A stretch of 64,000 bases of DNA from a virus, in the IMG/VR virus record IMGVR_UViG_3300025425_000012. One strand, written 5' to 3'. Numbering within the stretch: position 1 is the first letter of the stretch; the number at the start of each line of letters is the position of its first letter. The notes beneath the pieces were generated by a model. It did not search any database, was not told where the DNA came from, and saw only the letters and a list, made by a program, of their open reading frames with translations. This document shows, in pieces, positions 1 through 64,000 of this stretch. The translations under genes and the position numbers were made by a program.

Positions 1-482
1 ACGAATAAGGAGTTGCTGCATTATCAAAAATTACTCTAAGATTATTAGCTTTTGCAGCTGCAAGAATAGTGTCTAGCTCCTGTACATGACCAAAACAGTT
101 AGTTACAAGAAGTATATTTCCTTGCTTTAAGTTCATTAAATCAATAACGTGAGGTAAATTAATATCACTATTAAAATCAACGATAATAGGATTTCTACAT
201 TCACCTTGAAAGGCTGGGTAGAACGTGAAGTCTTGTGTTATAACTCTAGGATATATGTTTTCAACTACAGCAATACCGTTTATAATAGCATTAAGAGCTG
301 CGGAACCGTTAACTACAGCGATTACAGCTTTACTATCACATATCTCAAGAATATTTCTTGCAGTTCTCTCAAGTAACTCTACTGTACTACCTCCATTAGT
401 ATATTGATTAGAATCAATAGCTGGTTGAAGGTATAACATAAAGCTAGTTTCATCAAAAGTCTTAGTATGTACGAATTTTTTC
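1..482 (-). CDS. DegT/DnrJ/EryC1-family sugar aminotransferase (PLP-dependent), 5' portion; gene continues past window start
   Basis: The reverse-strand ORF starts at the ATG at 480-482 and has no stop inside the window. Its translation (MKKFVHTKTFDETS...AVVNGSAALNAI...ITQDFTFYPA) matches the N-terminal pattern of sugar aminotransferases (GxxALxxA...ITPxFTF). Confidence 0.5.
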
Positions 483-485
483 ATT

Positions 486-1253
486 CTAAATTTCTATAGC
501 AGAATATACAGTTTCCCAGTCTACATAGGGAGAGATACAGTATTCTTGTAAATGAGTAGCGTGACTTGGGATCGGGCATACAGCTCCTGCTTGTGCAAAA
601 GCTTTCCAAGTCCAGGAGTCATCAGCAAAAGCGCCTGCTCTTAGTAGCTCATATTTAAATTTAAGCCATGTATGTCCGTAGGCAGCTACAGTTAACGTAG
701 CGCTCGGAATACTTCTGAGGTGCCCATAAGGCCCTGCATGAATTTCTGCAAGTTTAGAATTATCAAGCGTATATCTATCAGGATAATCATAAGGAGCGTA
801 AAAACCTTGATAACCTTTAGCATACACGCCTTTCATCGCAGTAATTGCGTGTGGAAGGTGCAGGTAATCATCTTCACAAATATAAATTACTTCATCAGGA
901 TTATTTTCTGCAATCTTAATTAAAGCTTCCATTAGGTCTGGGCATGAGTTAGGTAACACAGGGTGGTATGTAGGGTAAGGATGACTCGCTCTAAGCTCTT
1001 CCAAAGAGGTAATATCTATTTCTTCATATTGAGCAACCGTGTTATTACTGAACCAGTCAAGAGTATCAGGAGAGGTTCTATCATTGATAATAAATATAGT
1101 ATCATCAGGAGTAAGACCATTTTGTATAGACATATAGGACTTACGCAAAATCTCTAATTTACCTTTACCCATCCAACGCGGTTTATCTTCATAACCATCT
1201 CCTAGAGATCCTGGAGACAAGTTTGCTTCACAGCTTCTAAATAATACTATCAT
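486..1253 (-). CDS. putative sugar-modifying enzyme / glycosyltransferase-like (EDD acidic motif); function uncertain
   Basis: 255-aa ORF translationally coupled to its neighbours. It carries a YICEDDYLHLP acidic motif reminiscent of glycosyltransferase DxD. No firm family assignment. Confidence 0.25.
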   Translation of the reverse strand: MIVLFRSCEANLSPGSLGDGYEDKPRWMGKGKLEILRKSYMSIQNGLTPDDTIFIINDRTSPDTLDWFSNNTVAQYEEIDITSLEELRASHPYPTYHPVLPNSCPDLMEALIKIAENNPDEVIYICEDDYLHLPHAITAMKGVYAKGYQGFYAPYDYPDRYTLDNSKLAEIHAGPYGHLRSIPSATLTVAAYGHTWLKFKYELLRAGAFADDSWTWKAFAQAGAVCPIPSHATHLQEYCISPYVDWETVYSAIEI

Positions 1254-1861
1254 TTCTTTTTTACTATCATCCCTGATCTAAATAATTCACTATTCTCCAT
1301 ATCGTCGAATACGTACTCACCTGCACTAACAGTATTATTGTTACCCAAGCTTACAAGAGGTACTACTGTAGCTCCTGCGCCAAAAAAGTTTTTATTACCA
1401 ATTCTTACATTACCTAGTAAGGTTGCATAAGGAGAAAGGACATTATCATCACCTAACACACTATCGTGGTGCGTTGAAACATAAGCATTAAAACAGTTGA
1501 AGTTACCTAAAACAGCGTTTGCATTGACTAGACTAAACTCACAGAATACATTTCCGTAACCCATTACAGACGTCTGTGAGATACGAGACGTAGCTGCAAA
1601 GTAGTTAGGAAAATGCTTAATACCTAGTGGATACTGCTTACTTAATATAGAGATAAACATATCCCTATGTTTCTTTATACCTGTACCTAAAATAAACTTA
1701 TCAGAACTAGATTTAGTGATTTCTTTTTTATTTGCTATGAGTTTGCCTTCATCATAACTTACAAAACCTGCAAAATCTGTACAGTCTGAGTTTACAATCA
1801 TTTGTTCAAAGATTTCTTTAGTAAAGCCACCTTGGCCTAAAATATATGTGCTCATTATCAA
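1250..1861 (-). CDS. NeuD/PglD-family sugar O/N-acetyltransferase (left-handed beta-helix, hexapeptide repeats)
   Basis: N-terminal YILGQGGFTKEI resembles the NeuD Rossmann-like start. The C-terminal half has [LIV]G-x-x-x-x hexapeptide repeats (VLGDDNVLSPYATLLGNVRIGNKNFFGAGATVV). Confidence 0.55.
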   Translation of the reverse strand: MIMSTYILGQGGFTKEIFEQMIVNSDCTDFAGFVSYDEGKLIANKKEITKSSSDKFILGTGIKKHRDMFISILSKQYPLGIKHFPNYFAATSRISQTSVMGYGNVFCEFSLVNANAVLGNFNCFNAYVSTHHDSVLGDDNVLSPYATLLGNVRIGNKNFFGAGATVVPLVSLGNNNTVSAGEYVFDDMENSELFRSGMIVKKK

Positions 1862-1904
1862 TCTCTACTTATGGTTAGAGGGGCCACTAAGTGACCCCTC
1901 ATTG

Positions 1905-2162
1905 TTATTTTATGTTTTTACTAGGAGCGCTTCTATCAGTAACAAAAGAATACATAGCTTCAGCTTTAGTTTTAACATCTGCATCTGTATACTGTGCTCT
2001 AGACTGAGCAGCAGACATTTCATCATTATTAAAATGTACTTCACTATTTAGCATATGGTTATAGGTTACTGAGGCTCGTTGACGCTCTGCTTCTAGCATA
2101 TTTTGTGCTAAAATTAAAACATCCAGCCTTACTTCATACGGGGTCTTTGTCATTATCATCAC
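1905..2162 (-). CDS. hypothetical protein
   Basis: 85-aa ORF in the minus-strand operon, overlapping its neighbours by a few nt. Confidence 0.3.
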   Translation of the reverse strand: MMIMTKTPYEVRLDVLILAQNMLEAERQRASVTYNHMLNSEVHFNNDEMSAAQSRAQYTDADVKTKAEAMYSFVTDRSAPSKNIK

Positions 2163-2943
2163 CTACTGCTGTTGCACGCTCATCATCTGTAAAAGCACTA
2201 CTAGCATATAGAGATTGAGTACTAGTACCCTCACTACGTGCTTGTCTCATAGCTGAGACTTTATTAGACGCAATAGACATAGTACCTGCCATAGCACCCT
2301 TACTAAACTGAATTGTGTTATGCTCCTGAAAACCATAAACACTTGATGCTGCGAAAGCATCAATGTCTGCACCCATAAAAGTGAATACCCAGTCTTTAGC
2401 TTCTGCTTTGGCGATCATCTGCTTAATATCAATACTTCCAAAAGTACTAGAAGCATTTTCATAGCCGTCAGTAAGAATATTAATAATAATAGAATCTCTA
2501 TCAGCTTTCTTAGTTTCAGCAAACAGATTATTTACAGTAAGCATAACGGAACCTATTGCATCATTTAGATTTGTCATACCAGCTGGATTATAATCTCTAC
2601 GAGTAATATGCTCTACTTCTTTAATGTTTTTACGAGTTACAATACTAATCACATTATTACCATCAAACTTAACAATAGATACAAAAGTCTTAATCTTTTG
2701 TGCTTTTGAATCCTTACGCTGGCTGTCTAAAAACTCATTACAGCTACTAATCGTAGCGTCTGTTGAGCCGTTCATTGAGGATGATTCATCTAGAATCATT
2801 ACTACATGCGATGTTTTCGTTCCTGCACGTTTTGGTTTAAAAGCCTCGGCAAGAGTAAGTGGTTTTGGTGCCTTTATTGCTCCTGCAAGTGCTTCACCAA
2901 TCAGTGACGATGTAACTGGTGCGTATGTTTTAATTCTTCTCAT
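2134..2943 (-). CDS. von Willebrand factor type A (vWA) domain protein
   Basis: Metal-ion-dependent adhesion site (MIDAS) motif VVMILDESSSMNGS (DxSxS), plus a downstream T and D..D consistent with the vWA fold. Confidence 0.55.
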   Translation of the reverse strand: MRRIKTYAPVTSSLIGEALAGAIKAPKPLTLAEAFKPKRAGTKTSHVVMILDESSSMNGSTDATISSCNEFLDSQRKDSKAQKIKTFVSIVKFDGNNVISIVTRKNIKEVEHITRRDYNPAGMTNLNDAIGSVMLTVNNLFAETKKADRDSIIINILTDGYENASSTFGSIDIKQMIAKAEAKDWVFTFMGADIDAFAASSVYGFQEHNTIQFSKGAMAGTMSIASNKVSAMRQARSEGTSTQSLYASSAFTDDERATAVGDDNDKDPV

Positions 2944-3017
2944 TTATTATTTCTCTTTTTCTGTGCTGTGTGTGATGCTATAATAACCTTGTTATAGCTC
3001 GGATATATTTATGGGTA

Positions 3018-3275
3018 TCACCCCAATTTATACAGCAAGTGACCAACTTCGTCAGTAACTCTTTGTTTAAACTCTGGAAAGGATATAGTATCTTCACTTT
3101 TACAAAATTGTAGATTAAGAGGATGCTCAACACCATCAATATATGTAAATAGGAAAATATCATCATTGGGGAAACAACGCATAGAAACATTGTATGCTAC
3201 TTTGTTTATTGTTATACGCATGACTCTCCAATAAAAATAGGCCCGTTCTGTTGCAAGGTGGAGCCCATACCCCAT
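3018..3275 (-). CDS. hypothetical protein
   Basis: 85-aa ORF on the coding strand of the minus block. Confidence 0.3.
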   Translation of the reverse strand: MGYGLHLATERAYFYWRVMRITINKVAYNVSMRCFPNDDIFLFTYIDGVEHPLNLQFCKSEDTISFPEFKQRVTDEVGHLLYKLG

Positions 3276-3721
3276 GTCGTTACGCTGCTAGAGCGTAACC
3301 CATAGGTGCACTATTTTTGTTTGCATCTATAAAGTTTCTTGCGGTTACAGTCGCTTGCGCACTGGCTTCTAGCTTACTCTTTGATACCTGTCGATCCTAT
3401 TTCGACCCCATCATCTACCTACTAAGTTCATTCTTTATCGTTACTAAGCGCTTAGCATGAATATAACGAGTTATCGTAGTAGGTAGGTGGTGGAGTCGCT
3501 GGGTACTGCCCCCAGGTCCAGAATATCTCCAATTCACATAATTGAAGCGATGATTTTATTATACTTCGTTTCTTAGTAGCTTTTCTAAATCTTTTTCATG
3601 TGGCTCATACTCTACCCATAGATCAGGACCAGAGATTTCCCCATGTTGTGGAATGTTACGAGCAGCTATTACACCTGATAAAAAGGCGTGTTTTAGCATA
3701 CGTGCAATTAGCAGTGTCATG

Positions 3722-4555
3722 TTAAGTACCTTTAGTTAAAAAATCGTTAATAGCGTCTACAATGTTATTAACATCACAAGCATATAAACCTGCTGAGTTA
3801 AAACCATTATACTCTACTACAGCTAACCCTTTATCTGTTTGAGCAATATCAATAGTATATACGTCGCCAGGATTATGTATATTAATACAATCATGAGCAA
3901 AGTCTAATACTTCTTGGTAAATTTCTCTACTAGACATTATAGTTTGCCATTGCTTATATATAGTATATTCGACAATCTTAGAATCTACTACTATTAGTCT
4001 CCACTCTATATTAGTGTTTTTTACAGAACTTACAACTACCTCAAAGTCTCTAGGTATCCACTCTTGTGCAAACACTCCTTCAATAAAGTAACTATATCGT
4101 TTAGTATCAAATACAGTACCAGCAAACTCTTTATTATCTGTATTAGGCTTAGCAAAAAAGAGCTCCCAGCCTTGTTGTTCTGCTATATTGTCTGCCTCTT
4201 CGGCCTTACAGATAATCATATCTGAGTTAAGATACTTATTACCTAGGGCTGCACTAACAACACTTTCTTTGACACCTGAATAATCCCACACAAGAGGTTC
4301 CGCAGTCATCTGCTTAGCTACTGCTCTAATATTTGTACTTCCGTACATAACAGCAGGGCTAACAACTTCTGGAAGTCCTCCAACAACTTCATGAGAAAAA
4401 GGTATAATGTCTAGTTCTAACCACGTATGATTAGTTTCTTTACATCTTTTTCTAATAGCTTCGGATACTTCACTACATCTATCTGCAAATAAGCCGCTAC
4501 TTTGAGTAATCCAAGTTACCATATTATCGACCTCCGCAGTAGATACAAGGATCAC
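3722..4555 (-). CDS. ATP-grasp fold protein (ligase-like)
   Basis: C-terminal half shows the ATP-grasp pattern: FAKPNTDNKEFAGTVF ... EWRLIVVDSKIV ... YTIDIAQTDKGLAVVEYNGFNSAGLY. Confidence 0.4.
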   Translation of the reverse strand: MILVSTAEVDNMVTWITQSSGLFADRCSEVSEAIRKRCKETNHTWLELDIIPFSHEVVGGLPEVVSPAVMYGSTNIRAVAKQMTAEPLVWDYSGVKESVVSAALGNKYLNSDMIICKAEEADNIAEQQGWELFFAKPNTDNKEFAGTVFDTKRYSYFIEGVFAQEWIPRDFEVVVSSVKNTNIEWRLIVVDSKIVEYTIYKQWQTIMSSREIYQEVLDFAHDCINIHNPGDVYTIDIAQTDKGLAVVEYNGFNSAGLYACDVNNIVDAINDFLTKGT

Positions 4556-4815
4556 TTGTACTTGTTGTGTTACTCAAAGTTATATTATTACCAGTACCTG
4601 AGGTAACAGCTACTTGGCTATTAGTAGAGAATAAGTAGTAACAAATAATTACCGTTAATACTATACTCAGTACCCATAAGCTAATAAACAGGTTCATACT
4701 TCAATTCTTTTACATTTATTACAGCGCCAAGCAGTGTCACCCTCTAACCAGATAATAGTACCACCTCCATGTGTTTTGCTACATATAAAGTTACTTAACC
4801 AGTTCTTAAACTTAA

Positions 4816-5472
4816 TCATAGGTTTGGCCATAGCTGTTTACAAATGCTTTCACACTTATTAATATCAAGCCAATCATCTGTACGAATACCACTTTCCATA
4901 TCTAAGTAGTAAGGTCCGCGAGCTTTAACCTTACGATTAATCTCTAGTACATTTTCTGGGTTAATACCACCAGCGTACCCCATAAGGAACTCTGTTCTAA
5001 AGTCAGGGTAGTCGCCCTCAATTACTGTTCCTCGCCCACCAGAAGTATCGTAAAGAGCAGTAAATTGATGAGTAGGATTTTTCTCACTACGATGCTGAAT
5101 AATAAAGCTAGTTTCAGCAAATATATTAGACATAACACCAAGTTTAGGAAAGTCATAACGCTTATCTAACAGGTTAATCTGAATACGATCAAAGTAGTCA
5201 TACCAAGTCTCTACTCTACCTTCTTGAAAGTCTGTAGCTTTACTACCGCATACGTGTAAAGCACAGTCTAAGCTCATTAAGTCTGAACAATCTACAAAAT
5301 CCATAATCACACCTTCATCTGGGTATCTAGATTTTGATCCAGGATTGGTACCGTATAGCACACCCCATTCAATAGGGAAGCGATTAGATAGATCAATACA
5401 ATCGTCAGTATCAGTATTTTCGTCAATACCAATAAAAGATACAAATTCAGGAGTTCTCATTTTAGTTTCCAA
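4816..5472 (-). CDS. TrpF-like (phosphoribosylanthranilate isomerase family) TIM-barrel protein
   Basis: C-terminal DTSGGRGTVIEGDYP...LMGYAGGINPENVLEINRKVKARGPYYLDMESGIRT parallels TrpF DSGSGGGGTGETFDW...ILAGGLTPENV...GVDVSSGVE. Confidence 0.4.
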   Translation of the reverse strand: METKMRTPEFVSFIGIDENTDTDDCIDLSNRFPIEWGVLYGTNPGSKSRYPDEGVIMDFVDCSDLMSLDCALHVCGSKATDFQEGRVETWYDYFDRIQINLLDKRYDFPKLGVMSNIFAETSFIIQHRSEKNPTHQFTALYDTSGGRGTVIEGDYPDFRTEFLMGYAGGINPENVLEINRKVKARGPYYLDMESGIRTDDWLDINKCESICKQLWPNL

Positions 5473-5476
5473 TAAT

Positions 5477-5965
5477 TTAGGGTGCTAGAGGTTTCCACAT
5501 TTTAGCGTATACCAACACGTTAGGACGATCATCATTTTCACAAGGTGGTGGAATCGCACATGATTTTTTACCTCCTAGAGTGGTGTTCTCATGCCCCAAG
5601 TAAACATCAGGAATCTGACAAATCTTAATAAACTCTTTACTGTTTACTCTGAGCACCACTTTGCGAAAGTGATTTTGGAACCAATTGATGTAGTCCGGGA
5701 ATTTGTAAGCACCATGGTCAGCAATATCTTGAATATTGTTAGCTTTTAGGAAGTGCTCATGTGCCGACAGAACAGAATGGGCTACAAGTGTAGGAACCAT
5801 AAAGTCTGGAACTTGATCCAATACTGCGATATACATTTTCATAGCTTTTGTAGCCTTAAGCTCTGGCTGTCCCAGTTCTTCATAAGGCACACCGTTGATC
5901 TCAGAGAACCCAATTGTTCCAATGTTCATATGCGGTTTGTTTTGAATATAAATGGTAGAATTCAT
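5477..5965 (-). CDS. PTH2-like protein (peptidyl-tRNA hydrolase 2 family), tentative
   Basis: KMYIAVLDQ...PTLVAHSVLSAHE...KVVLRVNSKE...NVLVYAKMW is co-linear with PTH2 motifs (KMVLVVR...AAQCSHAA...KVVLK). Confidence 0.35.
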   Translation of the reverse strand: MNSTIYIQNKPHMNIGTIGFSEINGVPYEELGQPELKATKAMKMYIAVLDQVPDFMVPTLVAHSVLSAHEHFLKANNIQDIADHGAYKFPDYINWFQNHFRKVVLRVNSKEFIKICQIPDVYLGHENTTLGGKKSCAIPPPCENDDRPNVLVYAKMWKPLAP

Positions 5966-6424
5966 TATATAACTCCTAAAATACCTACTAGAATAAAATT
6001 GCCTAGGATTACGACAAGAGCAGCGACTACGATAGCTACAATAGCTGTTTCAATCTTTTCAAATTTACTCATCTATTGTTTCTTGTAGTCTAGCTTTAAA
6101 CTCTGTCAGGGATATTTCTAAAGGAAAGTATACTACATAACCATTATCAACTAACTTAGCAATCTGGGCTAACTGTACGGATAAACTTGGTTGTATTTTT
6201 GACATAACCTATTCTTCCTCGAATATGAACTATGACATAGTGCTTACTACAGCATAGATAAGACCGTACCAAAAACCAATAACAAATAAAAGAAACGCTG
6301 TAATACAAAGACTATAATAAAGTACACGTTTTAGTGTATAAGGCGCATATACGCTTTTAAGCACTTTGAATGTTTCTTTTACAGATCTATCTTTTGCTAC
6401 ATATAAAGTCATAATTTATTCTTT

Positions 6425-6877
6425 CTATTTTTGACAAGAAGCCACAATAGCTTCAAGTTTAGATACCATTTCACGGCCAGAAGAGTCAGCACGACACTGT
6501 GAGTAATAAGGTTCCATCATATATAGAGCACCTTCTAGTTCCTCAATAATATCTAATATAAAGGCCCCTGACAGATCATGTTTACGATGTTTTCTAGCTT
6601 CCATCTCAAGTTTATAAGCTCTATCAGATGCTTTTTGTACTGCTAAAGCCTCTCTTTGTAACTTACGTGAGCCATTGTAAGCACTCCGTATCATAGGCAT
6701 TAGATCAACACCGTTAGGGTAATTACCTGGATTTTGATCACGAAAGCTTTTACATTTTTTACTGAAATAGTGCTGCCATAGACCTGTTCTATCAGGCTCT
6801 TTACATAGGATACTACGAGGTAAACCACATGCAGGGCATTCCGCATGATTAGCGCCAGATAATTTCAAGGTTTCCAT
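6425..6877 (-). CDS. hypothetical protein with N-terminal Cys cluster (zinc-ribbon-like)
   Basis: 150 aa with a CPACG...C motif near the N-terminus. Confidence 0.35.
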   Translation of the reverse strand: METLKLSGANHAECPACGLPRSILCKEPDRTGLWQHYFSKKCKSFRDQNPGNYPNGVDLMPMIRSAYNGSRKLQREALAVQKASDRAYKLEMEARKHRKHDLSGAFILDIIEELEGALYMMEPYYSQCRADSSGREMVSKLEAIVASCQK

Positions 6878-6878
6878 T

Positions 6879-7064
6879 TTACTTATCCCTGTTTACAACT
6901 ATACCGGATACTGTTGCATAAGTATAATCTCCGGAGTCATCCCCACGAGTAACACGTATAGTAACACTAAAGTGGTCAGTATCCCTATAACCAATACTAT
7001 TAACATAGTTTTTGATAGCTTGAGTGATTTCATCGTCTGTAAGTGATAGTGTTATATCAGCCAT
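6879..7064 (-). CDS. hypothetical protein
   Basis: 61-aa ORF, start/stop coupled with its neighbours. Confidence 0.3.
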   Translation of the reverse strand: MADITLSLTDDEITQAIKNYVNSIGYRDTDHFSVTIRVTRGDDSGDYTYATVSGIVVNRDK

Positions 7065-7294
7065 TAGTAATCAATCTGTTCTGGAGTAACCATTACTGCA
7101 TTAAAATTAAAGATTCTAAAGTTGTCTTCTTCTAAGTCCCACACAAGCTTCATACCTGGAGCATATGTTTTCTCAGGTCCAGAACCGATAATCTTATCTT
7201 CAAGATAGTCTTCTGGTAAATCTTCAATATACGCAAAGATCATTTCTCTTACGTCACCATTTTTCTTAATAAACGAGCCTTGAAAAGCTTTCAT
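7064..7294 (-). CDS. hypothetical protein
   Basis: 76-aa ORF, ATGA overlap with the downstream gene. Confidence 0.3.
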   Translation of the reverse strand: MKAFQGSFIKKNGDVREMIFAYIEDLPEDYLEDKIIGSGPEKTYAPGMKLVWDLEEDNFRIFNFNAVMVTPEQIDY

Positions 7295-7348
7295 GTGTCA
7301 TTCCTTATTTATACATTAAATATAACATACAAATAAGGAACGAGCAAA

Positions 7349-7642
7349 TTATTTATTATATCGCTTTGCTTGTCTTGCTAAACGCTCGGCACGTTCTTTC
7401 TGCGCACGACGTCTATTTTGTTTAATCAACTGTTGTTCGCGTTTCTCAATGTTATCAACAAAGGCTGCTCGCGTCTTGCGCCAACGTCTTTCCCCTGCTT
7501 TCTTATCTAAACGCCTTGTTTCTCCTGCGGAAACAAAGTGTTGTTTACCTCTGAGCAAATTCAAATCGCCTTCTGTCTGAAGTTTTTTCTTCAAAACACG
7601 TAGGGCTTTTGAAATGTCATTATTCTTAACAAATATTTTCAT
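7349..7642 (-). CDS. rpsU: ribosomal protein bS21 homologue
   Basis: MKIFVKNNDISKALRVLKKKLQTEGDL...RRWRKTRAAF...KRYNK aligns with bacterial S21 ([28 protein letters not shown]...). A longer ORF up to the ATG at 7690 is possible, but the internal Met fits the S21 N-terminus. Confidence 0.75.
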   Translation of the reverse strand: MKIFVKNNDISKALRVLKKKLQTEGDLNLLRGKQHFVSAGETRRLDKKAGERRWRKTRAAFVDNIEKREQQLIKQNRRRAQKERAERLARQAKRYNK

Positions 7643-7719
7643 TCTTTTATAATACACATTATTTAAGATTTGTCTACTGTAAAATAACATACAGTAGTGT
7701 AGTGTGACCAGATAAATTC

Positions 7720-7755
7720 ATTTTATAATGTAACTGGTACGTTTACAGTTGCTAA
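7720..7755 (-). promoter_or_regulatory. sigma70-like promoter (TTAGCA-17-TACATT, minus strand) upstream of the bS21 gene
   Basis: Reverse complement reads TTAGCAactgtaaacgtaccagtTACATTATAAAAT. This is the same motif family as the plus-strand promoters. Confidence 0.4.
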
Positions 7756-7833
7756 AAGCATACACTAAAAAGCAGTGGGGCAACGAAAGTAATTTTCAAG
7801 TTGCCTAATGCAAAAATCCGTGCTAGTATTTAT

Positions 7834-8103
7834 TTAACCAATAGTTCTAACTACCCAGTCTAGTAATTCTTCTTTTGTTACTTTACCATAAAGAACTGCT
7901 TTCCTAGAGTTATTCTTTAGAACAAGAAAACAAGGAAATCTACCTTGTTTCATTATAAACTTTGTATATCTAGAGTCATTACTATTAACAATCTCAGTTG
8001 ATATATCACTAATATTAGAATTAACAAATGATACATACTCTGTTACTTCAGGAGTAATAGTATCATTATTTACGTCTGTAAAAGCGATTAGCTCATGACT
8101 CAT
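7834..8103 (-). CDS. hypothetical protein (thioredoxin-fold-like C-terminus, no CxxC)
   Basis: ...GRFPCFLVLKNNSRKAVLYGKVTKEELLDWV resembles the thioredoxin C-terminal beta-alpha unit, but the active-site motif is absent. Confidence 0.3.
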   Translation of the reverse strand: MSHELIAFTDVNNDTITPEVTEYVSFVNSNISDISTEIVNSNDSRYTKFIMKQGRFPCFLVLKNNSRKAVLYGKVTKEELLDWVVRTIG

Positions 8104-8363
8104 GGCTGGGACTCCGTTAAAAATATAATCTGTTCATTTAGCAGTTTTTGATCTGCCTGTAAAGAAGTAATCATTTGGTGTAGGGTTTTTATATCATCCC
8201 CTAGATCACTAGCCACGTTATTAATATTCTCATTTACGTGGCGTATCTGGAATTTAAGTTCTTTTTCTGTTGCATACATGTCTAAACTATACTATAATAA
8301 ATTAACAGTGTCAATTAGAATGTTAATTAATACTGTTGTGAGCTTTATAATATAGGAATTTAA

Positions 8364-8570
8364 ATGAGTAATAGGCCATCTGTTAAAGAATCCCTACAGT
8401 TTCTTAATAAATACACAGAGTATGATTCATCTATTGCAAGTGCGGTAGAAGAATATCATAGACTAAAAGCTTCTGGTCAAGAGTTTTTAGCTTCCCGTAT
8501 GATTGTAGAAATCGTACATACATATAACGAGGATAATATCGACAATGGCAAAAAGACGAGCGCTTCCTGA
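8364..8570 (+). CDS. hypothetical protein
   Basis: 68-aa ORF, the first gene of the plus-strand block after the divergent intergenic region. Confidence 0.35.
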   Translation: MSNRPSVKESLQFLNKYTEYDSSIASAVEEYHRLKASGQEFLASRMIVEIVHTYNEDNIDNGKKTSAS

Positions 8571-8850
8571 TAGGCATATCGGCTCTGGTTATTCTAACTG
8601 GGATATTCGACGTACAATTCGTGAAGCAGAAAATATTTCTAGGTGGAATCCGTGGCTTACGCATGAGTGGATTGAAGAAGCTCGTAATGCAATGACTCTT
8701 GATAAACCTTTCTATAGTGAGTTTAACCAAGCAGCTTCTCGGATCAATCACAATTGGGTTTGGATGAGACAGTATACATGGTTTGATGAGACAGAGTTCT
8801 GGTCAATGCATGGAGAGTCTCGTGGTATTACCCTGATTGAGCTAATTTAA
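8545..8850 (+). CDS. hypothetical protein
   Basis: 101-aa ORF overlapping the upstream gene (coupled). Confidence 0.35.
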   Translation: MAKRRALPDRHIGSGYSNWDIRRTIREAENISRWNPWLTHEWIEEARNAMTLDKPFYSEFNQAASRINHNWVWMRQYTWFDETEFWSMHGESRGITLIELI

Positions 8851-8906
8851 ATAAAATAATACTTCCTATCTACCGATAAATATGCTATTATAAGGAACAA
8901 ATAAGC

Positions 8907-9290
8907 ATGTACTTTAAAATTACTGGCCGTAACCCGTATCGTGACCTAGTTCGCAACGCTCGTAAGATTTGTCTGGAAGACATTAGCGATGATGAACGTA
9001 TGACAGAGTTTCGCAATTTATACAAACTCTTGAAACCACGTATGAGGGAAACAGAAGTGTTTTTGAACTCTCACCCTGCGTTTAATGCGCGGTGTGAACA
9101 CTGGAACCAGCTTGATGTACGGTCTATTAAACCTATGACCAACATTAAAAACCCTTGGTTGGCTTTTAAGCGTACCTTTGAACGGGCTATCGCCCATAAA
9201 CAAAAAACTTCAGTGGGAGATCTTGTGTCACGCGAACTAGCGTGGCTAAACGCAGATAACCACCGTAATGACTGGATTAATGACAAGTAA
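8907..9290 (+). CDS. hypothetical protein
   Basis: 127-aa ORF, preceded by aggaacaaataagcATG. Confidence 0.35.
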   Translation: MYFKITGRNPYRDLVRNARKICLEDISDDERMTEFRNLYKLLKPRMRETEVFLNSHPAFNARCEHWNQLDVRSIKPMTNIKNPWLAFKRTFERAIAHKQKTSVGDLVSRELAWLNADNHRNDWINDK

Positions 9291-9621
9291 CTGTATAAAG
9301 TCTGACGTAAGCAATATACTACAGAACAATCCCTTTGAGGTTGTAGACGATGATACTAATCACGTCTACTCCTCATTGGTATGGGAACTGTGTGAATTAA
9401 GAAGTACTGGTGATTGTAAAGGTATGAGAATTATCGGTAGCGGTAATCTTATGACTGCCCTAAACGTAGTATATACTGAGTGTATAGACGCCGACAAAAG
9501 TAAAGAAGATACTATGGCAGAAGCGTCTACTATGTTTAAAACTATCTTAAAAGATCTATCTGATGAAAAAACTATCAGACATAAACCTGAACAAATCAGA
9601 AAAACATTTAGAGCTGTATAA
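9268..9621 (+). CDS. hypothetical protein
   Basis: 117-aa ORF in the plus-strand gene train. Confidence 0.35.
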   Translation: MTGLMTSNCIKSDVSNILQNNPFEVVDDDTNHVYSSLVWELCELRSTGDCKGMRIIGSGNLMTALNVVYTECIDADKSKEDTMAEASTMFKTILKDLSDEKTIRHKPEQIRKTFRAV

Positions 9622-9845
9622 TGGAAAAAGAACTTAAACAAGACATGAGTCGTTTAGTAGACCTTATGATTACTGCTGAGGCTGCACGTGACGCTATCGC
9701 AGAGCAAAAGAAACATATTAAATCAGAGTATGAGATTGCTATTCCTCTAATCACTAAGATTGCTACTATTTTGCGTAAAGATGCGTTAGACGAAGAAGAA
9801 GAAAAGTGGAATGAAATTAAAAATCTAGTAACAGAGTGTAAGTAG
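9621..9845 (+). CDS. hypothetical protein
   Basis: 74-aa ORF, ATG overlapping the upstream stop. Confidence 0.35.
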   Translation: MEKELKQDMSRLVDLMITAEAARDAIAEQKKHIKSEYEIAIPLITKIATILRKDALDEEEEKWNEIKNLVTECK

Positions 9846-9848
9846 CCT

Positions 9849-10115
9849 ATGGAAGATCTTTGTATGTCTGAGATCATGATGATTACTTATAACGATCATG
9901 ATACTTATGTAGTAGTAAAAGAACAGTTTGATAGACACTCTAGATGGAGCATTTTATCTCACTGTATTGTAATAAATAAAGAAACTGACATGTACTATAG
10001 AATTGACTATAGTGATCCTGCAACGGAGTTGCAACATGGTGGGCGTACAATCGAAGATTGTTATGAAGTAGCGCCTGTAGCTAAATCTGTAATTACCTAT
10101 GTTAAAGTTGAGTAG
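9849..10115 (+). CDS. hypothetical protein
   Basis: 88-aa ORF. Confidence 0.35.
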   Translation: MEDLCMSEIMMITYNDHDTYVVVKEQFDRHSRWSILSHCIVINKETDMYYRIDYSDPATELQHGGRTIEDCYEVAPVAKSVITYVKVE

Positions 10116-10445
10116 ATGTGTAACTGTATATCTTATAACAGGCCTGAGATCTCTGGTGGTACTATAGCGGAAGTAGTATTAGATAAGCCTATATGGATGT
10201 CTAAAGAGCGTAAAACAGTTTGTATTGATTCCTGTATTGTAGAATATATACTACTTTTATGGGCTAATAAAATAGAAACTTTAGGTTGTTGCTGTGGTCA
10301 TAATAACTTGTTTGATAGAAACGTAATAGTTAACTCTATAGATCACTTAGAAGCAGAAACTTTACTAAAAAATACAGATTTACAGGTAGTATCATGGCAA
10401 CTATGTTTACAAGCCCCGATAGTACAAGGTATTAAAACATGTTAG
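10116..10445 (+). CDS. hypothetical Cys-rich protein
   Basis: 109 aa with a CCCGH motif. Confidence 0.3.
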   Translation: MCNCISYNRPEISGGTIAEVVLDKPIWMSKERKTVCIDSCIVEYILLLWANKIETLGCCCGHNNLFDRNVIVNSIDHLEAETLLKNTDLQVVSWQLCLQAPIVQGIKTC

Positions 10446-10762
10446 AGCTATTCGCACTTATGGTTTTTGCACACGCATTAGCTGACTACCCTTTACAGGG
10501 AGACTTTCTATCTAAAGCTAAAAACCATAAAGATCCTATTCCTGGAATACCCTTTTATCATGCCCTAGGGGCACATAGCATAATTCAGGCTGGTTTTGTA
10601 GGTATAATTACAGGAATGATATGGTTAGCTATAGCTGAATTTTTTATACACGTAGCTACCGACTATGCTAAATGTGATGGTCGTATATCTTATAACACAG
10701 ATCAAGCTATTCATATTGGTTGTAAAGCCTTGTGGGCAGTATTAGCTGTACTAATTATTTAA
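10439..10762 (+). CDS. DUF3307-like integral membrane protein
   Basis: FAHALADYPLQGDFL motif and 3 predicted TM segments. Confidence 0.35.
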   Translation: MLELFALMVFAHALADYPLQGDFLSKAKNHKDPIPGIPFYHALGAHSIIQAGFVGIITGMIWLAIAEFFIHVATDYAKCDGRISYNTDQAIHIGCKALWAVLAVLII

Positions 10763-10966
10763 ATAAGGATATAATATGTCAAGGTATTTTGCTAGATCTG
10801 CTAGTGATAAAACTGATGATTGGCCATATTGGTATGTAGCAGATAGTGATAAAGGCAGCATGAATGTGACTAGCAGTCTTGAGCCAAACCTAAAAGGTAA
10901 ACTTCCTTTTCTAAACCCTTGGGATTGTGTAAAGCTTGCTATGAAATCTAATACAGAAGGTAAAAA

Positions 10967-11338
10967 ATGAGTCACGATCGAGGCTGTTATTGCGGTAAAG
11001 AACGCTGGGACTACCCAGAGTGTAAAGACCCTACTTGTTGGAAGCAACCAAGAGTAATATCTACAAAAGAGGTAGTATCACTAAAAGATATTGAACAATT
11101 ACAACAGGAAACCAAAATGAAGTCTTCTAAAGAGATTGCAGATATGCAAGCAGAAATTAATGAATTACAAAAGCAAGTTGCTAAGATTATAGAAACTATT
11201 GAAAAGATGAATGAGCCAGCTGTAGATACAGATGCTATTCGTGCAAATATGGCACTATTATCTGATAAAATTACAGATAAGACTTCAAGTGCAGCAGCAT
11301 CAGTGATGCGTTTTAAAGATCGTTTTACTGGGAAGTAG
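10967..11338 (+). CDS. hypothetical coiled-coil protein
   Basis: 123 aa. N-terminal Cys pairs, then a long heptad-like stretch (EQLQQETKMKSSKEIADMQAEINELQKQVAKIIETIEKM). Confidence 0.35.
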   Translation: MSHDRGCYCGKERWDYPECKDPTCWKQPRVISTKEVVSLKDIEQLQQETKMKSSKEIADMQAEINELQKQVAKIIETIEKMNEPAVDTDAIRANMALLSDKITDKTSSAAASVMRFKDRFTGK

Positions 11339-11734
11339 CTTAATGAGCAAAGTTCAAAATTCTAAAGATATTAGAGATCCTTGGACAGGAGAGAGTGGTA
11401 TTTATGCAGATGAGGCTCATGTCTATGAAAGAGCTATTCATTCCCGTCTTTTAGGTCCAAATGGTAAGCCTCTACTATATAAACAACCACCTCCTGTAGG
11501 TTTTGATTTAAGTAATCGTAATAAGGACTAAACTATGTCTGAGTTTGTAAAGAAAATTGCTTGTGACCACGTAGTAGCTTCATGCTTATGTGATACCTGT
11601 AATTTATACTGTGAGTGCAAAGTATCAGAATTACTATTTGGCGATGGTGATACTTTTAACTGTTTCAAGTGTAAAACTGTTTTATTATATAACGAGGATA
11701 TACTTCGTGATCTTTTCATAGAAATGTTTATTAA

Positions 11735-13000
11735 ATGAGAACTCTAGGTGTAAGCTATGGTGAACCTTATAGTGCTGTAGCTGTTTTAAACGATAGTAAA
11801 GTTACTGACGCTTATATGGAGTGTCAATTTAACAACTATACTGATACTTCTACTTTCCCAGAAAAAGCTATTAAATATCTAAAAAAAGACTATAGAACTT
11901 ATGGTTACGCAGCTTTTACTAATCCTAAACTATTTTCTGATTTTAAAAAGCGCATTGGTACTTTAGTAGACGCATATCCTGTATTAGTCGATGAACGCGA
12001 AGCTTTAGCTATGTCTTCTATCATCACTAAGCAATGGGATAATTGCGCTGTTATTGTGTCTGATTATAAGCATACTAGTCTAGGTTATTATGTTGCTGGT
12101 AAATTTTACTGGATTAAAGAATTTAAATATCCTAATTCGTTAGCACTTTTCTTTTCTAGCTCTATGGCTATGTTAGGGAATAAACCTGTTTATGGCGAGC
12201 AAAACGCGATATGGAATTCAATTAACTTCGGAGATATTAACGATACTCTTGAGCAGCTTATGCTTAATGATATTATACGTCTTACAGAAGATGGCTATTC
12301 TCTATTAGGTGATTATGAAAACTTCTTAGGCCCTTATAAAAACGATCATAACTTAGGAGCAACTATTAATTCTGTGTATACAAAAGCTATTTCACACTTA
12401 GCAACATGGTTACAGACAAAGATTGATTCTCCTAACCTAGCTTTTGCAGGTATTGGTGCTAATAACTTTACTGTTACGCATTCTTTAAATAAAGTTTACG
12501 AGAATGTAGCTGTACATACAGCTCCTAGTGGTGCTGCTAAAGCACTTGGAGCAGCTGCCCTAGTTGACTACCCTCTATACGAAAACGCCTACCTAGGCAA
12601 AGACGCTAAATCGGGTCTTAGTATAGAGAGAATTGCTGAATTACTACTTAAAGGTAAAACTGTTTCTACTAATATAGGTAGAGAAGCCTTTTCTATAAAC
12701 TCTTTAGGAGTTCGTAGTAAAATAGCTGTACCCTTCTTACCTATTTTAGATAGTCCTGACTTTGTTCAACATTCAGCATTTTGCCAAGAACGAGACTTTA
12801 ATACCTATTTTAGCGGTAGACAATCCAAAGAAGATACTGGTTTTGTTAATGTAACTGCTGAATCAAATTATAAAAGAGCAAGTGCGCGTACTTTTGTTGT
12901 ATCACCTTCTTCAAACCCTATTTTACATAGGATTTTAGAAATTACTAGAAGTCAGGGATACCCAGTACTTATGTGTGCAAACAGGAAACTTATTGTATAA
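11735..13000 (+). CDS. carbamoyltransferase (NodU/CmcH family) N-terminal domain protein
   Basis: Start MRTLGVSYGEPYSAVAVLND resembles MKILGISAFYHDSAAALV of NodU/TobZ. FAGIGANNFTV...VHTAPSGAAKALGAAALV matches FVAGGVGLNA...PPVASDIGVSLGAAAAV (Kae1/YgjD-like fold). The C-terminal carbamoyltransferase domain is absent. Confidence 0.45.
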   Translation: MRTLGVSYGEPYSAVAVLNDSKVTDAYMECQFNNYTDTSTFPEKAIKYLKKDYRTYGYAAFTNPKLFSDFKKRIGTLVDAYPVLVDEREALAMSSIITKQWDNCAVIVSDYKHTSLGYYVAGKFYWIKEFKYPNSLALFFSSSMAMLGNKPVYGEQNAIWNSINFGDINDTLEQLMLNDIIRLTEDGYSLLGDYENFLGPYKNDHNLGATINSVYTKAISHLATWLQTKIDSPNLAFAGIGANNFTVTHSLNKVYENVAVHTAPSGAAKALGAAALVDYPLYENAYLGKDAKSGLSIERIAELLLKGKTVSTNIGREAFSINSLGVRSKIAVPFLPILDSPDFVQHSAFCQERDFNTYFSGRQSKEDTGFVNVTAESNYKRASARTFVVSPSSNPILHRILEITRSQGYPVLMCANRKLIV

Positions 13001-13643
13001 TTATACAACTAAAATGTCTGTAGAAACCTTAACTACCGGCAGAACTTACCATACTCCTGAAGGGTCATTCCCTTCAATTACTACTATCCTAGGTGCAACA
13101 TCTAACAACGCTTGGCTACAGCGCTGGAAAGAGCGTGTCGGAGAAGAAGAAGCTGCTAGAATATCAAAAATAGCTACTGATCGAGGAACTCTTATTCACG
13201 ATTTTGCAGAGAGACATTTTAATGGTGAAGAAATATTTCTTGATAATCAACCCCCCGACGTAATACAAATGACTAACGACCTAATTAAGATAGTATCTTC
13301 AGGCGTAGAAGAGATATGGGGTCAAGAACAGATCCTATGGAGTAAAAAATATAAAGCAGCAGGTAGAACTGATATGGTAGGCACCTGGAAAGGTAAGCCT
13401 ACCATTATTGATTTTAAGACCTCTAAAAAACGTAAATCTAGTAGTCAGATTAGAGACTATTTTTTACAGTGTTGTTTCTATGCTATAGCTCATAATGAAA
13501 TGTTCGGTACAGGTATTAAAGATTGTGTAATCGCAGTAACGGTGGATGGTGCCGCTCCTCAACTTTTTGAAAAAGCTGTACCCCCTTTTCTATATGAATT
13601 TAAGAATAGAAGACTTGACTATACAAGATTGAAAGGTGTATAA
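12975..13643 (+). CDS. PD-(D/E)xK family nuclease (RecB/Cas4-like exonuclease fold)
   Basis: GTLIHDFAE ... RTDMVGTWKGKPTIIDFKTSKK gives D...(E/D)xK spacing typical of PD-(D/E)xK nucleases. Confidence 0.45.
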   Translation: MQTGNLLYNYTTKMSVETLTTGRTYHTPEGSFPSITTILGATSNNAWLQRWKERVGEEEAARISKIATDRGTLIHDFAERHFNGEEIFLDNQPPDVIQMTNDLIKIVSSGVEEIWGQEQILWSKKYKAAGRTDMVGTWKGKPTIIDFKTSKKRKSSSQIRDYFLQCCFYAIAHNEMFGTGIKDCVIAVTVDGAAPQLFEKAVPPFLYEFKNRRLDYTRLKGV

Positions 13644-13884
13644 TGAAGAATATGATTATGAGCTTATTTAAAAGGAAAAAGGTTGTTAACAAAGAACAAC
13701 TTGTGTATCCGTGGCTATATGACTAGACGTTTAAAAAAAGATTTAATAAAGTTATTTGCTGATGCTTTGATGGATGAGAGAGATAGACGTTTTATTAACG
13801 GTTGTCTACGTTGTCAACAAAATCACCCTCAATTAACTGCTAATCAATGGAGTCTAGTTAAGCAGTTGGAAGAGAAATATAAAA

Positions 13885-14232
13885 ATGGCAAAAGCAGCTA
13901 ACGTAAAAAGACTACCTTCTGGTAGAATTGAGTATAGAGGAGAGACTTTTTCGGGTTTTAATAAGCCTAAGAAAAATAGCTCATCCTCTAAACATAAGCA
14001 AGTAGTTCTAGCTAAAAAAGGTGATGAAGTTAAGCTAATTAGATTTGGTCATAAAGATTATGGACACAACTACTCTAAAGAAGCTAGAACTAGTTATCTC
14101 GCAAGAAGTGCAGGTATAAAAGACAAAAGTGGTAAGCTTACAAAAGATAATAAGTTTAGTGCTAACTATTGGGCTAGAAAAGAGCTATGGTCTGGGCCTT
14201 CTGGCGCTAAAAAATCACCTAAAAAAGGATAA
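13885..14232 (+). CDS. hypothetical basic protein
   Basis: 115 aa, lysine-rich. Confidence 0.35.
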   Translation: MAKAANVKRLPSGRIEYRGETFSGFNKPKKNSSSSKHKQVVLAKKGDEVKLIRFGHKDYGHNYSKEARTSYLARSAGIKDKSGKLTKDNKFSANYWARKELWSGPSGAKKSPKKG

Positions 14233-14237
14233 TTATT

Positions 14238-14513
14238 ATGATAAGAGATATTAAAAATATGGCTAATTGGGACGAAGCAGCTAGATGGTTAGCAAAACAC
14301 GGACATGGTTTAGAGCAAATTCGACTTCAAAAGTTAGAATGGGAACTTATGCAAGCTCCTAGTACTCCAGAACCTGTTGAAAAAGTAGTAACATCTACTC
14401 CGGTAGCTAAAGTAATGCCTACCCCAACGGCTAAAGTAATGCCTACCTCAACAACTAAAATAGCACCAGCTAAAGGTACTACTACTACCCCTGCACCTAA
14501 TAGTAAAAAATGA
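14238..14513 (+). CDS. hypothetical protein with Thr/Pro-rich tandem repeat tail
   Basis: C-terminus TPVAKVMPTPTAKVMPTSTTKIAPAKGTTTTPAP is encoded by a 24-bp tandem repeat. Confidence 0.35.
   Translation: MIRDIKNMANWDEAARWLAKHGHGLEQIRLQKLEWELMQAPSTPEPVEKVVTSTPVAKVMPTPTAKVMPTSTTKIAPAKGTTTTPAPNSKK
14406..14453 (+). repeat. 24-bp tandem direct repeat x2 inside a CDS (gctaaagtaatgcctacc...)
   Basis: gctaaagtaatgcctaccccaacg / gctaaagtaatgcctacctcaaca seen directly. Confidence 0.7.
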
Positions 14514-15334
14514 AGATAGCAATTATTGGCTATGGTTTTGTAGGTAAAGCCGTTAGTTATGGGTTCTCAGATACAAGATTAAAGCAAACATTGATTGACC
14601 CTATTCTAGGTTTATCGCTAGCAGACGTGAATATCCATACTCACGGCTGTATTTTTGTTTGCCTACCTACTCCTATGGGAGACGACGGTTCTATAGATTC
14701 TAGTATTTTAGATTCAGTACTAAATGAAGTACTAAATATACGCGGCTATAAAGGCTTAGTTATTATAAAATCTACTGTTACTCCTGATATTATTCGTAAA
14801 TATGAAAACTATAAGGTCGTTTATAATCCTGAGTTTCTAACAGAGAAAAAAGCAGAAGAACAGTTTGTAAATCCTGATTTTCATGTGTTTGGTGGTCGTA
14901 AAGCATACACTAATTTTGTAGAACAACTATATAAAAAGTATAGTTTATGCGCCCCCTGTCCTGTATTTCATACTAGCTTATCAGAAGCTAGTATAATTAA
15001 ATATGCAGTAAACTCTTACCTAGCTGTTAAAGTTACCTTCTTTAATCAGTTATACGATCTATGCGAAAAAGAAAACGATGCTAGCTTTAATACCATCGTA
15101 AACGCTGTAATAACTGATCCAAGAATTGGTAGCTCTCATACTAGGGTTCCAGGTTTTGATAGGAAACGCGGTTTTGGAGGCTCTTGTTTCCCAAAAGATA
15201 CCTCTGCAATTTCTAACTATACAGACACTCTTTCTTTAGTAGAAGCAGTTATTAAAATTAACAACACTTATAGAGAAGGCTATGATTTAGATGATAGAGA
15301 AAAAGAACAATCCATACGGTTTTCATCCAAATAG
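14510..15334 (+). CDS. UDP-glucose/GDP-mannose 6-dehydrogenase family protein, C-terminally truncated (no UDP-binding domain)
   Basis: N-terminal MKIAIIGYGFVGKAV Rossmann motif and catalytic-Cys motif GFGGSCFPKD. The ORF ends about 50 aa after the active-site Cys with TAG. Confidence 0.55.
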   Translation: MKIAIIGYGFVGKAVSYGFSDTRLKQTLIDPILGLSLADVNIHTHGCIFVCLPTPMGDDGSIDSSILDSVLNEVLNIRGYKGLVIIKSTVTPDIIRKYENYKVVYNPEFLTEKKAEEQFVNPDFHVFGGRKAYTNFVEQLYKKYSLCAPCPVFHTSLSEASIIKYAVNSYLAVKVTFFNQLYDLCEKENDASFNTIVNAVITDPRIGSSHTRVPGFDRKRGFGGSCFPKDTSAISNYTDTLSLVEAVIKINNTYREGYDLDDREKEQSIRFSSK

Positions 15335-15713
15335 TATATATATTAGTTATGTTGAGCCAGAATCGCATCGTATAATCGCGTCTGGTAGACGTTGTGGAAA
15401 AACAGCTATGATGACAGAGTACCTTAAAACAGTTATACATAATCTTCAAGAGGATCAAGATAATAAACCTGGGTACCATCTTACAGAGATTACGAAAGGT
15501 GAAATAGGCACTTTATCTAAGATTCAAGAAGAGCTTGATGAACTTAAAGACGCAGAAGAACAAGGCGTTGCTATACTTGCACTCGTAGAGCTTTCTGATC
15601 TATATGGTGCTATTGACTCATATCTAGAAGTTAATTTTCCAGACACTTCTATGGAGGATCTATCTGATATGAGTAACGTAACTAAGCGCGCATTTAAAAA
15701 TGGAAGAAGATAA
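15291..15713 (+). CDS. hypothetical acidic protein
   Basis: 140-aa ORF overlapping the dehydrogenase 3' end in another frame. Confidence 0.3.
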   Translation: MIEKKNNPYGFHPNSIYISYVEPESHRIIASGRRCGKTAMMTEYLKTVIHNLQEDQDNKPGYHLTEITKGEIGTLSKIQEELDELKDAEEQGVAILALVELSDLYGAIDSYLEVNFPDTSMEDLSDMSNVTKRAFKNGRR

Positions 15714-16267
15714 TGACACATATTGATTGGGTAAAGATTGGTGAAGCCGTAAGTTTTTATAAAGCTTGCGGCTATACTTATATAGATGTTCCTTGGAGAG
15801 TAGATATTGATTCAATTAAAGAAACCATAGATGAGCCTAGTATTATTAAAACCTCAAACGGCTTAGGGCTTATAGGTTCCGCAGAGCAATCGTTTATATA
15901 CTTAACTCGTCAAGGGTTACTTAGACCTGGACGTTATGTAAGCTGTACTCCTTGCTTTAGAGTAGAGCCGGAGTATAATAATCTCAGCAAACCTGAGTTT
16001 ATGAAAGTAGAACTATTTGATTCCTCCTCTTTTGTACACTACGATCTAACAATGATGATCTCAAAAGCTGGGCAATTTTTCTCTATGTATACTAAAGATG
16101 TTGAACTAGTTAAAACATTAGAGGGTTATGATTATGTATTAAATGGTATAGAGATCGGTTCTTATGGTTTACGGTATTTTAGAGATACAGAAGGTGTAAA
16201 TAACTTTTCTTGGAACTATGGCACAGGTTTAGCAGAACCTAGATTTTCAACGGCATTAGAGACATGA
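15713..16267 (+). CDS. class II aminoacyl-tRNA synthetase-like minimal catalytic core (AsnA/AspRS/LysRS-like motifs 1-3)
   Basis: Motif 1-like ACGYTYIDVPW. Motif 2-like RYVSCTPCFRVEPEYNNLSKPEFMKVELF (compare the class-II aaRS motif fRnE...h.PEFTm.E). Motif 3-like GIEIGSYG...GTGLAEPRF. Only 184 aa. Confidence 0.4.
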   Translation: MTHIDWVKIGEAVSFYKACGYTYIDVPWRVDIDSIKETIDEPSIIKTSNGLGLIGSAEQSFIYLTRQGLLRPGRYVSCTPCFRVEPEYNNLSKPEFMKVELFDSSSFVHYDLTMMISKAGQFFSMYTKDVELVKTLEGYDYVLNGIEIGSYGLRYFRDTEGVNNFSWNYGTGLAEPRFSTALET

Positions 16268-16974
16268 AAAAAACTATAGAATTTAAACTATTACATGACT
16301 TTCCGGGACTAGATATTACCCCTCCGCAACCTGCTAAGAAGCTAATGCCACAGTGGTTTAAGTCTATGCCTAGGGAAAATGAAGACGATGACACAGTAAA
16401 AAAATGTATCCCGTTTATTGACGCTATGACTGCGGGCTACATTATAACTACTCATATTGATATTATACTGAATCAAACACCTGACGGTAAGCTTCACTTA
16501 AAGTATCTTGGCGACTATCATAAAAAACTAATTGATAAATGGCCTCCTATTGAGACACACCCAGAACGACAAGTTCCTAACTCTCCTCTCACTTCTTCAA
16601 CTGTGCTAAAGTATATGAACCCTTGGAGAATTAGTACCCCTAAAAACTACTCTCTTATATTTACTCAACTAATGAATAGATATGAAAGTAAACTTATACC
16701 TATCAGTGGTTTAGTAGATACCGATATGTATAAAAACGTAGTTAATATTCCCTTTATTCATCTAGATGTATATCCAGGCGGTCCGGAAATTCATATTCCT
16801 GTAGGTACTCCTGTTTGTCAAATCATACCAGTAAAACGTGATGAATGGGCTGCTCAAACTCGTATCAATGACGGTGGTGATATTAAAGAGACGGTAAAAC
16901 AACGAACTGAAATGACAGCAGATAGAGCTGAATGGTACAGACGTAAAATTCATCAGAAAAAATCTTTTAACTAG
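16264..16974 (+). CDS. cupin / 2OG-Fe(II) oxygenase-like protein (tentative)
   Basis: HID ... H pattern (TTHIDIIL, ...IHIPVGTPV) in a beta-rich 236-aa protein. Weak. Confidence 0.25.
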   Translation: MKKTIEFKLLHDFPGLDITPPQPAKKLMPQWFKSMPRENEDDDTVKKCIPFIDAMTAGYIITTHIDIILNQTPDGKLHLKYLGDYHKKLIDKWPPIETHPERQVPNSPLTSSTVLKYMNPWRISTPKNYSLIFTQLMNRYESKLIPISGLVDTDMYKNVVNIPFIHLDVYPGGPEIHIPVGTPVCQIIPVKRDEWAAQTRINDGGDIKETVKQRTEMTADRAEWYRRKIHQKKSFN

Positions 16975-17047
16975 CTATAAAACATATTTTCATATTGCCT
17001 GTACGTTAAATAGATGTTATTTTACATAAAAGTAATCAGGAGACTTT

Positions 17048-18115
17048 ATGGAATATTTTAACAAAACACAGACAGACTGGCGTATTTCTCAATGCTGTCA
17101 GTTTAATGATAAAGATTTGGCAAAACGCTATAATCTTGGTACTACTACTAAGACTTATGCTTTAAAAGACGGTGGTAAAGAGCGAGTACAACAAAAAGCT
17201 TTAGCTAACGTAGCTAAGCTAGAGGACATTATTACTAACTATTTTCCAACACAACCTCGTAACTTGCGTGCTTTTCGTATATCGTCTGAGCTATTTCCTT
17301 GTTATACTCTTGACTTTACTACTGATTGGTATAAAGAAATCTGGGAAGATCTTAGTGTTATACTGGCACGAACTGGTGAGCAAGCTAAAAAACACGAAAT
17401 CAGACTGAGTGTGCATCCAGGGCAGTTTACTGTTCTCGGATCAGACAAAGCTAATGTAGTAGAAAACTCAGTTGCAGACTTAGAATACCATGCACATTAT
17501 GGTAAGCTGATGAATATACCTGCCGAAGACTTTGTAATGAATATTCACTTACAAGGTTTGTATGGAGGTAAACATATTGATGGTATTAAACGCTTTGCTT
17601 CTAATTTTAGCTATTTATCAGACTATGCTCAGAAGTGTTTAGCAGTAGAAAACGAAGATAAGCCTAATGGTTATGACATTGAACATACTATAGAATTAGC
17701 ACAACGTATTCCTACACGATGCACTCTTGATACTCATCATTATGCTTGCCACCGTATGTTGCATACTGAAAAAGTTCATGAAAACGGTAAGATTGTAAAC
17801 CGTAAAATTCGTGATGTACAGCATATTACAGCTAATTCCGACTTTTTTAAAGAAGCAGTAAAAACTTGGAAAGGTAGACGACCTTTATTCCACAAGTCTC
17901 AGTCACATCATCCAGATAATTCAGAGTATTGGATGAAAGTCAACGCCCATAGTAACGTATTTTGGGACGAAGAACTTATGGCTAACCATGTACCTATGTT
18001 AGAATATGCAGACTTCGATATTGAAGCTAAACATAAAGAGATTGCTGTTGCAGGTTTTTATAGCTTTATTAAAGAAGAACAAAATATGAGCGGTGAAAAG
18101 ATTATATGTAAATGA
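17048..18115 (+). CDS. uvsE: UV damage endonuclease UvdE/UvsE
   Basis: FRISSELFPCYTLDF...EIRLSVHPGQFTVLGSDKANVVENSVADLEYHAHYGKLMNIPAEDFVMNIHLQGLYGGK...LAVENEDK...CTLDTHHY is co-linear with B. subtilis UvsE (YRFSSSIVP...LRTSFHPNQFTLFTSP...INIHIGGAYGNK...TLENDDKTYT...FDFHHF). Confidence 0.8.
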   Translation: MEYFNKTQTDWRISQCCQFNDKDLAKRYNLGTTTKTYALKDGGKERVQQKALANVAKLEDIITNYFPTQPRNLRAFRISSELFPCYTLDFTTDWYKEIWEDLSVILARTGEQAKKHEIRLSVHPGQFTVLGSDKANVVENSVADLEYHAHYGKLMNIPAEDFVMNIHLQGLYGGKHIDGIKRFASNFSYLSDYAQKCLAVENEDKPNGYDIEHTIELAQRIPTRCTLDTHHYACHRMLHTEKVHENGKIVNRKIRDVQHITANSDFFKEAVKTWKGRRPLFHKSQSHHPDNSEYWMKVNAHSNVFWDEELMANHVPMLEYADFDIEAKHKEIAVAGFYSFIKEEQNMSGEKIICK

Positions 18116-18837
18116 TAAATAAATACTTTTGTGAAGCAGTATCGTTATGCTCTCTAGCTTATGCTAAAAATAAAGTTATAGAAAGAGGACTATTTCATAA
18201 AGGTTACGTAGATATACATTTTATAGAAAAAAAACTATATAAAGGTTTTATAGCGTATAATCCTTCAGATAATAAGTGTTACTTAGCCCTAAGCGGCGTA
18301 CCTCCTGGAACTTTTCTACGATCTGGAGTACAATTATTAACTTGGAAGTTACAAAGCCATAACAATAGTAAAGTTTATAGCACTTTTTTATACCATGCAG
18401 ATAGCCTAAAAGATATACTAGATAGCTATATTGAGAAGTACCCTACTGCCTCATTTATGTACACAGGGCATTCTCTAGGCGCTGCTATATGTACCATTCT
18501 ATGTTTACACAAAGCTCCTACTATGTTAGTTACTTATGGGTCACCAAAAGTAGGAGATAAGCATTTTGTTAGAAACCTAGATAAGTTAAAAATAAATCAT
18601 TTCAGATTCGTAGCTTGTAATGATGATGTAACTACGCTACCTTTATGGTGTTATGGGTTAAAACATCATGGAGCTGAAATATACATTAATTTTTATGGAC
18701 ATATTAGAGATTCTACTAAGTTTCAAAAAAGTAAGGATAAGTTTAGAGCTAAGATCAGTATGAATAAGGCTCATTCTATATATAAAGCACATAATATAGA
18801 TAACTACTACTATAAAATACTCAAAGCATATAGATAG
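18112..18837 (+). CDS. class 3 lipase-like alpha/beta hydrolase
   Basis: Nucleophile elbow YTGHSLGAAICTIL (GHSLGxA). 241 aa. Confidence 0.5.
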   Translation: MINKYFCEAVSLCSLAYAKNKVIERGLFHKGYVDIHFIEKKLYKGFIAYNPSDNKCYLALSGVPPGTFLRSGVQLLTWKLQSHNNSKVYSTFLYHADSLKDILDSYIEKYPTASFMYTGHSLGAAICTILCLHKAPTMLVTYGSPKVGDKHFVRNLDKLKINHFRFVACNDDVTTLPLWCYGLKHHGAEIYINFYGHIRDSTKFQKSKDKFRAKISMNKAHSIYKAHNIDNYYYKILKAYR

Positions 18838-19220
18838 TTTTAGTATAAAACTGTAATGCTTTAAACTAAATATTTGGTAATCATAATAAAATAAAGTATA
18901 ATGGGGGTAAGAAATTACCCTCATTTTTTATGGAAAGAAGTAACTATGAATACATATAGAGCTATGAGTTGCTGCCCTACATGCAGCTATGAACACGAAG
19001 TTTGGTTCCACAAAGGGAAGATTGAACCCACAGCGGTATTAGAGTGTGAGCGTTGTTCTCAGATATACCCACCAGAGCACTTTATTATGAGTTTACTAGA
19101 ACTGCGAAAAGATGTTTCTATTTCTGCTATATTACTAGGGCGTTAGTTTTAATTCAAGTTGCTTATCGCTTATTTCAATGTTATATTAGTTTATACAACA
19201 AATTAAAAAAGGTTTCTATC

Positions 19221-19481
19221 ATGGGTGTTAAAAAAGGCGGTAAGTCTAAAGGTGTACGTTCAAATGGTGAACGTCCTAACGTCGCTAAGAAAATCTCTAA
19301 TGCAGTGCGTTTGGATTATGTAGGTACAGCCGATCAGCTGATTAATCAGCTACGTGCGCATCGCAAGGGTCGGCGGGTGTCTGTAACTATTGGAAACCCC
19401 AATAAAGCAGAGACTAATAAGCGTTTTATCAAGGTTCCTGGGAGTGTAGCATTTAAAAATGCCGAAAAACCGAAGAAGTAA
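19221..19481 (+). CDS. hypothetical basic protein
   Basis: MGVKKGGKSKGVRSNGERPNVAKK... The ATG at 19221 follows aaaaaggtttctatcATG. The longer listed ORF starts in the untranslated region. Confidence 0.35.
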   Translation: MGVKKGGKSKGVRSNGERPNVAKKISNAVRLDYVGTADQLINQLRAHRKGRRVSVTIGNPNKAETNKRFIKVPGSVAFKNAEKPKK

Positions 19482-19770
19482 GAGTGAGCGCCTACTGCAA
19501 GCTACACAAAACCATAATAAATGGTTAAAATCAATGGGGGTTAGCGATGCTAATCCCCCTTGTACTTCTACAGAGCCTTATAAACTACCTAGACATAACG
19601 CAGTAGTTGTAAATAGTTCAGAATCAGTAGGTAACGGATCAAAAAAACCTAATTCAGTGTATACAGGAACTCAGAAACATCACGTAGGGCTACTATATAA
19701 CAAAGGTAACTATGGAGTTATATCTGCCGAGGACGCTAAAGACCCAGCAACAGGAAAGAGACGCACATGA
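19459..19770 (+). CDS. hypothetical protein
   Basis: 103-aa ORF, coupled. Confidence 0.3.
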   Translation: MPKNRRSKSERLLQATQNHNKWLKSMGVSDANPPCTSTEPYKLPRHNAVVVNSSESVGNGSKKPNSVYTGTQKHHVGLLYNKGNYGVISAEDAKDPATGKRRT

Positions 19771-20258
19771 TTGCTATTGATAAAATTGCATATAATGAGT
19801 ATACTAGAACCGTTGCATATAGCATGTCTAAGTATATTAGAACATATGACGATGCTTTTACTTTAGAGAGTGTACTCTGTGACTGGTCTACTACTAGGAG
19901 ATCTCATATAGGTGGTTGGTACAAGAACGGCCCTGGCATTAACCTAGCAATGACATATCTAACCAAAACTACAGGTGTTTATAAGTTTCATGAGTACCCC
20001 TCGTTTGCTAAGAGAGCTGACATTGGTAGCTTTTATTATAACAACTATAAGCATAAGGTCGTAGCAACTATTGCTCATGAGGTAGCTCATGCTTGGCAGT
20101 TCTATGATATGAAACATAATAAAATCAAAACAAAACCTCATGGTATCGAGTTTAAACGCTATTATAAAATTCTACGTGAGCAGTTTGTAAATCCTTACCT
20201 AGCAGATCAAGCCGTTCTATCTTATTTGTACTATAAAGATGTTGTTACTAGCAGCTAA
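19767..20258 (+). CDS. putative zinc metallopeptidase-like protein (HExxH)
   Basis: ATIAHEVAHAWQF contains an HExxH zincin motif. SprT/WLM-like size. Confidence 0.35.
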   Translation: MIAIDKIAYNEYTRTVAYSMSKYIRTYDDAFTLESVLCDWSTTRRSHIGGWYKNGPGINLAMTYLTKTTGVYKFHEYPSFAKRADIGSFYYNNYKHKVVATIAHEVAHAWQFYDMKHNKIKTKPHGIEFKRYYKILREQFVNPYLADQAVLSYLYYKDVVTSS

Positions 20259-20320
20259 AGGTACTTTCACATTTTTCTTGCACAAACTCTAACTTAGTGT
20301 TAATCTAAAAGGATAGAACT

Positions 20321-20560
20321 ATGGCAGAATACCTAGTTAGAAAGGTTTTAAATGAAATTGAGGTTACAAAATTTGAAGAATATACTCACCCGATTGCAAG
20401 TTATCGTATTAACTCAAGAGGTTGTAATTGTCCCTCTCGCTACCGTAGCTGCAAACATGTTACGATAGTTAAAGCTTGGAGAAAGCATGGAGAGATTATC
20501 GGGCAAGTGTTAGATGATGTAGGCAATGAAGTAACAATTCTTCCTGTTACTTTGCAGTAA
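20321..20560 (+). CDS. hypothetical protein
   Basis: 79-aa ORF with RBS aaaggatagaactATG. Confidence 0.35.
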   Translation: MAEYLVRKVLNEIEVTKFEEYTHPIASYRINSRGCNCPSRYRSCKHVTIVKAWRKHGEIIGQVLDDVGNEVTILPVTLQ

Positions 20561-20576
20561 AAAAATTAAGTTTATT

Positions 20577-20625
20577 CTTGCTCACTGCTTAAATATATGT
20601 TAAATTTATTATTATGAGTGCGGAA
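20577..20625 (+). promoter_or_regulatory. sigma70-like promoter motif copy (CTTGCT ... TTAAATTTAT)
   Basis: attcttgctcactgcttaaatatatgttaaatttattattatgag matches the recurring family motif. Confidence 0.4.
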
Positions 20626-20671
20626 TTTTCCGGCTTATAGTAACTCTTGCTTTTTTAAAAGGAGATAATAC

Positions 20672-21112
20672 ATGAAAGAAACATTCCCAAAAGCTTCTTT
20701 CATTGGCTTTGAGTCAATGCTAGAGAGTTTACGGTATACTAGTGAGCACGCTCACGATCATTACCCCCCACATAATGTGGTACAGACTAATGAGACAGAT
20801 TACTTTATCGAGATTGCAGTCGCTGGTTTTACTATGAGCGAGCTTACTGTAGAAGAAAAAAGTAGAACTCTTATTGTTTTAGGAAATCATGTATCAAAAG
20901 GTAGAACAGTTATCCACAGAGGTATCTCTACTAAAGGCTTTAAAAAAGAATTCAGATTGTCTGAATACGTTAAAGTCCTCGGAGCAAATCTAAAGGATGG
21001 AATCCTTGCAGTTCAGCTGAAGGTAGTAGTCCCCCAAGAAACGCGTCCTCGTAATATCATAATTGAAAACGAGGAAAATAACAATGGAACTAACACAAAA
21101 CGTCACTTATAA
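20672..21112 (+). CDS. small heat shock protein Hsp20 (alpha-crystallin domain, IbpA-like)
   Basis: YPPHNVVQTNETDYFIEIAVAGFTMSELTVEEKSRTLIVLG...LKDGILAVQLKVVVPQE aligns with IbpA [23 protein letters not shown]...LLHIDL. Confidence 0.8.
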   Translation: MKETFPKASFIGFESMLESLRYTSEHAHDHYPPHNVVQTNETDYFIEIAVAGFTMSELTVEEKSRTLIVLGNHVSKGRTVIHRGISTKGFKKEFRLSEYVKVLGANLKDGILAVQLKVVVPQETRPRNIIIENEENNNGTNTKRHL

Positions 21113-21290
21113 TGTCTCAGGATATGTACTAACTAAAATTCGCGCATTTTTTAATGCTATTACTGAAAGCAGACAACGCTCTGTAAATGTAGAAGTAGCA
21201 CGAATTTTGCACAGAGTTGAATACCGTAATTACGATTTTGAAACGGTACTCGAAGCTGTAAATCAGGGAGAACTACATGACCTTCCTTAA
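21063..21290 (+). CDS. hypothetical protein
   Basis: 75-aa ORF overlapping the hsp20 3' end. Confidence 0.3.
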   Translation: MKTRKITMELTQNVTYNVSGYVLTKIRAFFNAITESRQRSVNVEVARILHRVEYRNYDFETVLEAVNQGELHDLP

Positions 21291-21434
21291 TAAGCTTTTT
21301 AGTTATCTACCTAAGCCTAAGACAAATGAACAACTAGTCGAAGAATATCTTTCTAAGTCTATCGATCTAGTTGATTTAGAACGTAGACAGCGGTTAATTG
21401 ACCGCAGACCAAATCTACGCGCATGGTAAACTCA

Positions 21435-21460
21435 GTGAAGCTCTTCGGAGCTTCACTTTT
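21435..21460 (+). terminator. rho-independent terminator (GTGAAGCTC-TTCG-GAGCTTCAC + TTTT)
   Basis: Perfect 9-bp stem with a UUCG tetraloop followed by a T-run. Confidence 0.75.
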
Positions 21461-21492
21461 CTCCTTAAGTAGCAATCAATATAACTTTAATA

Positions 21493-21530
21493 TTGCTAAA
21501 CGCTTATTTTTACGTTATATTAAATTATAG
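21493..21530 (+). promoter_or_regulatory. sigma70-like promoter TTGCTA-17-TATATT (consensus copy)
   Basis: attgctaaacgcttatttttacgttatattaaattatag. Confidence 0.55.
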
Positions 21531-21544
21531 ACGATATAAAAGAA

Positions 21545-21794
21545 TTAACTGCTATCACTTTTGAAAAATTCTATTACTCGGGATTGTGGGTCACCACCTT
21601 TCTAGGTAATAGGTAAAGACTCTAATAAGCGGCTTCCCTGTTTCGCAATAAGCGGTGCCCAGATTAGAATTGTGATAGAAGCGACAGTTAATTCTTTTAT
21701 ATAGTATAACGCTTCCTGCCCCACCCCTCGCCTTCTAAGCGAGACCTTAACGGTGGAAGGACGGTCCGGGGTTCGATTCCTCCAGGGAGTACCA
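21545..21794 (+). ncRNA. promoter-driven structured leader / ncRNA with tRNA-like 3' domain (T-arm CGGGG-TTCGATT-CCTCC, ...AGGGAGT-A-CCA)
   Basis: No ORF. Direct repeats AATAAGCGG x2. T-loop and ACCA end present but no matching 5' acceptor strand found. Confidence 0.3.
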
Positions 21795-21798
21795 ATTT

Positions 21799-22404
21799 AT
21801 GAATAATATAAGTAAGAAAAAATGTATAGAATTAGCTAAAATCTATATAAGTAAATATGACTGTTATCCGGCAGCAAAAGGGTGGACTATTGATTCAGCT
21901 GGTTGTAGCAAAGATAGAATATACGCAAATTGGGGTAATTGGTCAGATTTTATTACAGAACTTAATATATATACAAAAGTACCTAACAAGCCTTGTAGTA
22001 CTGTACATAAGATTACTATTAAAAAAAGTAATAAATGTATTTACTGTATGGCAGTTATTAAAGACATAAATACTTACTGTAGTAATAAGTGCCAAAAGGC
22101 ATATGAGCGTATATTATTAATACAAAACTTTTTAAATAATGAGTATGTAGGAAAACCTCTAACTACTGGTAGCAATTCTTGGGTTAGAGAGTACTTATAT
22201 ACTATTAAAGGAAAAAGTTGTGAACAGTGTGGTGTAGGAGCTATTTACAATAATAAGAAGTTACTATTAGAGATTGACCATATTGATGGTAAATGTTATA
22301 ATAATACTATTGATAATATGCGTTTTTTATGCCCTAACTGTCACTCACAAACCAGTACGTACAAGAATAAAAATAAAATTAGTGATAATATAAAAAGGTA
22401 TTGA
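21799..22404 (+). CDS. HNH homing endonuclease
   Basis: CEQCGVGAIYNNKKLLLEIDHIDGKCYNNTIDNMRFLCPNCHSQT (HNH with Cys ligands). It sits between a tRNA-like RNA and tRNA-Leu. Confidence 0.7.
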   Translation: MNNISKKKCIELAKIYISKYDCYPAAKGWTIDSAGCSKDRIYANWGNWSDFITELNIYTKVPNKPCSTVHKITIKKSNKCIYCMAVIKDINTYCSNKCQKAYERILLIQNFLNNEYVGKPLTTGSNSWVREYLYTIKGKSCEQCGVGAIYNNKKLLLEIDHIDGKCYNNTIDNMRFLCPNCHSQTSTYKNKNKISDNIKRY

Positions 22405-22448
22405 GTACCCTAAATGCTCGATTTTAAAGCCGATTACCAGAATTACAC

Positions 22449-22533
22449 GGCCCTGTGGCGGAATAGGTAGACGTACCAGACTTAAAATCTGTTGCCTTCG
22501 GGCGTCCCGGTTCAAGTCCGGGCAGGGCTACCA
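22449..22533 (+). tRNA. tRNA-Leu (anticodon TAA)
   Basis: Acceptor GGCCCTG/CAGGGCT, anticodon loop CTTAAAA, long variable arm GCCTTCGGGCGTC, T-arm CCCGG-TTCAAGT-CCGGG, CCA encoded. Confidence 0.7.
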
Positions 22534-22566
22534 AACACACTACCAACTTTCGGAGTATTTAACATT

Positions 22567-22764
22567 ATGTTTGCTACTACAATTGATATGATTCAGGTAA
22601 AAACATTTGAACCTGATGAAGTACTTGGATGGAAACAAAGAGATGTTGTAGAGTCTGAATGTTGGTTTACAGCTTTAGCTTTTGTTAAAGATGCTTCACA
22701 ATGTGACTTAGGATTAAAATGTGAGATACTAAGTTGGGAAGTAACTATACAACGAGATAAGTAA
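22567..22764 (+). CDS. hypothetical protein
   Basis: MFATTIDMIQ... The listed longer ORF starts inside tRNA-Leu, so the internal Met is the more likely start. Confidence 0.3.
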   Translation: MFATTIDMIQVKTFEPDEVLGWKQRDVVESECWFTALAFVKDASQCDLGLKCEILSWEVTIQRDK

Positions 22765-22787
22765 TATATAAAACAAGGAATAGCTCT

Positions 22788-23156
22788 ATGGATATTTGTG
22801 AAATTAGTGAGTATGGTCAGGGCGATAAACTATTCTTGATTGTGCATAATCCAGATGCTAAACCAGAAATGCTCACTATGACGGGTGATGATGGTTATAC
22901 GTGGTCTAGAGAAGAAATGGCTAAGTTCTCGACTGTAGAGGAGATTATTTGTGTAGGCTACTCCAATATTGTTGTAGAAGGTGCTCAGAGTCTCGAAACT
23001 CAGCTTGAAGAAGATCCTACTTATTATTTCAAATATGGTTATAATCGTACATATGTTATCGGCCCCCATAAAGGGGAAGAAGAAGATGTATTTGCTACAT
23101 ACTCTGACGCACAAGAAGAAGCTGATGATAGAAATGAGGGTCAACACCCTTACTAA
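22788..23156 (+). CDS. hypothetical acidic protein
   Basis: 122 aa, Glu/Asp-rich C-terminus. Confidence 0.35.
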   Translation: MDICEISEYGQGDKLFLIVHNPDAKPEMLTMTGDDGYTWSREEMAKFSTVEEIICVGYSNIVVEGAQSLETQLEEDPTYYFKYGYNRTYVIGPHKGEEEDVFATYSDAQEEADDRNEGQHPY

Positions 23157-23170
23157 GAAAAGAGATTGCT

Positions 23171-23359
23171 ATGTTTACAGGCTACCCCAACGGTTTATAT
23201 ACTGACGAAGAAATTGTTTTGCTAAGACAAGAGCTTGTAGAAATGAATAGATTAGCAAGAATAGCTCGCGATGAAATCGGCGGTAGAGGGATGCACCCAA
23301 GAGTAGCTGCGATTAAAGATAAAATAAAAAAAGCAAAAGATAATGTTCCTGTAGCTTAG
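23171..23359 (+). CDS. hypothetical protein
   Basis: 62-aa ORF. Confidence 0.3.
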   Translation: MFTGYPNGLYTDEEIVLLRQELVEMNRLARIARDEIGGRGMHPRVAAIKDKIKKAKDNVPVA

Positions 23360-23422
23360 TTGGCCTAAAGCAACCCGCTCATAACGGGCAGACCGTAGGT
23401 TCGAATCCTACCGGGAACACCA
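23345..23422 (+). tRNA. tRNA-Met (anticodon CAT; could also be Ile2/lysidine or initiator)
   Basis: Acceptor GTTCCTG/CGGGAAC, loop CTCATAA, T-arm GTAGG-TTCGAAT-CCTAC, A-CCA encoded. Confidence 0.7.
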
Positions 23423-23438
23423 AAGAAAGAAATATACT

Positions 23439-23609
23439 ATGGAATTTATGTTTATAGGCGCTATTATTGGGCTTCTTACAGGTATTATAATGGGTGCTTT
23501 TGAGGCTCTAACTGCGAGAGACGGTATTTGGCCTGAGGTGTGGGCATTTATGATTATGGTCTGCACCGCTATCGGAATGGTTGTAGGTCTTCTAGCTAAC
23601 CTTATCTAA
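23439..23609 (+). CDS. small membrane protein (2 TM)
   Basis: MEFMFIGAIIGLLTGIIMGAFEALTARDGIWPEVWAFMIMVCTAIGMVVGLLANLI. Not in the supplied track (<60 aa). Confidence 0.3.
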   Translation: MEFMFIGAIIGLLTGIIMGAFEALTARDGIWPEVWAFMIMVCTAIGMVVGLLANLI

Positions 23610-23619
23610 AGGCTGTATT

Positions 23620-23802
23620 ATGACTAAAAATTATTTTTCAAAGTTACGTAACAGTATGACTCCAGAAGCACAGCTTCGCTCAGCTGAAAAAAGCAAAGTA
23701 CTAGCAGAAGCACCTGTATGTCAGAAATGCTATGTAAATATAGCAGACGTAGGAAGCAATACTTGTGTAGGGTGTGATGCCTACAATGAACATAACCAGT
23801 AA
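23620..23802 (+). CDS. hypothetical Cys-rich protein
   Basis: CQKC...CVGC pairs. Confidence 0.3.
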   Translation: MTKNYFSKLRNSMTPEAQLRSAEKSKVLAEAPVCQKCYVNIADVGSNTCVGCDAYNEHNQ

Positions 23803-23812
23803 TGGATAAAAT

Positions 23813-24175
23813 ATGAGTGATACAGATAAAGCGTTAGCAGAAGCAATTAAAACAGTTGCTCAAGCAAAAATAGCAGAAGCACTTGGCGGTGATGTTCTAG
23901 GTTCTATTATCGAGTCGGTAATGAACCATAAAGAACGTACCTACAATGGTGGCAAACAAGAAAAAACTGTTTTTGAAACTATGGTCGAAAATCAATTACG
24001 GCGAGCAGTTGAAGAAGCTGTTAGAGAATATCTAGTAACATCTAGTGTACAGATTAAAGAAGCTGTTGCAAAAGCTATGGAAGCAAGGACGCAAGACTTC
24101 GCTACTACTATTGTAGACTCTTTTGCTAGTGACGATTGGCGAGCTGAGCTAAAAGTCAGTATTGATCGCGATTAA
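23813..24175 (+). CDS. hypothetical protein
   Basis: 120-aa helical protein. Confidence 0.35.
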   Translation: MSDTDKALAEAIKTVAQAKIAEALGGDVLGSIIESVMNHKERTYNGGKQEKTVFETMVENQLRRAVEEAVREYLVTSSVQIKEAVAKAMEARTQDFATTIVDSFASDDWRAELKVSIDRD

Positions 24176-24357
24176 AGAATTAGCTAGGGATGAAATCTAG
24201 CTATTGCGCTAAGTAAGTGTGGTGTGAACATGTGTACTTAGTTTGTGGTTTCGGCTACCCAGTAAAGTCCGACATATCACATCGTCAATTTCTCAAGCTG
24301 TTACCACGTAAGAGTAACGCCAGGTGTAGCAACTGGCAATTTATAAAGTGATGTATT

Positions 24358-24591
24358 ATGAAGATTGCTGTTAGTACCAAAAATATAGAGTTAGGTATAG
24401 AACTGAACCAGTGGAAACGCTGTAGAGCAGAACGATATGTAGACTCATATATCGCGGTATTTGGTCCTCTGTTTTTTACTAGAACTAACCTACCTTTTTG
24501 TAAAAAAGCATGTAGTAGACTTTTTGATAAACTAAATGACCCAAACAGACCACTAAGAAAACTATCAGACTTATATAGTCGGTACGGTTAA
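24358..24591 (+). CDS. hypothetical protein
   Basis: 77-aa ORF. Confidence 0.3.
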   Translation: MKIAVSTKNIELGIELNQWKRCRAERYVDSYIAVFGPLFFTRTNLPFCKKACSRLFDKLNDPNRPLRKLSDLYSRYG

Positions 24592-24646
24592 ATAAAATAC
24601 TAGTAATGCTTCTTTAGCTTACTACTTACAAAGGAAATATAAATTA

Positions 24647-25441
24647 ATGAAATCTATTCTACTCTCAACCGCAGCTATTTTTACACTAGCTACGGCAAGT
24701 CTTGCACAAGGTGCTAACTTTTCTGTTGATGCTTTTGCACAAGGAAGTAATACTGTTGACGCCACAATCGCTGGTGTAGCTACTGCCGAGGTTGACGTAC
24801 CTCTTTCTGGTCAACTTTCTGCTACTGGCGGACTACGTTTTAATATTGCTACAGAAGCTGTAGACGGCTTCTACGTTGGTGTCGAAAGTGGCCTATTCGC
24901 CGCTACTTATGGTGACTGGAATGATATTTTTATTGTTACTTCCCATATGCGCTCAGTAAACGGTAATCCTGTTACTATGACTAGCCTTGCAAACCCTGCA
25001 CTTGCTGATACTCAGCTTACTCTAGGATATGCAAATTATGCTGCTATGGTCGGCTTTCAAAACAGCGCAGTAAATACTGATATTCAGAATGTACAGGTAG
25101 CTGCTACCTTTAACCTACCTTACTCCGTAAGTGCGGCTGTAGCAGTAGATTATAACAATGTCACTAACACTACTATCTACGGCGTTTCTGCCGAAGGTTC
25201 TGTAAATGTAGTTGATGTATTTGCTGCTGTTACTTATGACACTCAATCTGCTTATGAGCTAGGTGTTGGTTACGCAGGCTTTGATGCTTATGTATCAGGC
25301 AGTGAAGCACAGACTGTAAACTTTGTAGGCGTAGGTTATAGCTATGCAGTAGCAGATACTGCTGACTTGTGGACTACTGTTTCCTATAATACCGTGACAG
25401 AGGTTCCACAGTATGCAGCCGGTTTTAGTGTAGACTTTTAA
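24647..25441 (+). CDS. putative outer-membrane beta-barrel protein (porin/OMP-like) with signal peptide
   Basis: Signal peptide MKSILLSTAAIFTLATASLAQG. The mature part has alternating G/A/S/T/V/Y beta-strand-like composition. C-terminal ...FSVDF ends with the aromatic residue typical of OMP barrels. Confidence 0.4.
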   Translation: MKSILLSTAAIFTLATASLAQGANFSVDAFAQGSNTVDATIAGVATAEVDVPLSGQLSATGGLRFNIATEAVDGFYVGVESGLFAATYGDWNDIFIVTSHMRSVNGNPVTMTSLANPALADTQLTLGYANYAAMVGFQNSAVNTDIQNVQVAATFNLPYSVSAAVAVDYNNVTNTTIYGVSAEGSVNVVDVFAAVTYDTQSAYELGVGYAGFDAYVSGSEAQTVNFVGVGYSYAVADTADLWTTVSYNTVTEVPQYAAGFSVDF

Positions 25442-25448
25442 TCACTAA

Positions 25449-25522
25449 GGGAGTGTAGTTCAATGGTAGAACATGGGTCTCCAAAACTTATGACGAGGGT
25501 TCGATTCCTTCCACTCCTGCCA
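25449..25522 (+). tRNA. tRNA-Trp (anticodon CCA)
   Basis: Acceptor GGGAGTG/CACTCCT (G1.U72), D GTTC-AATGGTA-GAAC, loop CTCCAAA, T GAGGG-TTCGATT-CCTTC, G-CCA. Confidence 0.65.
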
Positions 25523-25536
25523 CTAAAGGACAAGAT

Positions 25537-25731
25537 ATGATTATATATTCACTAGGGTTTGTTATTGCTTTTATTTTGGGAGCAACCATGATGGAAAGAG
25601 TTGACGGGCGTATTTGTACTGGAGAGCCTGACTTTTTTGCAGCTTTCGTTGCTGCGTTGCTTTGGCCCTTTATATTTTTTATTATTGTCTTATTGTTTGT
25701 ACATGATTACTTTGAGAAAAAAGTTTCGTAA
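25537..25731 (+). CDS. small membrane protein
   Basis: 64 aa, two hydrophobic helices. Confidence 0.3.
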   Translation: MIIYSLGFVIAFILGATMMERVDGRICTGEPDFFAAFVAALLWPFIFFIIVLLFVHDYFEKKVS

Positions 25732-25733
25732 TA

Positions 25734-26002
25734 TGACTATTAAGATCATTTCAGAAGGTGGGTTCTGTCCTGTACAAATTGAAGGTACAGTAGATGGGTT
25801 GCCTTTTTACTTTAGAGCACGAGGATCAGCGTGGTCTCTAAGCATTGCAGATACAGCAACAGGTGATCCTCTAGATAGTGGCTGGTACTATACTCAGTCT
25901 TACAGCGATTTACCTTTCTCTGCTGGTTGGATGACCTTAGCTGAGGCTCGTACATTTCTTGAACAAGCTGTGCTTATTTGGAGAACACAAAATACTTTTT
26001 AA
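25734..26002 (+). CDS. hypothetical protein
   Basis: MTIKIISEGGF... The internal start avoids overlap with the upstream membrane ORF. Confidence 0.3.
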
Positions 26003-26029
26003 GATTTTCGGGGAGTTAGCTCAGAGGTA

Positions 26030-26171
26030 GAGTACCTGGTACGCGATATCAGGAGGTCGGAACTGTAACATGCGCGGCATTTACAAATATCAGCTGTAAC
26101 TTTTGTAAATGTGATATAACAGTAAGGGTTCGAATCCCCCACTTCTCACCATAAAGATTAATAAAAATGAA
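26030..26171 (+). tRNA. tRNA-like gene with ~70-nt insertion (Arg-GCG-like anticodon arm; possible intron or disrupted tRNA)
   Basis: Acceptor GGGGAGT/ACTTCTC (two G.U), D GCTC-AGAGGTA-GAGT, stem CTGGT/ATCAG with loop ACGCGAT, then an insert carrying a perfect 10-bp hairpin CATTTACAAA...TTTGTAAATG. The T-stem is weak (3 bp). Confidence 0.3.
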
Positions 26172-26349
26172 TTGTTTATACTGTAACCATATGCTAACTT
26201 CAAGATACGAATGGTTTGTGAGCGATACTGATAAAGATAATTGTATTCAGTGTCCTAACTGTAACCATTTCTTAGAAGTATACCACGAGTGTGGAGTGTT
26301 AGATAATTACGACTGTCTAGAAATAATAAGTAAATATAAGGAAAGCTAA
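26167..26349 (+). CDS. zinc-ribbon protein
   Basis: CLYCNH...CPNCNH. Confidence 0.3.
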   Translation: MNCLYCNHMLTSRYEWFVSDTDKDNCIQCPNCNHFLEVYHECGVLDNYDCLEIISKYKES

Positions 26350-26930
26350 TGCTACCTAGAACAATTTTGACTGACGTTGATGGAGTGCTTCTTAAGTGGG
26401 AAGCCCGTTTTCATGAATGGATGGCTTACAATAACTTTAATAGGGTTCATTCTTTAGACTACTTAATTCACGAACATTACTATGATGTATCACAAGAGCA
26501 AGCAAATAACCTAGTAAGACAGTTTAATTCATCTGGCTGGGTAAGTGATCTAACACCTATGCGGGATGCTCGCTCTGGTGTAGCTACTCTCGTAGAAGAA
26601 GGTTATGAATTTGTAGCTATTTCAGCTATGGGTACACAGCCTTATTGCAAGATGCTAAGAACTATGAACTTAGAAGCTGTTTTTGGAAAAAACGTATTTA
26701 AGGATATAATCTTAACTTCTGATTCCGAAGATAAGCGTGATGCACTTAGCGTATATAAAGACTCTGGTTGTGTATGGCTCGAAGATACTTTCTCTAACGC
26801 TAAGACAGGTGTAGAGCTTGGATTGAACTGCTACTTGTTTACACAAAAATATAATAAACAGCATAGTGACCCAAATATCAAACGTATTTACTATTGGCAG
26901 GATCTGTTTCCTGATTTGCTTAATGGTTAA
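26349..26930 (+). CDS. HAD-superfamily hydrolase
   Basis: Motif I LTDVDGVLLKW (DxDGV), 193 aa. Confidence 0.5.
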   Translation: MLPRTILTDVDGVLLKWEARFHEWMAYNNFNRVHSLDYLIHEHYYDVSQEQANNLVRQFNSSGWVSDLTPMRDARSGVATLVEEGYEFVAISAMGTQPYCKMLRTMNLEAVFGKNVFKDIILTSDSEDKRDALSVYKDSGCVWLEDTFSNAKTGVELGLNCYLFTQKYNKQHSDPNIKRIYYWQDLFPDLLNG

Positions 26931-27254
26931 GTATTTATTTTTAACTAGCTTAATTGCTTGTCTAGTGTTTGCATTTTGTAATGCTTTCACTTTTGAACTA
27001 ATCGGCATATGTATGTGCCTAAGTCTAATTACAGTGGCAGAATTTGTAGATAATGATTAAAGTAGAAGAAATCTTAGCAGCCCTAGAATACTATGTAGGT
27101 TTAGGTACCTATGAGAATATTCAATCTACAACACGATTGAGAACCTTACGAGCAGCCGTAGCACAAGATAGAGAGCTAGGCGTAGCAACAGCTAAAGCAT
27201 TGGGCTACACTGATATTAATTAACACTACCTACTAAAAGTTTTTAAAATTGTTC

Positions 27255-27292
27255 TTGCATGACGGTTATTTTTGCGTTATATTAAATTATAG
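27255..27292 (+). promoter_or_regulatory. sigma70-like promoter TTGCAT-17-TATATT
   Basis: ttcttgcatgacggttatttttgcgttatattaaattatag, 20 nt upstream of tRNA-Leu(TAG). Confidence 0.5.
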
Positions 27293-27312
27293 AAAGACAA
27301 TTAAGAGAACTA

Positions 27313-27396
27313 TGCGGATGTGGCGGAATGGTAGACGCACCAGATTTAGGTTCTGGCGCCTTCGGGCGTGGAGGTTCGAGTCCTCTCATCCGTACC
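27313..27396 (+). tRNA. tRNA-Leu (anticodon TAG)
   Basis: Acceptor GCGGATG/CATCCGT, loop TTTAGGT, long variable arm CGCCTTCGGGCGTG, T GGAGG-TTCGAGT-CCTCT, A-CCA. Confidence 0.7.
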
Positions 27397-27491
27397 AACT
27401 AAGGTTATTTTAAAGAGTGCTGTCTGGGTGTCTCCGCACCCAACACCTCCTGTGTACGTTTCCTTTCAATAGGCAGCACTCCTTTAAATAA

Positions 27492-27568
27492 CTCGGTATA
27501 GCGTAGTCTGGCAGCGCATCTGCTTTGGGAGCAGAGGGTCGTAGGTTCGAATCCTACTATCGAGACCA
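27492..27568 (+). tRNA. tRNA-Pro (anticodon TGG)
   Basis: Acceptor CTCGGTA/TATCGAG, D GCGT/GCGC, stem TCTGC/GCAGA, loop TTTGGGA, T GTAGG-TTCGAAT-CCTAC, A-CCA. Confidence 0.65.
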
Positions 27569-27632
27569 ATTAAAGGGTCAGTTCAGCATACCTTTTCATC
27601 GTTCTATGAAAAATGACCCTGATTTATAAAAC

Positions 27633-27707
27633 GCCTGTATAGCATTGTGGCAATGCAGCAGCCTTCAAAACTGACGTAAGTGGGTTCGACACCCTCTACA
27701 GGCACCA
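27633..27707 (+). tRNA. tRNA with anticodon TCA (reads UGA): putative opal-suppressor tRNA; amino-acid identity uncertain (Gly/Trp-like)
   Basis: Perfect 7-bp acceptor GCCTGTA/TACAGGC, D GCAT-TGTGGCA-ATGC, anticodon loop CTTCAAA (U33, A37), T GTGGG-TTCGACA-CCCTC, A-CCA. The anticodon stem is weak (3 bp: GCAGC/ACTGA). The anticodon arm is paralogous to the tRNA-Gly(UCC)-like gene at 28526. Confidence 0.45.
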
Positions 27708-27815
27708 ATTTTTAACCAAGGAGAACTTACTTATGTTGTGAGTATACGCGCCACCTTAATATATATAACAGTCTAACTATATCTACTGTTTAACATATAT
27801 TAAGGAAAAAAACAA

Positions 27816-28229
27816 ATGTCACTTAAACTAAAAATTAAATCTAAACATCTTAGCCTAGAAGCTAAAGTAATCCGTTTTGAAGAACGTAAATTGCTTAAAC
27901 AGCTACGCTCTAATATAGAGCATCATGTTAGTCAGGCTCATAACTCTGAGTATGACTATTTTAACGATCATAGCTATAGAAGCTACTACTCGTTAAATAA
28001 GCATAGACGTTATAATGTTAGAAATGAAAACAGAGCTACGTTTCTAGCTAGAGCATATCTAGCAGGTAAACCATATAGTTCTGTAGAGACATCGCGAAAA
28101 CACGACAAAGAATATACTTTTACTTATATCATCTTACCACGAGTTATCTCAATGGTTAAGAAATATAGACCAAAAGTAGAGTTTGATGTAGATACCTCAG
28201 CTGAGATTAAGGCTTGGGTACTTACATAA
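27816..28229 (+). CDS. hypothetical basic protein
   Basis: 137-aa ORF between tRNA clusters, RBS aaggaaaaaaacaaATG. Confidence 0.35.
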   Translation: MSLKLKIKSKHLSLEAKVIRFEERKLLKQLRSNIEHHVSQAHNSEYDYFNDHSYRSYYSLNKHRRYNVRNENRATFLARAYLAGKPYSSVETSRKHDKEYTFTYIILPRVISMVKKYRPKVEFDVDTSAEIKAWVLT

Positions 28230-28525
28230 AACTAAGGAGGGGGAGGATAAACATCGGCAGCGTGTGAAATAATCATGACGGATACTTCCCCCATAGCATT
28301 ACTAGCAGAGCGCGATTGAAATGCCTCGCTCTATAAATATCAGAAGCAGACCGCGTAGCGCCGCATGGCCAGATCGTAAAGATCAAGTAATGCACGATAG
28401 GCAGCGGCTATCAGCTTTAAATTGTAGAATATCCCCAATGGTCATTGCTGAGAGTTTGATCTAACTCGTAGATGCGACTATGCGATATCTACCTGCTAGA
28501 GGGTTTGATCTCCTTTAGTTAGATT

Positions 28526-28608
28526 GCGCGCATAACTTCGTGGAGATTGGTATCTTCAGCAGCCTTCCAAGCTGTGAGTAAGGAGTTCGATTCTCCATGC
28601 CCGCTCCA
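28526..28608 (+). tRNA. tRNA-Gly (anticodon TCC)-like with expanded D region
   Basis: 3' two-thirds (CAGCCTTCCAAGCTGT GAGTA AGGAGTTCGATTCTCCA TGCCCGC T CCA) closely parallels E. coli glyT. Acceptor GCGCGCA/TGCCCGC has one C.C mismatch. The D region is about 7 nt longer than canonical. Confidence 0.4.
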
Positions 28609-28610
28609 AT

Positions 28611-28685
28611 ATTGGTGTAGCTCAGTGGTAGAGCAGCGGATTCCAAACCCGCGTGTCGGGGGTTCGATTCCCTCCACCTTTGCCA
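28611..28685 (+). tRNA. tRNA-Trp (anticodon CCA), second copy, acceptor with two U.U mismatches
   Basis: D GCTC-AGTGGTA-GAGC, stem GCGGA/CCCGC, loop TTCCAAA, T GGGGG-TTCGATT-CCCTC, G-CCA. Acceptor ATTGGTG/CACCTTT pairs only 5 of 7. Confidence 0.4.
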
Positions 28686-29128
28686 ATAATAAACTATATA
28701 GTAGCATGGACCCGTGGGTGGGATATGTCGTTAAATGCGGAATTGGGCCTCCTAGTTAGTCGGTTGCGACTTGCTAACTTCATGTTAAATCATGCCCCAT
28801 CTACTAACCCACACTAATAATATTGGCAAAATGCACTAGTGAAGGCTATTAGAGCTTGTACTAGACCCACTAAGGGCAGTCTAAACATTGGGCCAATTTA
28901 ATAAGATAGGTATACGCTATAGTAAAGTGTAAGAAATAGGTTGTTGATTCGACGCAGCAGCCGCCACACTTCCCTTGTGGTCCTTAAGAAGGATAGACTT
29001 ACCACCTAACTAATTCAGAGATCGGGGTTCCGAGTTGATCAACGCCTAATTAGCGAACCTTGAGAGTTAGTTGCCTTTAAAAGCTCAGCTATGAAACGGA
29101 ATAACGTAGCAAAAAGCATCACCCATTC

Positions 29129-29206
29129 GCCCTTATAGCTCAGTCCGGCCAGAGCACCTCACTTGTAATGAGGAAGTCCTGGGTTCAAATCCTAGTGGGG
29201 GCACCA
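29129..29206 (+). tRNA. tRNA-Thr (anticodon TGT)
   Basis: Acceptor GCCCTTA/TGGGGGC (two G.U), stem CCTCA/TGAGG, loop CTTGTAA, T CTGGG-TTCAAAT-CCTAG, A-CCA. Confidence 0.65.
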
Positions 29207-29286
29207 TTAATATCTATACGACTCCTAATATCTAAATACAACTATATGGTTGCCGCTATATAGTAACATATCAAACAGGAAAACCA

Positions 29287-29541
29287 ATGAAAAAATCTAT
29301 GTTCGCACTCGGTCTTACAGCACTAACTCTTGTGTTTATGTCATATCCTACTGATACAGCTTACGCACTATTTGGTAGTAGCGTTCGTGATCTACCTACG
29401 CAGGAAAGTACTGGATATAAAGTTGAAGCTCGCGGCTATGATCTACGTGTGTATGAGTGCCAACTAGCTGCACAACCTGAGGTCACGTGTGTAGCAGTTT
29501 TTGCAGAGTCTGGTCCTGTCGGTTTGCAGTGTCTTAACTAA
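29287..29541 (+). CDS. small secreted protein (signal peptide)
   Basis: MKKSMFALGLTALTLVFMSYPTDTAYA signal peptide. 84 aa. Confidence 0.35.
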   Translation: MKKSMFALGLTALTLVFMSYPTDTAYALFGSSVRDLPTQESTGYKVEARGYDLRVYECQLAAQPEVTCVAVFAESGPVGLQCLN

Positions 29542-29544
29542 TAA

Positions 29545-29799
29545 ATGAACTACGTTCATAATAAGTATCACAATACAGCACCTACCAATGCTGTTTATAT
29601 TGGTAGAGGTTCACCTTATGGAAATCCTTACGTGATAGGTAAAGATGGTGATAGAGATGATGTGTGCGATCTTTTTGAGAAACATGTCCTTCCTACGTTA
29701 GACCTAACCGCTCTTAAAGGTAAAGATTTAGTTTGTTTTTGTAAGCCTGCTAGGTGTCACGGAGATTCAATAATTGCTAGGCTTAGCAAGTTATTATAA
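29545..29799 (+). CDS. DUF4326-like protein
   Basis: YIGRGSPYGNPYVIG...LKGKDLVCFCKPARCHGDSI matches the DUF4326 signature (YIGRGS.WGNPF...GKDLGCWC.P..CHGD). Confidence 0.45.
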   Translation: MNYVHNKYHNTAPTNAVYIGRGSPYGNPYVIGKDGDRDDVCDLFEKHVLPTLDLTALKGKDLVCFCKPARCHGDSIIARLSKLL

Positions 29800-29823
29800 C
29801 AATTAAAGCCCTTATTACAATAA

Positions 29824-29909
29824 GCTCTAGTGGCGGAATGGTAGACGCAGCAGTCTCAAAAATTGTCCGAAGATAGTAGGTGCAGGTTCGACTCCTGTCT
29901 AGAGCACCA
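29824..29909 (+). tRNA. tRNA-Leu (anticodon CAA)
   Basis: Perfect acceptor GCTCTAG/CTAGAGC, D GGCGGAATGGTAGACGC, stem GCAGT/ATTGT, loop CTCAAAA, long variable arm CCGAAGATAGTAGG, T GCAGG-TTCGACT-CCTGT, A-CCA. Confidence 0.65.
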
Positions 29910-29911
29910 AT

Positions 29912-30079
29912 ACTCCCGTAGCTCAGATGGTAGAGCAGCCTTTAGTAGCTTAGTTATTATGTACAGGAAAGTTAACAAGAATGTACACAAGATCTTAGTG
30001 AACACGGTGTGTCGCAGCAAACTTAGCAAATCTGTGCACAGATAGCTAAACTTAGGTTCGAGTCCTGCCGGGGGTTCCA
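29912..30079 (+). tRNA. tRNA-like gene with ~95-nt insertion (possible intron-containing/disrupted tRNA)
   Basis: 5' ACTCCCG-TA-GCTC-AGATGGTA-GAGC and 3' TTAGG-TTCGAGT-CCTGC-CGGGGGT-T-CCA pair as an acceptor (ACTCCCG/CGGGGGT). The insert contains a 14-nt palindrome ATCTGTGCACAGAT. The anticodon arm cannot be placed. Confidence 0.3.
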
Positions 30080-30136
30080 AATAGCAGTTTAGATTACTAG
30101 ATGTTTATATAGTATTCTAAACTATAAAGGATTTAC

Positions 30137-30352
30137 ATGAGTAAAAATCACGAATATGATTCAAGTAACTTTCCAATCTCTGATTATGAGTCTATAGCTT
30201 CTACTATTGGTATGGCCTTTTTCGACGAGTTTACATTAGAAGATGTTTGGATGTGTATAATGCTCTCAGATACTTCTGAGCAATTTGATGTAGCTGTAGA
30301 ATCTCAACTATGGTTAGAAGATTTAGTTAGGCGACATTATGGGGAAACGTAG
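30137..30352 (+). CDS. hypothetical acidic protein
   Basis: 71-aa ORF with RBS aaaggatttacATG. Confidence 0.3.
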   Translation: MSKNHEYDSSNFPISDYESIASTIGMAFFDEFTLEDVWMCIMLSDTSEQFDVAVESQLWLEDLVRRHYGET

Positions 30353-30887
30353 CGATTTCGAGAGGGTTGGTAAAGATTTTTATCCAACACCTCTTAAAGC
30401 GGTAGCACCTCTTATACCTTATCTTCCTGAATCTTTTACTTTTATAGAGCCTTGTGCAGGTGATTTTAGACTTGTCAACCATATAGAAACTCTAGCACCT
30501 CTCAGTGAGTGTTATGAGGCTTATGATATTGATCCACAAGCAGATGAAGTTAGAGAATATGATGCGTTACAGCTTACCTCTGAGCATGTGTACGGCGCTG
30601 ACTTCATAATCACAAACCCTCCGTGGAGTAGAGGTAAAAAAGATGATTACCTACTCCATAACCTAATTACTCATTTTACTTCTTTAGCTCCTACGTGGTT
30701 GCTATTTGATGCAGACTGGGCACATACTGTTCAAGCTACTCCTTATTTAGTGCGTTGCGAAAAAATCGTATCTATAGGTAGAGTAAAATGGATAGAAGAT
30801 AGCCCTCATAGTGGTAAAGATAACGCTGCTTGGTACTATTTTGATACTAATTGGAATGAGGGGTATACTAAATTCTATGGTAGATAG
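30339..30887 (+). CDS. DNA N6-adenine methyltransferase (Dam-like, small)
   Basis: FYPTP (AdoMet-binding region) and DFIITNPPWS (NPPW motif IV). Confidence 0.6.
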   Translation: MGKRSDFERVGKDFYPTPLKAVAPLIPYLPESFTFIEPCAGDFRLVNHIETLAPLSECYEAYDIDPQADEVREYDALQLTSEHVYGADFIITNPPWSRGKKDDYLLHNLITHFTSLAPTWLLFDADWAHTVQATPYLVRCEKIVSIGRVKWIEDSPHSGKDNAAWYYFDTNWNEGYTKFYGR

Positions 30888-31128
30888 CATAATCCCTTGT
30901 ATTCATTGCAATAAAAAACCTGTACCACTATGCTATACAAAATTCTGGATAATTGAGCATTCTTGTAGAAAACAGCATATTAACTTTGGTGCAGCATCAG
31001 AAGAAAAAGTTGTTAACCTTTATAATATTTATATGACTAAAAGTAAGAAACAAAAAAGTCAAAATAAGCTATTATTTATAGCGCTTATAATACTAATAAT
31101 GGGTGTTGTGGGGTTATTAATATACTAA
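30877..31128 (+). CDS. small membrane protein with N-terminal Cys cluster
   Basis: MVDSIIPCIHCNKK... C-terminal TM FIALIILIMGVVGLLIY. Confidence 0.3.
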   Translation: MVDSIIPCIHCNKKPVPLCYTKFWIIEHSCRKQHINFGAASEEKVVNLYNIYMTKSKKQKSQNKLLFIALIILIMGVVGLLIY

Positions 31129-31134
31129 ATAATC

Positions 31135-31172
31135 TTGCTAATCGCTAATTTTTAATATATACTTTAAATATA
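31135..31172 (+). promoter_or_regulatory. sigma70-like promoter TTGCTA-17-TATACT
   Basis: aatcttgctaatcgctaatttttaatatatactttaaatataag, upstream of the NAD-salvage operon. Confidence 0.5.
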
Positions 31173-31217
31173 AGTTGATAGAAACTTATATTAACCGCTA
31201 AAAGGAGTTTTTAGCAC

Positions 31218-32255
31218 ATGCACGACACTGTAGTATTTATTGGCAGGTTCCAGCCTTTACATTTGGGACACGAAGCTGTTATTCGCGCAGCTTTAGAAAA
31301 GGGTAAACAAGTTATTGTAGCCGTTGGCTCTAGCTTTGCTTCCCGCACGACGCGAAACCCCTTTACATTTGAAGAACGCAAGCATATGCTTGAAACCGTG
31401 TTTTGTGATGAACCACGGTTAAAAGTCGTGCCTATTGCGGACTATCCTTACGACGATAATAAATGGGTTAATGCTGTTCGCAAGCAAGTAGCTAAGCATA
31501 CTAAGCCTACAGACTCTATTGCTCTTATTGGCTATGCAAAAGATGAAACATCCTACTATTTAAACATCTTTCGTGATTGGGATTCTATTAATGTTCCGGG
31601 ACATGAAAAACTCAACGCGACAGATCTTAGAGTTGAGTTATTTAGTATTGTTCTTGAATGGGAACTTTATAATAACGAGCTGTTATGTAATGGTAAAACT
31701 CTATCCAGTAGGATGATATCAATACTAGATAAACTAGTTGTGAAACCAGAATTTGTACAACTATCTAAAGAGTATGCGCTTATCCAAACCTACAAAGAAG
31801 CTTGGTCTGTTGCACCTTATGAGCCTACTTTTCATACAGTAGATGCTCTTGTTGTTCAGTCTGGTCATGTTCTTCTTGTTAAACGTAAAGCTGCTCCTGG
31901 CATAGGGTTGTGGGCGCTTCCTGGAGGGTTTCTAAACCCTAAAGAAACTACAAAAGACGGAGCACTTCGTGAGCTTCGAGAAGAAACTAAAATTAAAGTA
32001 TCTCAGACTATCTTAGAAAGCTCAATCAAAGGCAAGCAAGTCTTTGATGAACCTAACCGCTCTACTCGCGGTCGAACAATTACTACTGCTTTTCACTTTC
32101 AACTATCTGATAAGTTTGATTTCCCTAAAGTTAAAGGTTCAGATGATGCAGAAAAAGCTAAATGGGTTCCTTTCGAGCGTATTCGTTCACAGGATATGTT
32201 TGAAGATCACTATCACATTATTGACTACTTTCTTAATATCGCAGGTGATGCATGA
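31218..32255 (+). CDS. natV: bifunctional NMN adenylyltransferase / Nudix ADP-ribose pyrophosphatase (NadM-Nudix, phage NatV type)
   Basis: N-terminal VVFIGRFQPLHLGHEAVI (HxGH nucleotidyltransferase). C-terminal Nudix box GGFLNPKETTKDGALRELREETKI. Confidence 0.8.
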   Translation: MHDTVVFIGRFQPLHLGHEAVIRAALEKGKQVIVAVGSSFASRTTRNPFTFEERKHMLETVFCDEPRLKVVPIADYPYDDNKWVNAVRKQVAKHTKPTDSIALIGYAKDETSYYLNIFRDWDSINVPGHEKLNATDLRVELFSIVLEWELYNNELLCNGKTLSSRMISILDKLVVKPEFVQLSKEYALIQTYKEAWSVAPYEPTFHTVDALVVQSGHVLLVKRKAAPGIGLWALPGGFLNPKETTKDGALRELREETKIKVSQTILESSIKGKQVFDEPNRSTRGRTITTAFHFQLSDKFDFPKVKGSDDAEKAKWVPFERIRSQDMFEDHYHIIDYFLNIAGDA

Positions 32256-32450
32256 AACGTAGAGTAATAACATATAAGTACAAGCCAGGCTGGTGGGGTA
32301 TTATGGATTATAAAACCTATGACACTACAGAAGCTAAGGTTGATGCTTTTATTAAAGTCTTTACTAAAACATTACCAAAATACTACCACGTAACAGTAAT
32401 AACTTTAGACGGATAGACCGTCGAACAGAACAGCAAAAGGAGTTTTTGCA

Positions 32451-33956
32451 ATGAAAAATATTCTATCAGTACTAACCGCTATCCTACGAGTTGATGGCTA
32501 TAAGCCTTCCCAATGGGTACAAACACCTACTAACACTACGGGAATCAGTTCTTATATTGAGTCCCGTGGCGGAGCAGCAAAAAGTGTCTTCTTCGGCCCA
32601 CAAGCCTTTATTAAAGAGTATCTACTAGTACCTATTACAGTAAGCGATGTTAAGTTTGCAAAAGCTGTATTTGCGATTTATGGCGCACCCTTCAATGAAG
32701 AAGGTTGGATGACTATTGTAAACGAGTATGGCGGCTTTCTACCTCTTGAGATTGAGGCAGTACCAGAAGGTACTTATATGGAGACACGCAACGTACAGGT
32801 ACAGGTTACTGCTACTGATGATCGTCTAGCATGGTTGACCTCGTATGTTGAAACCGCGCTTCTACGAGGTGTATGGTATCCTTCTACCGTTGCTAGTGAG
32901 TCAAGAGAATACAAAGTTATGTTGTTAAAAGGTCTGTATGCAACCTCTGATATTCCTATAGATGTTCTACGTGATGTAGTAGTAAAGTTCTCGCTGCATG
33001 ACTTTGGTGCTCGGGGCGCTTCTTCTTCAGAAACAGCTGTATTAGGTGGTATGTCACACCTTGTTAACTTCTGGGGAACAGATACTGTTGAAGGACTTAT
33101 CGGAGCGTATAGCTTCTATAATGCTGATATTACGAGTGCAGATGCTCCACCAGTCGGTAGGACTGTTCCTGCCTCTGAGCATAGTGCTATCACTTCTTGG
33201 GGCCGTGCTAATGAAGCTGCTGCTTTTGAAAATATGATTGATCAGTTTAGTGAGCCAGGTTCTATCTATGCTTGCGTTTCTGATAGTTTTGATATTTACA
33301 ACGCAACTTCAAATATCTGGGGAACTCAACTAAAAGATAAGGTAATTGCTTCTGGGGGTACCCTAGTTGTACGCCCTGACTCAGGTGATCCACTTACTAT
33401 GCCTATCAAAGTACTTGAAATGTTAGCTGAAAAGTTTGGCTATACTGTAAATAGCAAAGGGTATAAGGTACTTGCAGTACGTAAGAGCGATGGAAGCCCT
33501 ATTGTTAAAGTAATTCAGGGGGATGGTCTAGATAAGAAATCACTTCCTATTCTTATTGCCAATATCATAAGTGCTGGTTTTAGTCTTGAAAACATTGCTT
33601 TTGGTATGGGCGGTGGTCTACTTCAAAATGTTAATCGTGACACCTTGAAATATGCAATGAAAGCTTCTGCAATCCGTGTAGGAGAAGGTGACTGGGTAGG
33701 TTTCTCTAAAGACCCTGTTACTGATCCAGGTAAAAAGTCTAAAGAAGGACGCCTTGGCCTTATCTATACTTGCGGTATTGGTAGCTGTAGCTTTAAGACT
33801 GTACCTAAGCATATTGCTGACGAAAAAGGCAAAAATGTTATGCGAGTCGTATATAGAAACGGTAAGCTGCTAGTAGATGATAACTTTGAGACTGTTCGCG
33901 CGCGCGCAGAGGTTCAAGAGATTGAGTTTACTAACGAGCCTGTAGAAAGATACTAA
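32451..33956 (+). CDS. nadV: nicotinamide phosphoribosyltransferase (NAMPT, phage NadV type)
   Basis: 501 aa, full-length NAMPT family. Conserved DGYKPSQW, SVFFGPQAF, GARGASS, VRPDSGDP and IQGDGL segments. Confidence 0.85.
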   Translation: MKNILSVLTAILRVDGYKPSQWVQTPTNTTGISSYIESRGGAAKSVFFGPQAFIKEYLLVPITVSDVKFAKAVFAIYGAPFNEEGWMTIVNEYGGFLPLEIEAVPEGTYMETRNVQVQVTATDDRLAWLTSYVETALLRGVWYPSTVASESREYKVMLLKGLYATSDIPIDVLRDVVVKFSLHDFGARGASSSETAVLGGMSHLVNFWGTDTVEGLIGAYSFYNADITSADAPPVGRTVPASEHSAITSWGRANEAAAFENMIDQFSEPGSIYACVSDSFDIYNATSNIWGTQLKDKVIASGGTLVVRPDSGDPLTMPIKVLEMLAEKFGYTVNSKGYKVLAVRKSDGSPIVKVIQGDGLDKKSLPILIANIISAGFSLENIAFGMGGGLLQNVNRDTLKYAMKASAIRVGEGDWVGFSKDPVTDPGKKSKEGRLGLIYTCGIGSCSFKTVPKHIADEKGKNVMRVVYRNGKLLVDDNFETVRARAEVQEIEFTNEPVERY

Positions 33957-33961
33957 ACGCT

Positions 33962-33998
33962 ATAGAGAGGGGCTAACGCTCCTCTCTATTTCTGTTTT
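33962..33998 (+). terminator. rho-independent terminator (ATAGAGAGG...CCTCTCTAT + T-rich)
   Basis: 9-bp perfect stem directly after the nadV stop, followed by TTCTGTTTT. Confidence 0.65.
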
Positions 33999-34001
33999 AT
34001 A

Positions 34002-34040
34002 TTGCTAATATTGTCAAACAGTGTTATATTAAATTAACAT
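34002..34040 (+). promoter_or_regulatory. sigma70-like promoter TTGCTA-17-TATATT
   Basis: tattgctaatattgtcaaacagtgttatattaaattaacat. Confidence 0.5.
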
Positions 34041-34054
34041 ATAAAGGAAATATT

Positions 34055-34468
34055 ATGCAAGAACTAATCCAAGAAGCAGGCTATCGTCTTACCGTAGATT
34101 CGTGGGAGAATGATGGTGACGCAAATTGTACCGTACACAAAACTTATAAAGATAGAACAAATGCTTATTCTATTTTCACGTTCTTTAATACAATAAAAGA
34201 ACAAGACTTAATGAATTCTGTAGACCAGCTTACTTTAAAGCACTGTCATATTGCTAGAAAAGAGCTTATGCTAATACTACCACAAGAAGCTTTAGAGGAG
34301 CCTACAATGACTGACGAAGATTTAGAAAAAGATACTTGCCTAATGTCGTGTATTCAAGATCTGCTATACGAGTTTGGCCTAACCTCTGAGTACTTTTCTA
34401 TTAGGTATATTGAAAAAGTAAGCTTACATTACTTCTCAGACCCTGTATATGCAGAGGTTATTACATAA
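34055..34468 (+). CDS. hypothetical protein
   Basis: 137-aa ORF with RBS aaaggaaatattATG. Confidence 0.35.
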   Translation: MQELIQEAGYRLTVDSWENDGDANCTVHKTYKDRTNAYSIFTFFNTIKEQDLMNSVDQLTLKHCHIARKELMLILPQEALEEPTMTDEDLEKDTCLMSCIQDLLYEFGLTSEYFSIRYIEKVSLHYFSDPVYAEVIT

Positions 34469-34480
34469 GAAAGATGTATT

Positions 34481-35152
34481 ATGCACTATATTGGAGACGT
34501 TCACGGTAATTTCAGTGCTTACAAACACCTACTTAGTACCCTACCTGAGAGTGTTCAGATAGGGGATATGGGTGTCGGCTTTGGTCGCTGGGATGAAGAT
34601 CCTTTAGAACAAGCACGTGTTGATATGCTTGAGGTAGCTCAAGGAGCTAATCATAAGTTTATTCGTGGTAATCACGATAATCCAGCTGTTTGCAAGTCTA
34701 TGAACTCGTATATTGCTGACGGTACTGTAGTAGGTAATACTATGCATATCGGCGGGGCACTTTCTATTGATGCTAACATGCGTACTGCTGCTTGGGATTA
34801 TTGGGAAGATGAAGAGCTTTCTTATGATGAACTTTTTAACCTAATTGATGTATATGAGAAGGTAAAACCTGAAATTATGGTTACTCATGAATGCCCAGAA
34901 AGTGTGGTTGGGCACCTTTTTAATTGGTATGCTAAAGAGCAATGGCCTTCTAGAACTAGGCAGGCTTTTGATTCTATGTTTGCTATTCATAAGCCTAAGA
35001 TTTGGGTTTTTGGTCACTGGCATTATAGCGTATTTAGCACACAATTAGGTACTACGTTTATTTGTCTGAACGAGCTGAGCACAATCGAAATCACAGATAC
35101 TTATATCAGTGATATTAAACCTTTTAACCAAGGATGGTTACTAAAACCATGA
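34481..35152 (+). CDS. metallophosphoesterase (calcineurin-like; ApaH / PP-lambda-like)
   Basis: GDVHGN (motif I), GDMGVGFGRW (II), RGNHDNP (III) and ...HWHY metal ligands. Confidence 0.6.
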   Translation: MHYIGDVHGNFSAYKHLLSTLPESVQIGDMGVGFGRWDEDPLEQARVDMLEVAQGANHKFIRGNHDNPAVCKSMNSYIADGTVVGNTMHIGGALSIDANMRTAAWDYWEDEELSYDELFNLIDVYEKVKPEIMVTHECPESVVGHLFNWYAKEQWPSRTRQAFDSMFAIHKPKIWVFGHWHYSVFSTQLGTTFICLNELSTIEITDTYISDIKPFNQGWLLKP

Positions 35153-35586
35153 AGATACGTTACGTAAATTCAGATCTAACTACCGCCCGTGAGCGTTTTA
35201 TCGCTCACGGGTGTAATGCTCAAGGAGTTATGGGTTCAGGAGTAGCTAAAGCTATTAGAGCAAAGTGGCCTAGAGCATATAAAGAGTACAATGAACGATA
35301 CAAGATTGCAGGCTTAGGTACAGGTGAAGTTATACCTGTGTTTTATGATGATAAGACTATCCTTAACTGTATCACCCAAGAACGGTATGGCCGAAGCGGT
35401 GAACAATATGTAAGCTACGAAGCTGTTCGATTATGTATGAAGCTTATTAATAATAACTTCTCTATTGATAGCCGTGTTGCTATGTCTAAGATCGGATCGT
35501 CTTTAGGCGGTGGAGATTGGTCAATTATCTCTGAGATTATCGAGGCAGAATCTACAAATTTTATACCCATTGTCTACGAAATATAG
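35134..35586 (+). CDS. macro-domain protein (ADP-ribose binding/processing)
   Basis: IAHGCNAQGVMGSGVAKAIRAKWP fits the macro-domain diphosphate-binding loop (H..N..G.MG.GIA). Confidence 0.45.
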   Translation: MVTKTMKIRYVNSDLTTARERFIAHGCNAQGVMGSGVAKAIRAKWPRAYKEYNERYKIAGLGTGEVIPVFYDDKTILNCITQERYGRSGEQYVSYEAVRLCMKLINNNFSIDSRVAMSKIGSSLGGGDWSIISEIIEAESTNFIPIVYEI

Positions 35587-35597
35587 AATGCTTTATC

Positions 35598-35635
35598 TTG
35601 CTTGATGCTGTTTCTTATGCTATATTTAATTGTAA
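35598..35635 (+). promoter_or_regulatory. sigma70-like promoter TTGCTT-17-TATATT
   Basis: atcttgcttgatgctgtttcttatgctatatttaattgtaatatagg. Confidence 0.4.
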
Positions 35636-35913
35636 TATAGGAGATAGTCTATGAAGATTATTGAGTACGGCGAAAAAATGCAATACCGTTGCTCAGGTAA
35701 TGGTAATGGTGGAAACGGTTGTAAGGCTCTTCTTGAGGTTGAGCGTTCTGACATGCGTTATCTTGATGGGATCAGTGGTGATTCTTGGGGGTAGTCGTGA
35801 TGCTTCGGTTTCCTTCAAATGTCCTTGTTGTAAACAGCTAACAGATATACCTATATCAAAATGGCCTCAAGGGGCATCTTCATCACTTACGCGCTCAACA
35901 TCACACTGGAGAA

Positions 35914-36195
35914 ATGACTTGCCAGACCCTGATGAGCGACGATAATTATAAACAAATAAGAAAGAAGATAATGAAAGGTTGGAGAACAATCAATCACAAT
36001 AACAAGCTATTTTGGTGGAGAGTATCTACTGATTTCGTACTAGTACGAAAACACAATGGGCCTGTGATTGTAAGAAAGACTCTGTATGATGTTACTGGTA
36101 TGAGTCCTGATGATAGAGAGAGAGCAGCATGGAAGGGATCTCCCTTACCCGCTATTACACCTTCTATGATTATTGGGTACATTGATGAAGCATAA
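35914..36195 (+). CDS. hypothetical protein
   Basis: 93-aa ORF. Confidence 0.3.
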   Translation: MTCQTLMSDDNYKQIRKKIMKGWRTINHNNKLFWWRVSTDFVLVRKHNGPVIVRKTLYDVTGMSPDDRERAAWKGSPLPAITPSMIIGYIDEA

Positions 36196-36577
36196 CATTC
36201 CGAGTTTTCTCAGTAAACCAGTTCTTGTTGGTAGTAGGACTGTGCCTTGTGCTATTAGTAGAGACTCTGATTATGACTATCTTTGTCTTAAGCCTTGGTA
36301 TATTTTTAATGTTAGTAACCGTTTACAAGCATTAGGTTATGAAAACGAATCTAAGTTTGCTGTACAAGACACTTGGTCTTATCCTACGAATCAGTTTACT
36401 TCGTATCGTTATAATTCTGAGCATAATGTTGATGTAAACTTAATTGTAGCTCACAGTCATAGCTTTTATACTAATTTTTTAAAAGCAGCTAGAGTATGCA
36501 CTGCCTTGAATATTAAAAGTAGAGATACTAGAGTTAAAGTACACCAACTTATTATATATAACAACAATACTTTTTAG
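36173..36577 (+). CDS. hypothetical protein
   Basis: 134-aa ORF. Confidence 0.3.
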   Translation: MGTLMKHNIPSFLSKPVLVGSRTVPCAISRDSDYDYLCLKPWYIFNVSNRLQALGYENESKFAVQDTWSYPTNQFTSYRYNSEHNVDVNLIVAHSHSFYTNFLKAARVCTALNIKSRDTRVKVHQLIIYNNNTF

Positions 36578-36607
36578 ACCTTACACCTAAAAAATTACAT
36601 TTTTAAT

Positions 36608-36645
36608 TTGCTAAACCGCTAAAATATGAGGTATATTATTATTAT
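36608..36645 (+). promoter_or_regulatory. sigma70-like promoter TTGCTA-18-TATATT
   Basis: ttaatttgctaaaccgctaaaatatgaggtatattattattat, immediately 5' of the ORF at 36646 (leaderless or short leader). Confidence 0.4.
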
Positions 36646-36840
36646 ATGTTCAAAGTTAAACACGAATATGTAGACAAAGCTCCCTCTGTTGAAGGCGGTA
36701 GCACAGCTTCTACAATAGTTGACAGCTTAGAGGAAGCAGAGGAACATTTTGCTCTCAAAGTTGGGACACAAGTGTTTGACAAACGAGTAATTACACTTCT
36801 AGATGCTAATGATAACATCTTAAAGCAGCAGATTGTATAG
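36646..36840 (+). CDS. hypothetical protein
   Basis: 64-aa ORF. Confidence 0.3.
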   Translation: MFKVKHEYVDKAPSVEGGSTASTIVDSLEEAEEHFALKVGTQVFDKRVITLLDANDNILKQQIV

Positions 36841-36847
36841 TAATAAT

Positions 36848-36919
36848 GCGGGCGTAGCTCAGAGGTAGAGCATTTCGTTGCCAACGAAAATGTCGTGGGT
36901 TCGATTCCCATCGCCCGCT
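36848..36919 (+). tRNA. tRNA-Gly (anticodon GCC), CCA not encoded
   Basis: Perfect acceptor GCGGGCG/CGCCCGC, stem TTTCG/CGAAA, loop TTGCCAA, T GTGGG-TTCGATT-CCCAT, discriminator T then CCC. Confidence 0.7.
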
Positions 36920-37129
36920 CCCTAGCTGGTAACTCAACCAGTAAAAACAAATGAGAAGGCGAAAAGGGTAGCTCCCCTGTATTAGTTCTCTTAGCTAATT
37001 CTAGCCTAACTTTAAGAAAGATAAGATTAAAATAAACAAAGAACTTAATAGGCACTGTTTATTTATTAGTACTAAAGATGTATACAAGGCAAAAGCAATA
37101 GATTGCTTTTTAGATAAATAAAAAACCTG

Positions 37130-37500
37130 CACAATGACCTTGAAACCTATGTGCAATAATAACTACAAAGGTGACAGTCTGGAGAGTGACAGACATTACA
37201 GAAGACCCTGCATACGGTCCAGGGTCTATAAACATAAAATACAGGTTACTCTGTAGGACTCTGAGCCGCGCTAGATATGGCCCGAACGTAAGGTTCAAGA
37301 AGTATCAGGCTAGGGAACAGCTAGCCAACTAATTAAGCAGGGTTCAATTCCCTCGCTGATACCATACAGAAGACCCTGTATCAACCTGAGGGTCGTTAAA
37401 TATGAAGAGAAGGTAACTTCTCAGGTCTATGCTAGCACCGTGTTCCGAGGTCATACTCATAAGGAGAGAGTATCGGAAAGCTATGGAGTAGATAGCAAAC
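37130..37500 (+). ncRNA. ORF-free structured region with duplicated ACAGAAGACCCTG hairpin motif and a 62-nt tRNA-like minidomain (37303-37364, ends GGGTTCAATTCCC-TCGCTGATA-CCA)
   Basis: Two copies of acagaagaccctg...cagggtc / ...gagggtc hairpins at about 37195 and 37365. T-loop and CCA end present without a full cloverleaf. Confidence 0.3.
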
Positions 37501-37539
37501 TAATTAATACTTAACTATGATAATAAATCTTCTTTTAAC

Positions 37540-37580
37540 TTGCCTATTCCTTAATTTTGTTGTAATATAATTTATAGACG
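37540..37580 (+). promoter_or_regulatory. sigma70-like promoter TTGCCT-17-TAATAT
   Basis: acttgcctattccttaattttgttgtaatataatttatagac. Confidence 0.45.
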
Positions 37581-37600
37581 GAATTTAAAAGGATTATACA

Positions 37601-37888
37601 ATGCGTACAGGCAAAAAAAGTAGTAATCATCCCAGCTATATAACTCTTTACGAGTTAGTTATAAAATTAGCAAACTCTCGTGAGTTTTATCATGGGTACA
37701 CTGATTATCGTGCAGGCAAGCCTTTTGCTTATGATATGAATATTGGTATACCTTACGAACGAGGACGGTTATTTGCGTTATATATATCTCAATCTCTAGG
37801 ACCAAAAGCTGTCTGGCGTAAAGGTGTTCTAGCAAAAACTACGCAACAGATACTAAATAATGCTTTTGTGTTACGTAGAATACTTTAA
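37601..37888 (+). CDS. hypothetical protein
   Basis: 95-aa ORF with RBS aaaaggattatacaATG. Confidence 0.35.
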   Translation: MRTGKKSSNHPSYITLYELVIKLANSREFYHGYTDYRAGKPFAYDMNIGIPYERGRLFALYISQSLGPKAVWRKGVLAKTTQQILNNAFVLRRIL

Positions 37889-37903
37889 AATGTATCTTTT
37901 AGT

Positions 37904-37940
37904 TTGCATATTGCTTGCGAATCAGATATATTAAGAATAT
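37904..37940 (+). promoter_or_regulatory. sigma70-like promoter TTGCAT-17-TATATT (no ORF downstream)
   Basis: agtttgcatattgcttgcgaatcagatatattaag, followed by about 230 nt of non-coding sequence. Confidence 0.45.
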
Positions 37941-38178
37941 ATTACTATTGTTGGGAGAATAAAGGTCCGCCTTAATGACCAAAGAATTGACAAGCTCTTT
38001 ATCACTCTTAATAAACCTTGTCGGTTATCTGCTTTCTGTGATAAGAGATTGAAAGCTCAAATAAGCATTCTCTAGGTTAGCTACTTGAGAATGATCTTAA
38101 CAACAATAGTAGTATGTTACCAAGTAACTATATCCTTAATTACTTGATAGCATACTAGATAAAAAATCTGTTTTAAAC

Positions 38179-38215
38179 TTGCTAATTGCTTAAATTATTG
38201 ATATTATGAGATATA
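38179..38215 (+). promoter_or_regulatory. sigma70-like promoter TTGCTA-17-TATTAT (no substantial ORF downstream)
   Basis: aaacttgctaattgcttaaattattgatattatgag. Confidence 0.45.
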
Positions 38216-38388
38216 AGAACTTCTTGACGTATTATCTACGTACTAATTATGTATTCCTTATATAGTGAAGTTCTTATAATTTGCTTACTGTTCAGTAACT
38301 CACTCAGCGTTGGGGGATGACGTCGTTTAATAGCAAACACAGCTTGCAATACCGTGAGGCAAGCTACTAAAAAAAATTAATTTTAATC

Positions 38389-38425
38389 TTGCTCTATGCT
38401 TGATTTTGGTTTATATTAAGATAAT
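38389..38425 (+). promoter_or_regulatory. sigma70-like promoter TTGCTC-17-TATATT (drives non-coding transcript)
   Basis: aatcttgctctatgcttgattttggtttatattaag. Confidence 0.45.
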
Positions 38426-38880
38426 AAGAATTGGCGGTATAGCGTCATTAAGGATACCATATAGCAATATATGCAAAGAGGTGATTTCTACATAACCTCA
38501 CTACTCTAGTAGTAGCCTATCTATAAAACCCTAAGTTAGTTGTAACCGTGTATGCATGAAGTGCAACGCTTCATTAATGGAGCTAGGTAAGAAGTTAAGT
38601 ATATAGTCCGAAAGGATAAGTCCAGGCCAACGGTGAGGACGAATACGGTGGGAGCTGTAACTACGTAATTCCAACTTAACGATTACTAAATACTAATAGG
38701 AGATTACGTTATAGTCTGACTATTCGCGTAGAAAGGCGACGTAATAACACAAACGGTGAGGGCTTTAACGAGCCAAAGTCGTGAAGTGTGGTTGAGTATC
38801 CCGCAAGGAGAAAAACAGGAGGTGTGTTGCATTTTGTATCTAACAAGGTATGAAGCAACTGGAACAGCACATCTTAGTAG
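38426..38880 (+). ncRNA. candidate long structured non-coding RNA (no ORF >60 aa, GC-richer than surroundings)
   Basis: Promoter-proximal, ORF-free, multiple local hairpins. Ends at a tRNA-like element. No family recognised by eye. Confidence 0.25.
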
Positions 38881-38952
38881 ATTAACTTAGTCCAATGGTT
38901 AGGACGTCTGATCCCACATCAGAAGTTAAGAGTTCGAGTCTCTTAGTTTTTA
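38881..38952 (+). tRNA. tRNA-like pseudo-element (CCA-anticodon-like loop TCCCACA; U.U mismatches in acceptor; followed by T-run)
   Basis: D GTCC-AATGGTTA-GGAC, stem TCTGA/TCAGA, T AAGAG-TTCGAGT-CTCTT. Acceptor ATTAACT/AGTTTTT pairs only 5 of 7. Positions 33 and 37 are both C, which is non-canonical. Confidence 0.3.
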
Positions 38953-39454
38953 TGAAAAAAGCGAAAGACTGTTCCGGTATATTGTTAAAAGTGCTTAATG
39001 CCTTAGTCGAAAGACAATAAGGCTCATGATAGCTCGCAAGGCAGGATTGATTGTTCGGAAAGAAGACGTAATAGTTTAGCGACTATGAACTGCCCGACGA
39101 AGGTAGACGGAAGATTGAAAGACGAGTAGCAATATGCGACAGGAGAACCGCCTCTCCTCAAAAAAGGCAGCACTGAGAGATACTAGGATAGCTTCGGCAC
39201 TTAGTGGATACGAATTAACGCTCCATAGCAACGGATACGGTACGGTTCTAAGGCTCTCACTCGATGGTGTAATCTCAGCCAATCTACAAAAAAACTTTGA
39301 TGTTAGATAAAGCTAACACGACCAGAGATAACACTGGGTGCTAAAGTGATACTAGCAAAACACAATCCGTGTCAGTTGCGTTACCCGCTGGCTAATGGTG
39401 GTATGCTGTGCCCACTAACTATAATTATTTTAATGATACATAGAATACCAATAT

Positions 39455-39528
39455 ACCTTGTGGACCCTTTTGATATGGGTATGGGCGCGAGTTCAATGTT
39501 CTAGGTTCGAATCCTGGACAAGGTACCA
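39455..39528 (+). tRNA. tRNA-like pseudo-element with degenerate anticodon arm
   Basis: Perfect acceptor ACCTTGT/ACAAGGT, D ACCC/GGGT, T CTAGG-TTCGAAT-CCTGG, A-CCA. The anticodon region TGGGCGCGAGTTCAATG has no stem. Confidence 0.3.
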
Positions 39529-39831
39529 AGATAATATGCTGACGATGACTCACATAGCCCTATGAATGAGAAACGTAATATTAGTCTTTAGAGCTAAGCA
39601 GTATATTTAATCATTAGTCGTATGAGAAGTGCGGGCAATTTAGTTATTATCATTAACTAAGCTAATGTTTACTAATTTAAGAGATAATATGCACTAATCT
39701 GTATAATTGTTATTATGTTGCTTACTTCACCCAAGTGATATGATATTTACCCCCTTCTTGCCTTGTGAAGAAGCTAGGAAGTAAAGTAGTTATAAGTGTT
39801 TCTACATTATACAGTTTAGTCTATATTATAT

Positions 39832-39908
39832 TGCGAGGTAGGGGAGCGGTCGTCCCCACTGGGCTCATAACTCAGAAATCGTAGGTTCGAATCCTACCCA
39901 CGCAACCA
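39832..39908 (+). tRNA. tRNA-Met (anticodon CAT), second CAT tRNA
   Basis: Acceptor TGCGAGG/CCACGCA (one mismatch), D GGGG-AGCGGTCGT-CCCC, stem CTGGG/CTCAG, loop CTCATAA, T GTAGG-TTCGAAT-CCTAC, A-CCA. Confidence 0.6.
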
Positions 39909-40143
39909 AACTTTATTGCAGGATAGCCTTAAGCTAGATAAGTTGTGAAACTTATTGTGAGTTAAACCCTCTCTCCTGCAACCATATTCAAAGAAAGATT
40001 ATACAATGAACATTCAGAAGTCCCTCCAGCATCTACAGAATAGCGTCGCTTCTTTTAGCGCGGTGTCGGCTGATGAAGCGGATTCTAATGACTTGCAGGC
40101 TTTTGGTATGCTCTAAACATAGAGCAAAAGCATAATATACCAA

Positions 40144-40177
40144 AAGCCGCTCCTACTAGAGCGGCTTTTTTGTTTTT
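40144..40177 (+). terminator. rho-independent terminator (AAGCCGCTC...GAGCGGCTT + TTTTTTGTTTTT)
   Basis: 9-bp perfect stem with a 6-nt loop and a long T-run. Confidence 0.8.
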
Positions 40178-40185
40178 AAAAGTTC

Positions 40186-40222
40186 TTGCATATCATCTAA
40201 TTATATGTTATCTTAAATTAAG
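40186..40222 (+). promoter_or_regulatory. sigma70-like promoter TTGCAT-17-TATCTT
   Basis: gttcttgcatatcatctaattatatgttatcttaaattaag, upstream of the HNH gene. Confidence 0.45.
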
Positions 40223-40259
40223 AAATAAAGGACACACTAACAACTAGGGAGATTAAACC

Positions 40260-40796
40260 GTGTCAAATATTAAATATCCGGCACTTGTTTTAAATGCTGA
40301 TTACAGTCCTATTAGTGTGTTTCCGCTATCTACTTGGGGTTTTGAAAGAACTTTACGAAACTTCTTAAAAGGAAGAATTACACCACTAGAGCACTATGAT
40401 GTTACGCTACGTTCTCCGTCTTTTGAGTACCAGCCGCCTTCGGTTATTGCTTTAAAGAAATACGTAAAACGACCACAGAATGTTGTATTCAATAGAGTAA
40501 ACATTTTCAGACGAGATAACTTTACTTGTCAGTATTGTGGTGATGTTCACTTGCCAAGAGATCTAACTTTTGACCATGTTGTTCCTCGCGCTAATGGCGG
40601 TCCAACTTCGTATGAAAACATTGTAGCATGTTGTGTTCCTTGTAATACTCGTAAAGGTTCATCTACTCACATGAAACCTGTGAGAACACCTAAAGTACCT
40701 TCTGTTAGAGATCTAGCACGAGCTAGTCCTCCAAAAGAAAAACTTCACGCTTCTTGGATAGACTATCTATACTGGAGCGGTGTATTAGAACAGTAA
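40260..40796 (+). CDS. HNH endonuclease
   Basis: CQYCGDVHLPRDLTFDHVVPRANGGPTSYENIVACCVPCNTRKG (HNH core with Zn Cys ligands). GTG start as listed. Confidence 0.7.
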   Translation: MSNIKYPALVLNADYSPISVFPLSTWGFERTLRNFLKGRITPLEHYDVTLRSPSFEYQPPSVIALKKYVKRPQNVVFNRVNIFRRDNFTCQYCGDVHLPRDLTFDHVVPRANGGPTSYENIVACCVPCNTRKGSSTHMKPVRTPKVPSVRDLARASPPKEKLHASWIDYLYWSGVLEQ

Positions 40797-40909
40797 CGGC
40801 GGACTAATTATCTGGCGTTACTAGTAGGGGGGCCATTAATCCTATAGGTATTCGGCTCATTACCGTATTTCCCCTACGACCAATTACCTTATATAACTTA
40901 GGATATAAA

Positions 40910-41218
40910 ATGCCATCTAAATATATTGACTTTGAACGAGTAGATAAACTCTCAGCTTTTGAGTCTGATAAACTTTTGTACCGTAAAATTCTTAAGGTAT
41001 CAGAAGAATCTGGTGAACTAGCACAAGCGTTTCTAGGATATGACGGCGCAAGTAATGCGAGTAGCTCTGCTAATCCGAGTAGAGAAGCTATCTTAGAAGA
41101 AGCCTGTGATGTGATTAACTGTGCTATGTCTGTTATCTCAGTAATGCAATTTACTGATGAAGAGACTAAGACAATGTTTGATAAGAAACTTGATAAATGG
41201 CAATCTAAATACGAATAA
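40910..41218 (+). CDS. MazG-like nucleotide pyrophosphohydrolase domain protein
   Basis: EESGELAQAFLGY ... EEACDVINCAMSVIS matches the MazG EExxE/ExxD helix pair. Confidence 0.45.
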   Translation: MPSKYIDFERVDKLSAFESDKLLYRKILKVSEESGELAQAFLGYDGASNASSSANPSREAILEEACDVINCAMSVISVMQFTDEETKTMFDKKLDKWQSKYE

Positions 41219-41221
41219 CAT

Positions 41222-41311
41222 GGATAGACAAGCCAATGGGCGGTGGCCGCTGCCTTGAAAGCAGTTAGGACTTTAAGTGTCGTGAGGGTTCGACTCCCTC
41301 TCTATCCGCCA
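41222..41311 (+). tRNA. tRNA-Ser (anticodon TGA)
   Basis: Perfect acceptor GGATAGA/TCTATCC, stem CTGCC/GCAG, loop CTTGAAA, long variable arm, T GAGGG-TTCGACT-CCCTC, G-CCA. Confidence 0.65.
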
Positions 41312-41498
41312 ATATGACCCTACAGTTACTTAGGAAGAGAACGTGATGAAACATAAAAAACAAATACTACAACGTACTCTTCGAAATGATTTCGTACCAG
41401 TATATGCAATATCTCCAGGAATATATAGTGTTAAATACGCAAAATGAGCATGTTGCATCTTACTGCGTTAGGCAGTACACTTATTAAATAATAACAAT

Positions 41499-41581
41499 GC
41501 GGGCGTGGCGAAATGGTTATACGCGCAAGACTTAAAATTTTGTTCTTCGGAGTGTGGGTTCGAGTCCCATCGCCCGCACCA
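41499..41581 (+). tRNA. tRNA-Leu (anticodon TAA), second copy
   Basis: Perfect acceptor GCGGGCG/CGCCCGC, stem CAAGA/TTTTG, loop CTTAAAA, variable arm TTCTTCGGAGT, T GTGGG-TTCGAGT-CCCAT, A-CCA. Confidence 0.6.
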
Positions 41582-41602
41582 ATTTAACAAAGGATAGCTG
41601 TT

Positions 41603-41773
41603 ATGTTAGAAGACTATATTCCTACTACTTATAGAGTCTATTATGAGGATGCTACTGCCGACCCTAATGACCCACCTTTTACTGAAGTGTTGGCTATAAA
41701 CGAGGACGACGCACTCTCTAAAGCTACTTCGCATGACAATAAATCTTGGACACATGCAGAGTACTACGGATAA
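41603..41773 (+). CDS. hypothetical small acidic protein
   Basis: 56-aa ORF (below the track threshold) with RBS aaaggatagctgttATG. Confidence 0.3.
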   Translation: MLEDYIPTTYRVYYEDATADPNDPPFTEVLAINEDDALSKATSHDNKSWTHAEYYG

Positions 41774-41895
41774 TAATAACTTAAAGAATAAGCTGTCGTC
41801 TAATAGGAGGACACCTCGACGTTGGAAATTATGTTCAAATCCTACTAGTCGTCTAACATGGCAGGACACCGAGACCGAGGAGATGCAGCCTACAA

Positions 41896-42249
41896 ATGCT
41901 GCCAGCTTTTAACAAACAAAGGTATATTATGAATAAGATTAGTATTAATGGTGTTACTTATAGCTCAACCAGTGGTGATATTTCAGTACAAGGTAATGTA
42001 TTATCAATTAGTGGTCAAGAAATCGAAGCAACAGGTATTGTTGAAATTCGAGTACTTGAAGGCTCTATTGGCGAGTTGACCTCTACTGCCTCTGTTAGCT
42101 GTAATGATGTTACAGGTAACGTCAACGCTAAGGGTAGCGTTAATTGTGAAAATGTTGATGGGAATGTTAAGGCTGGTGGTAGCGTTAATTGTGCTAATGT
42201 TAGTGGTGACGTCAAAGCTGGTGGTAGTATTAACCATAGAAAGAAATAA
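41896..42249 (+). CDS. beta-helix repeat protein, bactofilin-like (tentative)
   Basis: Tandem ~17-aa repeats VTGNVNAKGSVNCENVDGNVKAGGSVNCANVSGDVKAGGSIN. Confidence 0.3.
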   Translation: MLPAFNKQRYIMNKISINGVTYSSTSGDISVQGNVLSISGQEIEATGIVEIRVLEGSIGELTSTASVSCNDVTGNVNAKGSVNCENVDGNVKAGGSVNCANVSGDVKAGGSINHRKK

Positions 42250-42250
42250 T

Positions 42251-42622
42251 ATGATTGATGTACTGAATGCCGACGTTCTAATTATGCGTAAAGCTAAAGA
42301 TCCTTTGGCAAAAACTATGGTATTCCACCTTGCTGAAATACGCAAGATTGGTAAAAACGATAGCAACCGCGATACAACTATAGATGAAGCTGTACAATAT
42401 ATTAAAAAAGCTGTACAAAAACTAAAAGACAATACTCATGCTAACCCTATAGAGATTGAGGTTCTAACTAAGTATTTGCCTGTAATGGCTACTAAAGACG
42501 AAATTCTTGCTATTATCAACCCTATCCTTGCTTCTGGTGGAGGAAAAGGCGACGTTATGAAAGCAGTGAAAACTAAATTCGGCGTAAATGTTGATATGAA
42601 ACTTGTATCAACTTTGCTTTAA
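42251..42622 (+). CDS. GatB/YqeY-domain protein
   Basis: MIDVLNADVLIMRKAKD...LTKYLP...ASGGGKGDVMKAVKTKFGVNVDMKLVSTLL is co-linear with YqeY (..LKEAMKAKD..LEEYLP..MGKVMG.V..K..G.AD.K.V...V). The start is chosen at the internal Met. The longer listed ORF overlaps the previous gene. Confidence 0.5.
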   Translation: MIDVLNADVLIMRKAKDPLAKTMVFHLAEIRKIGKNDSNRDTTIDEAVQYIKKAVQKLKDNTHANPIEIEVLTKYLPVMATKDEILAIINPILASGGGKGDVMKAVKTKFGVNVDMKLVSTLL

Positions 42623-42979
42623 TGATTTGGAGAGCTATAATGGGGATTTTTATTTTCGGAGTACTAGCTGCCGCCTATCTTATTTGGGGTCGAGACACAG
42701 GACAAAGTAATGAATACTCTAATAGAGGCAAGCCAGTTACATTTACTTTTAGGTCTTAAATAATATGGAAAAATATACAGATAACTATTATATGTATTCT
42801 AATAAAGAAGATACTAGAGACGCTTTTGAAGAAGCAGTACCTAATGCTACTAGAAATGCAGCCGAAAGAGCTTCTTATGCTGCTTACGAAGTAATGTTTA
42901 CAGGTTACTGGACAATGCAGGGTGAGTTTTATGCTACTCACGTAAATGATATAGCATTAGAAGAATCAGTTAAACTATA

Positions 42980-43063
42980 GCGGAGAGTACCGGCAAGGTG
43001 TCAAAGTGGGATGGAATTCCATGGGCACGGCAACGTGCGGGTTTCGATTACTCTACTCTCCGC
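42980..43063 (+). tRNA. tRNA-like element (type-II length, non-canonical 5' half with 12-nt palindrome ATGGAATTCCAT)
   Basis: Acceptor GGAGAGT/ACTCTCC, T CGGGT-TTCGATT-ACTCT, G-CCA. No canonical D or anticodon arm. Confidence 0.25.
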
Positions 43064-43180
43064 CACTTGTCCGATCCGGCGGCAATCAATAATTTCCGGC
43101 TGACATTAAGAATTCTCTTTGTTATATATTGCACGATTTATGGCAAGGGACGGGAGGGGGTGCAACCCTCCCTAGAGATT

Positions 43181-43256
43181 GGGGTCGCATGTTCCAAGGG
43201 GGCGACGGCGCTTTGCAAGCACTGTGTGAAGGGTTCGATTCCCTTCGATTCCACCA
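43181..43256 (+). tRNA. tRNA-Ala (anticodon TGC) with G3:U70 identity pair; weak D-stem
   Basis: 76 nt with canonical numbering. Acceptor GGGGTCG/CGATTCC (G3.U70, G4.U69), stem GGCGC/GCACT, loop TTTGCAA, T AAGGG-TTCGATT-CCCTT, A-CCA. The D-stem TGTT/GCGA is poor. Confidence 0.45.
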
Positions 43257-43454
43257 ATATAACACTAATTCTAGACTGCAAAGATAGAATCAGCTAAACC
43301 AGCCTCGCTAGGCACGGTAAACTTGAGACAAGAAAAGCTGCTCAATATAGTGTTAGTTACTATGGGGATAATAGAAATGACTATCTGTAAGGGTATTCTA
43401 TATAGTGAGAACACTATAGAATCGTACCACGGGTTCTTATCTCCACCAAATTAT

Positions 43455-43530
43455 GCTGACTGAGTGTTGCAGGTGTACACAATAGATTGTGGATCTATAG
43501 TATTCGGTTCGAGTCCGAAAGTCAGTTCCA
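43455..43530 (+). tRNA. tRNA-His (anticodon GTG)
   Basis: Acceptor GCTGACT/AGTCAGT, stem ATAGA/TCTAT, loop TTGTGGA, T TTCGG-TTCGAGT-CCGAA, T-CCA. Confidence 0.6.
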
Positions 43531-43545
43531 ACAAGAAAGAAACGT

Positions 43546-44007
43546 ATGTTATATAATAAACCAAGTAATGATAAAGCTTTTAACGATAATTATGTACGTG
43601 CTGTAGATGCGCTTTTTGATAGCTTATATTATCTTGAGCCTAGTTACTTTTATCATTCGCTATCTAGAAGAGAATATATCAAAGAACATAGAACCGTATT
43701 GGTTAAATTACCTAGACAGACAGGTAAAAGCACTTATATACAGTCTTTACAAGCTACTTTAGTACGTAAGAATAGTAAAAGATTCTTACTTGTATCTTCT
43801 AGCCCTAAATCTCTATCTCCTTACCCTATAACTCCTTATCAGTTTTACAGATCATCTAGTATACGTGCCTTGGTAGGTAGAAACTTTGATGGTATTTTAT
43901 TTGATGAATTTAGTAAAAAAGAAATAGATGAGTTTATGGATTCTGATGTTATTCAAAATACCTTAATTTCCACAGCTAATCCTATCATATTTGGATTAAC
44001 TACATAA
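43546..44007 (+). CDS. P-loop NTPase fragment (Walker A PRQTGKST, Walker B ILFDEF; terminase/packaging-ATPase-like), possibly a gene remnant
   Basis: Only 153 aa. LVKLPRQTGKSTYIQ ... FDGILFDEF. Flanked by tRNAs. Confidence 0.3.
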   Translation: MLYNKPSNDKAFNDNYVRAVDALFDSLYYLEPSYFYHSLSRREYIKEHRTVLVKLPRQTGKSTYIQSLQATLVRKNSKRFLLVSSSPKSLSPYPITPYQFYRSSSIRALVGRNFDGILFDEFSKKEIDEFMDSDVIQNTLISTANPIIFGLTT

Positions 44008-44023
44008 CAACTGCCTTATTAGT

Positions 44024-44098
44024 ATATGGGTTATTATACCGGCTTGTCACGCCGACGAAACGAGTTCGAGTCTCGTATAGGGCGCCATAAATAAAATT
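44024..44098 (+). tRNA. tRNA-Asp (anticodon GTC)
   Basis: Acceptor GCCTTAT/ATAGGGC (one G.U), D GTAT/ATAC, stem CGGC/GCCG, loop TTGTCAC, T ACGAG-TTCGAGT-CTCGT, G-CCA. Confidence 0.6.
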
Positions 44099-44106
44099 AC
44101 AATAAT

Positions 44107-44182
44107 GGTCGGTTAGCTCAGATGGTAGAGCGCTGTCTTTACACGGCAGATGTCACTGGTTCGATCCCAGTACCGACTACCA
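44107..44182 (+). tRNA. tRNA-Val (anticodon TAC)
   Basis: Acceptor GGTCGGT/ACCGACT, D GCTC-AGATGGTA-GAGC, stem CTGTC/GGCAG, loop TTTACAC, T ACTGG-TTCGATC-CCAGT, A-CCA. Confidence 0.7.
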
Positions 44183-44188
44183 AATTAT

Positions 44189-44266
44189 TGGAGGACGTAG
44201 CAGAATGGTGATGCATCAGATTTTGGTTCTGATTTTTGGTAGGTTCGATTCCTACTCCTCCAACCA
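44189..44266 (+). tRNA. tRNA-Gln (anticodon TTG)
   Basis: Perfect acceptor TGGAGGA/TCCTCCA, stem TCAGA/TCTGA, loop TTTTGGT, T GTAGG-TTCGATT-CCTAC, A-CCA. Confidence 0.6.
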
Positions 44267-44310
44267 AAAATAAAATACTACGATAAGTAGAAACGACAAT
44301 AACATTAACC

Positions 44311-44347
44311 TTGCCTAACGGCTGAATATCCGCTATATTATATATAC
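44311..44347 (+). promoter_or_regulatory. sigma70-like promoter TTGCCT-17-TATATT
   Basis: ccttgcctaacggctgaatatccgctatattatatatac, upstream of the binding-protein gene. Confidence 0.45.
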
Positions 44348-44371
44348 AAACAACTTATATTAGGATTAATA

Positions 44372-45187
44372 ATGAAAACTCTACTTTTGACTACTTGTGC
44401 CGCTCTTACGCTCGTAATGACACCTGCTATGGCCCAAGAAACTTCGGACACTTTGGTAATCGCAGGCGCAAGCGCTACAGGTGGTTACTTCTCTAAAGCA
44501 CAGACTGCTGCTGAACGTCTTTCGCAGCGTGGTCATGTTGCAGAAGCTGTAACTACTAACGGTTCTCAGGAGATTACTCTTGGTATTTGTAGCGGTCAAT
44601 TCACTGCTGGTTATACGCAGATTGACGCAATGTTTGCTCGTGCTAAAGAAGGCTGTGCTCTAATGCCAGTCGCTACCTACGGTGTTGAATATGCAATCAT
44701 GCTGGTTCCTGGGGATTCTGATATTGGTCAGTTGTCTGATCTAGGTTCTGATAATACTGTTCTTATTAATTCCGAAGGTTCGGGTGCTAATCTGTTCTGG
44801 AATACTATTGTAAGTATCGAACAAGGCGAAGAAGGTAGTGACGACGACTGGGCAAAAGCTCAGACAGAAGCAGAATCTTTTGATATGGCTAATACTCTAG
44901 CAGAGTTTGGTAGTGTAGACGCGGTTGTTGTTGTTGCAAGCCTTAATAGCCCTGTGTTTACAAACCTAGTATCTGTAGGGTGGGAAGCAATCGAGCTTTG
45001 GGACAAAGATATTAACGACCAAGAGTTTAACGGTGAATCTCTTTATGCTTCTGAAAAGATCAAAGGCACTATCGGAGGTTCCTCAATTAATGAGTGGGGC
45101 TATGAAGTTCGTAGCTTTGGTGTAGTAACTGTTGAAACTCGTCAAAACCGTGATTTGTTCAGTGATCTAGCCGCCGCTCTTCGCTAA
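44372..45187 (+). CDS. periplasmic solute-binding protein, TAXI-TRAP/PhnD-like (signal peptide)
   Basis: Signal peptide MKTLLLTTCAALTLVMTPAMAQ. LVIAGASATGGYFSKAQTAAERL resembles the TAXI motif IATGGTGGVYYPIGGA. Confidence 0.4.
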   Translation: MKTLLLTTCAALTLVMTPAMAQETSDTLVIAGASATGGYFSKAQTAAERLSQRGHVAEAVTTNGSQEITLGICSGQFTAGYTQIDAMFARAKEGCALMPVATYGVEYAIMLVPGDSDIGQLSDLGSDNTVLINSEGSGANLFWNTIVSIEQGEEGSDDDWAKAQTEAESFDMANTLAEFGSVDAVVVVASLNSPVFTNLVSVGWEAIELWDKDINDQEFNGESLYASEKIKGTIGGSSINEWGYEVRSFGVVTVETRQNRDLFSDLAAALR

Positions 45188-45188
45188 T

Positions 45189-45428
45189 ATGAAAGATACT
45201 ATATTGATCCGGCTGTCCTTATGGATAGCCGGAGGTATCGCAGCCCTACTAGGTTTTATCTCTTGGGCAGATTTACTTATTAATACCTTCTTTTTTGATG
45301 AGTTGATTGTTATGCTGGGTGCAGGAGCTGTTGTATGGTTAGTAAAACGTATGAAAGCAATCTTTGCAGTAACAGAAGATAAAATGAAAGCTCTTCAAGA
45401 CGAACTTGCTGCTTTAAAGAGTAAATAA
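45189..45428 (+). CDS. small membrane protein with C-terminal coiled coil
   Basis: Two hydrophobic segments, then ...MKALQDELAALKSK. Confidence 0.3.
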   Translation: MKDTILIRLSLWIAGGIAALLGFISWADLLINTFFFDELIVMLGAGAVVWLVKRMKAIFAVTEDKMKALQDELAALKSK

Positions 45429-45436
45429 AAAAGTTG

Positions 45437-45472
45437 TTGCTCACTCACAAAATATCTGTTATGCTAATAAAA
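45437..45472 (+). promoter_or_regulatory. sigma70-like promoter TTGCTC-17-TATGCT
   Basis: gttgctcactcacaaaatatctgttatgctaataaaaatag. Confidence 0.35.
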
Positions 45473-45495
45473 ATAGATAAAGTGAGCAACAAAAC

Positions 45496-46437
45496 ATGAA
45501 ACATGAAGAAAAGTCTTTAAGCCCTTATAGATATATAACTCGTCCAGATTTAGCTATGCCTGAGTGGAGTGCAGACTCAACAGGAAGCCATTGGCAGCCT
45601 GGAGGTTATGGTAAAAACAGCATTCCTGCTGGTGTATACGATTATCAAGCTCCTTGGGGTTCTGCTCCTTTTCTACGTCGTGTAGACTTCGTTGGAGACT
45701 CAATGGTAGAGCTACCTGATGATCCTACCTCAGAAGTACTCGCACATATTAAAGACTTTTGGTCTAAAGAACGCGCCTTTAGAGACCTTGGTATAACCTT
45801 TAAAAGAGGTATTATACTATATGGACCTCCAGGCGGTGGTAAAACTGCAACAGTATTCAGACTTGCAAAAGAGCTAGAAGCTAACGATGCTATTATGTTA
45901 GTTGCTCAGAGTGCCGGTGAAGCGACCGCAGGTATTCAAATGATTAAAGTTCTAGAACCTAAACGTAAAATCGTTGTAATTCTAGAAGACTTAGATGGTA
46001 TCGTAAGACATGGTGATGAATCTCTAACACACTTGCTAGATGGTGGAACAGATGTAGATAGTGTACTATTCTTAGCTACTACTAACTACCCTGAACGTCT
46101 ACCTAACCGTATTCTAAATAGACCAAGCCGTTTTGATGTGCGTATGCGTATCGGAATGCCTTCCGAAGCAGCAAGACGTGTTTATATTGAACATGTTGTT
46201 AGCGGTAATCTACTTGTAAATATTGACGAGCTAGTTGCAAAAACTTCTGGTTTAGGTATTGCAGTAATTAAAGAAGTAATTATCCTTACTCAGATCTTTG
46301 AGCATACTATTGATGAAGCTATCTCTAAAGTTAAGAATACTACACTAATTTCTGATGAAGAAATTGATAACGACGATCAAATTGATAACGACGATCAAAT
46401 AGAGCGGGGGCTGGACGGTAAGGCAACGCACTGCTAA
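45496..46437 (+). CDS. AAA+ ATPase (classical AAA clade: Walker A, Walker B, SRH with Arg finger)
   Basis: ILYGPPGGGKTA (Walker A), VVILEDLDG (Walker B), TNYPERLPNRILNRPSRFD (second region of homology). The C-terminal tail has an 18-bp tandem repeat (IDNDDQ x2). The 3' end abuts or overlaps tRNA-Ser. Confidence 0.7.
   Translation: MKHEEKSLSPYRYITRPDLAMPEWSADSTGSHWQPGGYGKNSIPAGVYDYQAPWGSAPFLRRVDFVGDSMVELPDDPTSEVLAHIKDFWSKERAFRDLGITFKRGIILYGPPGGGKTATVFRLAKELEANDAIMLVAQSAGEATAGIQMIKVLEPKRKIVVILEDLDGIVRHGDESLTHLLDGGTDVDSVLFLATTNYPERLPNRILNRPSRFDVRMRIGMPSEAARRVYIEHVVSGNLLVNIDELVAKTSGLGIAVIKEVIILTQIFEHTIDEAISKVKNTTLISDEEIDNDDQIDNDDQIERGLDGKATHC
46363..46398 (+). repeat. 18-bp tandem direct repeat x2 (attgataacgacgatcaa) in AAA+ gene tail
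   Basis: Exact duplicate copies seen directly. Confidence 0.8.
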
Positions 46438-46491
46438 TGCGCAGGACACCTAATACGTGTTCACTGGGTTCGACTCCCAGTCGCTCTGCCA
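46401..46491 (+). tRNA. tRNA-Ser (anticodon GCT)
   Basis: Acceptor AGAGCGG/TCGCTCT (G7.U66), stem ACGCA/TGCGC, loop CTGCTAA, long variable arm, T CTGGG-TTCGACT-CCCAG, G-CCA. Confidence 0.55.
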
Positions 46492-46513
46492 ATTACATTT
46501 ATAAGGATATGAT

Positions 46514-46768
46514 ATGAGTATACCTACAACAGACCACTGGGCTGTGATTACTACTAGATATACTCATATACCTGCTGATGCTAGATCAATATCTCATCCC
46601 GGACATGGATACCCCGAGCATACTGAAGAAAGTATTGATTATAGCTCTTTTACTTCAGAAGCTGGTATGTTAGCCTACATAGATCAACGTAATTTAGCAG
46701 GAAAATGTGTAATAATTAAGGCACAGCCACTTAAACTAACTGTTACAACTACTGTAGCTGTTAAGTAA
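46514..46768 (+). CDS. hypothetical protein
   Basis: 84-aa ORF with RBS ataaggatatgatATG. Confidence 0.35.
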   Translation: MSIPTTDHWAVITTRYTHIPADARSISHPGHGYPEHTEESIDYSSFTSEAGMLAYIDQRNLAGKCVIIKAQPLKLTVTTTVAVK

Positions 46769-46785
46769 AAAAGTTAAAAAACATC

Positions 46786-46822
46786 TTGCTATACGGTTAA
46801 TTTTCCGTTATATTTAAATTAA
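46786..46822 (+). promoter_or_regulatory. sigma70-like promoter TTGCTA-17-TATATT
   Basis: acatcttgctatacggttaattttccgttatatttaaattaag. Confidence 0.5.
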
Positions 46823-46972
46823 GAAATCAAACAGACCGCACACGCGGCACACCATTTAACAAAGGACTTCAATTATGACTACTTCATGTATGTTTAAGAA
46901 TTATGAAAATCGTATTAAAACTCCTTGGAGTGCTATGTAAACGCGTCTGTAAACAAACAGAAGTTTTTATAG

Positions 46973-47003
46973 CCCTCCCAGTTTTACTGCGGAGGGTTTT
47001 TTA
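46973..47003 (+). terminator. rho-independent terminator (CCCTCC...GGAGGG + TTTTTT)
   Basis: agccctcccagttttactgcggagggttttttatt, immediately before tRNA-Cys. Confidence 0.65.
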
Positions 47004-47005
47004 TT

Positions 47006-47080
47006 GGTGCGGGAGCAAGATGGTTATGCGTCGGATTGCAACCCCGATTTAAGTCGGTTCGATTCCGACCCGTACTTCCA
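47006..47080 (+). tRNA. tRNA-Cys (anticodon GCA)
   Basis: Acceptor GGTGCGG/CCGTACT (two G.U), stem TCGGA/CCCGA, loop TTGCAAC, T GTCGG-TTCGATT-CCGAC, T-CCA. Confidence 0.5.
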
Positions 47081-47087
47081 AATTTAT

Positions 47088-47162
47088 GACGCTGTAACTC
47101 AGTGGAAGAGTACTCCCATCATAAGGGATTAGCCGTGAGTTCGAATCTCACCAGCGTTACCA
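47088..47162 (+). tRNA. tRNA-Met (anticodon CAT), third CAT tRNA
   Basis: Acceptor GACGCTG/CAGCGTT, D ACTC-AGTGGAA-GAGT, loop ATCATAA, T GTGAG-TTCGAAT-CTCAC, A-CCA. Confidence 0.6.
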
Positions 47163-47178
47163 ACTTAAGGACAATACA

Positions 47179-47388
47179 ATGCTTAATCTCAAAGATATGG
47201 TAAAAGGTGACAAACAAGTTACTTTTACGCGCGCTTTTGACGATGCTCTCTGGTATAAAACGGATTGCGGTTTTGAATTTCCTGTATCTTATGCAGAGAC
47301 TAAAGGTGCTACCTTTAAGGCAGTAGATAAGGCTATGTTTTTTATGCGGTACATTAGAAAACACATAGCGATTGTGCAACTTACATAA
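47179..47388 (+). CDS. hypothetical protein
   Basis: 69-aa ORF with RBS taaggacaatacaATG. Confidence 0.35.
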   Translation: MLNLKDMVKGDKQVTFTRAFDDALWYKTDCGFEFPVSYAETKGATFKAVDKAMFFMRYIRKHIAIVQLT

Positions 47389-47452
47389 ACATTAACCTTG
47401 CTAATCGGCCTGTTTTAATGTTATTGTAAGTAACAAAGAATAATATCTTATC

Positions 47453-48034
47453 TTAATATTTATTACCTTTTTGTAAATTTTCTGAAATAGTGAGGTATTG
47501 TAAATTACTTAATACGTGCAACCCGCAGACATTTTTACCTTTTAAAGGTATTATATGATCTACGTGATAACCTTTCGGACATTCTAAATAGAAATTTTTT
47601 ATACCTTTCTGGTCCCAAGATACAGACCTATTAATAAGTAAAGACCTACGTTCGGCAGTATAGCTTCTAAATAACTCTGAATTGTTAGTTTGGTATCTTC
47701 TATAACAAAAAATACACCACGAATTTACTCCGTCATAGCGTTTCTTGTTATAAGTAAAGTTTTTTATATCAAGCACGTTATCACAGTTACAACATATTTT
47801 TTTATTAATCTTACTTAATAAGAAGGAGCAAGGCTTAGCATTATTAACTACTCTATCAGGAAAAGTTCTTTTTAGCAGCTTACTAACACTTTGAGCGCTA
47901 ATACCTAACTCTATTTTTAGATTATAATTCTTCATACTTAGCACTTCTATAAACTTCTCATAAGTAACTTTTCTACTTGTAAAAGAGTATCCACTCTCAT
48001 TAAAAGCCTTATTTATCCAGTATTTTTTATTCAT
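47453..48034 (-). CDS. HNH homing endonuclease (minus strand, inside tRNA island)
   Basis: ...YHVDHIIPLKGKNVCGLHVLSNLQYLTISENLQKG (HNH). N-terminal basic DNA-binding region. This is the only minus-strand gene after 8.1 kb. Confidence 0.55.
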   Translation of the reverse strand: MNKKYWINKAFNESGYSFTSRKVTYEKFIEVLSMKNYNLKIELGISAQSVSKLLKRTFPDRVVNNAKPCSFLLSKINKKICCNCDNVLDIKNFTYNKKRYDGVNSWCIFCYRRYQTNNSELFRSYTAERRSLLINRSVSWDQKGIKNFYLECPKGYHVDHIIPLKGKNVCGLHVLSNLQYLTISENLQKGNKY

Positions 48035-48120
48035 TAGTTTCTCCTATATAACTATAGTATACAAACTTTCAAGGTTTAGCAACTGGTTTTTTAATATAAT
48101 TTACTTTTTTACTTAACAAC

Positions 48121-48196
48121 GAACCGGTAGCTCAGGGGTTAGAGCACGAGTCTTTTAAACTTGGTGTCCTGGGTTCGATTCCCAGTCGGTTCTCCA
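48121..48196 (+). tRNA. tRNA-Lys (anticodon TTT)
   Basis: Acceptor GAACCGG/TCGGTTC, D GCTC-AGGGGTTA-GAGC, stem CGAGT/ACTTG, loop CTTTTAA, T CTGGG-TTCGATT-CCCAG, T-CCA. Confidence 0.7.
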
Positions 48197-48213
48197 AAAT
48201 CTAGGAACATTAG

Positions 48214-48483
48214 ATGCAGTGGTATAAATTAGCTGACGTTCTACCAAACAAAGAAGAGTACGCAGTGTTACTATTTCCCTGTAAAAGCTCTATTGGTATA
48301 CTTTACACTGCCTCTAATACTCCTTATGCTATTAAACATGGTTTGTCTTCTGGTTATACTCATTGGGCTTATATAAAAGAAGCGCCGGGTCATGGAGACA
48401 TGATTACTTGGCAAGATAGTATAACAGTAGAAGAAGAGCAAGAAAGTTTAAAAGATAGTATCAAGCTTTTAAAATCATTATAA
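48214..48483 (+). CDS. hypothetical protein
   Basis: 89-aa ORF. Confidence 0.35.
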   Translation: MQWYKLADVLPNKEEYAVLLFPCKSSIGILYTASNTPYAIKHGLSSGYTHWAYIKEAPGHGDMITWQDSITVEEEQESLKDSIKLLKSL

Positions 48484-48492
48484 ACAATATAT

Positions 48493-48567
48493 GCGTTGGT
48501 AGCTCAGTGGTAGAGCACTTGGTTGAAGCCCAGGGTGTCAGGAGTTCGATTCTCCTCCTTCGCACCA
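48493..48567 (+). tRNA. tRNA-Phe (anticodon GAA); acceptor with two U.U mismatches (4-69, 5-68)
   Basis: D GCTC-AGTGGTA-GAGC, stem CTTGG/CCAGG, loop TTGAAGC, T AGGAG-TTCGATT-CTCCT, A-CCA. Acceptor GCGTTGG/CCTTCGC. Confidence 0.55.
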
Positions 48568-48585
48568 AATATAGGTATAAAGCTA

Positions 48586-49124
48586 TGCACGAACCTAATC
48601 ACTTTACTTCTGCTAAGTATTTAGTATTCCTAGATATTGACGGTGTTTTTACCTCAAACAGAGTTGAGATAACCGAAAACACTGTAGGATTACTATGGTC
48701 TAAGTTTGATCCTATTGCTATGAATTTTATGAACCGTATTCACGATAGTCATGAAAAAGTTGAGTTTGTTTTAATCTCTACTTGGCGTGATGGAGTTCTG
48801 TTAAATGATGCACACGCAAACCTTTGGATTGTAACAGCTTTACGTAATGCTGGTTTTAGAGGCGATCTAGCTTATCCTCTGTGGAAGGTTAACCCTTATG
48901 AAGATGCTGAGCTGTATCAACTAAAACGTGCGCATGAAACTAAGCACTATCTAGATAACTTCGCCCCTTATCACAAAGACTTTATTATCTTTGATGATAC
49001 TGACTATGATTTCGAGGGAGTACTAGGTAAACGTCGTTTGATTAAGACTGATTCTAACGATGGGCTACTATTTAAACATATGAAAAACGCACTATCTATA
49101 ATGGGTACTTGGGATAAAAAATGA
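48586..49124 (+). CDS. HAD-like phosphatase
   Basis: YLVFLDIDGVFTSN (DxDGV motif I). The listed ORF starts inside tRNA-Phe, so the start is taken at the internal MHEPNH. Confidence 0.45.
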
Positions 49125-49453
49125 GTTATAAACCTTTGCCACCTAAGCAGCGAAGACCTGTAGCTGACGAAGGTTCCCTTCGTGCGTTTGAATACTACGC
49201 AGCTAAACTAAAAAAGTTAGGATACAAACCTATCAACCAGACAGAGAGTGTAGACGGGGACACTACAGACCCTACCCATCTACTATGGATGTGCACTTTC
49301 TGTCAAACTCAAGTTCGTGATGATGGTCTAGGTATGAACGTAGCTAAATATAGTCGTTGGCTAGGATACATACAAGGCTGTTTAATTTCGCAAAAAATAA
49401 CCACAGTAGAAGCAGAGAGAAATAGGACACGTCCTTGGTTTTCTGACCATTAG
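49121..49453 (+). CDS. hypothetical protein
   Basis: 110-aa ORF, ATGA-coupled. Confidence 0.35.
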   Translation: MSYKPLPPKQRRPVADEGSLRAFEYYAAKLKKLGYKPINQTESVDGDTTDPTHLLWMCTFCQTQVRDDGLGMNVAKYSRWLGYIQGCLISQKITTVEAERNRTRPWFSDH

Positions 49454-49656
49454 GAAAAGTCTTATGAAACTTAACAGTATATTACAAGTAGTAAAAACTG
49501 CTAAAGAAGTTAAACCACGTAAAAAGAAATAGGGGATATACTATGGAAGACTATGTAGAGGTACTTTGGTTTTATGATGAAGACTCTGATCTGCAATGTG
49601 AGGAGAGTGACGACTTTTTAGAACAAGACGACGGTGCTTAGTATTCTTCTTTTAAT

Positions 49657-49695
49657 TTGGCTAACGCTTTGAAATATCCTAATATAAGATATAAA
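49657..49695 (+). promoter_or_regulatory. sigma70-like promoter TTGGCT-17-TAATAT
   Basis: tttaatttggctaacgctttgaaatatcctaatataagatataaag. Confidence 0.45.
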
Positions 49696-49724
49696 GAAAA
49701 AACTTTTATAGTGGAGAAGTAGTT

Positions 49725-50381
49725 TTGCTGATTATTAGAGGAAACGATTACTACGATGGTTGTGGTTATGGGGTAGATAAAGCTTACGTATTTACAAGAA
49801 CCAATGAGTTCTTTAAAGATATCAAGCTACCTTTTGCATTACCTCTTTCTATGTACGGTTATGTACCTAATCTTAGCTATCAGTACCTAACTAAAAGTAT
49901 TTTTGGTAAGCATCTAACCACTGAGATTTTTAATGTTAAGTTTGGGTACGTAACAGTAGCTACTAAATGCTACCCCTTTATTAAAACACATCACGACTAT
50001 CACTATTCTATGGACGCTAAACTTACAAAAATTCTTTATAAGTTTAAAAGAGATCAGTTTCCTACGGTCGAACAGTTTTTTGCAATCCCTAGAGAGACTT
50101 ACAAAGACTATCTAATTAGTCGTAGAATTGTAACTAGTTTTTCAATCCTTAATAATAGAGATAAGTGGGAGCAGACTATTAACTGTGATGGCCTTGTTGA
50201 TAAAGGTTTTGCAAGCATACTAGACGCTTTTAGTTGTCATCAAGAGATTTTCCAATACGTTTCTGGTGTAATTGCTAACAATCCAGATATTATTGTCCTT
50301 AGTGATAAAGATAAAATCCGCAAAGCAGGTTTTGATACTGTGACAAGTTTTCGTAAAGGAATAAGAGCAGATGAACACTAG
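49725..50381 (+). CDS. hypothetical protein
   Basis: 218-aa ORF (TTG start as listed). Confidence 0.35.
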   Translation: MLIIRGNDYYDGCGYGVDKAYVFTRTNEFFKDIKLPFALPLSMYGYVPNLSYQYLTKSIFGKHLTTEIFNVKFGYVTVATKCYPFIKTHHDYHYSMDAKLTKILYKFKRDQFPTVEQFFAIPRETYKDYLISRRIVTSFSILNNRDKWEQTINCDGLVDKGFASILDAFSCHQEIFQYVSGVIANNPDIIVLSDKDKIRKAGFDTVTSFRKGIRADEH

Positions 50382-50667
50382 TATAGAAATGCTACTCCTA
50401 TCTATAAAGGAAGATTCGTCCGATGAGGAAAAGCAGAAAGTACGTGATTATAATATTAAATATGCTTTAGTTCGTTATCTATATGCAGAGGTAATGAGTA
50501 TGGAAGCTAAAGAAGGCGAACCTAAATTAGTTGACTTTCATTTTACACCGGGAAAAACCTTTATGGAAACTCCTGTAATAAGGATTGTAAATGACTTGAT
50601 GAATATCGACTTTAGCAAAGCTAAACCGATGCTATGGGACGATCTCCCTAAGAATAAGAGCACATGA
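50371..50667 (+). CDS. hypothetical protein
   Basis: 98-aa ORF. Confidence 0.3.
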   Translation: MNTSIEMLLLSIKEDSSDEEKQKVRDYNIKYALVRYLYAEVMSMEAKEGEPKLVDFHFTPGKTFMETPVIRIVNDLMNIDFSKAKPMLWDDLPKNKST

Positions 50668-50861
50668 ACATACCTGCTATACAATGTGCTAAGTGCCAAA
50701 AAGTTGTTGATAAGACAGTAATTAACACAAATGAAGAGAAAAGATTGTATGAAATAACAGTACATTGTCACGGTGAAACAGATTACTGTGAACTAACTGC
50801 TCAATTTTTACAACAAGAACCTTTTAACTTCGTAAAAGCCTTAGCCTTTCAACCAAACTAA
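50664..50861 (+). CDS. zinc-ribbon protein
   Basis: CAKCQK...CHGETDYC. Confidence 0.3.
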   Translation: MNIPAIQCAKCQKVVDKTVINTNEEKRLYEITVHCHGETDYCELTAQFLQQEPFNFVKALAFQPN

Positions 50862-50874
50862 AGTATCTTTTAAT

Positions 50875-50912
50875 TTGCTAAACGCTTTAAAATAAACTAT
50901 TATAAGATATAC
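50875..50912 (+). promoter_or_regulatory. sigma70-like promoter TTGCTA-17-TATTAT
   Basis: tttaatttgctaaacgctttaaaataaactattataagatatac, upstream of tRNA-Glu. Confidence 0.5.
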
Positions 50913-50923
50913 AAAGAAACAAT

Positions 50924-51002
50924 GGACCCTTCGTCTACATTGGTATTAGGATTTCCGGCTTTCAACCGGGGGAAGTCGGTTCGATTCCGACAGGGTCTAC
51001 CA
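50924..51002 (+). tRNA. tRNA-Glu (anticodon TTC)
   Basis: Acceptor GGACCCT/AGGGTCT, stem TCCGG/CCGGG, loop CTTTCAA, T GTCGG-TTCGATT-CCGAC, A-CCA. Confidence 0.55.
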
Positions 51003-51301
51003 TAATGAAAGTAAGTAATGTGTGATTGGAAAGTCTTAGGTAAAGTTTGGTACTGCTCAGTTTGCTCTTGTAGCAAGCCAGTATCAGAAAATAGACCTAA
51101 AGCATGTCCACTACTTACTATGTAATTTTCTTATTTAGTCAATAAGAACTTCAAGGACCGGTCACAGTACCTTGTAAAAAACCGACGACAAAGGAGATCC
51201 ATCTCTGCGTAGAAGTATAAAATGGAATAAGGCTATATGGAAGTCTTAACTACAGTACAAATCGCATATGTAGTAAAAGAGTAGTGACTTACTCTAGCCA
51301 T

Positions 51302-51377
51302 AGTTTTTTAATTCCCAGTAGCTCAGATGGTAGAGTGTCTGACTGTTAATCAGGTTGTCGTAGGTTCGAGCCCTACC
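51302..51377 (+). tRNA. tRNA-Asn (anticodon GTT)
   Basis: Acceptor TTCCCAG/CTGGGGA, D GCTC-AGATGGTA-GAGT, stem TCTGA/TCAGG, loop CTGTTAA, T GTAGG-TTCGAGC-CCTAC, G-CCA. Confidence 0.65.
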
Positions 51378-51384
51378 TGGGGAG

Positions 51385-51869
51385 CCAATTATCCACCGAA
51401 ATTCATAGGTGGAAAGACCGAGCAAGTATAACATGAAGGGAACGCTTGTGAATACGGGATTGCTGACTTCTTGAGCGCAAAAGGCTTAACCCGTTAGGTG
51501 TAATGAATAAGAGGTACTACTCAAGCTTGAAGTGTAGCTAAGTCGCCCTAATACGTGGGTTGAACCATTCACTAACTATTATATTTTCGTCAGTATCTAG
51601 TAACAGAGTCGACTATGTTAAAAAAGCTTAACTGATGTATAGAGTATTTAAACTGTCACACCGTGCGGAATGGGATGTTAGAGCGACCGGAGCTTAGTTC
51701 TGGAGTCAATTTGGCTGACTGGCGTAGTAGAAGCGGGTGAATCAACAGTGATGGTACTACAGCATACCAACCCCTAGTATGGACTAATTTGCCGGAGATT
51801 ACTTCATATGGTGATACCAGAAAAGGGTAGGAAGAGAAGAGATTAGGTATTGACGAAAATATAGTTAAA
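51385..51869 (+). ncRNA. ORF-free structured region (candidate ncRNA) between tRNA-Asn and Tyr-like tRNAs
   Basis: About 480 nt without a credible ORF. Opens with the hairpin CCACCgaaattcataGGTGG and contains many G-C rich stems. Confidence 0.25.
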
Positions 51870-51958
51870 GGGTTCTGCAATAAGGCTTCCGTGGGGGGCG
51901 ACGGGTTGTAGCCCCGTTCCGGAAACGGCACGAGGTTCGACTCCTCCGGAACCCACCA
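51870..51958 (+). tRNA. tRNA-Tyr-like (anticodon GTA) with irregular, enlarged D region; possible degenerate duplicate
   Basis: Acceptor GGGTTCT/GGAACCC, stem ACGGG/CCCGT, loop TTGTAGC, variable hairpin CCGGAAACGG, T CGAGG-TTCGACT-CCTCC, A-CCA. The D region is 24 nt. Confidence 0.35.
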
Positions 51959-51970
51959 AATATAGTTAAT

Positions 51971-52055
51971 GGGTAGATAAAGCTAGGGGTTCTAGCACGC
52001 GGACTGTAAATCCGTTCTTTGACCGGGAGAGGTTCGAGTCCTCATCTGCCCACCA
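51971..52055 (+). tRNA. tRNA-Tyr (anticodon GTA)
   Basis: Acceptor GGGTAGA/TCTGCCC, stem GCGGA/TCCGT, loop CTGTAAA, long variable arm, T AGAGG-TTCGAGT-CCTCA, A-CCA. 85 nt. Confidence 0.6.
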
Positions 52056-52060
52056 AATAT

Positions 52061-52135
52061 GGTCCTATAGCTCAGGGGTAGAGCGAAGAGCTGATAACTC
52101 TTAGGTCAGTGGTTCGAGACCACTTAGGACTACCA
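52061..52135 (+). tRNA. tRNA-Ile (anticodon GAT)
   Basis: Acceptor GGTCCTA/TAGGACT, D GCTC-AGGGGTA-GAGC, stem AAGAG/CTCTT, loop CTGATAA, T CAGTGG-TTCGAGA-CCACT, A-CCA. Confidence 0.7.
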
Positions 52136-52140
52136 AAAAT

Positions 52141-52216
52141 ACACGCGGTATGGTACTAGTATATTTGCACTTTCTGTAAGTATGCTGAATGTGGTTCGAT
52201 CCCACGCCCTGCTCCA
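52141..52216 (+). tRNA. tRNA-like 3' fragment (T-arm TGTGG-TTCGATC-CCACG + CCCTGCT-CCA) lacking matching 5' acceptor
   Basis: T-arm and CCA end visible. No complementary 5' strand or anticodon arm. Confidence 0.2.
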
Positions 52217-52421
52217 ATATTACTTAGATGTGCTTAGTCAGTTGTGCTCAGTTTTTATCCGAACGGATGGCGAACATGCTTAAATCGACTCTAGCAGCAA
52301 CCAGGTTTGGCCACCTAAATGCAAAATACGTCAGCAATAATAGTCGGCAATCCTAGGAACTTGCTGATGTTTATGACTAAGTGCTTCTAAGTAATAAAAT
52401 AAAGTAGTTTAAAGGAAACAA

Positions 52422-52688
52422 ATGCACTATAGAGTAAAAAGTTGGAATCACTTCTTTGAAGCTATTAAGCGTGGTGATAAAACACATGATCTTAGAGACC
52501 TAAAAGATAGAGACTATAAGATTGGTGATGTATTAACACTGCGCGATTATGACCCTTTTACAGGAACATACTCAGGTGACGAAGTTAATGTTGAAATAAC
52601 TTATATCACTTCCGCTACGACTCCTTGCGCATTTTCTTCTGCTGCCCTTGCTTCTGGATATGCGATTTTATCAATTAAGCTGCTATAG
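52422..52688 (+). CDS. DUF3850/ASCH-like small protein
   Basis: KTHDLRDLKDRDYKIGDVLTLRDY resembles the DUF3850 core (KTFEIRKNDRDFKVGDxLxLREY). Confidence 0.4.
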   Translation: MHYRVKSWNHFFEAIKRGDKTHDLRDLKDRDYKIGDVLTLRDYDPFTGTYSGDEVNVEITYITSATTPCAFSSAALASGYAILSIKLL

Positions 52689-52755
52689 CTCAGCGGGAGA
52701 GCAACGTCCTGGTACGACGTAGGCCGTCAGTTCAATTCTGACTAGCAGCACCATT
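52681..52755 (+). tRNA. tRNA-Thr (anticodon GGT)
   Basis: Perfect acceptor GCTGCTA/TAGCAGC, D GCTC-AGCGGGA-GAGC, stem ACGTC/GACGT, loop CTGGTAC, T GTCAG-TTCAATT-CTGAC, A-CCA. Confidence 0.7.
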
Positions 52756-52854
52756 ATGAGGGATTAGCCGAGGTGTCTCGGGGCTAGCTGTACACTAGTC
52801 AAGGTAACTTCTAGGTTAACAGCCTAAAATCTCTCACCATATATAAGGTATAAT

Positions 52855-53082
52855 ATGAAACATACTATACTAGGAAAGAGCCGTATCTGGGTAGGCGCAC
52901 TTAGCCAACCTCGACCCTATCATGATATTACACAGCGCGACCCAAACGATGTTTGTTTTTATAAAACTAAGTACTGGGCACTTTATGTAGGTTTTTATGA
53001 ATCAATAAAAGACGATTACTCAACAGATTTCACTGGAGGTTGTTACGCAGGTAATGAAGAACCTAAGAGAAATCATTTTTAA
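52855..53082 (+). CDS. hypothetical protein
   Basis: 75-aa ORF with RBS taaggtataatATG. Confidence 0.35.
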   Translation: MKHTILGKSRIWVGALSQPRPYHDITQRDPNDVCFYKTKYWALYVGFYESIKDDYSTDFTGGCYAGNEEPKRNHF

Positions 53083-53083
53083 C

Positions 53084-61834: not shown

Positions 61835-62047
61835 TTGGAGAAAGTAATGATTTTAGTAATTACGCACACCTCGCCAAAAACTATCTACGATCATAGAGGT
61901 AGACTAGAAGAAGAAAAAGGTGATATATATGTATCTCATGGTGTAGATATACACACAGGAAAAAATGTAGTATTGCCTTGTGATCTCTGGAAATATTTTA
62001 GTGTTAACTGCTTTCACCAGGATGGTGAATGGTATCTTAAAGGATGA
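61835..62047 (+). CDS. hypothetical protein
   Basis: 70-aa ORF. Confidence 0.3.
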   Translation: MEKVMILVITHTSPKTIYDHRGRLEEEKGDIYVSHGVDIHTGKNVVLPCDLWKYFSVNCFHQDGEWYLKG

Positions 62048-62050
62048 GTA

Positions 62051-62512
62051 ATGAGACAACTATTTTTAGACTGTGATGGGGTACTAGCAGACTTTGATAA
62101 AGGTTTTGAAGACCTTTTCGGGTGGAAACAGGACAGGACTAACCCTCGTGTTAGCCAAAAAGATATGTGGTATAAGATTAGAACTACTAACAAGTTCTTT
62201 GAGAACCTGGATCTGTTACCTGATGCACGCGAACTATATGAAGAAGTAAAGCACCTTCGTCCTATTATTCTTACAGGCTGTCCTTTTGGTGATTGGGCAC
62301 CTGTGCATAAGATGAAATGGCGAGATAAGCACTTTCCAGGAGTCCCTATGATTACTTGTATGGCTAAAGATAAGGTAGACTACGCGCAAGTAAATGATGT
62401 TCTTATTGATGACTATAGTAAGCATAGAGAAACTTGGCAGAACGGCGGTGGCATCTTTATCCACCATAAGAATACCAAAGATAGCCTTCAACAACTAAGT
62501 AATATCTGGTGA
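62051..62512 (+). CDS. HAD-superfamily 5'(3')-deoxyribonucleotidase-like protein
   Basis: MRQLFLDCDGVLADFDKGFEDLFG is the classic DxDGVLAD motif I of NT5C-type nucleotidases. Confidence 0.5.
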   Translation: MRQLFLDCDGVLADFDKGFEDLFGWKQDRTNPRVSQKDMWYKIRTTNKFFENLDLLPDARELYEEVKHLRPIILTGCPFGDWAPVHKMKWRDKHFPGVPMITCMAKDKVDYAQVNDVLIDDYSKHRETWQNGGGIFIHHKNTKDSLQQLSNIW

Positions 62513-63078
62513 AGAGCTGGGCCCAACCACCAGTAGATAAGGTACTAAAACCTTCTCTACTAGGACAGGCTAATATACCAAAAGCACTACACGGTATTAA
62601 TCCTAGGACTATTATGGGAGCTACTGAGTGGACTAAAATCCGTGTTAATGCTATTGCTAAATCTCCTTATTGTAAAGCGTGCGGAGACCCTACAAGATCA
62701 CTAGAGCTACACGAAGACTATGTAGCTAATTACCAACATATGGTAATGCAGTTGAGAGAGTATGTACCTCTATGCTCTTCCTGTCACAGCTTTATTCACT
62801 CAGGATTACTAAGAAGCTTACTTCTTAAGAGAGAGGTAAGCAAATACCATACTAAGCGTGTATTAGAGCATGGCTTAGCAGTTTGTAGAGAAAACGGAAT
62901 AAACGTATTTCATGGAGGATATATACTTGCTAAGGAACTAAACATCGACATGTCTGGTATTAAAAGCTGGGCACCTAAAGTTTCTTCCGAAGGGTGGGGA
63001 CAATGGAGACTACTTTATAATAATGAGTATTATAAGGGACTTACACAAAAACAATGGATGAACAAATATAATGCGTAA
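62509..63078 (+). CDS. HNH/zinc-finger-like nuclease (tentative)
   Basis: CKACGDP...LHEDYV...LCSSCHSFIHSG. Cys/His spacing resembles HNH. Confidence 0.3.
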   Translation: MKSWAQPPVDKVLKPSLLGQANIPKALHGINPRTIMGATEWTKIRVNAIAKSPYCKACGDPTRSLELHEDYVANYQHMVMQLREYVPLCSSCHSFIHSGLLRSLLLKREVSKYHTKRVLEHGLAVCRENGINVFHGGYILAKELNIDMSGIKSWAPKVSSEGWGQWRLLYNNEYYKGLTQKQWMNKYNA

Positions 63079-64000
63079 ACAAGCTAGCCCCGTAAAACTC
63101 GGGTTTCAAATTGTTGGAGGGATTATTGCAACAATGCTTACTCTTACCCTCCTATTCGGAACATGGTTTAAAACCGATACAGGATATAACTATGTAGTTC
63201 AAAATACGTGGTCAGGTAGCGTTTCAGTAATTAGTAGCGCCGGAACACACTTTAAGATGCCTTTCTTTACTACTGTCTATCCATATAAGCAAGCATCTAC
63301 TATCAACCTATCAGGTGTTCGTAGAGGTGCGAACGTAGTTGCTAATTCTGATATTGGTAACTTTACGAGACAACTACACGCCTCTGAGGTTGCCTTTGCT
63401 GATACTTATACCGGCGATATTGCAGCTACTTTTCGTTTCAGGCTTCCTACTGATGAAGATCAGATGCTAGCGCTGCACGGTGAATTTCGTAGTTTCGACA
63501 ATATGGTAGACTCTCTACTAGTACAGAATGCTATTGACGTTCTAACAGTAACAGCCACTCAATATACCGGAGAAGAGTTCTTTCAAGGAGGGGTTAACCG
63601 TTATAAAGTTCAGCTAGCTGATCAGCTTAGAAACGGTCTATACGAAACTCGTAGGCAACAAGTAATCATTGAAGAGACTGAGGTTGCGCCTGTATCTACT
63701 ACTAACTCAGATGCAAACACTCTACAAGAAGTACGTCGCAGAGTGTGGAAGAATATCGTTCTACTAGATAACGATGGACAACCACTACGACAAGAAAACC
63801 CTCTTGCTAGATTCGGTGTTGATGTAACTCAGGTAACTCTGGGTAAAGCATGGGCTAGTGAAGAACTTGATAATCTACTCGATGATAAACGAGCACGAAT
63901 CGGTCGTAGAATTGCCGCAATTGAACAACTTGCAACAGCAGAAGCAGAGGCTCAAGCTGTTCAGCAAGAAGAAGAGATTGAGACAGTTAGACAAACTCAG
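63071..64000 (+). CDS. SPFH/band-7 (prohibitin/HflC-like) domain protein, N-terminal TM; 3' end beyond window
   Basis: Open frame from the ATG at 63071 to the window end (310 codons). N-terminal TM GGIIATMLTLTLLFG. SPFH-like body, then a coiled-coil tail (IAAIEQLATAEAEAQAVQQEEEIE). Confidence 0.5.
   Translation, partial: MRKQASPVKLGFQIVGGIIATMLTLTLLFGTWFKTDTGYNYVVQNTWSGSVSVISSAGTHFKMPFFTTVYPYKQASTINLSGVRRGANVVANSDIGNFTRQLHASEVAFADTYTGDIAATFRFRLPTDEDQMLALHGEFRSFDNMVDSLLVQNAIDVLTVTATQYTGEEFFQGGVNRYKVQLADQLRNGLYETRRQQVIIEETEVAPVSTTNSDANTLQEVRRRVWKNIVLLDNDGQPLRQENPLARFGVDVTQVTLGKAWASEELDNLLDDKRARIGRRIAAIEQLATAEAEAQAVQQEEEIETVRQTQ

What the first reader, a model, noticed from the sequence alone, without database searches (positions are those of the whole stretch)
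37890..40005. 2.1-kb protein-free island with three copies of the early-promoter motif, several tRNA pseudo-elements and one true tRNA-Met: probable ncRNA factory
No ORF longer than 60 aa falls between 37.89 and 40.0 kb (the 68-aa ORF at 39076-39282 runs through GC-rich structured RNA and looks spurious).

Three well-formed promoter copies (37904, 38179, 38389) fire into non-coding sequence. The sequence is GC-richer than average and full of stems.

It contains the tRNA-like elements at 38881 (CCA-type loop, non-canonical positions 33 and 37, two U.U acceptor mismatches, T-run after it) and 39455 (perfect acceptor, D and T arms but no anticodon stem). A bona fide tRNA-Met(CAT) sits at 39832.

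These look like deliberately maintained tRNA mimics rather than decayed genes. They could be decoys for host tRNA-targeting nucleases (PrrC/RloC/VapC-like anticodon nucleases, retron or PARIS-type tRNA-cleaving defences), or Y-RNA-like partners for the Rsr-like protein.
Basis: partly seen in the sequence, partly recalled or inferred. Interest (0 to 1): 0.7.

Follow-up and report, generated by a model that had tools for sequence, protein, structure and literature searches.

The report
Phage GOLLD RNA gene with flanks
The protein-free island is mostly a gene for GOLLD, a known giant structured phage RNA that carries a tRNA-shaped insert and sits among tRNA genes, so its core is an ordinary new member of a known but functionally unexplained RNA family.

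Summary
The raw observations hold: there is no credible ORF, three copies of a recurrent sigma-70-like promoter, two tRNA-like elements and a real tRNA-Met.

The interpretation missed the main point. Window 38819-39281 (+) matches Rfam GOLLD (RF02032) at 167 bits against a gathering score of 150 (E 4e-45). The ~390 nt upstream (38433-38818) are homologous to the 5' domains of other phage GOLLD RNAs and show compensatory pair changes. Conservation starts about 8 nt after the third promoter. That promoter therefore drives an ~860-nt GOLLD RNA.

The "tRNA mimic" at 38881 is the tRNA module in the GOLLD linker. It sits at the same register in more than 50 related loci, and this arrangement is described in the literature. 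The 68-aa ORF is antisense to GOLLD and spurious.

Still unexplained and without homologues:
- two promoter-driven leader or small RNAs (37945-38160, which folds strongly, and 38215-38365)
- a CCA-ending tRNA-like element with a degenerate anticodon arm (39455-39531)

The Y-RNA idea found no support. The nuclease-decoy idea is untested, and the comparative signal for it is weak.

Verdict: a new member of a known kind, of modest interest.

The parts
37904..37943 (+). Promoter copy P1: -35 TTTGCA, conserved spacer TTGCTT, -10 TATATT.
   Evidence: Motif search and alignment of the 10-member promoter family. The sigma-70-like scan also finds it.
37943..38160 (+). Orphan structured RNA or leader ('RNA1'). 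An 11-bp closing stem (37943-37953 with 38101-38111) encloses a multi-branch fold, followed by a long hairpin at 38110-38157. It also contains a 25-aa hydrophobic ORF at 37975-38052.
   Evidence: Fold z-score is -5.4 with 0 of 200 shuffles as stable, and the hairpin alone gives z -4.8. There is no Rfam match, no homologue in about 200 GOLLD loci and no paralogue in the window. The ORF is listed.
38179..38207 (+). Promoter copy P2: TTGCTA, 17 nt, TG-extended TATTAT.
38212..38365 (+). Orphan leader or small RNA ('RNA2'), with a 12-bp closing stem and a 7-bp hairpin just before P3.
   Evidence: Fold z-score is only -2.0. No homologue or Rfam match was found.
38389..38418 (+). Promoter copy P3, the GOLLD promoter: CTTGCT, spacer ATGCTT, -10 TATATT. 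The inferred start is near 38425.
   Evidence: Conservation with other GOLLD 5' domains begins at 38433.
38426..38818 (+). GOLLD RNA 5' domain, the variable half. It includes the conserved CCGAAAGG hairpin at 38609-38616.
   Evidence: nhmmer finds homology to the sequence directly upstream of the Rfam-GOLLD hit in L049, L032, L012, DSS3P8, L079, L106 and L071, with E from 2e-19 to 2e-4. RNAalifold predicts 80 pairs, 57 with compensatory changes. The start motif GGCGGTATAGCGTC resembles the 5' end of the cryo-EM construct env-38.
38819..39281 (+). GOLLD RNA 3' domain, the conserved half.
   Evidence: Rfam RF02032 scores 167.2 bits against a gathering score of 150, E 3.8e-45, covering model positions 1-416 in full. 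It is 70-76% identical to about 40 IMG/VR GOLLD genes.
38881..38952 (+). tRNA-like module in the GOLLD linker. It has a cloverleaf with perfect D, anticodon and T stems, loop UCCCACA (C33, C37), U.U at 2:71 and 3:70, and no CCA.
   Evidence: ARAGORN and Rfam tRNA call it at 49.2 bits. It sits at the same register as embedded tRNAs in 19 of 107 GOLLD loci, and in nearly all members of the closest sub-lineage.
39455..39531 (+). Orphan tRNA-like element. It has a perfect acceptor stem, D and T arms and an encoded CCA, but a degenerate anticodon arm (loop CGCGAGU, G33) and a 3-nt variable loop.
   Evidence: Sequence reading. ARAGORN calls it only in mitochondrial mode, and Rfam tRNA gives no hit at E<=1. 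No parent was found among 1160 tRNAs.
39832..39908 (+). tRNA-Met(CAT), canonical, with encoded CCA.
   Evidence: Homologous tRNA-Met genes lie downstream of GOLLD in several relatives.
40006..40116 (+). 36-aa ORF whose ribosome-binding context (GATTATACAATG) is the same as that of the 95-aa ORF at 37601.
   Evidence: One metagenome annotation calls it as a gene (L125).
40142..40176 (+). Strong intrinsic terminator, the only one on the + strand between P1 and 40.2 kb. It is the probable end of the GOLLD / tRNA-like / tRNA-Met transcription unit.
   Evidence: Terminator scan. The fold gives -28 kcal/mol and z -6.1.
40260..40796 (+). HNH endonuclease gene with its own promoter copy at 40186. HNH genes recur next to GOLLD.
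   Evidence: Pfam HNH, E 5.6e-13. Similar HNH genes lie near GOLLD in L061, L069, L071 and L083 and in mycobacterial tRNA arrays (PMC6582537).

Best explanation
**What it is.** The island is an RNA-gene segment of the tRNA region of an uncultivated ~148-kb phage. The phage carries a tmRNA of the alphaproteobacterial type. The core of the island is a GOLLD RNA gene.

**Shown.**
- An ~860-nt RNA gene spans about 38426-39285 (+).
- Its 3' half passes the curated GOLLD model.
- Its 5' half is homologous to other GOLLD 5' domains and co-varies structurally with them.
- A copy of the phage's recurrent sigma-70-like promoter ends about 8 nt before the conserved 5' end.
- The variable linker between the first helix of the 3' domain and the rest holds a tRNA-shaped module, at the position where many GOLLD RNAs hold a tRNA.

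**Inferred.**
- The host RNA polymerase fires from P3, possibly reinforced by P1 and P2.
- The transcript folds into a 5' 'cap' domain and a 3' 'ring' domain. Like the solved env-38 GOLLD, it would assemble into a multimeric RNA cage with the linker pointing inward, here carrying the tRNA-like module.
- Transcription runs on through the orphan tRNA-like element and tRNA-Met to the terminator at 40142-40176. RNase P and 3' processing would release the tRNA and define the GOLLD 3' end.

**The linker module.** In this phage it has lost the marks of a decoding tRNA: C33, C37, a weak outer acceptor stem and no CCA. It is most likely a structural part of GOLLD rather than a tRNA precursor.

**Function.** The biological role of GOLLD is unknown for the whole family. 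Its constant company of tRNA arrays and tmRNA points to a role in translation or tRNA handling during lytic growth.
For: **GOLLD identity.**
- Rfam GOLLD scores 167.2 bits against a gathering score of 150, E 4e-45, with the full model matched.
- The same family is detected in the protein-level relatives of this phage: MD18, DSS3P8 and phiCbK. It is also detected in 12 of 13 metagenomic loci scanned.
- The 5' domain is homologous to seven other GOLLD loci, E down to 2e-19.
- 57 of 80 predicted pairs in the 5' domain show compensatory changes.
- Conservation starts at 38433, right after P3.
- The 865-nt RNA folds better than all 20 shuffles, z -3.5.

**Linker tRNA module.**
- It lies at a fixed register, -376 to -404 nt from the 3' motif, in 19 of 107 loci. 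It is also present in nearly every member of the closest sub-lineage.
- The window shares its anticodon stem TCTGA/TCAGA with L071 and L054, but their loops differ.

**Transcription unit and context.**
- No + strand terminator occurs before 40142.
- The surroundings are 29 tRNA genes, a permuted tmRNA and an HNH gene. This is the published GOLLD context (PMC12286853, PMC6582537, PMC12990946).
Against: - The GOLLD score is only 17 bits above the threshold, lower than most relatives (150-230 bits).
- No expression data exist for this phage. The transcription start, the 3' end and co-transcription with the downstream tRNAs are all inferred.
- Cage assembly is extrapolated from one solved homologue that is too diverged to align residue by residue.
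- GOLLD accounts for only about 41% of the island. RNA1, RNA2 and 39282-39830 have no homologue anywhere, so their roles are not explained by this model.
Confidence: 0.85

Rival explanations
1. One reading: the two tRNA-like elements are independent, deliberately maintained tRNA mimics. They would act as decoys for host tRNA-cleaving defences (PrrC, RloC, VapC, PARIS, retron types) or as Y-RNA-like partners of a Ro/Rsr-like protein.
For: - Embedded modules in related GOLLD genes keep the cloverleaf and usually U33 and R37, while the 'anticodon' changes identity. There are 23 distinct loops in 37 unique modules, and 18 loops within one otherwise fixed scaffold.
- The outer acceptor stem is systematically weak. 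Pairs 1-3 are kept in 69%, 37% and 60% of embedded modules, against 93-96% in 677 free-standing tRNAs. That fits a non-chargeable display of an anticodon arm.
- Frequent loop types (Lys-UUU/CUU, Arg-UCU, Asn-GUU) include tRNAs that I recall from general knowledge as known nuclease targets.
- A homologue of the DUF2828/VWA protein lies next to GOLLD in L117.
Against: - The 38881 element is part of GOLLD, not a free RNA.
- In this window both elements lack a canonical anticodon loop (C33/C37, and G33 with a mismatched stem). That makes them poor mimics for enzymes that read the anticodon loop.
- Loop variability is not exceptional. It ranks 157 of 1049 seven-column windows in a GOLLD alignment.
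- Among near-identical genomes, 65 of 72 pairs share the same loop. This is compatible with relaxed constraint.
- No Y-RNA model matches.
- The DUF2828 protein has no sequence match to solved Ro60 structures and lies 15 kb away.
Confidence: 0.1
2. 'Inhibited storage': the linker element is a genuine tRNA precursor kept inside the GOLLD assembly and released by processing when needed.
For: - The idea was proposed for a Mycolicibacterium GOLLD with an embedded tRNA-Phe (PMC12990946).
- Some embedded tRNAs in relatives look fully canonical, scoring up to 68.7 bits with 7 of 7 acceptor pairs (L013, L069, L117, L079).
Against: - The window's copy has C33 and C37, two U.U mismatches in the acceptor stem and no encoded CCA. 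By contrast, 26 of the 28 free-standing tRNAs of this phage encode CCA.
- The phage already has two normal tRNA-Trp(CCA) genes.
- Close relatives with the same anticodon stem carry different 'anticodons'.
- No expression of the embedded pseudo-tRNA was detected in Mycobacterium (PMC6582537).
Confidence: 0.07
3. The flanks of GOLLD are not a 'factory'. RNA1 and RNA2 would be leaders or insulating terminator-promoter modules, and the 39455 element would be a decaying tRNA pseudogene left by rearrangement of the tRNA array.
For: - There is no homologue of 37890-38400 or 39282-39830 in about 200 GOLLD loci or in the phage database.
- The post-GOLLD region folds no better than shuffles, z +0.2 and -1.1.
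- In relatives, tRNAs abut GOLLD on both sides where the window has these orphan stretches.
- Hairpin-plus-promoter modules recur at P2, P3 and 40186.
- The 39455 element fails both tRNA detectors.
Against: - RNA1 folds far better than chance, z -5.4.
- In the 39455 element the acceptor, D and T stems are all perfect and CCA is kept, while only the anticodon arm is disrupted. Uniform decay would not do that.
- All metagenomic copies are 100% identical, so constraint cannot be read from them.
Confidence: 0.45
4. P1 drives a tiny protein gene rather than an sRNA: the 25-aa hydrophobic peptide MTKELTSSLSLLINLVGYLLSVIRD (37975-38052). Its mRNA is closed by a long 5'-3' stem, as in type I toxin mRNAs.
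For: - The ATG lies 71 nt after the -35 element, a similar distance to the other promoter-to-gene units.
- An AAGG lies 9 nt upstream of the ATG.
- The peptide has a hydrophobic core with charged ends.
- An 11-bp stem brackets the ORF.
Against: - No homologue exists and no antisense promoter of the family was found.
- The ORF is short enough to arise by chance in AT-rich DNA.
- Nothing could be tested comparatively.
Confidence: 0.08

Closest known systems
GOLLD RNA (Rfam RF02032; env-38 cryo-EM structure, PDB 9MEE, PMC12286853)
   Same: - The 3' domain matches the curated model end to end.
- An upstream structured 5' domain of about 390 nt is present, and total length is about 860 nt.
- The conserved GAAA hairpin is present in the 5' domain.
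- A variable linker follows the first 3'-domain helix.
- It is phage-borne and sits among tRNA genes, with a tRNA-Met downstream.
   Different: - The primary sequence is too diverged from env-38 for residue-level mapping.
- The linker carries a tRNA-like module, whereas env-38 has a 42-nt disordered linker.
- Oligomer formation is untested here.
GOLLD genes of roseophages MD18, DSS3_MAL1 and DSS3P8, and of Caulobacter phiCbK-like phages
   Same: - Their hosts are alphaproteobacteria, and this window's tmRNA is of the alphaproteobacterial type.
- The genomes are large, with tRNA arrays and a permuted tmRNA.
- GOLLD has an embedded tRNA in MD18 (annotated tRNA-Arg) and phiCbK (annotated tRNA-Gly).
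- The NAMPT protein is about 54% identical.
   Different: - In MD18 and DSS3P8 the tmRNA follows GOLLD directly. Here it is 35 kb away on the other strand.
- There is no nucleotide-level synteny.
- The window's GOLLD has its own promoter plus two extra upstream promoters.
GOLLD within mycobacterial horizontally transferred tRNA arrays (PMC6582537; Morgado et al. 2020, as cited in PMC12286853)
   Same: GOLLD sits inside a tRNA cluster of about 30 genes, has a pseudo-tRNA inside the GOLLD gene, and has an HNH endonuclease gene alongside.
   Different: That one is a chromosomal or prophage context in Actinobacteria, and its RNA was detected by Northern blot. Here the context is a lytic-type metagenomic phage contig with no expression data.
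ROOL RNA
   Same: It is a large ornate phage RNA near tRNA islands that forms RNA-only cages.
   Different: Its sequence and fold are unrelated, and no ROOL match exists in the island at E<=1.
Bacterial Y RNAs (YrlA) with a tRNA-like domain, partners of Rsr/Ro60
   Same: It is a non-coding RNA that contains a tRNA-shaped module lacking decoding function.
   Different: - From general knowledge, the YrlA tRNA-like domain is closed at the acceptor end and joined to a Ro-binding stem, and it is encoded next to rsr.
- Here no Y-RNA model matches.
- The candidate protein is DUF2828/VWA with no detectable Ro60 similarity.

Membership tests
GOLLD RNA (RF02032) | The conserved 3' domain scores at or above the curated gathering threshold over the whole model. 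| tested here: met
   167.2 bits against 150, model positions 1-416 of 416, E 3.8e-45.
GOLLD RNA (RF02032) | A structured but less conserved 5' domain of about 400 nt lies directly upstream, giving an RNA longer than 800 nt. | tested here: met
   38433-38818 is homologous to the 5' regions of seven other GOLLD loci. 57 of 80 pairs show compensatory changes. Total length is about 860 nt.
GOLLD RNA (RF02032) | A variable linker in the 3' region that can hold a tRNA. | tested here: met
   The insert lies at model positions ~62-140 and contains a cloverleaf. It is at the same register as the embedded tRNAs of relatives.
GOLLD RNA (RF02032) | Encoded in a phage or prophage, next to tRNA genes. | tested here: met
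   The window has 29 tRNA calls and a tmRNA. Its proteins resemble those of phages.
GOLLD RNA (RF02032) | Assembles into a symmetric RNA-only multimer (cage). | not testable with these tools
   This is known only for env-38 and a Streptococcus 3' domain (PMC12286853, PMC12990946). It needs in-vitro transcription plus cryo-EM or mass photometry.
GOLLD RNA (RF02032) | Expressed as one long RNA, rising during lytic growth. | not testable with these tools
   No transcript data are available. Only a promoter at the right place and the absence of internal terminators are shown.
Canonical decoding tRNA (element 38881-38952) | Cloverleaf recognised by tRNA models. | tested here: met
   ARAGORN calls Trp(cca), and Rfam tRNA scores 49.2 bits.
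Canonical decoding tRNA (element 38881-38952) | U33 and purine 37 in the anticodon loop. | tested here: not met
   The loop is UCCCACA, with C33 and C37. It is the only one of 32 seven-nt-loop embedded modules with either feature.
Canonical decoding tRNA (element 38881-38952) | A fully paired 7-bp acceptor stem and a 3' CCA, as in the phage's other tRNAs. | tested here: not met
   U.U mismatches occur at 2:71 and 3:70, and there is no CCA. By contrast, 26 of the 28 free-standing tRNAs encode CCA, and free-standing tRNAs pair these positions in 96% of cases.
Canonical decoding tRNA (element 39455-39531) | Acceptor, D and T arms plus CCA. | tested here: met
   7/7, 4/4 and 5/5 pairs, a TTCGAAT loop and an ACCA end.
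Canonical decoding tRNA (element 39455-39531) | A regular anticodon arm and recognition by tRNA models. | tested here: not met
   ARAGORN makes no call in standard, relaxed (ps80) or intron modes for this cloverleaf. Only mitochondrial mode draws a stem, with a G.A mismatch and G33. Rfam tRNA does not reach E<=1.
Bacterial Y RNA / Rsr partner | Match to a Y-RNA covariance model, and a location beside an rsr (TROVE) gene. | tested here: not met
   No Y-RNA family reaches E<=1 at 37500-40300 or 53000-58000. The nearby protein hits DUF2828, DUF7788 and VWA_2 but not TROVE, and has no PDB sequence match.
tmRNA remnant (for 39282-39831) | A tRNA-like domain with G3:U70 and a tmRNA model match. | tested here: not met
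   The acceptor pair 3:70 is C-G. ARAGORN's tmRNA search finds nothing, and Rfam finds nothing.

The most novel reading that the evidence does not exclude
**The reading.** In the GOLLD sub-lineage to which this phage belongs, the linker 'tRNA' is not a tRNA gene. It would be a non-chargeable display of an anticodon arm held inside the RNA cage.

**What points that way.**
- The body and the U-turn geometry of the module are conserved, and the outer acceptor stem is degraded.
- The loop switches between discrete identities: Lys, Arg, Asn, Leu, Ser, Ile types and recurrent 8-nt loops.
- At least one multi-base switch occurred between near-identical genomes (L156 versus L166).

**What it would mean.** The cage would work as a multivalent bait or sponge for something that reads anticodon loops. 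Candidates are host tRNA-cleaving defence nucleases, modification enzymes, or complementary host tRNAs.

**This phage.** It carries a unique C33/C37 loop. The CCA-ending 39455 element with a scrambled anticodon arm would be a second, free-standing member of the same strategy.
Probability: 0.12. Interest if true: 0.7.

Novelty: new member of a known kind. Interest (0 to 1): 0.3.

Why it matters
GOLLD is one of the largest bacterial and phage non-coding RNAs. It forms a cage bigger than a ribosome, and its function is still unknown.

This instance adds three things:
- A clean transcription unit: its own sigma-70-like promoter sits at the exact conserved 5' end, and a downstream terminator closes the unit.
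- A lineage of marine and lake phages of alphaproteobacteria in which nearly every GOLLD carries a linker tRNA-like module.
- A copy in which that module has clearly lost its decoding features while keeping its fold. This argues that the module can be a structural or functional part of GOLLD rather than cargo.

For annotation, the lesson is practical. A 'protein-free, GC-rich, stem-rich island with an odd tRNA' in a tRNA-rich phage should be checked against GOLLD and ROOL models first.

Tried and rejected
1. **Close relatives for covariation of the flanks.**
 - Megablast of 20 kb against 50,697 phage records found nothing.
 - The flanking 95-aa ORF is an orphan in IMG/VR and in the 5.8-billion-protein set.
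 - All contigs that encode it are 100% identical, or differ by 3 substitutions in 8.4 kb. No microdiversity could be used.
2. **Homologues of the orphan stretches.** nhmmer and BLAST of RNA1, RNA2 and 39282-39830 against about 200 GOLLD loci and against the window itself returned only promoter similarity.
3. **Known RNA families for the flanks.** At E<=1 Rfam gives only chance-level hits, such as mir-26.
4. **tmRNA remnant after GOLLD**, as in MD18 and DSS3P8. Rejected: there is no G3:U70 and no tmRNA call.
5. **Y RNA / Ro partner.** Rejected on the model scans and the protein searches.
6. **A parent tRNA for the 39455 element.** None stands out among the 29 tRNAs of the window or 1160 tRNAs of related loci.
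7. **Residue-level mapping onto the solved env-38 GOLLD.** The pairwise alignment is about 44% identical and not trustworthy.
8. **Anticodon loop of the linker module as a uniquely hypervariable hotspot.**
 - It was first suggested by two near-identical pairs.
 - It was toned down after wider sampling. 65 of 72 near-identical pairs share the loop, and all 7 discordant pairs trace to one switch.
 - The loop ranks only 157 of 1049 windows for entropy.
9. **Structure-pair count on the module alignment.** The first count was mis-registered for the D and anticodon helices, because the window has one extra D-loop base. It was replaced by a per-sequence parse.

Full report
**1. The observation**

The window is AT-rich (37.5% GC) and phage-like. 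ARAGORN finds 29 tRNAs and a permuted, alphaproteobacterial-type tmRNA.

- **ORFs.** The longest ORF is the 68-aa minus-strand ORF at 39076-39282.
- **Promoters.** The three promoter copies at 37904, 38179 and 38389 belong to a family of about ten + strand sites. The motif is an A/T-rich UP tract, CTTGCW, N3, WTGCTT, about 12 nt, TATAWT. Other copies sit in front of protein genes (37540, 40186, 20578, 35598) and of a tRNA (53740).
- **GC content.** Only 38.5-39.55 kb is GC-richer than average. The first 600 nt are AT-rich.
- **tRNA-like elements.** The element at 38881 and the tRNA-Met at 39832 are called by ARAGORN and Rfam. The element at 39455 has the perfect acceptor, D and T arms described, plus an encoded CCA. 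No standard tRNA detector calls it.

**2. What the core is**

A whole-window Rfam scan places a GOLLD RNA (RF02032) at 38819-39281 (+). It scores 167.2 bits against a gathering score of 150 (E 3.8e-45) and matches the full model.

The Rfam model covers only the conserved 3' half of GOLLD. The published RNA has a variable 5' domain of about 420 nt and a 3' domain of about 415 nt (PMC12286853). I therefore looked upstream.
- nhmmer with window 38400-38820 finds the sequence directly upstream of the Rfam-GOLLD hit in seven other loci. These include Roseobacter phage DSS3P8, and E-values run from 2e-19 to 2e-4.
- In the alignment, conservation begins at GGCGGTATAGCGTC (38433), about 8 nt after the -10 element and inferred start of promoter P3. 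This motif resembles the 5' end of the cryo-EM construct env-38.
- RNAalifold on seven sequences predicts 80 pairs, 57 of them with compensatory changes.
- An invariant CCGAAAGG hairpin matches the conserved GAAA loop described for the 5' domain.
- The 865-nt RNA folds better than all 20 shuffles, z -3.5.

So P3 drives an ~860-nt GOLLD RNA spanning about 38426-39285. The 68-aa ORF is antisense to it. Its only 'homologues' are other GOLLD genes.

**3. The first tRNA mimic**

The 38881-38952 element lies inside the GOLLD linker, at model positions about 62-140.

It sits at a conserved register.
- Among 107 IMG/VR loci that carry the GOLLD 3' motif, 19 have an ARAGORN tRNA at the same register.
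- In the sub-lineage closest to the window, nearly every member has one. This sub-lineage comprises about 40 loci, 70-76% identical over 38576-39280.
- MD18 and phiCbK have one too.

The arrangement is already in the literature.
- A tRNA-Phe lies in J13/15 of a Mycolicibacterium GOLLD (PMC12990946).
- A pseudo-tRNA lies inside a mycobacterial GOLLD that also has an HNH gene alongside (PMC6582537).

The window likewise has an HNH gene, at 40260-40796.

A per-sequence parse of 37 unique embedded modules shows the following.
- D stems (4/4) and T stems (5/5) are perfect in all. Anticodon stems are 5/5 in most.
- Acceptor pairs 4-7 are kept in 34-35 of 35.
- Acceptor pairs 1-3 are kept in only 24, 13 and 21 of 35. 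In 677 free-standing tRNAs from the same loci these pairs hold in 93-96%.
- Position 33 is U in 29 of 32, and position 37 is a purine in 31 of 32.
- The window is the only module with C33 and the only one with C37.
- It shares its anticodon stem TCTGA/TCAGA with L071 (loop CUUUUAA) and L054 (loop CUUCUAA).

The 'Trp-CCA' label is therefore an accident of a diverged loop. The element also lacks the CCA that 26 of the 28 free-standing tRNAs of this phage encode. I conclude that it is a structural module of GOLLD and has lost its decoding features.

**4. Loop identity in relatives**

The 'anticodon' changes between related modules. There are 23 distinct loops among the 37 modules. Within one otherwise fixed scaffold (GGTAGAGCAATTCC-loop-GGAATCGGC), 56 loci from IMG/VR and JGI metagenomes carry 18 loops.

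Two near-identical pairs first suggested targeted hypervariability. Wider sampling tempers this.
- 65 of 72 near-identical pairs share the same loop, and the 7 discordant pairs reflect a single switch.
- The loop ranks only 157 of 1049 seven-column windows for entropy in a 32-sequence GOLLD alignment.

The data fit a loop that keeps its U-turn geometry but is free, or occasionally selected, to change identity.

**5. The flanks**

*RNA1 (37943-38160).*
- It folds much better than chance, z -5.4. An 11-bp closing stem is followed by a long hairpin just before P2.
- It also contains a 25-aa hydrophobic ORF.

*RNA2 (38212-38365).* Its fold is only marginal, z -2.0.

*39282-39830.* This stretch folds no better than shuffles.

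None of these stretches has a homologue in about 200 GOLLD loci, in the phage database, in Rfam, or elsewhere in the window. In relatives, ordinary tRNA genes abut GOLLD on both sides where the window has these orphan stretches.

*The 39455 element.*
- It has no identifiable parent tRNA.
- ARAGORN in mitochondrial mode draws a weak anticodon stem with loop CGCGAGU, G33, and a 3-nt variable loop.
- Three perfect stems plus CCA beside a disrupted anticodon arm are not what uniform decay would give. Without comparative data I cannot separate a recent pseudogene from a maintained mimic.

*Transcription unit.* The only + strand intrinsic terminator between P1 and 40.2 kb is at 40142-40176. GOLLD, the orphan tRNA-like element, tRNA-Met and a 36-aa ORF are therefore probably one transcription unit. 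This is inferred.

**6. Source and relatives**

- Contigs encoding the flanking 95-aa orphan protein occur in several metagenome assemblies (Logan, ENA, JGI). They reach 148 kb and are 100% identical over the island.
- No deposited phage is similar at the DNA level.
- NAMPT is about 54% identical to DSS3P8-like roseophages. These phages also carry GOLLD next to a permuted tmRNA.

**7.

'ncRNA factory' is fair as a description. The main product, however, is a known RNA family.

The Y-RNA idea fails every test available.
- No Y-RNA model matches.
- The supposed Rsr-like protein hits DUF2828, DUF7788 and VWA, not TROVE, and has no PDB sequence match.

The decoy idea remains speculative. In this phage both elements lack a canonical anticodon loop.

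**8. Verdict**

The island is a GOLLD RNA gene with its own promoter and a degenerate linker tRNA module. It is flanked by lineage-specific, unexplained RNA-like sequence and sits in a phage tRNA region. It is a new member of a known kind. Interest is modest and rests mainly on GOLLD's unsolved function and on the non-decoding linker module.

Noticed in passing
window 3189-3591 (-): A permuted (two-piece) alphaproteobacterial-type tmRNA gene with tag peptide ANKNSAPMGYALAA. In the related phages MD18 and DSS3P8 the tmRNA sits directly after GOLLD (L001 3196-3611, L002 3153-3539). Here it is 35 kb away on the opposite strand.
   Followed up: partly
window 27633-27707 (+): ARAGORN calls this 'tRNA-SeC(tca)', but it is a normal-length 75-nt tRNA scoring 48.5 bits in Rfam tRNA. 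It looks like a UGA-reading (suppressor or recoding) tRNA rather than a true selenocysteine tRNA.
   Followed up: no
window 22449-53883 (+): All 29 tRNA calls are on the + strand. 26 of the 28 free-standing ones encode their 3' CCA, usually followed by A. No tRNA-Ala or tRNA-Tyr is present in the window.
   Followed up: partly
window 31218-35586 (+): An NAD-salvage and ADP-ribose cluster. It holds an NMN adenylyltransferase-Nudix fusion (31218-32255), NAMPT (32451-33956), a metallophosphoesterase (34481-35152) and a Macro-domain protein (35134-35586).
   Followed up: partly
It may be a recurrent neighbour of GOLLD and tRNA arrays. No Ro60 similarity was detectable by sequence.
   Followed up: partly
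window 40260-40796 (+); L061, L069, L071, L083: The HNH endonuclease next to GOLLD has 32-37%-identical counterparts within a few kb of GOLLD in four other loci. This echoes the GOLLD-plus-HNH pairing reported in mycobacterial tRNA arrays.
   Followed up: partly
loci L156 vs L166 (also L199, L206, L182); L135 vs L146: Near-identical GOLLD genes, with 5-10 differences in 800-960 nt, carry different loops in the linker tRNA-like module. L156 has ATTGATAA and L166 has ATTTTGA. L135 has ATTGAAG and L146 has CTCTTAA, with 67 of 67 identity in the rest of the module. The 8-nt loop ATTGATAA recurs on different anticodon stems.
   Followed up: yes
window 40006-40176 (+): A 36-aa ORF shares the exact translation-start context (GATTATACAATG) with the 95-aa orphan ORF at 37601. 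A strong bidirectional terminator follows it at 40142-40169.
   Followed up: no
loci L069 6278-6629, L071 7158-7524, L028 1457-1832: GOLLD loci from other metagenomic phages carry tmRNAs of different classes close to GOLLD: betaproteobacterial type in L069 and L071, alpha/permuted type in L028. The tRNA array, GOLLD and tmRNA seem to travel together across host classes.
   Followed up: no
window 38110-38157, 38341-38365, 40142-40169: Three of the ten promoter copies (P2, P3 and the one at 40186) are immediately preceded by a hairpin whose downstream A/T tract doubles as the promoter's UP element. This suggests terminator-promoter cassettes.
   Followed up: partly
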